Shown: positions 1 to 14,487 of the stretch, piece after piece
Numbering within the stretch: the stretch's first letter is position 1
Layout of the letters: each line of letters begins with the position of its first letter
IMG/VR virus record: IMGVR_UViG_2700989272_000004
Location: 1-14,487 of that record
Strand: one strand, 5' to 3'
Length of the DNA stretch: 14,487 bases
DNA from: a virus
Lineage: Duplodnaviria > Heunggongvirae > Uroviricota > Caudoviricetes
Notes under the pieces: generated by a model
Databases searched by the model: none
What the model was told of the DNA's origin: nothing
What the model saw: the letters and a program-made list of their open reading frames with translations, nothing else
Made by a program: the position numbers and the translations under genes

Positions 1-681
1 AACTGGATGGCAGGCCTGAAGTCCGGCTGGAGTGAGTGGGAAGAGAGCGCCACGGACAGTATGTCGCAGGTAAAAAGTGCAGCCACGCAGACCTTTGATG
101 GTATTGCACAGAATATGGCGGCGATGCTGACCGGCAGTGAGCAGAACTGGCGCAGCTTCACCCGTTCCGTGCTGTCCATGATGACAGAAATTCTGCTTAA
201 GCAGGCAATGGTGGGGATTGTCGGGAGTATCGGCAGCGCCATTGGCGGGGCTGTTGGTGGCGGCGCATCCGCGTCAGGCGGTACAGCCATTCAGGCAGCT
301 GCGGCGAAATTCCATTTTGCGACCGGGGGATTTACGGGAACCGGCGGCAAATATGAGCCAGCGGGGATTGTTCACCGTGGTGAATTTGTCTTCACGAAGG
401 AGGCAACCAGCCGGATTGGTGTCGGCAACCTGTACCGCCTGATGCGGGGCTATGCGGAAGGTGGTTATGTGGGCGGTGCCGGAAGTCCGGCGCAGATGCG
501 GCGGGCTGAAGGCATTAATTTTAATCAGAACAATCACGTGGTGATTCAGAACGACGGTACGAATGGTCTGCCAGGTCCACAGATGATGAAGGCGGTGTAT
601 GACATGGCCCGCAAGGGTGCCCGTGATGAAATCCAGGCACAGATGCGCGATGGTGGTCTGTTCTCCGGAGGTGGACGATGA
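1..681 (+). CDS. H: Tail tape measure protein, C-terminal portion (5' end lies upstream of the window); lambda gpH-like
   Basis: Open frame runs from base 1 to TGA at 679-681. Translation (NWMAGLKSGWSEWEES...GGLFSGGGR) matches my memory of the lambda gpH C-terminus, including the Gly-rich GSIGSAIGGAVGGG segment. Stop overlaps the start of M, as in lambda. Confidence 0.9.
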   Translation, partial: NWMAGLKSGWSEWEESATDSMSQVKSAATQTFDGIAQNMAAMLTGSEQNWRSFTRSVLSMMTEILLKQAMVGIVGSIGSAIGGAVGGGASASGGTAIQAAAAKFHFATGGFTGTGGKYEPAGIVHRGEFVFTKEATSRIGVGNLYRLMRGYAEGGYVGGAGSPAQMRRAEGINFNQNNHVVIQNDGTNGLPGPQMMKAVYDMARKGARDEIQAQMRDGGLFSGGGR

Positions 682-1007
682 AAACCTTCCGCTGGAAAGT
701 GAAACCCGGTATGGATGTGGCTTCGGTCCCTTCTGTAAGAAAGGTGCGCTTTGGTGATGGCTATTCTCAGCGAGCGCCTGCCGGGCTGAATGCCAACCTG
801 AAAACGTACAGCGTGACGCTTTCTGTCCCCCGTGAGGAGGCCACGGTACTGGAGTCGTTTCTGGAAGAGCACGGGGGCTGGAAATCCTTTCTGTGGACGC
901 CGCCTTATGAGTGGCGGCAGATAAAGGTGACCTGCGCAAAATGGTCGTCGCGGGTCAGTATGTTGCGTGTTGAGTTCAGCGCAGAGTTTGAACAGGTGGT
1001 GAACTGA
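678..1007 (+). CDS. M: Minor tail protein M (109 aa)
   Basis: ATG at 678 overlaps the H stop (ATGA). The 109-aa product (MKTFRWKVKPGMDV...) has the same length and near-identical sequence to lambda gpM as I recall it. Position between H and L is syntenic. Confidence 0.9.
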   Translation: MKTFRWKVKPGMDVASVPSVRKVRFGDGYSQRAPAGLNANLKTYSVTLSVPREEATVLESFLEEHGGWKSFLWTPPYEWRQIKVTCAKWSSRVSMLRVEFSAEFEQVVN

Positions 1008-1705
1008 TGCAGGATATCCGGCAGGAAACACTGAATGAATGCACCCGTGCGGAGCAGTCGGCCAGCGTGGTGCTCTGGGAAATCGATCTGACAGAGGTCG
1101 GTGGAGAACGTTATTTTTTCTGTAATGAGCAGAACGAAAAAGGTGAGCCGGTCACCTGGCAGGGGCGACAGTATCAGGCGTATCCCATTCAGGGGAGTGG
1201 TTTTGAACTGAATGGCAAAGGCACCAGTACGCGCCCCACGCTGATGGTTTCTAACCTGTACGGTATGGTCACCGGGATGGCGGAAGATCTACAGAGTCTG
1301 GTCGGCGGAACGGTGGTCCGGCGTAAGGTTTACGCCCGTTTTCTGGATGCGGTGAACTTCGTCAACGGAAACAGTGACGCCGATCCGGAGCAGGAGGTGA
1401 TCAGCCGCTGGCGCATTGAGCAGTGCAGCGAACTGAGCGCGGTGAGTGCCTCTTTTGTACTGTCCACGCCGACGGAAACGGACGGCGCTGTTTTTCCGGG
1501 ACGTATCATGCTGGCCAACACCTGCACCTGGACCTATCGCGGTGATGAGTGCGGTTATCACGGTCCGGCAGTCGCGGATGAATATGACCAGCCGACGTCC
1601 GATATCACGAAGGATAAATGCAGCAAATGCCTGAGCGGCTGTAAGTTTCGCAATAACGTCGGCAACTTTGGCGGCTTCCTTTCCATTAACAAACTTTCGC
1701 AGTAA
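1007..1705 (+). CDS. L: Tail tip protein L (232 aa)
   Basis: ATG at 1007 overlaps the M stop (TGATG). The 232-aa product matches lambda gpL in length and sequence, including the C-terminal Cys cluster (CGYHG...CSKCLSGC). Confidence 0.92.
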   Translation: MQDIRQETLNECTRAEQSASVVLWEIDLTEVGGERYFFCNEQNEKGEPVTWQGRQYQAYPIQGSGFELNGKGTSTRPTLMVSNLYGMVTGMAEDLQSLVGGTVVRRKVYARFLDAVNFVNGNSDADPEQEVISRWRIEQCSELSAVSASFVLSTPTETDGAVFPGRIMLANTCTWTYRGDECGYHGPAVADEYDQPTSDITKDKCSKCLSGCKFRNNVGNFGGFLSINKLSQ

Positions 1706-1710
1706 ATCCC

Positions 1711-2454
1711 ATGACACAGACAGAATCAGCGATTCTGGCGCACGCCCGGCGATGTGCGCCAGCGGAGTCGTGCGGCTTCGTGGTAAGCACGCCGGAGGGG
1801 GAAAGATATTTCCCCTGCGTGAATATCTCCGGTGAGCCGGAGGCGTATTTCCGTATGTCGCCGGAAGACTGGCTGCAGGCAGAAATGCAGGGTGAGATTG
1901 TGGCGCTGGTCCACAGCCACCCCGGTGGTCTGCCCTGGCTGAGTGAGGCCGACCGGCGGCTGCAGGTGCAGAGTGATTTGCCGTGGTGGCTGGTCTGCCG
2001 GGGGACGATTCATAAGTTCCGCTGTGTGCCGCATCTCACCGGGCGGCGCTTTGAACACGGGGTGACGGACTGTTACACGCTGTTCCGGGATGCTTATCAT
2101 CTGGCGGGGATTGAGATGCCGGATTTTCATCGCGAGGATGACTGGTGGCGTCACGGTCAGAATCTCTATCTGGATAATCTGGAGGCCACAGGGCTGTATC
2201 AGGTGCCGTTGTCATCAGCACAACCGGGCGATGTGCTGCTGTGCTGTTTTGGTTCATCGGTGCCGAATCATGCCGCCATTTACTGTGGTGACGGTGAGCT
2301 GCTGCACCATATTCCTGAACAACTGAGTAAACGAGAGAGGTACACCGACAAATGGCAGCGACGCACACACTCCCTCTGGCGTCACCGGGCATGGCACGCA
2401 TCTGCCTTTACGGGGATTTACAACGATTTGGCCGCCGCATCGACCTTCGTGTGA
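1711..2454 (+). CDS. K: Tail tip assembly protein K (JAMM/MPN plus NlpC/P60 domains); long form of 247 aa, classic lambda annotation would start at 1855
   Basis: ORF 1711..2454. JAMM-like motif HSHPGGLPWLSEAD (H-x-H-x7-S-x2-D) and a Cys/His set (DCYTLF, HAAIY) consistent with NlpC/P60. Sequence from MSPEDW (1855) onward matches lambda K as I remember it. The 3' end overlaps I by about 100 nt, as in lambda. Confidence 0.85.
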   Translation: MTQTESAILAHARRCAPAESCGFVVSTPEGERYFPCVNISGEPEAYFRMSPEDWLQAEMQGEIVALVHSHPGGLPWLSEADRRLQVQSDLPWWLVCRGTIHKFRCVPHLTGRRFEHGVTDCYTLFRDAYHLAGIEMPDFHREDDWWRHGQNLYLDNLEATGLYQVPLSSAQPGDVLLCCFGSSVPNHAAIYCGDGELLHHIPEQLSKRERYTDKWQRRTHSLWRHRAWHASAFTGIYNDLAAASTFV

Positions 2455-3023
2455 AAACGGGGGCTGAAGCCATTCGGGCGCTGGCCACACAGCTCCCGGC
2501 GTTTCGTCAGAAACTGAGCGACGGCTGGTATCAGGTACGGATTGCCGGGCAGGATGTCAGCACGTCCGGATTAACGGCGCAGTTACATGAGACTCTGCCT
2601 GATGGCGCTGTGATTCATATTGTTCCCAGAGTCGCCGGGGCCAAGTCAGGTGGCGTATTCCAGATTGTCCTGGGGGCTGCCGCCATTGCCGGATCATTCT
2701 TTACCGCCGGGGCCACCCTTGCAGCATGGGGGGCAGCCATTGGGGCCGGTGGTATGACCGGCATCCTGTTTTCTCTCGGTGCCAGTATGGTGCTCGGTGG
2801 TGTGGCGCAGATGCTGGCACCGAAAGCCAGAACTCCCCGTACACAGACAACGGATAACGGCAAACAGAACACCTATTTCTCCTCACTGGATAACATGGTT
2901 GCCCAGGGCAATGTTCTGCCTGTTCTGTACGGTGAAATGCGCGTGGGGTCACGCGTGGTTTCTCAGGAGATCAGCACGGCAGACGAAGGGGATGGTGGTC
3001 AGGTTGTGGTGATTGGTCGCTGA
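2352..3023 (+). CDS. I: Tail tip assembly protein I (223 aa)
   Basis: 223-aa ORF overlapping the K 3' end. Sequence matches lambda gpI from memory, including a Gly/Ala-rich hydrophobic segment (GAAAIAGSFFTAGATLAAWGAAIGAGG). Confidence 0.9.
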   Translation: MAATHTLPLASPGMARICLYGDLQRFGRRIDLRVKTGAEAIRALATQLPAFRQKLSDGWYQVRIAGQDVSTSGLTAQLHETLPDGAVIHIVPRVAGAKSGGVFQIVLGAAAIAGSFFTAGATLAAWGAAIGAGGMTGILFSLGASMVLGGVAQMLAPKARTPRTQTTDNGKQNTYFSSLDNMVAQGNVLPVLYGEMRVGSRVVSQEISTADEGDGGQVVVIGR

Positions 3024-3041
3024 TGCAAAATGTTTTATGTG

Positions 3042-3061
3042 AAACCGCCTGCGGGCGGTTT
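3042..3061 (+). other. Stem-loop in the I-J intergenic spacer (possible mRNA structure, not a full terminator)
   Basis: AAACCGCC (3042-3049), loop TGCG, GGCGGTTT (3054-3061). Followed by a T-poor sequence and the J ribosome-binding site. Confidence 0.3.
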
Positions 3062-3083
3062 TGTCGTTTATGGAGCGTGAGGA

Positions 3084-6000
3084 ATGGGTAAAGGCAGCAG
3101 TAAGGGGCATACCCCGCGCGAAGCGAAGGACAACCTGAAGTCCACGCAGCTGCTGAGTGTGATCGATGCCATCAGCGAAGGGCCGGTTGAAGGTCCGGTG
3201 GACGGATTAAAAAGCGTGCTGCTGAACAGTACGCCGGTGCTGGACAGTGAGGGGAATACCAATATATCCGGCGTCACGGTGGTGTTCCGGACCGGTGAGC
3301 AGGAGCAGTCACCGCCGGAGGGATTTGAATCCTCCGGCTCCGAGACGGTGCTGGGTACGGAAGTGAAATATGACACGCCGATCACCCGGGCCATTACGTC
3401 TGCAAACATCGACCGTCTGCGCTTTACCTTCGGTGTACAGGCACTGGTGGAAACCACCTCAAAGGGGGACCGGAATCCGTCGGAAGTCCGCCTGCTGGTT
3501 CAGATACAGCGTAATGGTGGCTGGGTGACGGAAAAAGACATCACCATTAAGGGCAAAACCACCTCGCAGTATCTGGCCTCGGTGGTGGTGGATAACCTGC
3601 CGCCGCGCCCGTTCAATATACGGATGCGCAGGATGACGCCGGACAGCACCACAGACCAGCTGCAGAACAAAACGCTCTGGTCGTCATACACCGAAATCAT
3701 CGATGTGAAACAGTGCTACCCGAACACGGCCCTGGTCGGCGTGCAGGTGGATTCGGAGCAGTTCGGCAGCCAGCAGGTGAGCCGTAATTATCATCTGCGC
3801 GGGCGCATTCTGCAGGTGCCGTCGAACTATAACCCGCAGACGCGGCAATACAGCGGTATCTGGGATGGAACGTTTAAGCCAGCATACAGCAACAACATGG
3901 CCTGGTGTCTGTGGGATATGCTGACCCATCCGCGCTACGGCATGGGGAAACGTCTTGGTGCGGCGGATGTGGATAAATGGGCGCTGTATGTCATCGGCCA
4001 GTACTGCGACCAGTCGGTGCCGGACGGCTTTGGCGGCACGGAGCCGCGCATCACCTGTAATGCGTACCTGACCACACAGCGCAAGGCGTGGGATGTTCTC
4101 AGTGATTTCTGCTCGGCGATGCGCTGTATGCCGGTATGGAACGGGCAGACGCTGACGTTCGTGCAGGACCGACCGTCGGATAAGGTGTGGACCTATAACC
4201 GCAGTAATGTGGTGATGCCGGATGATGGCGCGCCGTTCCGCTACAGCTTCAGCGCCCTGAAGGACCGCCATAATGCCGTTGAGGTGAACTGGATTGACCC
4301 GGATAACGGCTGGGAGACGGCGACAGAGCTTGTGGAGGACACGCAGGCCATTGCCCGTTACGGTCGTAACGTCACGAAGATGGATGCCTTTGGCTGTACC
4401 AGCCGGGGGCAGGCACACCGCGCCGGGCTGTGGCTGATTAAAACGGAACTGCTGGAAATGCAGACCGTGGATTTCAGCGTGGGCGCAGAAGGGCTTCGCC
4501 ATGTGCCGGGCGATGTCATTGAAATCTGCGATGATGACTATGCCGGTATCAGCACCGGCGGGCGCGTGCTGGCGGTGAACAGCCAGACCCGGACGCTGAC
4601 GCTCGACCGTGAAATCACGCTGCCATCCTCCGGTACCACGCTGATAAGCCTGGTTGACGGAAGTGGCAATCCGGTCAGCGTGGAGGTTCAGTCCGTCACC
4701 GACGGTGTGAAGGTGAAAGTGAGCCGTGTTCCTGACGGCGTTGCCGGATACAGCATATGGGGGCTGAAGCTGCCGACGCTGCGCCAGCGCCTGTTCCGCT
4801 GTGTGAGTATCCGTGAGAACGATGACGGCACGTATGCCATCACTGCCGTGCAGCATGTACCGGAGAAAGAAGCCATCGTGGATAACGGGGCGCACTTTGA
4901 CGGCGACCAGAGCGGAACGGTAAACGGTGTCACGCCGCCAGCGGTGCAGCACCTGACCGCAGAAGTCACCGCAGACAGCGGGGAATACCAGGTGCTGGCG
5001 CGCTGGGACACGCCGAAGGTGGTGAAGGGCGTGAGTTTCCTGCTTCGCCTGACCGTGGCAGCGGATGACGGCAGTGAGCGGCTGGTCAGCACGGCCCGGA
5101 CGACGGAAACCACATACCGCTTCACGCAGCTGGCGCTGGGAAACTACAGGCTGACAGTCCGGGCGGCAAATGCCTGGGGACAGCAGGGCGATCCGGCATC
5201 GGTATCGTTCCGGATTGCCGCACCGGCAGCGCCGTCGCGGATTGAGCTGACGCCGGGCTATTTTCAGATAACCGCCACGCCGCATCTTGCCGTTTATGAT
5301 CCGACGGTACAGTTTGAGTTCTGGTTCTCGGAAAAGCGGATTGCGGATATCAGGCAGGTTGAAACCACAGCACGCTATCTTGGTACGGCGCTGTACTGGA
5401 TAGCCGCCAGTATCAATATCAAACCGGGCCATGATTATTACTTTTATATCCGCAGTGTGAACACCGTTGGCAAATCGGCATTTGTGGAGGCCGTCGGTCG
5501 GGCGAGCGATGATGCGGAAGGTTACCTGGATTTTTTCAAAGGCCAGATAACCGAATCCCATCTCGGCAAGGAGCTGCTGGAAAAAGTCGACCTGACGGAG
5601 GATAACGCCAGCAGACTGGAGGAGTTTTCGAAAGAGTGGAAAGACGCCAACGATAAATGGAATGCCATGTGGGGCGTCAAAATTGAGCAGACCAAAGACG
5701 GCAAACATTATGTCGCGGGGCTTGGCCTCAGCATGGAGGATACAGAGGAAGGCAAACTGAGCCAGTTTCTGGTTGCTGCTAACCGTATCGCGTTTATTGA
5801 CCCGGCAAACGGGAATGAAACGCCGATGTTTGTGGCGCAGGGCAACCAGATATTCATGAACGACGTGTTCCTCAAACGTCTGACGGCCCCCACCATTACC
5901 AGTGGTGGAAATCCACCGGTATTTTCCCTGACACCGGACGGAAAGCTGACCGCTAAAAATGCGGATATCAGTGGCAGTGTGAATGCGAACTCCGGGACGC

Positions 6001-6497
6001 TCAACAACGTCACGATAAATGAAAACTGTACGATTAAGGGCATGCTGGAGGCGAATCAGGTCAGAGGTGATTTTGTTAAAACAGTATCCAAATCATTCCC
6101 GAAAAAGGCTGGTACGTGGGGTAATACGGAAACACCAGACGGGACGGTTACAGTCACCATCAGCGATGATCATAACTTTGACCGTCAAATCATTATTCCG
6201 CCCATTATCTTTAACGGTATAGCGTATGACGCTCCGGGAAGTGGTGATAACCCGGGAGGTACAAGGTACACGGGGTATGGTTTTGAAGTTCGCAAAAACG
6301 GCGTATTAATCGCATCCAGAGAAACTAAAGGGGCCATTCCCGGTAGTTACAGTGCGGTTATTGATATGCCGAGTGGCAGGGGAAGCGTCACTCTGGAGTT
6401 TAAGATTTTCCAGAAAGGCAATCAGGGGGCAGGCAATATCACCGACTGTACGGTGATTGTGACCAAAAAGGCTGCTTCCGGTATCAGTATTCGTTGA
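3084..6497 (+). CDS. J: Central tail fibre / host-specificity protein J (1137 aa) with a diverged C-terminal receptor-binding domain
   Basis: ATG at 3084 preceded by GGAG/GAGGA. N-terminus [34 protein letters not shown] and most of the protein match lambda gpJ (1132 aa) from memory. The last ~150 aa (from about nt 6030) differ from the lambda C-terminus as I recall it, and the DNA there is visibly AT-richer. Confidence 0.95.
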
Positions 6498-6519
6498 AAT
6501 TGTTATAACCCCAATAAAG

Positions 6520-6543
6520 GGCGTCAGGAATGACGCCTTTTTT
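6520..6543 (+). terminator. Rho-independent terminator downstream of J
   Basis: Perfect 7-bp stem GGCGTCA (6520-6526) / TGACGCC (6531-6537), loop GGAA, followed by a T6 run (6538-6543). Confidence 0.75.
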
Positions 6544-6567
6544 ATTGCAGAAAAGCGAGAGGTAATT

Positions 6568-7167
6568 ATGCGTAAAGTTTGTGCAGCCATTTTGTCCGCA
6601 GCCATCTGTCTGGTCGTATCCGGTGCGCCTGCATGGGCGTCTGAACATCAGTCCTCGCTGAGCGCGGGGTATCTTCATGCCTCGACGAACGTTCCCGGCA
6701 GCGATGATCTTAACGGGATTAACGTGAAATACCGTTATGAGTTTACGGACACGCTGGGGATGGTGACGTCATTCAGTTATGCAGAAGACAAGAATCGCCA
6801 GCTGACTCATTACAGCGATACCCGCTGGCATGAAGATTCCGTGCGTAACCGCTGGTTCAGCGTGATGGCGGGGCCGTCTGTGCGCGTGAATGAATGGTTC
6901 AGCGCGTATGCGATGGCGGGTGTGGCTTACAGCCGTATTTCTACTTTCTCCGGGGATTATCTCCGCGTAACTGACAACAAGGGGAAAACGCACGAAGTGC
7001 TGACCGGAAGTGATGACGGTCGCCGCAGCAACACGTCTCTGGCGTGGGGGACTGGCGTGCAGTTTAACCCGACCGAATCCGTGGCCATTGATATTGCTTA
7101 TGAAGGCTCCGGCAGTGGCGACTGGCGCACTGACGGTTTCATCGTGGGTGTCGGTTATAAGTTCTGA
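6568..7167 (+). CDS. lom: Lom-family outer-membrane beta-barrel protein (Ail/Lom/PagC family), 199 aa
   Basis: Signal-peptide-like N-terminus (MRKVCAAILSAAICLVVSGAPAWA). C-terminus AIDIAYEGSGSGDWRTDGFIVGVGYKF and GINVKYRYEFTD match lambda Lom from memory. Position directly after J is syntenic with lambda. Confidence 0.9.
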   Translation: MRKVCAAILSAAICLVVSGAPAWASEHQSSLSAGYLHASTNVPGSDDLNGINVKYRYEFTDTLGMVTSFSYAEDKNRQLTHYSDTRWHEDSVRNRWFSVMAGPSVRVNEWFSAYAMAGVAYSRISTFSGDYLRVTDNKGKTHEVLTGSDDGRRSNTSLAWGTGVQFNPTESVAIDIAYEGSGSGDWRTDGFIVGVGYKF

Positions 7168-7194
7168 TTAGCCAGGTAACACAGTGTTATGACA

Positions 7195-7220
7195 GCCCGC
7201 CGGTTCAGGCGGGCTTTTTT
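7195..7220 (+). terminator. Rho-independent terminator downstream of lom
   Basis: Stem GCCCGCC (7195-7201) / GGCGGGC (7208-7214), loop GGTTCA, followed by a T6 run (7215-7220). Confidence 0.75.
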
Positions 7221-7231
7221 GTGGGGTGAAT

Positions 7232-10200
7232 ATGGCAGTAAAGATTTCAGGTGTACTGAAAGACGGTGCAGGTAAACCGGTACAGAACTGCACAATCCAG
7301 CTGAAAGCAAAACGTAACAGCACCACGGTGGTGGTGAACACGGTGGCCTCAGAAAATCCGGATGAAGCCGGGCGTTACAGCATGGACGTTGAGTACGGTC
7401 AGTACAGCGTTATTCTGTTGGTGGAAGGCTTCCCGCCATCGCATGCCGGGACCATCACCGTGTATGAAGACTCACAACCGGGTACGCTGAATGATTTTCT
7501 TGGTGCCATGACGGAGGATGATGCCCGTCCGGAGGCACTGCGCCGCTTTGAACTGATGGTGGAAGAGGTGGCGCATAACGCGTCCGCAGTGGCACAGAAC
7601 ACGGCAGCCGCAAAGAAGTCAGCCAGCGATGCCGGCACATCTGCCCGTGAGGCGGCAACCCATGCAACCGATGCTGCAGGCTCAGCACGTGCCGCCAGCA
7701 CGTCAGCCGGACAGGCTGCATCATCTGCTCAGTCAGCATCTTCCAGCGCAGGAACGGCATCAACAAAGGCCACTGAAGCATTAAAAAGTGCTGCCGCTGC
7801 AGAGTCCTCAAAAAGCGCGGCAGCCACCAGTGCCGGTGCGGCGAAAACGTCAGAAACGAATGCCGCAGCATCACAACTATCAGCAGCCACTTCTGCATCC
7901 ACCGCGACCACGAAGGCGTCAGAAGCTGCCACCTCAGCCCGGGATGCGGCGGCCTCAAAAGAGGCAGCGAAATCATCAGAAACGAACGCATCATCAAGTG
8001 CCAGTAGTGCAGCTTCCTCGGCAACGGCGGCAGGAAATTCCGCGAAGGCCGCAAAAACGTCTGAGACGAATGCGGATAACAGCGCACAGGCGGCAGCAGA
8101 CTCACAAACTGCATCGGCAAACTCCGCGACAGCAGCCAAAAAATCAGAAACCAACGCGAAAAATAGCGAGGCAGCAGCAAAGAGCAGCGAAACAAACGCT
8201 AAAGCCAGCGAAACTAATGCTAAATCCAGTGAAACAAACGCGGCGAAATCTGCGGCGGACGCACTTAATTATCGCAACCAGGCGCAAGTAATTGTTGGGG
8301 GTAATATCGGTCTTGGCTCAGCTCCGCGTGATTGTCCTGATATTTCCGGCAACCCATCAGGGTATATCGGATTTATGCGTATTCGTGAAGCAGCCACTGG
8401 TTTTCCGTCCATTGCTTCAGGTGAGTCGTACTTAACAGGCTTTATTAGCGGTTGCGATGGTTCTCCTACATATGCGGGTATATTCCAGGGTTGGAATTCA
8501 AGATCCCTGTATACCTATCGCTGGTCGAGCGCCACAGGCCCGCAATGGACACGTCACGCAAGAAAGGATGAAGTTGACCGTCTTGACCAATGGAATAGCG
8601 AAACATGGTTATATAATCATGATAAATCCATGCGACTTGGTTTAACCGCCTCATCATGGGGTTGTTACAGCGACACACAAAAAAAATGGATACCACTTGA
8701 TGTTTCTCATGGTGGTACTGGTGCGGCAACTATTGATGGTGCAAGAACTAATCTTGGATTAGGCAGGGATAACAGCCCTCAACTTAACAGTCTATTTCTT
8801 GATAGATATAGTGATTCTACTGGCGCATACACTACTGGCGGAATGCTCCATACGAGGCTGTTAGCAAATGACAACACTGTGCGCCTTGCCGCTGATATGT
8901 ATGTTCAGACTTTTCCAAATGAGCAAGGTCGATTAACAATAAGGTTTACATACGGTGGTTCAACTGGTGCTACAAAATGTCTAGACCTTAACTCAGAAGG
9001 TAATTTAATTGTAGATAGTGCGATACTGAAATCAACGGTCGAAAAACCTTTACAAATAAATAGTGCTAACCCGGCAATAAGATTTAATGAAACAGATCGC
9101 CCGGCTAACACGCCTACTTATACTCTCATTGCTAATGCTGGCGACTGGTTTATTCAGAAACGCGATTATGATGATGCCGGAAGCGTTAGTAACGCAATTT
9201 CATATAATTTCGCAAACGACAGAATTGATGTGCAAAATCTTAAAGCGTCTGGGTTAATTACAGCTAACTCAGGAATCGCAACATTAACAGGTCATGACTG
9301 GAACGCTCAGCATACTGATAACGTCGACAAATTTAGACCAATCGCAGGCAGTACAAACGGCCCGGCAGGTTCTATGGTTCTTGGCGGCATTCATGTTCAA
9401 TTTAGTAAAAATTATGCTGTGCAGTTCGGAGGCCGCAATTCCGGTTTTTGGGGAAGAACAATTGAAAATGGAACGACGCAGGAATGGAAGAAATTACTAA
9501 CAGTAGACGATCTCAATTCATCTACCGATCTTGCTGTCAGGTCATTAACCACATCTAACCCGGTAAAATCTGGCGGAGGGCGAATTGATGTCCTTGGAAG
9601 CACGTCAGACTATAGCAAAATGGATTGCTTTGTACGTGGGTTTGATAGCACCGGTAATTCTCTCGCGTGGGCGTTGGGTTCATCAGTCGGCGTAAGTAAG
9701 ATGCTGTCGCTAAAAAATTTCTTTAGCGGAGCTGAGATACTGTTAAATGGTAATGACGGCGCGGTTCAACTCAAAACAGGTGCTGTTAACGGGGCTAAAG
9801 CGCAGACGCTCACTATCAACAAGGATGAGGTTAACTCAACTGTTGATTTAACTCTTACAAAACAAACAGGGACTGGAAATAGTTTTGTTTTACAGAACTT
9901 AGGTAATACAGAACTATCATTTGCCGCAAAAGTATGGGGATCAAGTGATCGACAAAACGTTTTTGAGGTTGGAACGTCTGCTGCGTATCTGTTTTATGCG
10001 CAAAAAACGTCAGCAGGCCAGTTGTTTGATGTAAATGGCGCTATTAATTGCACAACGCTGAATCAGTCATCAGACCGCGACCTTAAAGACGATATTCTCG
10101 TTATCAGCGACGCGACGAAAGCAATCCGTAAAATGAACGGATACACCTACACGCTCAGGGAAAACGGGATGCCTTATGCTGGCGTTATTGCACAGGAAGT

Positions 10201-10504
10201 AATGGAGGCGATACCAGAAGCTGTGGGATCGTTTACTCATTACGGTGAAGAGTTGCAGGGACCAACGGTTGACGGCAATGAATTACGTGAAGAAACACGT
10301 TATCTGAATGTTGACTACGCCGCCGTGACGGGGTTACTTGTTCAGGTCGCCCGTGAAACAGATGATCGCGTTACCGCGCTGGAAGAGGAAAACACAACGC
10401 TACGTCAAAATCTGGCAACAGCAGGCACCCGGATCAGCATTCTGGAAAATCAGGTAAGCGAACTGGTTGCACTTGTCCGGCAGTTAACAGGAAGCGAACA
10501 TTGA
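7232..10504 (+). CDS. stf: Side tail fibre protein, mosaic: lambda Stf-like N-terminus with Ser/Ala-rich repeats, novel C-terminal module ending in a peptidase-S74-like intramolecular chaperone domain
   Basis: ATG at 7232 with GGGGTG upstream (the ORF track starts at an in-frame GTG at 7226). N-terminal ~280 aa (MAVKISGVLKDGAGKPVQNCTIQLKAKRNSTTVVV...) match lambda Stf from memory. The C-terminal ~145 aa (SDRDLKDDILVISDATKAIRKMNGYTYT...LEEENTTLRQNLA...) resemble the self-cleaving chaperone domain of K1F endosialidase / T5 pb1-type fibres. DNA after about nt 8280 is visibly AT-richer. Confidence 0.88.
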   Translation: MAVKISGVLKDGAGKPVQNCTIQLKAKRNSTTVVVNTVASENPDEAGRYSMDVEYGQYSVILLVEGFPPSHAGTITVYEDSQPGTLNDFLGAMTEDDARPEALRRFELMVEEVAHNASAVAQNTAAAKKSASDAGTSAREAATHATDAAGSARAASTSAGQAASSAQSASSSAGTASTKATEALKSAAAAESSKSAAATSAGAAKTSETNAAASQLSAATSASTATTKASEAATSARDAAASKEAAKSSETNASSSASSAASSATAAGNSAKAAKTSETNADNSAQAAADSQTASANSATAAKKSETNAKNSEAAAKSSETNAKASETNAKSSETNAAKSAADALNYRNQAQVIVGGNIGLGSAPRDCPDISGNPSGYIGFMRIREAATGFPSIASGESYLTGFISGCDGSPTYAGIFQGWNSRSLYTYRWSSATGPQWTRHARKDEVDRLDQWNSETWLYNHDKSMRLGLTASSWGCYSDTQKKWIPLDVSHGGTGAATIDGARTNLGLGRDNSPQLNSLFLDRYSDSTGAYTTGGMLHTRLLANDNTVRLAADMYVQTFPNEQGRLTIRFTYGGSTGATKCLDLNSEGNLIVDSAILKSTVEKPLQINSANPAIRFNETDRPANTPTYTLIANAGDWFIQKRDYDDAGSVSNAISYNFANDRIDVQNLKASGLITANSGIATLTGHDWNAQHTDNVDKFRPIAGSTNGPAGSMVLGGIHVQFSKNYAVQFGGRNSGFWGRTIENGTTQEWKKLLTVDDLNSSTDLAVRSLTTSNPVKSGGGRIDVLGSTSDYSKMDCFVRGFDSTGNSLAWALGSSVGVSKMLSLKNFFSGAEILLNGNDGAVQLKTGAVNGAKAQTLTINKDEVNSTVDLTLTKQTGTGNSFVLQNLGNTELSFAAKVWGSSDRQNVFEVGTSAAYLFYAQKTSAGQLFDVNGAINCTTLNQSSDRDLKDDILVISDATKAIRKMNGYTYTLRENGMPYAGVIAQEVMEAIPEAVGSFTHYGEELQGPTVDGNELREETRYLNVDYAAVTGLLVQVARETDDRVTALEEENTTLRQNLATAGTRISILENQVSELVALVRQLTGSEH
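8180..8242 (+). repeat. Three tandem in-frame 21-bp repeats encoding K(S/A)SETNA heptads, inside a wider Ser/Ala-rich low-complexity tract (about 7590-8260) of stf
   Basis: Codons read KSSETNA-KASETNA-KSSETNA at 8180-8242. Further dispersed (K/A)(T/S)SETNA copies near 7847, 7970, 8055 and 8140. Confidence 0.8.
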
Positions 10505-10552
10505 TATCCTTCAAGCCCTGAAGGAGGCTGTTCCTGGTACGTTCAGACTGTT

Positions 10553-10675
10553 GTTGAGCTGGAGATCGCAACGGAGGAAGAAATCTCGTTGCTGGAAGCA
10601 TGGAAAACATATCGGGTATTGCTGAACCGTGTTGATACAGTAAACCCCGTCTGGCCTCCACCTTCGAAGCGATAG
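10553..10675 (+). pseudogene. 3'-terminal remnant of a tail fibre assembly gene (tfa), about 40 codons, no start codon
   Basis: Translation [40 protein letters not shown] matches the conserved Tfa C-terminus (lambda Tfa ends ...[36 protein letters not shown]... as I recall). It is in frame with, and 3' of, the stf TGA stop at 10502-10504. Confidence 0.65.
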
Positions 10676-10979
10676 CCCAGCAACTCCTAAATAGCTGCGC
10701 ATAATACCGCTACACCAGCCGTTTTACTGACATTTGGAATATTGCGTGAGGGCAACATATCGAGGGGCAGATACAGCTCGGTCAAATAGAAAAACAGCCC
10801 CACTATTTACCATGCAATAGCTGGTCAAAAGGAGAGCACTATTCCGCTCCGCGTAGTATTTTGTGTTTATAGTGATAACTTAGGTAATGCTTAGTCACTA
10901 AGATACTTTGCTATTGGAGAGCGATTTATAATGTGGGCGCAACAGATTTTTACTATTGCGCCACTTGCTCTTGTGAGTA

Positions 10980-12068
10980 CTATTCGCTATAAGTTAATGT
11001 TGGTTTTGAAAGTCTTTTGGATATTGTTTTTCCGATATTAATGAATGGAGTTTCAATATATTTATAAATAAAGAATGATAAGAACAAGCTAAGAGCAATA
11101 ATGAATGAAAACTTAGAAAACCCAGGTTTTTCATAAAGCGGAATGAAATCCTTAAAATTAATTAAAAATAGCATTACTATCGCATGGGATAAATACAGAG
11201 AGTAAGAGATATCACCTAGCTTACTGAGTATTTTATTTTCCCTTAATCCGAAGTTAACTTCATAAAGTAAAACTCCCGTAATTATGGAGGCTGCCCACAA
11301 TCCGAAGTTTAAAGGGCCATGACCAAATCTGAATTGATAAAAATATGAGCAAACACCAAATGAAACCAAAAGGAATGATATCGCCTTTGCGTTTTTTATA
11401 TGTTTAAATTTTCTGTGTATTATATACAGAAACATCCCATAAACGAATTCTAACAGCATGGGTGATGACATTAAGTTTAGAAAGCCAATATGCCAATGAC
11501 CTGTATCACCAATCGTAAACTTACTTGATAGAGAAAGGCTGTTGGAAAATTTCAACTGTATGAGAAGTAGCGGGACTATCAATGCAATAACTGATATTAA
11601 TAATCTGTTTTTATGACTCAGCGATATTGCAAGCATAAAAATGAAATAAAAATAGACTTCAAAGGTTAATGTCCATGCTGGATAAAGCACGTTGTATCCG
11701 AAGAATGGCGCTTCTGAATAATAGTCCAGGTGAAGCAGAAACAATGAACGCAATAATTCACTTTCGGTGAAGACCGGGTTCAATAAAAAGAATAAGATTG
11801 TGCAAATGAAAAATACAGGGTAAATCCTGAAAAAACGCCTGGTCATAAAGTTAATAGGGGAATTTGTTTCTTTTTTTTGACTCGATAGCATTATTATAAA
11901 TCCACTTATAATAAAAAACAGATCAACCCCAAAACCACCACTAATAAACAATAAATCACCTAGATCTTTTTGTGCGTAAACTTCATTTAGGTATTGTTTA
12001 TTGTGATATGCAACAACGAGTAATGCTGCTACACCTCGCAAATAGTGAATTGATTTTACCTTCTTCAT
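10980..12068 (-). CDS. Acyltransferase family 3 integral membrane protein (OafA/Oac-like; putative O-antigen/LPS O-acetyltransferase), 362 aa
   Basis: Signature motifs of the acyltransferase-3 family: YLRGVAALLVVAYH (R-x10-H), GVDLFFIISGF, FMTRRFFRIYP, GDISYSLYLSHA, YIETP. Highly hydrophobic throughout. DNA is strikingly AT-rich compared with the flanking phage genes. No obvious Shine-Dalgarno sequence. Confidence 0.88.
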   Translation of the reverse strand: MKKVKSIHYLRGVAALLVVAYHNKQYLNEVYAQKDLGDLLFISGGFGVDLFFIISGFIIMLSSQKKETNSPINFMTRRFFRIYPVFFICTILFFLLNPVFTESELLRSLFLLHLDYYSEAPFFGYNVLYPAWTLTFEVYFYFIFMLAISLSHKNRLLISVIALIVPLLLIQLKFSNSLSLSSKFTIGDTGHWHIGFLNLMSSPMLLEFVYGMFLYIIHRKFKHIKNAKAISFLLVSFGVCSYFYQFRFGHGPLNFGLWAASIITGVLLYEVNFGLRENKILSKLGDISYSLYLSHAIVMLFLINFKDFIPLYEKPGFSKFSFIIALSLFLSFFIYKYIETPFINIGKTISKRLSKPTLTYSE

Positions 12069-12282
12069 TTTTATATAATCACTGTTCCAATTTTTTTTAT
12101 TTTACAAACAATTCTATCTAGCTCATTAGTACTCAAAGTCAGATTGGTAGCAATAAAAAAACAAGATATGTGATGACATGGCGCGGGGCTCAGAACCACT
12201 CGTGTATTTTCGCCACTGGCTATGACTGGCTGCACCTGCAAGATCTGCCATTTGTGTGCCAGTATACCCAAGCTCTGACTTT

Positions 12283-12784
12283 ATGTTTACCAGATCCTCT
12301 GGAGTGCCGGGGAGTATAATCGTTGATTAATCGAATCTGCAACTATTTCAGAACGACCTAGGTTAAAGTGCGCTCTGCAGTCTCTTATATAAGGTGATAC
12401 TTTAATTGTCTGGAAACTGGACAGGTTAGGAAGGAGCAGGAAACATCTTATTATACTTACCGAGTAGCTGCGGGTAAGGGGGGGGGATTTCCGTAGCCTG
12501 ACAGGTAACATTGACACGTCAACACCGATGGTTTTTTTATTTTTCCATGTGATGGGGCCCTGGTTGAAATGAAGCGTGAACTGATTGATGACTGAACAAA
12601 AGTTGGACTGGAAGATGCTCGCGCACAGGGAGGAATTGGTGGACGTCGTCCTAAACTTACATCAGAACAATGGGCGCAGGCCGGGCGATTAATTGCATCA
12701 GGAGTTCCTCGCCAGAAGGTGGCGATCATCTATGATATTGGCATATCGACTTTGTATAAGAAGTTTCCGGTCGGAGATAAATGA
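12283..12784 (+). pseudogene. Decayed serine DNA invertase gene (Pin/Hin/Gin/Cin family) with frameshifts and in-frame stops
   Basis: Recognisable invertase segments lie in three different frames: ERPRLKCALQSLI*GDTLIVWKLDRLGRSRKHLIILTE (frame of 12393), DFRSLTGNIDTSTPM and FFHVMGALVEMKRELIDD* around 12487-12595, and an intact C-terminal helix-turn-helix GGIGGRRPKLTSEQWAQAGRLIASGVPRQKVAIIYDIGISTLYKKFPVGDK* (12629-12784). In-frame stops at 12390 and 12593. Confidence 0.75.
12478..12486 (+). repeat. G9 homopolymer tract inside the invertase pseudogene
   Basis: Nine consecutive G at 12478-12486. The invertase reading frame changes in this neighbourhood. Confidence 0.9.
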
Positions 12785-12887
12785 AACCGTAGCACGTCGT
12801 ATGCAAGAACGTGCCACGGCTGGCTGGCGAACTTTCGATAGTGCGAGTATTGAATGATTTCCAGCCGTTACCGATTTTACGTGTTAA

Positions 12888-13136
12888 TTAGTGAACAAAC
12901 CACTCGTCAGCAGATTCCCAGGTGTCTTTCAGAGTCTCCTGAACAAAAGTTTTTGCAGAATCCTTATCTGCGGTGCGTGTAACAGAAAGACCATCGTTGC
13001 TGGTGGCTTTTACGATCACCTCTACATCGTCATAACGTTTACTGATGCGTCGGGTTAATTCTTCCTTTAACGCATCCACAGCACCGGTTGGCATTTTAGT
13101 CATTTTTTCTTTGGCTATGCAGATTTCAATACGCAT
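12888..13136 (-). CDS. DinI-family protein (DNA-damage-inducible protein I-like), 82 aa
   Basis: [11 protein letters not shown]...[16 protein letters not shown] resembles E. coli DinI (MRIEVTIAK...ETWESADDWFV) as I recall it. GAGGGA Shine-Dalgarno 6 nt upstream of the ATG. Two LexA boxes in its promoter. Confidence 0.85.
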
Positions 13137-13149
13137 AAAAGTCCCTCTA

Positions 13150-13169
13150 TACTGTGTTTGTATACAGTA
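13150..13169 (-). promoter_or_regulatory. LexA (SOS) box 1, promoter-proximal, upstream of the dinI-like gene
   Basis: TACTGTGTTTGTATACAGTA: a perfect TACTG-N10-CAGTA palindrome, 14-33 nt upstream of the dinI-like start codon. Confidence 0.75.
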
Positions 13170-13171
13170 TT

Positions 13172-13201
13172 ATTTTTAACTGTATGGATAAACAGTGTCA
13201 A
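13172..13201 (-). promoter_or_regulatory. Putative sigma70 promoter of the dinI-like gene (-35 TTGACA, 17-nt spacer, -10 TAAAAAT)
   Basis: On the - strand: TTGACA (complement of 13196-13201), 17-nt spacer, TAAAAA(T) (complement of 13172-13178). The -35 overlaps the integrase stop codon at 13198-13200. Confidence 0.5.
13178..13197 (-). promoter_or_regulatory. LexA (SOS) box 2, lying in the spacer of the putative dinI-like promoter
   Basis: AACTGTATGGATAAACAGTG (CTGT-N8-ACAG core), centred about 28 bp from box 1. Confidence 0.65.
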
Positions 13202-14295
13202 GGGGTCTTATTTCTGCTCCTTTGGAGCTCTTCAAAACGATTATGTAAAGATTTCGGATACAGTTCGGTATATACCTGCCATAGCACGTTTAATGAACGA
13301 TGCCCTGTAACCTGGGCTACTTCCTCAATACTAAAACCAGCCTCAAATAAGCGACTTGCCCCTTCTCTACGCAAATCATGGTATCGCAGATCCTTAATAC
13401 CTAATTTGCTTCTTACCCTCTGAAATCCCGCAGTAACAGAAGTGCTGTTATATGGAAAAATGAATTCCGATTTTTTGGGCTGTCGTTGGACGATATCCCA
13501 GGCTTCCCCAAGCAAGGCTACTTTCATGTGGTTGCCTTCCTTTTTGCGTGGATCTTTCCTGTCTCTTACGAGTATAGATTTTTGTTCCTGGTCGAGATCT
13601 TCCCATCGTAACCGGCATACTTCTCCGATTCGCATACAGGACCACACAGAAAATTTGAGGATATCAACGAACGGAATTTTTGAGCATTTATGAGTAGATC
13701 GTTGTTGAAGGCCTTCAATGAGCATGTCCAGTTCATCAGATGCTGGTCTACGATTACGACGGTTTGATTTACCAATCAAACCAAGTTTAAGTAGATATGG
13801 ACGAGCACTTTTCGCCGGGTTTGATGTGTAATTAATTCCGTATACAGGTTTGGCCGCATCCAGAACACTGCCAAGATAACTAACATCGTGGCTGACTGTT
13901 GCTGGACCTGCGCCAGCGTTGTTTCTTAGCCTGCAATGTTCAATTACGTCATTTTCTGTCAGTTCAGATAGTTTGATCGCGGAGATGTCACTATCCATAA
14001 GCAGTTCCAGCACATATCTTTTAGTACGGCCTGCTTTACCTCCGGCATTTGGGTCATTTAAATATTTGTGTAGTAAGTCACGGACTGTAAGTCCGTCAAC
14101 TGCATTTGATGATGGAATGCCATATAGATCTAATTCCATCACTTTCTGTGTGCCCCATGTTTTGGCATGAGCATGTTTAGGGAATGTTTTGCTTTCCCTG
14201 TAAGTGATAACACCTTTTTCTTTGATAATCACATTACAGCGATAGCGTGGTGTGCCATCGGATTTTAGTCGTTTCTCTATGTTATAGTACGCCAT
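13198..14295 (-). CDS. int: Tyrosine recombinase / phage integrase, 365 aa
   Basis: 365-aa ORF with GAGG Shine-Dalgarno 8 nt upstream. C-terminal catalytic-domain motifs typical of tyrosine integrases: LRYHDLRREGASRL (H-x-x-R) and VTGHRSLNVLWQVYTELY (His plus nucleophilic Tyr). Confidence 0.92.
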   Translation of the reverse strand: MAYYNIEKRLKSDGTPRYRCNVIIKEKGVITYRESKTFPKHAHAKTWGTQKVMELDLYGIPSSNAVDGLTVRDLLHKYLNDPNAGGKAGRTKRYVLELLMDSDISAIKLSELTENDVIEHCRLRNNAGAGPATVSHDVSYLGSVLDAAKPVYGINYTSNPAKSARPYLLKLGLIGKSNRRNRRPASDELDMLIEGLQQRSTHKCSKIPFVDILKFSVWSCMRIGEVCRLRWEDLDQEQKSILVRDRKDPRKKEGNHMKVALLGEAWDIVQRQPKKSEFIFPYNSTSVTAGFQRVRSKLGIKDLRYHDLRREGASRLFEAGFSIEEVAQVTGHRSLNVLWQVYTELYPKSLHNRFEELQRSRNKTP

Positions 14296-14314
14296 TACAC
14301 GACCTCGTTATTTC

Positions 14315-14350
14315 GGGTTCCCATAAAACGTGGGAACCTGTGCGGGAACC
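14315..14350. other. Inverted/direct GGGAACC repeat cluster upstream of int (possible protein-binding sites or 5'-UTR hairpin)
   Basis: GGGTTCCCA (14315-14323) and TGGGAACC (14331-14338) form an 8-bp-stem hairpin with a 7-nt loop. A third GGGAACC copy at 14344-14350. Confidence 0.3.
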
Positions 14351-14487
14351 TAACGCGAGAAAAATAGCCTGAAATGTTCAAAAATGCACGATAATCATGA
14401 AACACAAAAAATTAATCAAACCAGCGTGATGCCTGAAAAAACTGGTGTTTACTGGAATTCTCGGTTTAGCATTGCTCCTATGCTCGA

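Follow-up and report, generated by a model that had tools for sequence, protein, structure and literature searches.

A probable 3' remnant of tfa directly downstream of a Peptidase_S74-type stf gene in a lambdoid prophage

The DNA analysed here (14,487 nucleotides, referred to as the window) comes from a lambdoid prophage and spans the right arm of its tail region, where the side tail fibre gene stf is followed directly by a short piece of a tail fibre assembly gene, tfa. The piece occupies 10542-10639 on the plus strand, retains about 32 codons from within the C-terminal helical domain that is conserved in Tfa, and is best read as a non-functional tfa 3' fragment, a pseudogene left by acquisition of a fibre tip carrying its own Peptidase_S74 chaperone and without a selected coding function; we put the probability of this reading at roughly 0.9. 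An earlier note on this DNA, made from the letters of the sequence, had proposed a 3' relic of an stf-tfa pair left by recombination that brought in a new distal fibre module, and this proposal is supported, with corrections, by a Caudo_TAP profile match and by comparison of the phages PhiR70_1 and ev099.

The stf gene and the tfa-derived segment behind it

Gene content of the window, from the open reading frame list and Pfam, comprises the end of the tape-measure gene, the tail genes M, L, K and I, and J (3084-6497), followed by lom (6568-7167), stf (7232-10504, plus strand; supported by the reading frame list, the translation and Pfam), an acyltransferase (O-acetyltransferase) gene on the minus strand (10980-12068), a DinI-like gene (12888-13136) and an integrase gene (13198-14295). 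Among isolated phages mEp460 is the closest, with blastn matches at 93-98% identity in the blocks 6630-8752, 9287-10639 and 12784-14487. No tRNA or suppressor genes were found within the window, and the minus-strand open reading frame at 10511-10702 (63 aa) matched no Pfam family.

The stf product is 1090 aa long from ATG 7232 (the mechanical open reading frame list begins at GTG 7226 instead) and is 94-98% identical, in blocks, to that of mEp460 stf. It consists of an N-terminal lambda-type phage_tail_N domain (PF08400, E = 1.1e-71 in Pfam), a Ser/Ala-rich shaft, a receptor-binding region and a C-terminal Peptidase_S74 intramolecular chaperone domain at 10070-10501 (plus strand, 144 aa from the SDRDLK motif at aa 947). 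Assignment to Peptidase_S74 is based on a terminal profile match (PF13884, E = 8.2e-13, aa 949-1000 of 1092 in Pfam) and on the S-D-x-x-x-K catalytic Ser-Lys dyad motif, here SDRDLK at aa 947-952, which aligns with SSDRRIKKDI of S16 gp37 (PDB 6f45) and leaves 144 residues past the predicted cleavage site. PHROG tail-fibre profiles align this domain to their last, extreme C-terminal positions, and it shares 80-83% protein identity with the fibre ends of mEp044 and MagusPhagus. Characterised homologues release their S74 domain from the fibre by autoproteolysis after folding, and the domain of Stf is predicted by homology to do likewise once the fibre has trimerised. The role of the SDxxxK motif is credited to Schulz et al. 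2010, as cited in PMC9608196. C-terminal intramolecular chaperones and separate Tfa proteins are alternative solutions (PMC9608196; bioRxiv 10.1101/2024.09.12.612763). No Tfa is encoded downstream of stf, in agreement with the earlier claim that the chaperone had been lost, and its loss would be explained by the Peptidase_S74 domain at the Stf C-terminus.

The stf stop codon is TGA at 10502-10504, with T as the next base, and the same frame continues open past it on the plus strand, as the sequence and the reading frame list both confirm. The continuation had been given as 57 sense codons; counting yields 56 (10505-10672), followed by TAG at 10673-10675. When compared with Pfam, the 56-aa translation matched PF02413 (Caudo_TAP) with E = 1.5e-11 and 45 bits (gathering score 22.1), the match spanning profile positions 87-127 of 131 only. 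PHROG tail-fibre-assembly families matched it near their C-terminal ends (E = 1e-9 to 1e-10), and the Tfa proteins of lambda, 2H10 and ev099 align with it at their C-termini. Blastn searches of phages and of 5426 complete E. coli genomes confined the DNA homology with tfa to 10542-10639. The earlier note had staked its reading on similarity to Tfa C-termini, and the Caudo_TAP match provides it. That note had also placed a conserved Tfa C-terminus at the very end of the open frame, of which the Tfa homology stands and the last 12 codons most likely do not belong to Tfa (see below).

The remnant lies directly 3' of stf, the same place that tfa occupies in lambda, 2H10 and ev099. Tfa is composed of a variable N-terminal fibre-binding domain and a conserved C-terminal helical domain with a proposed role in trimerisation (PMC9608196), and the remnant corresponds to part of the latter only. 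It thereby has the profile match and the fibre-gene-adjacent location expected of a Tfa family member, and has neither the full-length two-domain protein nor its own start codon and ribosome-binding site. The absence of a start codon, as previously noted, was confirmed, with 0 in-frame ATG, GTG or TTG codons in 10505-10672. The accompanying statement that there is no ribosome-binding site overlooked a strong Shine-Dalgarno-like AAGGAGG at 10521-10527, 3' of which no start codon was found at a usable distance, the sole candidate being the out-of-frame CTG at 10534, which opens a 7-codon reading frame. AAGGAGG is invariant in the four copies aligned (the window, mEp460, Ayreon and PhiR70_1), a point that weighs against the pseudogene reading.

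The in-frame position of the remnant is unremarkable and within chance, as the chance of such a relic falling in the stf frame is about 1/3 multiplied by about 0.56 (for 12 stop-free linker codons), or about 0.2. Recurrence of the in-frame layout in other genomes is no independent evidence, because all copies descend from one junction.

The joint, the linker and the distribution of the junction

The position of the joint was determined by comparing PhiR70_1, which has the S74-type stf followed by the remnant, with ev099, which has an intact stf-tfa pair. The two phages are 98.97% identical over 3098 bp, running rightwards exactly from the equivalent of 10542, and are unrelated to the left of it; the joint of the module replacement is therefore placed at 10541/10542. 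This comparison with a relative carrying an intact pair, which the earlier note had asked for, both supports the remnant and fixes the joint. The claim that the locus marks the right-hand crossover is accordingly kept as regards a joint of module replacement and corrected as regards its position, which is at 10541/10542 rather than at the stop codon.

Between the S74 module and the remnant lies a stretch at 10505-10541 (plus strand) containing AAGGAGG at 10521-10527 and a 7-bp hairpin at 10507-10525. On the left, homology with other S74 fibre ends, those of mEp044 and MagusPhagus, stops at approximately 10498; the fibre genes of both phages end ...LTGSEK-TAA, with a terminator directly after. 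The interval from 10499 or 10505 to 10541 is thus, on these alignments, a linker outside both the S74 and the tfa homology. Blastn-short of this linker against 62 loci gave chance matches of 10-11 nt only. Likewise, a search of 5.8 billion proteins with the 56-aa query returned short partial Tfa entries only, and no full-length Tfa carrying the linker residues, among the 120 of 188 matches listed. Pairing by MAFFT of the linker residues SPEG..G..W with lambda Tfa residues ~101-115 was rejected as a chance alignment without DNA support. Two substitutions were seen in the 12 linker codons, P/S and W/R, both of them non-synonymous.

The distribution of the junction was measured with a 96-nt query (10465-10560), which was found at full length and at least 96.8% identity in 802 of 5426 complete E. 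coli genomes (~15%), at 1376 places and with a median of two per carrier genome. The same TGA-linker-relic junction is present in three isolated phages (mEp460, Ayreon and PhiR70_1) and in 50 IMG/VR contigs, which points to a single old junction that this prophage inherited and did not itself make. That mEp460 and Ayreon are viable is no proof of a fibre that functions in the absence of Tfa, since lambda can dispense with its side fibres under laboratory conditions. When GTDB (one genome per species) was scanned for an exact 21-mer, 0 matches were returned, so the junction seems limited to E. coli and Shigella, although exact matching makes this a weak test. A scan of IMG/VR that allowed any stop codon recovered no contigs beyond those already found, and TGA stood in 49 of 49 of them, a constancy that is uninformative in copies descended from one junction.

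The remnant is an ordinary pseudogene that public annotation already knows. RefSeq PGAP labels the junction "tail fiber assembly protein, incomplete, missing N-terminus", as in E. coli J31, CV839-06 and 2024CK-00475, and NCBI holds "tail fiber assembly protein, partial" entries with the same or nearly the same sequence.

Mosaicism, the right edge and rival readings

Copies of the remnant differ at their 3' ends and in what follows, with 20 tail variants and 14 distinct downstream contexts. In five tail types the same tails occur with both main linker haplotypes, a violation of the four-gamete test within ~140 nt, and the tails of the remnant are ones also seen on intact Tfa, such as PAVPVME (lambda), PALP (2H10) and PVAPIG (ev099). 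Homology among the copies always ends ~140 nt past the TGA, at the end of the remnant. The corresponding ~98-nt tfa 3' segment was found in 5296 of 5426 E. coli genomes (98%), at 17465 places with a median of 3 copies, and the remnant is 85-92% identical to E. coli tfa 3' ends. The simplest reading of these patterns is that the remnant and resident tfa genes have repeatedly exchanged sequence by homologous recombination, which would refresh the remnant and shuffle the downstream DNA; the many 3' tails and neighbours would then exist because the remnant keeps recombining with near-ubiquitous tfa 3' ends. The frame is open to the natural Tfa stop in 54 of 57 copies (two others are cut by contig ends and one is frameshifted), as would be expected equally from a young junction with gene conversion by intact tfa and from purifying selection. 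The open frame does not establish selection, because there is one junction, both linker changes are non-synonymous and the right half is mosaic.

In the window itself the remnant ends at 10639. Immediately past the GATACA ending there, the window diverges from mEp460, Ayreon and PhiR70_1, and homology with every tfa stops at the same base. What follows is a low-GC (~32%) moron cassette at 10640-12783, recognised from blastn against mEp460, composition, Pfam and PHROG, which carries the O-acetyltransferase gene (Acyl_transf_3, E = 9e-35 in Pfam; O-acetyltransferase, E = 2.9e-71 in PHROG). Relative to mEp460 it replaces 59 bp, and homology returns at 12784 by blastn; its left edge falls inside the tfa remnant. 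The end of the open frame, 10640-10675 on the plus strand with its stop TAG at 10673-10675, is most likely, judging from these boundaries, sequence of the acetyltransferase cassette and not of Tfa. This tail and the cassette were found together in only 32 E. coli genomes, and in the protein database the tail occurred, among the matches listed, in short partial proteins only. No intact Tfa with this tail was found, and three inspected of the 32 genomes carry the remnant or a deletion.

Of the ways in which the region might still be expressed, readthrough of the UGA would give a minor form of Stf with 56 more residues, including the Tfa helical oligomerisation segment, that could aid trimerisation. 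In its favour, the 56 codons continue the stf frame without a stop, that frame is intact in nearly all copies behind a stop that is always TGA, the leakiest stop in E. coli, and the Tfa C-terminal domain has been proposed to mediate trimerisation (PMC9608196). Against this, descent from one junction makes conservation of frame and TGA uninformative, and both substitutions in the linker codons change the residue. Furthermore, the stop lies in a UGA-U context, which is generally held to be an efficient terminator and is reportedly (Poole et al. 1995) the least leaky of the UGA-N contexts. No structured element was detected downstream (fold z = 0.55 relative to shuffles) and no SECIS or other Rfam element was found, the one Rfam match being a sub-threshold match to IS009 (see below). 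In related S74 fibres the gene stops with TAA at the equivalent residue and a terminator follows. The tail would moreover sit on a discarded fragment and not on the mature fibre, because the S74 domain is predicted by homology to be cleaved off as it is in its characterised relatives, and the last part of the extension in this window most likely derives from the cassette. That readthrough matters here is consequently very unlikely. Separate translation of the remnant as a protein of ~38-45 aa, from AAGGAGG and a non-canonical start, is scarcely credible: AAGGAGG does not vary among the aligned copies and an NCBI entry models a product beginning MEIATEEE..., apparently from CTG 10559-10561, but the distance of 31 nt between that CTG and the Shine-Dalgarno sequence is too great, the other CTG, at 10534, is in the wrong frame, the frame has none of the usual start codons, and the product would be a fragment without the fibre-binding N-terminal domain. 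It is also highly doubtful that an IS009-type (Rfam) small RNA is made from this region, for instance by processing of the stf 3' UTR. Using cmscan, RF02111 was matched at 10444-10644 with E = 1.3e-19 over the full span of the model, and an association of this family with prophage regions has been reported (bioRxiv 10.64898/2026.05.13.724894). The match, however, scores 83.6 bits and falls below the family gathering score of 117, and the model consensus is tfa 3' coding sequence. Only the 3', largely unpaired half aligns well (10542-10644), the 5' half being aligned with low posterior probability to unrelated stf sequence. The fold is no better than that of shuffles (z = 0.55), and no promoter-like or terminator-like sites were found in 10300-11100. 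RF02111, a candidate E. coli prophage small RNA, has as its 5' half the upstream tfa sequence that is absent from the window, and we regard the match as probable coding homology and not as evidence of a small RNA.

A different kind of function, tentative and in our view improbable without being far-fetched, is that the remnant has been kept as a right-hand homology arm, by which the S74 fibre cassette and downstream morons are moved into tfa-bearing lambdoid prophages, with selection acting through spread of the cassette and not through coding. Consistent with this are the single invariant left junction set against the 20 tails, the 14 contexts and the four-gamete violations, the presence of a matching segment in nearly every E. 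coli genome, the constant end of homology at the end of the remnant, the isogenic state of PhiR70_1 and ev099 to its right, and the boundary of the acetyltransferase cassette inside it. Recombination is nevertheless expected at any homologous segment that happens to be retained, without selection for its retention, and ~100 bp of neutral DNA would last this long anyway. Were the homology-arm account true, loss of the remnant would put a cassette at a disadvantage in spreading, relative to cassettes that retain it. The reading preferred here remains that of a tfa 3' fragment without a selected coding function, which recombines with resident tfa genes.

Proposed history and comparison with known systems

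The history that we propose begins with an ancestral lambdoid phage in which distal stf and most of tfa would have been swapped for a fibre tip with its own Peptidase_S74 chaperone. The right-hand joint would have been illegitimate and would have fallen ~100 bp before the end of tfa, leaving a linker of 37-43 nt. With the S74 domain making a separate Tfa needless, the remnant would have had no selected coding function, would probably not be expressed, and would lie in the stf frame by accident. The block formed by the S74 end, the linker and the remnant would later have spread among E. coli prophages, with the remnant continuing to recombine with the tfa 3' ends of nearly every E. coli genome. 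In a later event in this window, the O-acetyltransferase cassette would have been set at 10640, cutting off the natural end of tfa. Homology, boundaries, distribution and mosaicism are observed here, and the direction and order of these events are inferred.

The remnant has little importance alone, and its use is as a marker of the joint that would have turned a Tfa-dependent lambda-type fibre into a self-chaperoning S74 fibre, a single joint that ~15% of the E. coli genomes sequenced now carry. It is also an example of how fibre tips and lysogenic-conversion cassettes are exchanged repeatedly at the conserved tfa 3' end. For annotation, the open stretch past stf should be neither merged into stf nor called a gene, and Rfam IS009 matches at such sites should be taken to reflect tfa coding homology.

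Compared with members of the Tfa/Caudo_TAP family (lambda Tfa, Mu gpU and E. coli TfaQ/TfaR), the remnant has the conserved C-terminal helical segment and the position adjacent to a fibre gene, but only ~32 of the ~194 codons of a functional Tfa are left; the fibre-binding N-terminal domain and the start codon are missing from it and, in this window, so is the natural C-terminal tail. With K1F endosialidase, the T5 L-shaped fibre pb1 and S16 gp37, Stf has in common the S74 domain, the SDxxxK motif and their terminal position, and differs in that the domain sits on a lambda-type Stf N-terminus and in that its autocleavage is a prediction. Tfa pseudogenes of cryptic prophages, as annotated by RefSeq PGAP, are the same kind of object, and among these are presumably the K-12 tfa remnants tfaD, tfaX and tfaS; the remnant described here differs in being joined to an intact, apparently functional S74-type stf and in occurring on isolated phages as well. 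Mosaic module boundaries and horizontal exchange of tail-fibre genes have reportedly been described among lambdoid, P2, Mu and T-even phages (Haggard-Ljungquist 1992; Sandmeier 1994; Hendrix and Duda 1992, the last as cited in PMC9608196). There, exchange likewise takes place at a conserved segment beside a variable receptor-binding module, whereas at this locus the conserved flank survives only as a non-coding remnant.

Mosaic composition of stf

The mechanically called stf ORF begins with GTG at 7226; the true start is likely the ATG at 7232, the first codon of the lambda-type start MAVKISGVLKDG. Phage mEp460 matches the window at 6630-8752 and again at 9287-10639, with no match in between (8753-9286), and the match to phage PhiR70_1 ends at 9252 and resumes only at 10061 (gap 9253-10060), from which point it covers the C-terminal S74 chaperone domain and the tfa remnant (10542-10639). 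These alignments show that stf itself is a mosaic, whose receptor-binding part is swapped independently of the S74 end.

The linker and the tfa remnant

Within the linker (10505-10541), a 7-bp hairpin (UCCUUCA...UGAAGGA, 10507-10525) overlaps a consensus Shine-Dalgarno sequence, AAGGAGG (10521-10527), downstream of which there is no usable start codon. The hairpin and AAGGAGG site are unchanged across the window, mEp460, Ayreon and PhiR70_1. The linker and remnant sequence is also present behind different upstream sequence that provides an ATG, in the database proteins P0006 (Shigella sonnei) and P0023, with MSSQIKHSPGNPGRFSSRYVQTV... being one of the two ATG-supplying upstream variants; these arrangements may represent secondary rearrangements or IS insertions that produce small chimeric ORFs. 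In some genomes stf is wholly deleted and a lom fragment directly adjoins a tfa remnant (E. coli AR_0369, fetched locus L009, 4214-4546). Protein P0059, an NCBI cluster of 268 members matching Pfam Ail_Lom and Caudo_TAP (the Tfa family), is a lom-tfa fusion ORF.

Rfam family IS009 (RF02111) matched at 10444-10644 below threshold, at 83.6 bits vs a gathering score of 117. Because the family consensus is the sequence of the tfa 3' end, coding or pseudogene sequence of tfa may account for most IS009 matches in prophages.

The O-acetyltransferase cassette and the DinI-integrase end

A low-GC cassette (~32%, 10640-12783) stands where mEp460 has 59 bp of other sequence, its left edge lying within the tfa remnant, and carries an O-acetyltransferase gene on the minus strand (10980-12068; Acyl_transf_3, PHROG O-acetyltransferase). 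A total of 32 complete E. coli genomes share this cassette. The four that were inspected have a recombinase pseudogene plus McrBC-like genes after it, instead of DinI and integrase genes. No tRNA gene was found in the window, which beyond the cassette carries a DinI-like gene (12888-13136) and an integrase gene (13198-14295), both on the minus strand; this segment (12784-14487) is 98.2% identical to the DinI-like and integrase region of mEp460.

Follow-up and report, generated by a model that had tools for sequence, protein, structure and literature searches.

What does an intact, AT-rich gene transcribed against the tail operon do at the far end of a lambdoid prophage of Escherichia coli, and could it change the surface of the cell that carries it? 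The locus lies in a stretch of 14,487 nucleotides (the window) taken from an IMG/VR record of a tailed virus. A preliminary description, made from the letters alone, saw in it an acyltransferase-3 (AT3) moron and a strong candidate for lysogenic conversion. Comparison with known phage acetyltransferases leaves the gene a credible candidate for that role.

The AT3 gene and its place in the prophage

The window is read as the integrase-proximal end of a lambdoid prophage at dusA because of its dinI–int–dusA junction, which hundreds of E. coli genomes also have. From position 7 to 10504, the plus strand carries a lambda-type tail end that begins with the C terminus of the tape measure and continues through M, L, K (JAB plus NlpC/P60), I, J, Lom, and the side tail fibre, Stf. 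Beyond stf(+), the order is the tfa remnant, AT3(−), the decayed small ORF, the pin remnant, dinI(−), int(−), and dusA (Table 1). The orientation of AT3 against the late operon, as the preliminary description had it, is seen directly in these strands. The Stf protein combines an N-terminal PF08400 domain with a C-terminal S74 intramolecular chaperone domain (PF13884), and its distal part is 85% identical to the side tail fibre of mEp460. Stf was considered as a guide to the receptor and set aside; its distal part resembles mEp460, FritzHoffmann, and T5-like fibres and identifies no glycan.

Table 1. Features of the window, with the evidence used to call each (L numbers denote loci compared in the text)
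Feature	Position	Strand	Basis
Side tail fibre (Stf), 1092 aa, convergent neighbour of AT3	7226..10504	+	PF08400, PF13884, phrog_6578
Conserved cargo module tfa'–AT3–psi-orf–psi-pin	10504..12868	.	Recurs as one block
Tail-fibre assembly (tfa) C-terminal remnant, left edge of cargo module	10553..10675	+	Partial tfa annotated in the 96–98% identical block of L001; Caudo_TAP match in L014
Stable hairpin, 16–47 nt 3' of AT3 stop codon	10933..10964	−	Folding of 86-nt stretch
AT3 (acyltransferase-3) gene, 362 aa, without fused SGNH domain	10980..12068	−	ORF, PF01757, phrog_3333, motifs, AF2 model
Pseudogene of 87-aa phage protein, upstream of AT3	12073..12336	−	phrog_20491, tblastn remnant
Pin/Hin-family invertase remnant	12392..12785	+	Homology to pinE of L011
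DinI-like gene	12888..13136	−	NCBIfam NF007893 (E 2e-20), phrog_189
Tyrosine integrase of dusA-integrating elements	13198..14295	−	PF00589; adjoins dusA in L002, L011, L013
dusA 5' end, host/prophage junction	14384..14487	+	Translation; dusA annotated equivalently in L002, L011

The AT3 gene is a 362-codon ORF with an ATG start, antisense to the tail operon. At the ORF's own composition (30% A, 38% T), the chance probability of that many stop-free codons is ~6e-12. Its GC content is 32.4% (GC3 32%), compared with 55–59% for tail genes H'–J and lom, 48% for stf, and 43% for dinI and int, which bears out the earlier remark that it is far richer in AT than the phage genes.

The family assignment is also upheld. 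The Pfam model PF01757 (Acyl_transf_3) matches the protein with 120.7 bits (E 9.1e-35) against a gathering score of 31 bits, and residues 5–335 take up nearly the whole profile (positions 2–325 of 326). The match to phrog_3333, "O-acetyltransferase," is full length (E 3e-71), and phrog_6705, "O-antigen acetylase," a profile of 647 positions, matches weakly (E 5e-14). All five motifs listed in the preliminary description were located in the 362-aa protein, namely R-x10-H (R11-x10-H22), VDxFFxxSGF (V48-DLFFIISGF), RRxxRIYP (R77-RFFRIYP), SYxLYLxH (S288-YSLYLSH), and ExP (E339-T-P341). Further E.P strings occur at 119 and 313 and are not the conserved one. In an alignment of 64 sequences, made up of the AT3 protein and 63 relatives of 38–52% identity, D49, F51, F52, S55, G56, R78, R81, P84, S288, S290, Y292, and E339 are invariant, and R11, H22, H295, and P341 are kept in at least 90%.

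Pfam places no SGNH/GDSL domain in the protein. NCBIfam offers no equivalog and only a 19.7-bit local SucT match, the locus matches none of the defence-system models of PADLOC, and an Rfam search of the entire window gave no match. By family membership, catalytic motifs, and fold, the AT3 gene is intact. It is an uncharacterised further example of a well-known kind, and its RefSeq annotation is already generic. A literature search found no paper citing the RefSeq accession WP_000756238, and a paper on porcine ETEC does not mention strains ETEC1731 and ETEC1747.

A recurrent cargo module and its relatives

The status of the gene as phage cargo, proposed in the preliminary description, is confirmed by a sister dusA prophage (L002, isolate 162). 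This prophage has the same stf, followed directly by tfa'–dinI–int with no AT3 gene, and its homology to the window ends at 10639 and resumes at 12784. Another dusA prophage (L011, strain CX21) has, ahead of dinI–int, an invertible tail-fibre unit that is intact (stf, tfa, tfa', stf', pinE). Compared with L011, the AT3 cassette stands where the inverted tfa'/stf' genes and the first ~54 pin codons would be. Homology to pinE begins at window position 12392 (8692 in L011). Compared by translation, the pin remnant lacks those codons, including the catalytic serine region, and contains frameshifts and stops; in L001 the same stretch is annotated as a frameshifted partial recombinase.

The module recurs as one block across E. 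coli. It is 96–100% identical in every E. coli copy fetched (including L001, L012, L013, L018, and L101–L104), and its right-hand end at 12868 is common to copies wherever the flank differs. Lambdoid prophages carry it at three chromosomal sites. One is icd/e14 (L001), where a McrBC-like pair and an icd remnant follow; another is beside xdh genes and an IS66 element (L012, L017, L019); and the third is dusA (the window, L013–L016, L018), where the copies are 99.5–100% identical to the window. When carriers are counted as genomes with at least 80% of 10700–12300 present, the full module is found in 35 of 5426 complete E. coli genomes (~0.6%), always on the chromosome and annotated "acyltransferase family protein." An assembly index records the exact AT3 protein in 158 blocks, from three chromosomal sites. 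The window as a whole is matched by no complete genome (the best reaches 89% coverage at 95.7% identity), and phage GenBank records contain no DNA-level match to the AT3 gene. The cassette is a mobile block that recurs in different prophages. Prophage carriers can have broken tail genes, as in CV839-06, where the tape measure and J have internal stops.

The AT3 ORF is free of frameshifts and premature stops in 14 of 14 E. coli copies (window counted), while the genes on both sides of it, tfa, the small ORF, and pin, are wrecked. One copy (L103) has the AT3 stop codon changed to Trp. The seven other substitutions in the ORF among the E. coli copies include five synonymous and two nonsynonymous changes; the resulting pN/pS of ~0.11 (binomial P 0.007), from a small sample, is a hint that purifying selection may act on the ORF.

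The decayed small ORF directly upstream derives from a gene for an 87-aa phage protein that matches phrog_20491 and shows a weak, sub-threshold match to an Xre-like HTH. In Serratia prophages this gene is intact and its stop overlaps the AT3 start (ATGA). In the E. coli copies it is dead, with its ATG changed to ATT, two 1-nt insertions, and in-frame stops, and tblastn finds the remnant in 14 of 14 copies (window counted). The DNA from 11893 to 12336, which spans the AT3 5' end and the 87-aa gene, is 73% identical to that of an S. fonticola prophage (L006/L007).

Signals for expression are harder to recognise. Consensus scans of 10400–13200 returned promoter-like sites no more often than shuffled sequences did and zero terminator-like sites, and the region upstream of the AT3 ATG has no obvious Shine–Dalgarno sequence. 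The 86 nt from 10900 to 10985 fold at −20.6 kcal/mol (z = −3.7 versus shuffles); the hairpin formed there has no U tract, and the consensus terminator scan made no call on it. It is possibly the 3' end of the transcript. In E. coli, H-NS usually silences DNA of the ~32% GC kind, and the AT3 gene is a plausible target. Copies differ in a T7/T8 tract that lies 90 nt before the AT3 ATG. Two candidates for switching were rejected. For an invertible segment, there are no convincing inverted repeats around AT3 and the adjoining invertase is truncated and frameshifted; for phase variation through the coding-strand A8 tract (11871–11878), the tract is invariant in the 13 other E. coli copies.

At 90% identity, the AT3 protein belongs to a cluster with 364 member sequences. 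Identity then falls to 50–54% in Serratia marcescens and S. fonticola and to 38–50% in hundreds of proteins from Enterobacterales; the names that relatives bear in their sources are generic, such as "ExoZ exopolysaccharide production protein" and "peptidoglycan/LPS O-acetylase." Among sequenced phages, the best tblastn match is a Pseudomonas phage protein of 36% identity. When the contigs of five non-identical relatives were read, four proved to be prophage-borne and antisense to their adjacent genes. Three lie between a Gp53-like baseplate/fibre protein and a 620–700-aa tail protein in Mu-like prophages, and one, from E. coli, has a 735-aa protein on one side and the lysis cassette on the other. 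The remaining relative belongs to an island in a flagellar region, where it follows a stand-alone GDSL/SGNH gene and adjoins another AT3 gene.

These relatives bear on the earlier proposal that the gene was acquired from a low-GC donor, which they do not support. Five relatives sampled (from Serratia, another E. coli, and one further sample), including the four in prophage tail or lysis modules, have 31–34% GC inside loci of 48–53% GC; a Pseudenterobacter relative has 40.5%. Because the sampled relatives are equally AT-rich, low GC characterises the phage-borne clade in every host sampled and gives no pointer to a low-GC bacterium, leaving a bacterial donor of that kind unsupported. The immediate source looks like another phage, with the closest cassette in Serratia prophages. 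The Serratia relatives within PHROG 3333 (P0002, P0003, P0005; 50–54% identity) are likewise antisense in a tail-fibre module, share the 31–34% GC, and have the same small upstream gene. They differ in that their prophages are Mu-like myoviruses with the upstream gene intact, whereas the E. coli carrier is lambdoid and the gene has decayed.

A wider view comes from IMG/VR, where 429 viral contigs encode an AT3 relative and the loci of the best 80 of these were analysed. Among the contigs of at least 30 kb in the best 80 of 429, the relative lies in the terminal 10% in 38 of 53, compared with 20% expected at uniform position (P ~7e-16). Within the same best 80, the downstream neighbour is convergent in 61 of 73 cases, and tail-fibre or tailspike PHROGs are matched by at least 26 of the 73 downstream neighbours and by at least 17 of 73 upstream ones. 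At 53 of these 80 loci, a protein of at least 500 aa is convergent downstream or codirectional upstream. Genes of the AT3 clade repeatedly accompany phage receptor-binding genes at the end of the prophage.

Predicted fold, characterised enzymes, and proposed mechanism

An AlphaFold2 model of the AT3 protein, built from the 64-sequence alignment, has a pLDDT of 93.7 and a pTM of 0.91. The ten membrane-length helices predicted in the model agree with the earlier view of a polytopic membrane protein, and the chain ends at residue 362, after helix 10. In the model, R11 and H22 fall inside helix 5–22, R78-F-F-R81 is at the start of helix 71–96, and a 32-residue loop (97–128) with a short helix (102–109) separates helices 3 and 4. 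In the published AT3 fold, R-X10-H is in helix 1 and RXXR is at the cytoplasmic end of helix 3; OafB and Oac both require these four residues, which line a pore that acetyl-CoA can enter (PMC9833829). The predicted model matches that fold, including the long TMH3–4 loop.

Searches of the PDB found no relative of the AT3 protein by sequence, with only a chance match to Ninjurin-2 (E 0.3), and no solved AT3 structure by fold with Foldseek. The only solved structures with a Foldseek signal are those of human HGSNAT (PDB 8vlg, 8vkj, 8jl4; probability 0.93–1.0, E 0.02), and the matches are weak, with TM-scores of 0.30–0.40 and 13–14% identity. HGSNAT is similarly an acetyl-CoA-dependent transmembrane acetyltransferase, and the matched structure has bound acetyl-CoA. 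HGSNAT has been grouped with AT3 proteins in a proposed TmAT superfamily, and the fold signal is consistent with that proposal (PMC12423673).

Several phage AT3 enzymes, including Oac of Sf6, OacD of SfII, OafB of BTP1, and an oac homologue of PhiV10, acetylate the O-antigen, and several prevent superinfection by impeding the tailspike of the phage that carries them (PMC9558356). The Sf6 enzyme (gene 15, an O-antigen O-acetyltransferase) offers the closest parallel in arrangement. It is also an AT3-only protein, of 333 aa compared with 362, with the R-x10-H, FFxISG, and RxxR motifs. The analogy drawn with Sf6 oac in the preliminary description extends to gene order and orientation. The order tailspike(+), oac(−), int(−) in Sf6 corresponds to stf(+), AT3(−), int(−) here, with oac convergent with the receptor-binding gene. 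The AT3 gene has the position of an Oac-type gene in a temperate phage, flanked by the receptor-binding gene and int/att and off the late-operon strand.

The differences from Sf6 are also clear. By BLASTP the two proteins share 29% identity over the N-terminal ~170–180 residues only, with the C-terminal half unaligned. In a tblastn search of phage genomes at E ≤ 1e-5, Sf6 Oac is absent and no characterised serotype-converting phage is among the matches. Among the characterised Oac-type enzymes (Oac, OacB, OacC, OacD, and that of PhiV10), the direct comparison was with Sf6 Oac, to which the AT3 protein shows no full-length similarity. The phages differ too: Sf6 is a podovirus of the P22 kind whose tailspike is an endorhamnosidase, and the window comes from a lambdoid siphovirus bearing a side tail fibre. 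For oac, a putative promoter and terminator are annotated in the Sf6 record, and neither is recognisable at the AT3 gene here.

Other characterised enzymes are more distant in design. OafA of Salmonella and OafB (of BTP1 prophage GtrC family II, and prophage-borne) have the AT3 domain and the same essential motifs; they acetylate the O-antigen and block the phage's own tailspike (PMC9833829, PMC9558356). They are, however, AT3–SGNH fusions: an 11th helix and an SGNH domain in the periplasm extend them, and the AT3 protein has neither. WecH (YiaH), the E. coli ECA O-acetyltransferase, is a stand-alone AT3 protein as well, but it is a chromosomal core gene, and only residues 3–58 align, at 33% identity. 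On these comparisons, the AT3 protein is neither an Oac orthologue nor a WecH paralogue nor a fusion of the OafA/OafB type. The caution in the preliminary description that the sequence does not reveal the substrate stands, given the lack of an NCBIfam equivalog, the 29% identity to Sf6 Oac over half of the protein, and an alignment to WecH limited to the first 61 residues.

Because it has no SGNH domain, the AT3 protein is placed with the AT3-only enzymes like Oac and WecH. In AT3-only proteins, the AT3 domain is thought to carry out both transport and transfer, and a partner is not excluded (PMC9558356). By analogy, the protein would be a stand-alone enzyme of the inner membrane, encoded by cargo DNA of a temperate lambdoid phage. 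It would take acetyl-CoA at the cytoplasmic face via R11 and R78-x-x-R81, and the acyl group would pass through the pore of the ten-helix bundle, past H22. A sugar of an envelope polysaccharide would then be O-acetylated on the periplasmic side, with the O-antigen repeat unit of the lysogen as the likeliest target. The expected outcome would be an altered serotype epitope and altered adsorption of phages that read that glycan, that is, lysogenic conversion and superinfection exclusion. That the lysogen expresses the gene, which acyl donor and acceptor the enzyme uses, and what phenotype follows (serotype conversion or exclusion) are all inferred.

Target glycan, activity, and significance

The reading favoured here, and a probable one, is that the gene encodes a stand-alone AT3 cargo enzyme that would O-acetylate a surface glycan, most likely the O-antigen. 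Several observations were counted against this reading. They include the missing orthology to any characterised enzyme, the lack of promoter or terminator signals beyond chance and of an obvious Shine–Dalgarno sequence, the decay of an upstream partner gene that is start-coupled in Serratia, the rarity of the gene (35/5426), and a GC content of the kind that H-NS usually silences. The receptor-binding part of Stf also resembles fibres of phages grown on rough K-12, so no link is drawn from Stf to the O-antigen.

An active enzyme could instead use another acceptor or transfer an acyl group other than acetyl, which is judged rather unlikely. The acceptors proposed include group 1/4 capsule or K antigen, colanic acid, ECA, osmoregulated periplasmic glucans, and peptidoglycan, and AT3 proteins are documented on all of these glycans (PMC9558356). 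The generic names of the relatives (ExoZ, peptidoglycan/LPS O-acetylase) would fit such a role, as would the lack of orthology to any O-antigen acetylase and the relative that lies beside a stand-alone GDSL/SGNH gene in a flagellar-region island rather than in a phage. However, the clade is overwhelmingly found beside phage receptor-binding proteins, the arrangement of O-antigen-modifying phage genes, and E. coli has its own dedicated AT3 enzymes on the chromosome, WecH for ECA among them. It is improbable that the gene goes unexpressed, as an intact-looking relic riding silently in a cargo region that is otherwise decaying and retained only because its block is young and spreads by recombination between prophages. 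Pseudogenes on both sides (tfa', psi-orf, psi-pin) are in line with a relic, as are the lack of a recognisable promoter, terminator, or clear ribosome-binding site, the broken tail genes possible in carriers (CV839-06), and the copy without its stop codon; copies that are 99.5–100% identical have had little time for decay. Against this, the AT3 ORF is unbroken in 14 copies while the 264 nt upstream lost a start and gained two frameshifts and stops. Five of the seven substitutions are synonymous, the catalytic residues are all kept, and the exact protein occurs in 158 assembly-index blocks at three chromosomal sites.

Beyond the favoured reading of an O-acetylating cargo enzyme, a broader idea, which we regard as distinctly unlikely, is that the cassette would be one half of a paired "receptor writer/receptor reader" unit that travels with receptor-binding genes, with the 87-aa HTH-like gene as its original regulator, lost in E. 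coli. In E. coli, the cassette would have replaced a Pin-invertible tail-fibre host-range switch, and the tfa and pin remnants flank it. In S. fonticola, the cassette directly adjoins a gene for a tail protein that has a GDSL/SGNH esterase domain, and a polysaccharide deacetylase gene is near the cassette in S. marcescens. The GDSL/SGNH tail protein, the deacetylase, and the pin/tfa remnants together suggest that the acetylation written might be matched to what the fibre reads or erases.

The AT3 finding is real but ordinary, since phages often carry genes of this kind to acetylate sugars on the surface of their hosts, and it opens no new kind of biology. If active, the enzyme would produce an O-acetylated variant of a surface polysaccharide in ~0.6% of complete E. 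coli genomes, which could affect how strains are serotyped, how antibodies recognise them, and how sensitive they are to therapeutic or environmental phages. The characterised converting acetylases, which come mainly from Shigella and Salmonella phages, would then also include a lambdoid case from E. coli. Characterising one member would help annotate hundreds of prophage genes in this large, AT-rich clade of stand-alone AT3 proteins.

Setting of the acyltransferase-3 cassette

The prophage in the window is a member of the group that integrates at dusA, and on the phage-proximal side of the junction the N terminus of dusA reads MHDNHETQKINQTSVMPEKTGVYWNSRFSIAPML. The pin–dinI–int module is common to lambdoid prophages and to those with Mu/P2-like tails. 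The latter type is represented by L011, another dusA prophage, where an intact pinE and an invertible tfa/stf' segment lie at the position matching the invertase remnant of the window. Therefore, the cassette carrying the acyltransferase-3 (AT3) cargo gene seems to have replaced a tail-fiber host-range switch. A G9 tract is found at 12478–12486, inside the remnant region.

The side tail fiber has a mosaic receptor-binding end, formed by its distal half, and for this reason only a fragment of tfa is left downstream of stf. Across this part of the gene (8250–10500, plus strand) GC content falls to 40–45% from about 58%, and the encoded protein is 85% identical to the side tail fiber of phage mEp460. 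The fiber terminates in an S74 self-cleaving chaperone domain. The Lom/Ail gene is a second moron of the window, of the classical lambda type, and the long antisense open reading frame within J most likely arises as a side effect of a GC-rich coding strand.

Features of the window and of loci with relatives of the AT3 gene
Feature	Locus	Coordinates	Strand	Match or remark
Antisense ORF within gene J	window	3684–5708	-	674 codons
Lom/Ail outer-membrane protein gene	window	6568–7167	+	PF06316, E 2e-122; between J and stf
Pseudogene of 87-aa phage gene	window	12073–12336	-	phrog_20491, weak Xre-like HTH
Homopolymer tract	window	12155–12161		A7 on plus strand; 90 nt upstream of AT3 start
Pin/Hin-type invertase remnant	window	12392–12785	+	lacks catalytic N terminus
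Integrase and 5' end of dusA	window	13198–14487		the two adjoin
Polysaccharide deacetylase, Serratia marcescens prophage	L003	4079–4930	-	PF01522
Tail protein (620 aa), Serratia fonticola	L007	1–1862	-	GDSL/SGNH esterase domain, 34.8 bits
Stand-alone GDSL/SGNH protein, Pseudenterobacter	L009	7136–7831	+	directly upstream of AT3 relative

Decay of the upstream gene and variation among copies

An intact 87-aa gene is present in Serratia prophages, where it overlaps the start codon of AT3. Its remnant in E. coli has lost the start codon and carries two frameshifts and stop codons in every copy compared (14 of 14). In the window the native frame is still kept over the final ~25 codons, and the stop of the remnant reading frame is separated from the AT3 ATG by 2 nt. 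Copies located at the xdh/IS66 site (L012, L017, and L019) have one additional base in the homopolymer tract. In a single copy, the IMG/VR locus L103, the AT3 stop codon is changed from TAG to TGG at the equivalent of window position 10981, extending the reading frame. In the prophage version at the icd/e14 site (L001, 16437–19510), an AAA ATPase and McrC pair, which is a McrBC-like restriction system, lies between the AT3 module and the icd remnant that comes after it.

Acyl-removing neighbors of AT3 relatives

The relatives of the AT3 gene in S. marcescens, S. fonticola, and Pseudenterobacter have neighboring proteins of acyl-removing kinds. These pairings could represent a writer/eraser or AT3-plus-SGNH partnership.

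Follow-up and report, generated by a model that had tools for sequence, protein, structure and literature searches.

The window analysed here is a stretch of 14,487 nucleotides from a virus of the Caudoviricetes (positions 1 to 14,487 of IMG/VR record IMGVR_UViG_2700989272_000004), in which the tyrosine integrase gene int begins about 2.7 kb past the tail gene stf. The sequence-only reading, which held that int and the tail genes lie at opposite ends of an integrated lambda-like prophage, offered three explanations: the gene order of a free phage, a second element abutting the prophage end, or a remnant join. Its integrase and its tail arm (J, lom and stf) are both borne out by protein family searches (Table 1), and the question is why the two are adjacent. 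The window is very probably the right-hand (attR) end of an mEp460-like lambdoid prophage, which targets the 5' end of dusA, the host gene for tRNA-dihydrouridine synthase, through a DusA-associated tyrosine integrase. A dusA-targeting prophage with its att site 5' of int is already known biology: the DusA-associated integrases (DAIs), with their dusA-specific prophages and islands, have been described as a family (Farrugia 2015, PMC4482086).

Table 1. Features of the window and the basis for their assignment
Feature	Position	Strand	Basis
J	3084-6497	+	Pfam
lom	6568-7167	+	Pfam
stf, with C-terminal S74 chaperone domain	7226-10504	+	Pfam
Tail-fibre-assembly remnant	about 10552-10674
Acyltransferase	10980-12068	-	Pfam Acyl_transf_3, E 9e-35
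Decayed Pin/Gin-type invertase, N-terminus lost, internal stop	about 12335-12784	+
dinI-like gene, 82 aa	12888-13136	-	Pfam DinI, E 1e-19; NCBIfam PRK10597
Two LexA-box-like sites, TACTGTGTTTGTATACAGTA and AACTGTATGGATAAACAGTG	13152-13195	.	CTG-N10-CAG search
int, DusA-associated tyrosine integrase, 365 aa	13198-14295	-	ORF list; Pfam PF00589 (Phage_integrase), E 1e-20
P-arm repeat cluster, proposed arm-type Int sites	14316-14350	.	Repeat search and comparison
Phage surrogate dusA 5' end (phi-dusA'), MHDNHETQKINQTSVMPEKTGVYWNSRFSIAPML	14384-14487	+	ORF running off the window
Left and central part of semi-conserved att motif of about 21 bp (GCTCCTATGCTCGA...)	14472-14487	.	attB stretch printed in PMC6328086; rest beyond the window
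Crossover core (overlap region), ATGCTCGA	14480-14487	.	Comparison of attP, attB, attL and attR

Gene order in the free phage and in lysogens

The virion-derived genome of mEp460 carries, contiguously, lom-stf-dinI-int-dusA'-attP, two ORFs, a PrtN excisionase gene and exo. Two prophage-derived records with lambdoid tails, phiSTEC1575-Stx2k and 1720a-02, end in the same order, tail fibre-dinI-int-dusA'. Together with mEp460 they refute a second abutting element and a remnant join. In the lysogen Escherichia coli 19-5, the host genes zur and DUF2713 and a dusA 5' pseudogene precede the prophage, which runs from PrtN through the tails, an invertase gene, dinI and int to the host genes dusA-pspG-qorA. 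The phage order proposed from the sequence, J, cargo, attP, int, was thus right in being native and wrong in the place of attP; the actual order is J, cargo, dinI, int, attP, with attP on the 5' side of int. The lambda-type layout, with attP 3' of int and between the b region and int, was not found in this family, and int and the tails share one end in lysogens.

Copies 100% identical to window positions 10500-14487 (and 99.5% identical from 9286 on, the 3' part of stf included) run on into CTGGACGG... and then into host dusA-pspG-qorA-dnaB. They come from five scaffolded draft assemblies only, the scaffolds of which break in stf. Since these copies continue into host dusA, the window is not a junction of two elements. 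They and the 19-5 lysogen keep int and the tails together at the attR end, so that a search for att repeats placing the two at opposite ends gave the opposite result. Host dusA and the P' arm both lie outside the window, whose final base is the final base of the core, and it is the identical copies elsewhere that suggest an integrated state for the window's own element.

Having attP 5' of int keeps int, dinI, the cargo and the tail genes at one prophage end, and the PrtN/RdfN-type excisionase and the early genes go to the other (attL) end. As int is next to the tails whether the phage is free or integrated, gene order says nothing about state. Of 5426 complete E. coli genomes, 726 have an identical or near-identical int divergently adjoining full-length dusA (at least 80% query coverage). 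In other genera the divergent int-dusA arrangement was found in 34 of 52 relatives, with an intergenic region of ~88 nt.

Crossover core and the phage-borne dusA 5' end

The sequence-only reading saw no evident att site. A four-way comparison places the core within the ORF that is cut off by the window's end, as the only stretch common to attP, attB, attL and attR. To its left, attP (mEp460 and SKA5) and attR are alike; to its right, attP and attL are alike (TAGGATG...), as are attB (K-12) and attR (CTGGACGG...), which continue into host dusA. The integrated (attR) form accordingly reads CTGGACGGAC..., and the free or circular (attP) form, present in the mEp460 and SKA5 genomes, reads TAGGATGTA.... 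In E. coli 19-5, attL and attR share ATGCTCGA, and the dusA sequence to the left of it is 83% identical, giving imperfect direct repeats. The att sites and the core are observed, as is the gene order in both states.

The core agrees with the 7-base core and the Citrobacter rodentium attB, GCTCCCATGCTCGACTGGA (reverse complement of the printed sequence), of phage 1720a-02 (Phi-stx2dact), for which insertion 100 bp into dusA and Int-dependent attP formation were demonstrated experimentally (PMC6328086). The published attP primer for that phage (AttP R), GGGTTCCCATAAAACGTGGG, is identical to window positions 14315-14334. A semi-conserved 21-bp att motif of dusA-specific elements has been described (PMC4482086), and ..GC.CC.ATG.T.GA.TGGAC is conserved at the motif across 30 divergent loci. 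Excision as a circle, re-forming attP and attB, was shown in 1720a-02 and would be expected of the window's element, the Int of which is one residue apart. The PrtN homologue RdfN has been shown to be the recombination directionality factor (RDF) of dusA-specific elements (PMC8409611).

The last 104 nt of the window are a phage-borne substitute for the start of dusA. This phi-dusA', MHDNHETQKINQTSVMPEKTGVYWNSRFSIAPML (host counterpart, MHGNSEMQKINQTSAMPEKTDVHWSGRFSVAPML), matches the displaced 5' end of host dusA at 83% identity over 107 nt; that host fragment is annotated as a pseudogene at attL. RefSeq gives lysogens a full-length dusA of 345 aa that begins at ATG 14384; an internal in-frame ATG at 14429 (MPEK) is a second candidate start. 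The long frame stays open in 68 of the 69 related loci, and the feature has been described both for 1720a-02 (PMC6328086) and for the DAI family (PMC4482086). A consensus scan of 14296-14487 gave no promoter for int or dusA. The 10-codon mini-ORF noted in the initial reading (14397-14429) is present in the letters; as a meaningful ORF it did not hold up, being out of frame inside the dusA N-terminal extension, absent from host dusA and not conserved. A role as leader peptide or upstream ORF was rejected on these grounds: about 22 of 69 loci have CTG for its ATG, three have an internal stop and several others lack its stop.

Integration would proceed by Int exchanging strands in the core of attP with the same 8 bases of host dusA, which lie ~100 nt inside that gene. 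The host dusA promoter and first ~104 nt would be stranded as a truncated fragment at attL, and the phage promoter region with the N-terminal ~34 codons would fuse in frame to the remaining dusA at attR, so that a full-length dusA ORF would be kept. The attP taking part would comprise a P arm with three GGGAACC-type sites in the int-dusA' intergenic region, the 104-nt dusA 5' copy, the core, and a P' arm of ~70 nt outside the window.

Integrase domains and putative arm sites

The window Int is identical in all 365 residues to that of the 19-5 prophage (adjoining dusA), in 364 of 365 to that of 1720a-02 and in 359 of 365 to that of mEp460. The catalytic residues are R222, H306, R309 and H332 (the RHRH tetrad) and the nucleophilic Y342; R222, H332 and Y342 never vary in a 61-sequence alignment, in which H306 and R309 are conserved in at least 90%. 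The characterised recombinase nearest to it in sequence is Rci rather than lambda Int (PMC4482086; likewise the CDD note on the mEp460 record). Three domains are predicted: an N-terminal three-stranded sheet plus helix (residues 2-58), a core-binding domain and a catalytic domain. Residues 1-70 matched no named family in Pfam, NCBIfam or PDB sequence searches, and the structure model is the only informative source for them. In the AlphaFold model (pLDDT 86), strands at 2-10, 16-26 and 29-38 are followed by a helix at 41-58 (pLDDT 82-95). Full-length lambda Int chains align with the model over 346-370 columns, a comparison of whole models rather than of the N-domain alone. We infer that Int is heterobivalent like lambda Int, its N-domain reading GGGAACC arm sites in both arms and its C-terminal domains acting at the core.

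The three repeat copies and the hairpin recognised in the initial reading are where it had placed them: an inverted GGTTCCC at 14316-14322 and direct GGGAACC copies at 14332-14338 and 14344-14350. The window has four copies of GGGAACC, where 1.56 would be expected over the whole 14.5 kb, and three of the four fall within these 35 nt. The cluster lies upstream of int, 20-55 nt from its ATG, and 130-165 nt from the core. An inverted copy followed by two direct copies 11-13 nt apart was found at 24 of 30 divergent int-dusA loci, compared with 59 of 6000 shuffles. This architecture-specific test was substituted for a generic statistic (any 7-mer repeated three times), which failed to separate real P arms from shuffles. 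Across the core, the P' arm, GGGAGCCtattGGGAACC, has two direct copies of the motif at +44 and +55 in mEp460, SKA5 and the 19-5 attL. Repeated sites separate from the core sites are thus found on both attP arms, three in P and two in P'.

Equivalent, lineage-specific sets of sites occur in YeP1, Kp4884-1, Vibrio 1F53_PE004, Marinobacter AS1, Pseudoalteromonas C5a and Shewanella M16-3; the P' direct copies follow the core at 42-56 nt in most of the lineages compared and at 64-85 nt in two. The divergent examples in the attP state came from tblastn of phage records; an IMG/VR integrase search returned 80 loci, all E. coli relatives 89-100% identical, which were useless for co-variation and served only in the mini-ORF test. 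The 7-bp motif differs by lineage (GGGAACC, GGGGTGC, GGTGTCC, GGTGTAC, GGAGCAC or GGGGTAC). Among pairs of integrases 65-75% identical in the rest of Int, N-domain identity is 0.79 for pairs with the same motif versus 0.61 for pairs with different motifs, a co-variation partly confounded by phylogeny, as motif classes coincide with clades. The suggestion that the repeats are att-related binding sites gains from this comparison, in which they occur on both attP arms and track the Int N-domain; arm-type Int sites are the probable reading of the GGGAACC repeats.

A less likely alternative is that the cluster (GGGTTCCCA/TGGGAACC/GGGAACC) is an operator for a PrtN-type excisionase or a repressor, or an RNA or DNA hairpin controlling int or dusA expression. 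It lies where a regulator would, between the divergent int and dusA starts, and two of its three copies form an inverted repeat, which in Escherichia sp. MOD1-EC7003 is altered on both sides (GGGTCCCCA...TGGGGACC), as would suit either a hairpin or a protein site with symmetry. Binding to att-arm repeats is also known of excisionases, as established for lambda Xis. However, the third P-arm copy is direct and outside the hairpin, and on the far side of the core from int the motif recurs as two direct P' copies at +44/+55 in six lineages that differ in their motifs, which fits a recombination architecture better. Motif class also agrees better with the Int N-terminal domain than with the remainder of the protein, and that domain is modelled with the arm-binding topology of lambda Int.

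With the repeats read as arm-type Int sites, we tentatively propose, as a possibility short of an even chance, that DAIs use a conserved set of five arm sites: in P, one inverted and two direct copies about one helical turn apart, and in P', two direct copies. The motif would co-vary with residues of the Int N-terminal sheet, and Int occupancy could couple recombination to expression of int and host dusA, since the P-arm sites sit between their divergent starts. The searchable literature yielded no description of an arm-repeat layout tracking the Int N-domain; PMC4482086 makes no mention of att-arm repeats, and the word "arm" is absent from its text.

The dinI-cargo region and the origin of the arrangement

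The dinI-like gene belongs to a conserved invertase/dinI/int right-end module and is placed alike in mEp460, SKA5, 1720a-02 and the 19-5 prophage. The 61-nt spacer between the int stop and the dinI start (13137-13197) is filled by the dinI promoter, as first proposed. It holds a promoter-like TTGACA-18-AAAAAT on the minus strand (13201 to 13172), overlapped by LexA-box-like sites at 13152-13167 and 13180-13195, and a promoter is annotated at the same spot in the mEp460 record. An att site at the int 3' end was considered and rejected, the spacer being this LexA-box-bearing promoter, with no break in homology between phage and lysogen. On the tail side of dinI, a cargo block of 2.1 kb (10640-12783), with the acyltransferase and decayed invertase genes, stands in place of 59 nt of mEp460. 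It is also found, at 95-98% identity, in a prophage remnant of E. coli A35 by an icd duplication, where RefSeq gives the invertase as a pseudogene.

This mosaic block, shared with a remnant at icd, could be taken to mean that the integrase came from a second mobile element (a tandem prophage, satellite or island) abutting a lambdoid tail end, and the exact cargo-plus-int combination (the whole of 10500-14487 in one place) occurs in none of the complete E. coli genomes in the collection. Such an origin is highly improbable. The 44.5-kb mEp460 genome has the tail arm (94-96% identity) and dinI-int-dusA' contiguously, with one integrase, and in 19-5 the early genes, the structural genes, dinI and int all fall within one attL/attR pair. 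The att site on the dusA side is past int rather than between it and the tails, and the mosaic joint (12784-12879) falls in sequence common to both parental arrangements, as in ordinary exchange of lambdoid modules. The vegetative order of lambda (J, b region, attP, int) would suit a window made of the joined ends of a circular or permuted lambda-type assembly, with attP between the cargo and the int 3' end, yet the chance of this is negligible given the LexA-controlled dinI promoter in that spacer, the break points of all four att forms at 14480-14487 and the integrated copies that keep the order.

Comparison with characterised systems

Like the DAI elements of PMC4482086, the window has a tyrosine recombinase gene divergent to dusA, a single insertion point within the 5' end of dusA, a substitute 5' end with the beta-1 strand segment (RFSIAPML) in it, and an att motif round the core; E. 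coli members are already listed there, and nothing essential differs. Phage 1720a-02 of C. rodentium (KF030445; Balasubramanian et al. 2019, PMC6328086) shares the dinI-int-dusA' module at 96% identity and has its lambdoid tail fibre beside dinI and int at the same prophage end. Unlike the window, it carries stx2 and other tail-fibre genes and lacks the block of acyltransferase and pseudo-invertase. The closest full phage genome is that of mEp460 (NC_019716), which covers 73% of the window at 95.7% identity and in the same order; neither attP nor the dusA' fragment is annotated in its record.

With lambda, the family shares a predicted three-domain Int and a separate excisionase and, judged by sequence, an attP some 250 bp long, both arms of which bear repeated sites at 40-165 nt from an overlap region of 7-8 bp. 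It differs in that attP lies 3' of int in lambda and 5' of int here, which keeps int by the tail arm; attP separates int from the excisionase gene, the two being at opposite prophage ends; and the target is a protein-coding gene, the 5' end of which is replaced. The dusA-specific elements of Vibrio (Rivard et al. 2021, PMC8409611) have the same target site and integrase family and a PrtN-homologue RDF across attP from int, and their excision needs only Int and RdfN. They are IncC-mobilisable islands, not phages. In the window's family the RDF gene lies outside the window and is seen in relatives (mEp460 gp25 and the 19-5 prophage).

Implications

For annotation, int beside the tails should not be taken for a junction or a tandem element, nor for a misassembly. 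The prophage boundary is now placed to the base, with the att site inside a short dusA-like ORF upstream of int, and about 13% of complete E. coli genomes carry a dusA-adjoining int of this common prophage family. If true, the co-variation of arm motif and N-domain would amount to a readable protein-DNA recognition code. If confirmed, the arm-site sets could help predict the attP limits of dusA-targeting phages, islands and Stx phages, and their co-variation with the N-domain would offer a simple system for how heterobivalent integrases evolve new arm specificities.

Integrase family and attachment site

The window integrase belongs to the DusA-associated integrases described by Farrugia et al. 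2015 (PMC4482086), whose elements have a single insertion site, the 5' end of dusA, and supply a replacement 5' end (PMC4482086). The last 104 bases of the window encode MHDNHETQKINQTSVMPEKTGVYWNSRFSIAPML, which sequence comparison identifies as a diverged version of the E. coli DusA N-terminus MHGNSEMQKINQTSAMPEKTDVHWSGRFSVAPML, and this phage-borne dusA 5' end (dusA') shares 83% nucleotide identity with the host dusA 5' end over 107 nt. In 726 of 5426 complete E. coli genomes, the integrase gene lies divergently beside a dusA annotated as full-length. The same arrangement, with an intergenic region of ~88 nt, is found in 34 of 52 relatives from other genera (Kosakonia, Xenorhabdus, Serratia, Proteus, Vibrio, Shewanella, Aeromonas, and others).

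No att site had been evident to the sequence-only reading. The site was located on the 5' side of int by comparing attP (free phages mEp460 and SKA5), attB (E. coli K-12 dusA), and attL and attR (E. coli 19-5 lysogen). A phage-type left side is common to attP and attR, the right side TAGGATGTA... to attP and attL, and the right side CTGGACGGAC... to attB and attR; ATGCTCGA is the sole stretch common to all four. This core lies at 14480-14487, and the window's final base is the final base of the crossover core. The site was missed because it is hidden 5' of int in a coding-looking ORF, with its diagnostic bases one position past the window.

This mapping agrees with experiments on phage 1720a-02 (Phi-stx2dact), which inserts 100 bp into dusA, has a 7-base core within a 21-bp motif of dusA-specific elements, supplies a “phi-dusA'” ORF, and requires Int for attP regeneration (PMC6328086). 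Its Int differs from that of the window at 1 of 365 residues, and its published attP primer (PMC6328086) corresponds to window positions 14315-14334. The recombination module is nearly identical to those of experimentally studied phages, and the element shows all the testable features that define dusA-specific prophages with DusA-associated integrases.

In some relatives (IMG/VR loci L061, L126, and L128), the dusA' segment is a hybrid, with phage-type sequence at its 5' end and sequence of the host type (…TDVHWSGRFSVAPML) close to the core, and the core is polymorphic among IMG/VR loci (ATGCTCGA versus ATGCTTGA). Such patterns fit homologous exchange between the two dusA 5' copies that flank the prophage, one from the phage and the other the displaced host copy, which are 83% identical.

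Candidate DusA start codons are ATG 14384 and ATG 14429. The mini-ORF at 14397-14429 noted previously is present as sequence but was rejected as a gene: it lies out of frame within the annotated dusA N-terminal extension, is missing from host dusA, and is poorly kept in 69 related loci (CTG replaces ATG in about 22, 3 have an internal stop, and several others lack the stop codon). In 68 of the 69, the long frame that starts at ATG 14384 is uninterrupted. The GAAAAATA block and dusA ORF start ATGCACGAAAAT (14355-14395) are conserved at the DNA level in very divergent elements (loci L008 to L047) and host dusA, and protein-level conservation is absent from the codons that follow in these loci; this conserved stretch may serve dusA or int as a promoter or as a signal for translation start.

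Gene content and order

The window comprises a lambda-type tail arm and then a short right-end module, and all sequence features listed by the sequence-only reading were recovered at their coordinates. The tail-fibre-assembly gene was probably made redundant by the S74 intramolecular chaperone domain.

Gene content of the window
Feature	Position	Strand	Remark
Tape-measure gene (end only), then M, L, K, I			Tail arm
J	3084-6497		Tail arm
lom	6568-7167		Tail arm
Side tail fibre (stf)	7226-10504		Tail arm; S74 chaperone domain at C-terminus
Tail-fibre-assembly gene remnant	10552-10674		3' of S74-ending side tail fibre
Acyl_transf_3 acyltransferase	10980-12068	minus	
Pin/Gin-type invertase	about 12335-12784		Decayed
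dinI-like gene	12888-13136	minus	
LexA-box-like site TACTGTGTTTGTATACAGTA	13152-13167		Spacer upstream of dinI
LexA-box-like site AACTGTATGGATAAACAGTG	13180-13195		Spacer upstream of dinI
Tyrosine integrase	13198-14295	minus	365 aa
ORF running past window end	14384-14487	plus	dusA' 5' end

The position of int beside the tails appears anomalous because the lambda layout, with attP 3' of int, does not fit this element, in which attP is 5' of int. Free mEp460 has the order lom, stf, dinI, int, dusA'/attP, two small ORFs, PrtN-type excisionase, and exo, and opening this circle at attP leaves int joined to the tail arm. The 19-5 lysogen reads zur, DUF2713, displaced dusA 5' pseudogene (attL), PrtN-family gene, early genes, structural genes, tail fibres, invertase, dinI, int (attR), dusA, pspG, and qorA. 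The prophage-derived records of phiSTEC1575-Stx2k and 1720a-02, which have lambdoid tails, likewise end with tail fibre, dinI, int, and dusA'. In five draft assemblies, copies of the window right end run directly into host dusA and then pspG, qorA, and dnaB; identity is 100% in four (from about 10500-10582 to 14487) and 99.5% in the fifth, which matches from 9286 and includes the stf 3' end. The order tails, cargo, dinI, int is therefore the natural one for this phage type, whether free or integrated, in line with the earlier option of a phage-type gene order. The window most plausibly represents an integrated prophage's attR end, cut off at the core. RdfN, a PrtN homologue, drives excision of dusA-specific elements in Vibrio (PMC8409611), and the placement of the PrtN-type excisionase across attP from int matches this system.

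Another earlier option, a second element abutting the prophage, is contradicted by mEp460, one phage genome with tail arm and int module contiguous, and by the 19-5 lysogen, in which a single att pair encloses everything; the stf-to-int homology break is only ordinary mosaic replacement. The mosaic block at 10640-12783 (acyltransferase and pseudo-invertase) takes the place of 59 nt of mEp460, with a joint at 12784-12879 in sequence common to both arrangements. Other E. coli also have this block, at 95 to 98% identity, within a prophage remnant next to the icd duplication (locus L006, E. coli A35, 5054-7381), and no complete E. coli genome of the collection has it together with the dusA integrase. 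Likewise contradicted is a join of permuted assembly ends that would put attP at the 3' end of int, as the spacer there is the dinI promoter and the break points of all att forms fall at 14480-14487.

The two LexA-box-like sites in this 61-nt spacer suggest tight SOS control of the DinI homologue next downstream of int.

Repeats in the attP arms

Three GGGAACC copies at 14316-14350 form the sole cluster of this heptamer in the window; one further copy occurs elsewhere in the 14.5 kb (1.56 expected for the whole window). Within 80 nt upstream of int (P arm), an inverted copy and, after it, two direct copies 11 to 13 nt apart were found in 24 of 30 divergent int-dusA loci, compared with 59 of 6000 shuffles. 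The motif varies by lineage (GGGAACC, GGGGTGC, GGTGTCC, GGTGTAC, GGATACC, or GTGACCC).

Across the core from int (P' arm), two copies of the lineage's own motif are present wherever this arm is readable: at +44/+55 after the core in mEp460, SKA5, 19-5 attL, and Yersinia YeP1, +42/+53 in Klebsiella Kp4884-1, +45/+56 in Vibrio 1F53_PE004, +64/+75 in Marinobacter AS1, and with less regular spacing in Pseudoalteromonas C5a and Shewanella M16-3. The observed count was reached in 2 to 25 of 2000 shuffles (eight forms, M16-3 left out), and motifs of other lineages had no match in 25 of 40 cross-tests. The conserved layout and the recurrence in the P' arm bear out the earlier proposal of these repeats as candidate binding or att-related sites. 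In Escherichia sp. MOD1-EC7003 (locus L007; Int 99% identical), the region homologous to 14315-14338 has both inverted-repeat halves altered together (GGGTCCCCA...TGGGGACC versus GGGTTCCCA...TGGGAACC), and the third copy is still GGGAACC.

The AlphaFold model of Int (pLDDT 86) has strands at residues 2-10, 16-26, and 29-38 and a helix at 41-58, a predicted topology shared with the arm-binding domain of lambda Int; full-length chains of lambda Int align with the model over 346-370 columns. Among pairs with 65 to 75% identity in the remaining sequence, N-domain identity is 0.79 with a shared motif versus 0.61 with different motifs. The N-domain thus appears to track motif class, a co-variation that is only partly independent evidence because motif classes coincide with clades. 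Judged from repeat sequence and modeled fold, the GGGAACC-type repeats are most likely arm-type Int sites of a lambda-like heterobivalent integrase, although an excisionase or regulator may bind them instead of Int. No mention of arm sites for DusA-associated integrases was found in the searchable literature, excluding subscription journals, and the arm sites with N-domain co-variation, not found described there, are a modest lead.

Distribution and significance of the module

The same integrase/attP module and arm layout occur in unrelated virus types, namely, non-tailed 14-kb Vibrio elements of the Tectiliviricetes (Vibrio phage 1F53_PE004; L144/L145), P2-like myoviruses of the Peduoviridae (Pseudoalteromonas C5a; L141), and lambdoid siphoviruses (Yersinia YeP1; L139); virus lineages therefore exchange the int-attP cassette. 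Klebsiella phage Kp4884-1 (L142/L143) has a 52% identical integrase and the same tandem arm repeats at both record ends. No dusA-like segment is recognizable between its P arm and the end of the record, and its integrase may use a different target gene.

The dusA prophage explanation of the window is established biology and, as an anomaly, of little interest; what it offers in practice is a rule for annotation and the exact position of the prophage boundary.

Follow-up and report, generated by a model that had tools for sequence, protein, structure and literature searches.

The window, that is, the whole analysed stretch of 14,487 nucleotides, is the right end of an E. coli prophage with lambdoid tail genes. 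In it a J-like open reading frame (ORF) is followed by Lom and a 1092-aa side tail fibre, and the remains of a DNA invertase gene (pin) lie further downstream, before the integrase. The features surrounding these remains are as follows:

3084–6497: ORF of 1137 aa from the ORF list, tail tip protein J according to the annotation of relatives
7226–10504, + strand: side tail fibre, its C-terminus an S74 intramolecular chaperone domain; fixed rather than invertible
10541–10657, + strand: tfa relic, C-terminal 39 codons only (tblastn; PGAP pseudogene)
10980–12068, − strand: acyltransferase (Acyl_transf_3), 32% GC, in the position held by the inverted fibre cassette of intact relatives
12069–12335, no strand: module-specific spacer of 267 bp, 40% GC, with no invertase homology and no crossover site
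12785–12870, + strand: conserved non-coding stretch past the pin stop, with two hairpins (fold −33 kcal/mol, z = −2.3)
12888–14295, − strand: dinI-like gene and tyrosine integrase, adjoining the start of dusA; prophage end

The tfa stub has about 88–90% nucleotide identity to the 3′ ends of tfaQ and tfaR, and it matches residues 133–171 of Mu U in tblastn (E = 1.4e-9). The acyltransferase that follows it, 362 aa encoded at 32% GC within a window of 50% GC, is probably a foreign 'moron' specifying an O-antigen or surface-sugar acetyltransferase; elsewhere it is disrupted by an internal stop (ETEC1731), a nearby IS21 insertion (E203449) or an IS1 deletion (042 lineage). The spacer 12069–12335 probably holds the promoter and 5′ region of this gene. 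A variable poly-T run at 12091–12098 (poly-A on the gene strand) precedes the acyltransferase ATG by 23–30 nt; T7, T8 and T9 all occur, depending on the strain, and at T9 (E203449) the PGAP product is longer, 391 aa. The length of this run may affect the expression of the predicted surface-modifying acyltransferase.

On the other side of pin, the 85–100 bp after the stop codon are kept beside quite different pin alleles and in differing prophage contexts, and 12785–12870 is probably the pin terminator. A terminator scan of 11900–13200 found none, and there is no Rfam family anywhere in the window.

Homology and lesions of the pin remains

With a probability of roughly 0.9, the segment 12336–12784 is an inert pseudogene, derived from a serine DNA invertase gene of the Din family (Pin/Gin/Cin/Hin type) and without enzymatic function. 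Its internal features are the following:

12336–12557, + strand: codons 36–109 of the pin pseudogene, remainder of the Resolvase catalytic domain (tblastn, Pfam)
12390–12392, + strand: in-frame TAA at codon 54, in every intact comparison copy of a 16-copy alignment
12465–12467, + strand: in-frame TAG at codon 79 (position computed; 16-copy alignment)
12478–12486, + strand: G9 homopolymer, in frame here, coding R-G-G-D; length varies among strains
12532–12538, + strand: T7 homopolymer; T7, T8 or T9 among strains (tract tally)
12554–12557, + strand: GGGG, one base short of the intact ATGGGTGCCCTGG; deficit in all pseudogene copies examined
12557–12784, + strand: codons 110–184 with the natural TGA stop; last part of the catalytic domain, followed by HTH_7 (tblastn, Pfam)
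12593–12595, + strand: in-frame TGA in place of the CGA of intact genes, codon 122 (16-copy alignment)
12690–12700, no strand: recombination crossover interval (informative-site comparison)

The family assignment is carried by two kinds of search. When the intact 184-aa invertase of vB_EcoM-689R6 was used as the tblastn query, invertase-derived sequence was found in the window at E = 1e-56, and the second query, Mu Gin, gave E = 3e-45 with residues 36–180 homologous, both values being combined over the two collinear segments. The stop-masked translation of the relic matches Pfam Resolvase (E = 1.3e-22, model positions 43–144 of 145) and Pfam HTH_7 (E = 3.2e-13, model positions 1–43 of 45). The first-pass annotation, which had proposed a fossil Pin/Gin-type invertase next to stf/tfa from the letters alone, is thus borne out by both tblastn and Pfam.

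The homology is collinear over invertase residues 36–184 and is read in two frames, the second segment corresponding to residues 110–184 at 12557–12781, with the natural stop at 12782–12784. Base 12557 is read in both frames (12336–12557 and 12557–12781), which is the mark of a 1-nt deficit; the three frames of invertase-like peptides described earlier are therefore reduced to two. The last 62 codons, 12596–12781, are open up to the natural stop, just as had been noted. After repair, the translation of the relic is 78–79% identical to the best intact proteins in a search of 5.8 billion sequences.

The gene had been drawn from 12283 onwards, and this start has to be moved. No N-terminal piece of pin (residues 1–35) was found upstream of 12336 by tblastn at word size 2 and E ≤ 10, and 12130–12345 has no Pfam match in any of the three frames, even at E ≤ 10. 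Since there is no homology upstream in any frame, the feature starts at 12336 and the region of the catalytic serine is absent; that is to say, 12283–12335 is not invertase-derived.

A functional invertase has an uninterrupted frame of about 180–200 codons, an N-terminal catalytic domain with the serine nucleophile (Ser9/10) and a C-terminal HTH_7 DNA-binding domain. Of these three, only the HTH_7 domain is kept in full here: codons 1–35, including the catalytic serine, are missing, and the frame is broken by three stops and one net −1 frameshift, which is located between the T7 run (12532–12538) and GGGG (12554–12557). Because codons 1–35 and the crossover site are absent, and the remainder carries three stops and a net −1 frameshift, the gene is dead, as the first-pass annotation had concluded from at least two in-frame stops; there are three (TAA at 12390, TAG at 12465 and TGA at 12593). 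Significant collinear homology to intact invertases is thus joined to disabling lesions, as in a pseudogene.

Homopolymer runs such as G9 and T7 are typical sites of sequencing error, and their lengths vary by assembly, so the apparent lesions might be ascribed to sequencing or assembly errors in a gene that is truly intact. This explanation is almost certainly wrong. The three stops are base substitutions and the truncation is a junction with unrelated DNA; stops and truncation recur in the same form across independent projects, including Illumina metagenome contigs, and the window from 12100 to 13200 is found exactly in seven draft assemblies (GCA_0014129xx-0014136xx), so that this part is neither an assembly artefact nor a sequencing error. 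The lesions of the relic, substitutions and truncation, recur in each of the 25 further copies that were compared, all from independent assemblies. Sequencing error is thereby excluded as their cause, and error correction does not yield an intact ORF, an outcome that would have overturned the earlier reading. No observation speaks against the inertness of the gene.

In several of the seven drafts, the tfa stub is followed by a 10-N scaffold gap and then by unrelated chromosomal genes, so that the left part of the prophage is differently placed or unresolved in them.

Homopolymer tracts and the missing parts of a switch

The G9 run at 12478–12486 is real, and it had been taken for the point of a frame change and a likely slippage site. 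The frame is in fact continuous across it: the relic reads LRVRGGDFRSL, intact proteins LRERGINFRSL (or V in place of the I), with equal length in the tblastn alignment. As given above, the shift lies further downstream, between T7 and GGGG.

The slippage part of the proposal fared better. Among 26 copies the G tract is G7 in ten, G8 in five, G9 in ten (seven of them one lineage) and G10 in one; the T tract is T7 in seven, T8 in eight and T9 in one of the first 16 copies, and T7 in all ten later loci, part of these length differences possibly being long-read homopolymer errors. Both tracts are far more variable than the neighbouring DNA, which has only about 8 SNP columns in 590 bp; besides these SNP columns, only the two homopolymers vary in columns 12107–12700 of the 16-copy alignment, from whose figures one IS-disrupted copy was set aside. 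A pattern scan for G-tract variants gave two metagenome contigs (each G7), a number insufficient for population statistics, and none in a one-genome-per-species set.

Such tracts invite the reading of the invertase as a contingency gene, in which slippage at G9 would turn it on and off and thereby make the inversion of the fibre (or of something else) phase-variable. In its favour are the differences in G-tract length among strains (G7, G8, G9 and G10) and the variability of the tract far beyond that of its surroundings. Against it, G9 is already the in-frame length, yet the gene is closed by stops, by the frameshift and by the loss of codons 1–35; the crossover sites on which the enzyme would act are absent; and G9 occurs in all seven related assemblies. 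A35 and ETEC1731 illustrate the point: with T8 and G9 these copies have no net frameshift, the T8 offsetting the GGGG deficit, and they are flagged by PGAP for 'internal stop' only; they nonetheless retain all three stops and the truncation. At a contingency locus a change of tract length switches an otherwise intact gene, and here every tract length leaves the gene closed. Since the truncation and the stops are common to every copy examined, variation of the tracts cannot switch anything. For invertase function the contingency reading is refuted, and the probability left to it is negligible; slippage at the tract stands as a fact of strain variation, phase variation of an invertase does not. 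The length changes at G9 and T7 are slippage and neutral drift, without regulatory consequence.

An invertible switch also requires two inverted 26-bp crossover sites, one of them beside the invertase gene, and no such pair is present. Sites were searched by regular expression and with a half-site matrix built from Mu gix, e14-type pix and hix sites; genuine gix, pix and hix sites score 28–33 bits on this matrix. The best gix/pix-like scores were 4.8 bits in 12150–12345 and 5.1 bits in 10676–10980, so that the search proposed for 12150–12300 and 10676–10980 found no gix-like site in either span. The degenerate half-site suggested at 12285–12293, GTTTACCAG, scores about 0 bits or less and lies in DNA without homology to pin loci; it was accordingly discarded.

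The best gix/hix-like 26-mer of the window is ACTTAGAAAACCCAGGTTTTTCATAA at 11111–11136, with 16.4 bits, a score reached by 1.9% of shuffles. It is located inside the acyltransferase coding sequence (aa 311–320), without a partner, and other acyltransferase alleles read GAGAACC there, which breaks the core. It matches hixL at 20 of 26 bases. As a crossover site it was rejected as probably a chance match, being single, without partner and with its core broken in other alleles.

The space between two sites should hold, on the opposite strand, an alternative fibre C-terminus and tfa, and here the acyltransferase fills that space; when the proteins of the inverted cassettes of strain 104 and Mu were compared with the window by tblastn, only the + strand tfa stub at 10541–10657 was found. 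In the Gin and Hin systems, the Fis-dependent recombinational enhancer is in the 5′ part of the invertase gene. The deletion of codons 1–35 has removed at least some of this enhancer region. The prophage has a fixed fibre, and the proper name for the locus is a pin pseudogene, truncated and without function, rather than a candidate phase-variable invertase.

Distribution, recombination joints and origin

The segment 12100–12345 is present in 240 of 5,426 complete E. coli genomes, at an identity of at least 99% in all but one; it matches only the same module in these 240 genomes, and no phage record covers the spacer. The 5′ half of the relic is found in the same set of about 240 genomes. PGAP labels it as 'recombinase family protein; frameshifted; internal stop; incomplete; missing N-terminus' in strains including Bongo, E203449, 042, A10, A35, ETEC1731 and S30. 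In other words, the acyltransferase-spacer-'pin module (about 240 of 5,426 complete E. coli genomes) is an ordinary pseudogene already annotated by PGAP. The truncation point and all three stops are common to the 16-copy alignment, which indicates a single origin. The module is found in three contexts: at the icd/e14 site, followed by an AAA-ATPase/McrC pair; at argW/intS; and at dusA, as in this window. Phages carry the module as a unit, lesions included, to the icd, argW and dusA integration sites.

The relic itself is composed of three parts, namely a divergent 5′ half that ends near 12545, a pinE-like part that ends at 12689, and a 3′ end with its downstream flank from 12701. The 5′ half has 57–63% nucleotide identity to pinE, the phage 689R6 invertase and Mu gin. 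Against pinE, at 57%, the differences by codon position 1/2/3 are 28/18/49, with third positions saturated. Near 12545 the identity to pinE jumps to about 90%, and it is about 90% over the 3′ half (12557–12784). In a distant blastn search of the 5,426 E. coli genomes, the relatives of the 5′ half above about 74% nucleotide identity were pseudogene copies only, including one partial match to a copy split by an IS. The GC content rises from the acyltransferase (0.32) through the spacer (0.40) and the 5′ half of the relic (0.44) to its 3′ half (0.48), and the 0.44 of the 5′ half compares with 0.53 in live pin genes.

A second joint lies further downstream. Between 12542 and 12689 all 22 informative sites of the window agree with the common pseudogene type, and from 12701 through the flank it follows the pinE type of strain 104 at informative sites, except at 12730 and 12737; 12690–12900 is 98% identical to strain 104. 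The crossover lies at 12690–12700, and the 3′ end and flank from 12701 came, through homologous recombination, from the pinE of a myovirus-type prophage integrated at dusA. This crossover inside the relic thus joined the lambdoid tail/acyltransferase module to the dinI-int-dusA end, which normally belongs to a myovirus-type prophage with baseplate genes. None of the 5,426 complete E. coli genomes has the junction of the window with dinI-int-dusA; the seven draft assemblies do. The relic therefore records two recombination joints, that is, an exchange of modules among different prophage types.

It may then be asked whether the relic is kept for some role in cis or as a fragment, that is, as a homology patch for swaps of integrase and attachment ends, as an insulator or terminator of the acyltransferase region, or as the source of a small HTH protein. 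Among these, only the homology patch is an arguable role. Retention would agree with the crossover at 12690–12700, by which a lambdoid tail module became linked to a dusA-type end, with the three different right-hand ends of the module (icd, argW and dusA), with the conserved hairpin element past the pin stop and with the very small differences among the pseudogene copies. However, recombination at shared sequence is expected in mosaic phages and makes selection unnecessary, and the low diversity, too little for an assessment of selection on the relic, is equally explained by recent horizontal spread. In the open stretch of 62 codons the first ATG, GTG or TTG comes only 20 codons from the end; a stand-alone HTH protein from 12596–12781 was rejected, since it has no usable start codon. 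Retention for a residual role is thus very unlikely. A narrower form, in which the pin fragment would persist as a portable homology patch by which lambdoid siphoviruses and live-pin, e14- or Mu-like myoviruses swap their integrase/attachment ends, is also judged unlikely; were it true, this window would be one product of such an exchange.

As for the history of the inert pseudogene, it is plausible, judging from the arrangement of the genes, that it is the relic of an invertible fibre switch. The interval from the tfa stub to pin codon 35 is occupied by the acyltransferase and the 267-bp spacer, and related dusA prophages keep the full set, that is, fibre, tfa, inverted tfa′ and fibre′, the pix site and an intact pinE. 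The dusA prophage of strain 104 has, in this order, fibre, tfa, tfaE (−), fibre C-terminus (−), pix TTCTCCCAAACCAACGTTTATGAAAA, about 54 bp, pinE, dinI, int and dusA; the partner pix site is within the fibre gene, and pinE is intact, with 184 aa. The published e14 repeat is CCTTCTCCCAAACCAA (PMC12529663), and the half-site TTCTCCCAAACC is common to this repeat and both crossover sites of strain 104. By analogy, the acyltransferase module would have replaced the inverted tfa′ and fibre C-terminus, a 26-bp crossover site, and the promoter and 5′ end of pin; this replacement could have taken place either in place or in a donor phage.

The 5′ half may instead have arrived already truncated, together with the acyltransferase, from a foreign phage and then have recombined with a resident pin near 12545; its divergence and lower GC content suggest this, and the steady rise in GC fits it. 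No relative carrying this exact allele intact with a cassette upstream was found, the best intact protein among the 5.8 billion sequences being the one at 78–79%. The earlier proposal that the cassette was replaced and the invertase left to decay is consequently retained in its first half, the replacement being plausible from the tfa stub and from strains 104 and 1428, and qualified in its second, since the gene may have come in pre-truncated.

Comparison with known systems

The nearest live counterpart of the relic is pinE, of e14 and of dusA prophages such as that of strain 104 (WP_000904992.1). The two belong to the same family, with about 90% nucleotide identity in the 3′ half of the relic and 98% from 12690; they occupy the same place after the tail-fibre/tfa genes and are followed by the same conserved sequence past the stop. 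PinE is an intact protein of 184 aa, whereas in the relic codons 1–35, sites and cassette are gone and what is left of the gene is interrupted by three stops and a frameshift. In addition, a 26-bp pix site precedes the start of pinE by about 54 bp and has a partner in the fibre gene, and the two flank an invertible cassette (PMC12529663).

The gin gene of Mu holds the same place as the relic relative to the fibre/assembly genes S/U. Their nucleotide identity is 63–64%; Gin is functional and has gix sites at both ends of the G segment.

The same pseudogene is carried by E. coli 042, A35, Bongo, E203449 and the set of about 240 genomes, nearly identical over 12100–12700 and with the same truncation and stops. 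Copies of the 042/A35/Bongo/E203449 type differ from the window in their 3′ end (..KVPRQK..KRFPARII*), in the lengths of the G and T tracts, and in what follows downstream, which is either an AAA-ATPase/McrC and then icd′, or intS and tRNA-Arg.

In the dusA prophage of strain 1428, a fixed receptor-binding gene, for a glycoside hydrolase family 55 (GH55) protein, replaces the invertible cassette, and pin is a 3′, HTH-only stub before dinI-int-dusA; in the locus compared (2910–5095), a truncated stfP is left beside the HTH-only pin stub. Strain 1428 is an independent case of the same process, with a different end point of the deletion, a different inserted gene and a shorter stub of about 53 codons. 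A fixed gene has thus replaced the invertible fibre cassette more than once in these prophages.

Follow-up and report, generated by a model that had tools for sequence, protein, structure and literature searches.

A DinI-like gene behind two predicted LexA operators as a probable self-contained moron of lambdoid phages that integrate at dusA

The dinI-like gene and its predicted promoter

The window analysed here, by which we mean the whole 14,487-nt stretch of viral DNA, carries towards its right-hand end the 5′ end of a dusA gene, a divergent tyrosine integrase gene (int) and, directly downstream of int, a small dinI-like gene that is preceded by two LexA boxes and followed by a 3′ untranslated region (3′UTR) and a terminator hairpin. 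The features on which the following sections draw are, in the order in which they are met when the minus strand is read from its 5′ end:

14384–14487, plus strand: phage-borne replacement dusA 5′ end, MHDNHETQKINQTSVMPEKTGVYWNSRFSIAPML..., divergent from int (from its translation and from alignment to the dusA of strain 104 and to mEp460)
13198–14295, minus strand: dusA-associated tyrosine integrase, immediately upstream of the cassette (Pfam Phage_integrase, E=1e-20; PHROG integrase families)
13196–13201, minus strand: -35 hexamer TTGACA, consensus; left boundary of the mobile cassette
13178–13197, minus strand: LexA box 2, CACTGTTTATCCATACAGTT, occupying the spacer between -35 and -10
13172–13178, minus strand: -10 region TAAAAAT (promoter scan; the GenBank record of mEp460 annotates a promoter at the same place)
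13150–13169, minus strand: LexA box 1, TACTGTATACAAACACAGTA, between the -10 and the Shine-Dalgarno sequence and over the predicted transcription start (~13165)
13142–13147, minus strand: Shine-Dalgarno sequence GAGGGA, 5 nt upstream of the ATG (read from the sequence)
12888–13136, minus strand: dinI-like gene, 82 aa, ATG at 13136–13134; product a predicted binder of the RecA filament groove
12822–12887, minus strand: 3′UTR, the 66 nt between the dinI stop codon and the terminator, containing a GGCUGG...CCAGCC stem
12785–12821, minus strand: terminator hairpin with a 14-bp stem and a 9-nt loop

The gene is DinI-like, as the original prediction had it. Its product matches the Pfam DinI family (PF06183) with E=1.1e-19 and 70.9 bits against a cut-off of 24.2, residues 16–80 aligning with the full length of the profile (positions 1–63 of 63); it also matches PHROG 189, ‘RecA filament binding protein DinI’ (E=6e-31), is 46% identical to Escherichia coli K-12 DinI over the full length by BLASTP and matches the DinI structures 1ghh/7ywa in the PDB (E=3.7e-13). 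Against the NCBIfam equivalog model for chromosomal DinI (NF007893) it scores 73 bits, below the 111-bit cut-off, which places the window protein as a paralogue of chromosomal DinI; this status agrees with the RefSeq name ‘DinI-like family protein’, and small insertions and deletions mark the separate subfamily to which the protein belongs. The cryo-EM structure of the RecA–DinI complex has defined a hydrophobic pocket (L13, L21, W71, W77, F78) and an acidic patch (E24, E69, D76), both supported by mutagenesis (PMC9926225). In the pairwise BLASTP alignment these contact positions map to M15, L23, W73, W79, F80, E26, D71 and E78 of the window protein, all eight of them identical or conservatively replaced, and alignment A1 shows no variation at W79 and F80 and almost none at W73 and L23. 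These conserved contact residues, together with what is established for homologues, suggest that the window protein binds RecA. Since LexA, UmuD and lambda CI use the same elements of the RecA groove as DinI (PMC9926225), there is a structural basis for competition between DinI and these three proteins.

The promoter in front of the gene is compact. The 17-nt spacer (13195 to 13179) lies entirely within box 2 and box 1 covers the predicted start, so that the geometry described in the original prediction holds, and every coordinate given there is correct when read against the sequence. The -10 can be read in two ways, either as TAAAAA, which leaves a spacer of 17 nt, or as AAAAAT, which leaves one of 18 nt; for the promoter with the latter spacing the scan counts 10 of 12 consensus matches, the -10 itself agreeing with the consensus at just four of six positions. 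The same scan found no divergent or antisense promoter on the plus strand that would use the same boxes.

Both boxes are perfect CTGT-N8-ACAG palindromes. This motif is present three times in the 14.5-kb window, where 0.17 copies are expected, and two of the three are the boxes described here; none of 200 shuffled sequences held three or more copies. Scoring with a LexA-box matrix, which the original prediction had called for, was carried out as an approximate heterology index, for which a set of 29 E. coli LexA operators was compiled and of which the absolute values are indicative only; it gives 3.4 for box 1 and 5.0 for box 2, within the range of the training operators (1.4–10.0), and the value of either box was reached in 0 of 200 shuffled windows. 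The site that ranks next in the window has an index of 11.4, and the scan thus revealed no further LexA site for int or for any other window gene. The locus therefore has what is expected of a member of the LexA regulon at the level of the promoter itself, namely CTG-N10-CAG palindromes of operator quality, at two sites, which overlap the core elements and the start site of a predicted promoter.

Comparison with related promoters points in the same direction. We aligned 11 promoters of the DinI subfamily of the window (alignment A2; Escherichia, Erwinia, Mixta and others), the proteins of which are down to about 56% identical. The columns that never vary upstream of the ribosome-binding site belong to the -35 (TTGA.A), to the CTG and CAG triplets of both boxes and to the T directly after box 1; the only other invariant columns are one G of the Shine-Dalgarno sequence and the TG of the start codon. 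The AAA core of the -10 is nearly invariant, and the 10-bp cores of the boxes and their flanks are variable. This pattern is a clean footprint of selection on both predicted operators. The view that the palindromes match LexA sites by chance or are remnants of such sites, and that the dinI-like gene is constitutive or silent, could appeal to the weakness of the -10 and to the relatives in which box 2 is lost or degraded (see below), but it is hardly credible when none of the 200 shuffled windows attained the score of either box and when CTG and CAG of both boxes stay fixed across genera in which cores and flanks vary. The two LexA boxes that had been predicted in front of the gene are thus borne out by the palindromes, by their scores and by their conservation.

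The same holds on a wider scale. Among 80 species-level DinI-family loci, diverse loci drawn from a tblastn survey of phage records and from a scan of one genome per species, 72 show one LexA box or more in the 130 nt before the start codon, with a box placed as box 1 is, which makes LexA control the apparent rule for the DinI family; operators conserved in orthologous promoters, both here and in alignment A2, are a further property of the LexA regulon. Two boxes are found at 13 of the 80 loci and are concentrated in the subfamily nearest to the window protein (at least 56% identity), which ranges over Escherichia/Shigella, Erwinia, Mixta and Pantoea and shares the layout TTGACA, box 2, TAAAWAT, box 1. 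Box 2 is specific to this subfamily, being lost in relatives from Klebsiella, Raoultella and Kosakonia and degraded in the BP-4795 type, and more distant phage dinI genes (the Gifsy-like copies of the nin region, and those of Aeromonas) have a single box. The centres of the two boxes are 28 bp apart in the window and 24–28 bp apart among the relatives; given this variation, the boxes are seemingly placed relative to the promoter elements and not to each other, and cooperativity between them in a fixed phase is unlikely.

Taken with experiments on homologues, sequence and conservation lead us to infer that LexA binds the cassette and that DNA damage induces it. SOS control was the expected reading, and it agrees with experiments on other prophage dinI homologues (PMC3121763; PMC8072944).

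Limits of the cassette and its junction with the integrase

The unit that is shared among phages comprises the promoter-operator region, the dinI-like ORF, the conserved 3′UTR and the terminator hairpin (~12777–13201, minus strand). In megablast comparisons with phage records, mEp460 and SKA5 share both dinI and the integrase with the window, and the Stx1 and Stx2 phages, CP-1639, cdtI and 2H10 match only 12777–13201, so that the homology breaks at 13201, the first base of the -35, and at ~12777–12784, at the terminator. Over promoter, gene and 3′UTR the nucleotide identity is 91–99% in mEp460, SKA5, cdtI, CP-1639, VT1-Sakai and many Stx1 and Stx2 phages, whereas the flanks of the cassette differ between the window and other E. 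coli phages that carry it. In phages with unrelated upstream DNA the homology begins exactly at the -35 (TTGAC/TTGAT). What lies upstream of it is, in the Stx phages and BP-4795, a set of ATGCCCCAT-type (attP-type) repeats beside the prophage end, in CP-1639 the ssrA junction and in phage cdtI an unrelated ORF; in PhiR12_5 the promoter cassette likewise stands beside unrelated upstream DNA. Downstream of the cassette, the window has a pin gene in a degraded state and a cargo gene for an acyltransferase. Of 5426 complete E. coli genomes, at least 1408 have a copy that covers 80% or more of the cassette, and a single genome may hold as many as nine matching places.

Phage morons are autonomous cargo cassettes, a concept that comes from work on HK97 and HK022. 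The ORF described here is flanked by a promoter and a terminator of its own, and the homology breaks at both, which is the arrangement that defines a moron. We therefore read the region as a phage moron that is self-contained and repressed by LexA, and its carrier as a lambdoid phage or prophage with dusA as its integration site; we put the probability of this reading at about 0.8.

The assignment to dusA concerns the integrase. Integrases associated with dusA form a family described in the literature, and the gene in the window has the corresponding arrangement: a tyrosine recombinase that lies beside dusA and diverges from it, together with a replacement dusA 5′ end. In E. coli strain 104 the start of dusA is 88 bp from int. 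Phage mEp460 has the same int-dinI pair and the same dusA-like end, and for this reason such an end does not tell a prophage from a free phage.

The stop codon of int (TGA, 13200–13198) is the TGA inside the -35 hexamer TTGACA, and from this the original prediction had concluded that int and the SOS promoter are physically coupled. The overlap is real; a meaningful coupling did not survive the comparison between phages, in which the same cassette is found beside unrelated DNA. On one version of the idea, int and the SOS promoter would be one functional unit, with int transcripts reading into dinI and with LexA on the boxes serving as a roadblock or gate, the coupling being deliberate. Such a unit could draw on the position of the stop codon within the -35, on the distance of just 61 bp, without a terminator, from the int stop codon to the dinI ATG and on the frequency of the int-dinI pair, 80% or more of 12700–13400 being covered in about 640 E. 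coli records. It is nevertheless improbable, since the cassette starts at TTGAC/TTGAT by unrelated DNA in the Stx phages, BP-4795, CP-1639, cdtI and PhiR12_5, and since the relatives from Erwinia and Mixta have no conservation upstream of the -35; both observations imply that the cassette works without int. Because the cassette begins at the -35 whatever lies upstream, the overlap of the int stop codon with the -35 is best described as a mosaic recombination junction. It is a by-product of the joining of cassette and int that is seen in the dusA-integrase context only, and no regulatory design has been conserved in it. Transcription might run on from int into dinI, as the stretch between the two holds no terminator, but the cassette can be explained without such read-through, which would be incidental to the moron.

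The cassette itself is thus widespread, and it has already been annotated: the GenBank record of mEp460 marks a DinI-like gene and a promoter, and in the phage records inspected the LexA boxes are without annotation. That temperate phages carry LexA-regulated dinI homologues is likewise established, for Gifsy and phiKO2. Our literature search found no published description of the two-operator layout of this subfamily or of the exact limits of the cassette, and these two points are an incremental detail.

The 3′UTR, the terminator and a possible RNA product

Downstream of the coding sequence, the minus strand of 12760–12900 is predicted to fold at -37.2 kcal/mol (z=-2.5). In the window, the 3′ end of the pin pseudogene has taken the place of the U-tract that would follow the terminator stem. 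The stem is also formed in other alleles, from different, compensatory sequences, and most of these have a T-run after it, as does mEp460 (GGTTTTTCTTTTTC). Across 37 distinct alleles the 66-nt 3′UTR is nearly invariant, whereas the hairpin after it varies. A decayed copy of the cassette lies downstream of ecpE in almost all E. coli; in K-12 its 3′UTR is identical at 62 of 66 positions (94%), against 43 of 55 (78%) for the neighbouring coding remnant (Fisher p=0.015, from a single comparison).

These features raise the question of whether the key product of the cassette is, or includes, an RNA. In Klebsiella, the small RNA DinR is cut from the dinI mRNA (PMC10907235), and the 3′UTR and terminator of the window could by analogy be released as a damage-induced small RNA. 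Besides this precedent, such a product would account for the length of the 3′UTR (~100 nt in the window against ~45 nt in K-12 dinI), for the near invariance of the 66-nt stretch before the hairpin and for the better preservation of the 3′UTR than of dead coding sequence in the decayed copy. Other observations weigh against it. The sampled alleles are all close relatives, which makes their invariance weak evidence; the preservation of the decayed copy is a matter of one comparison and one p-value; and more distant cassettes (PhiR12_5, BP-4795, Klebsiella) have unrelated 3′UTRs. A search of Rfam gave no match to a known RNA family on the minus strand of the region. On the plus strand, CssrB of Rfam matches the terminator hairpin with its 3′ end, below the gathering score, and the remaining matches are noise. 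Pairing of the 3′UTR with the translation-initiation region of E. coli ftsZ is not significant, the predicted duplex (-30.3 kcal/mol) comparing with a mean of -26.6 kcal/mol (sd 3.9) for shuffled sequences, 82 of 500 of which paired as well; repression of ftsZ in the manner of DinR was accordingly rejected as a function of this 3′UTR. All in all, we regard an RNA product as unlikely.

Role in induction and comparison with known systems

If the cassette is a LexA-repressed moron, its operation may be pictured as follows. In an undamaged lysogen, LexA dimers would sit on both operators, one in the spacer and one reaching from just past the -10 across the start site, and the two bound operators would jointly shut an otherwise strong promoter with a consensus -35. 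Upon DNA damage, RecA filaments would bring about the self-cleavage of LexA and the promoter would fire. The 82-aa DinI paralogue would then bind in the filament groove of RecA, on a surface that LexA, UmuD and repressors of the lambda-CI type also use. Most likely it would stabilise the filaments and, as it accumulates, compete with the slowly cleaved UmuD and S24-type repressors, a competition that would damp or delay the late outputs of the SOS response, including induction. An S24-peptidase-type repressor is found in phage mEp460, which has the same int-dinI module, and its type marks it as a RecA-dependent repressor.

The steps of this scheme differ in strength. Damping or delay of late RecA-dependent cleavage by the DinI paralogue is plausible, and the net effect on prophage induction is speculative. 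The direction of the effect is uncertain, as E. coli DinI both stabilises filaments and inhibits the co-protease, depending on its concentration (Lusetti 2004; Yasuda 1998/2001, as summarised in PMC3121763 and PMC8456039). Such damping or delay has already been proposed for Stx phages (PMC8456039). Our literature search found a single published genetic test, made with non-polar dinI deletions in Gifsy-1 and Gifsy-3, and these had no significant effect on induction (PMC3121763). For the E. coli cassette described here, the same search found no direct experiments on LexA binding, start site, expression or deletion phenotype; a microarray study of O157 left out many lambdoid genes because they are almost identical in sequence (PMC2669165).

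What has been assembled above is a routine result: a very common prophage cargo gene appears to be tied to the SOS circuit of the host by two conserved, predicted LexA operators, and the limits of its cassette are fixed exactly. Phage DinI paralogues are abundant in pathogenic E. coli, including among Shiga-toxin phages, and might affect the induction of toxin phages by antibiotics. The emergence of quinolone resistance has been linked statistically to a prophage region with a DinI-like gene (PMC10575684). The predicted two-box promoter would also serve as a compact and well-defined SOS-responsive part that can be compared with the single-box promoter of the host gene.

A further idea, which we hold to be doubtful, is that the two-operator cassette is a timing device owned by the phage that sets a threshold or delay for induction, to which the 3′UTR might add a damage-induced small RNA. 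If it were true, the cassette would stay off in mild SOS, when the single-box dinI of the host is already on, and would fire only after deep depletion of LexA, setting the DinI paralogue against the phage's own S24-type repressor for the RecA groove. Either function, timing or small RNA, would give a purpose to a cassette that is present in about a quarter of E. coli genomes at up to nine places.

Among known systems, the nearest comparison is with the dinI genes of other prophages. The Gifsy dinI homologues are LexA-controlled and induced by mitomycin (PMC3121763); with nalidixic acid they are induced 4.6- to 23-fold, at heterology indices of 3.9–5.3 (PMC8072944). The dinI homologue of phiKO2 is under LexA control according to work cited in PMC7556043, and a Serratia phage has a LexA box before a dinI-like gene (PMC3121763; PMC7556043). 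In Gifsy-1, -2 and -3 of Salmonella, as in the window, a prophage-borne DinI paralogue stands behind a sigma-70 promoter whose start site has a high-affinity LexA box close by, the affinity and the induction by damage being predictions for the window; in the Gifsy-like phages mEp237 and FSL SP-016 the box is at the same position relative to the ATG. The layouts differ, however. The Gifsy gene, with its single box, follows a terminator in the nin region and heads an operon that also contains an antirepressor gene and irsA, whereas the gene of the window has two boxes, is monocistronic with its own terminator and lies beside the attachment site and int. The two DinI proteins are only ~43% identical.

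This comparison also bears on whether the cassette is an induction module of the Gifsy or 186 type, in which a small antirepressor, encoded in the same transcript as dinI or fused to its product, would set off induction. Precedents exist for both forms: Gifsy dinI leads a LexA-controlled dinI-antirepressor operon, and the antirepressor Tum of phage 186 has a DinI-like C-terminal half (PMC3121763). The PHROG 189 profile, moreover, has 151 positions, of which the window protein covers only 71–149. A fusion like Tum (~146 aa) is not what the window encodes, since the protein has just 82 aa and is without an N-terminal extension. Nor is there an operon of the Gifsy type: the terminator hairpin begins 66 nt past the stop codon, no downstream ORF is conserved, and the sole one there (12698–12817, 39 aa, GTG start) begins in the hairpin and runs into DNA outside the cassette. 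mEp460, with the same module, has a repressor of the cleavable S24 type. An induction module of this kind is extremely improbable and, in our view, effectively refuted.

SOS promoters with several LexA operators are known from recN and lexA, and the arrangement is generally linked to tight repression. The window resembles them in having more than one LexA operator over the core promoter, and differs in the spacing and placement of the operators; box counts for recN, lexA and dinI of Salmonella are given in PMC8072944. With the dinI-DinR locus of Klebsiella, where LexA ChIP has been done at dinI, the window shares a dinI mRNA with an extended 3′ end, a Rho-independent terminator and LexA control, the latter predicted for the window (PMC10907235). 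Klebsiella DinR pairs with ftsZ by way of a Klebsiella-specific stretch (PMC10907235), whereas the 3′UTR of the window is unrelated and its pairing with ftsZ is, as described above, not significant. The chromosomal dinI of E. coli (b1061; PDB 1GHH; RecA-DinI cryo-EM structure 7YWA, PMC9926225) encodes a protein of the same fold family as the window protein, and both genes are LexA-regulated, that of the window by prediction. The K-12 gene has a single box that overlaps the -10 and a short 3′UTR, whereas the gene of the window has two boxes and a longer 3′UTR.

A decayed copy and the two strands of the terminator hairpin

The SOS cassette, which comprises a LexA-box promoter, a dinI-like ORF, a 3'UTR and a terminator hairpin, has left a trace in the chromosomes of almost all E. 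coli. A decayed, 5'-truncated copy lies between ecpE and ykgJ in 5243 of the 5426 E. coli genomes, on the same strand as ecpE, and contains the 3' part of dinI followed by the 3'UTR and the hairpin:

Window 12794-12945: stretch equivalent to the decayed copy
L097 (sequence piece from K-12, NC_000913.3) 1684-1995: decayed copy
L095 (a further sequence piece) 3001-3149: decayed copy

The UTR part of this copy is preserved at 94%, whereas the dead coding part is preserved at only 78%, and its hairpin may now serve the ecp fimbrial operon as terminator or 3'UTR. On the opposite strand, the Shigella sRNA CssrB (Rfam) matches window 12762-12818 (+) at a sub-threshold 31.7 bits (gathering score, 76). 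The match is confined to the 3' terminator of the model, which is the cassette hairpin read from the other strand, so this hairpin seems to act as a bidirectional terminator, also serving whatever gene converges on dinI.

Neighbouring genes and block exchange

Three features occupy the stretch beyond the hairpin:

10444-10644 (+): match to IS009 (Rfam), a candidate intergenic RNA from E. coli
10980-12068 (-): membrane acyltransferase, 362 aa, Pfam Acyl_transf_3
12122-12784 (+): pseudogene of a pin/pinE-type DNA invertase

The IS009 match is full-length, at 83.6 bits (E=1e-18) and under the gathering score of 117; it overlaps the 3'-terminal 61 bases of the side tail fibre gene before extending downstream. 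Lying in a stretch of 30-35% G+C, as against 41-51% in the adjoining stretches, the acyltransferase is probably a cargo gene of outside origin that modifies surface polysaccharide. Translated in the frame set by its 3' end, which is intact, the invertase pseudogene carries 8 internal stop codons and is open only over the last ~55 codons; at the same position in E. coli strain 104, pinE is intact and is accompanied by an invertible tail-fibre segment.

Several E. coli genomes match the tail, acyltransferase and pin-remnant region over its whole length at 94-97% identity (window 3-12868 against the compared matches H36-H45). Most of these matches end at ~12868, just past the dinI stop codon, which means that the element has had its dinI-int end, including the dusA-associated tyrosine integrase gene, swapped as one block. 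Enterobacterial-type dinI cassettes are also present in records labelled Chryseobacterium, Candidatus Saccharibacteria (MAG) and Vagococcus (L104, L106 and L145), which are probably contamination or mis-binned contigs and not true hosts.

Repeats on the integrase side and a LexA-like protein in mEp460

The interval between int and the dusA-like start (window 14316-14350) contains an inverted and a direct repeat, the copies of which are candidate sites to which the integrase, or an int regulator, would bind:

14316-14322: GGTTCCC
14332-14338: GGGAACC
14344-14350: GGGAACC

Directly 5' of the cassette -35, Stx phages and phages of the BP-4795 type carry tandem ATGCCCCAT(T/A)G-like repeats (L089 ~100-170; L003 ~3380-3440; L049). 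These are probably attP arm-type sites of the integrase, so that in these phages the SOS promoter would abut the attachment site.

The window has no region corresponding to one further gene of phage mEp460, which shares the int-dinI module. The product of this gene, which lies in the nin region (L099 12126-12452, equal to record positions 36425-36751), is 108 aa long and carries the annotation 'LexA DNA binding domain protein'. LexA-box promoters might, in principle, be repressed again during lytic growth by a LexA-like DNA-binding domain of this kind that has no cleavage domain.
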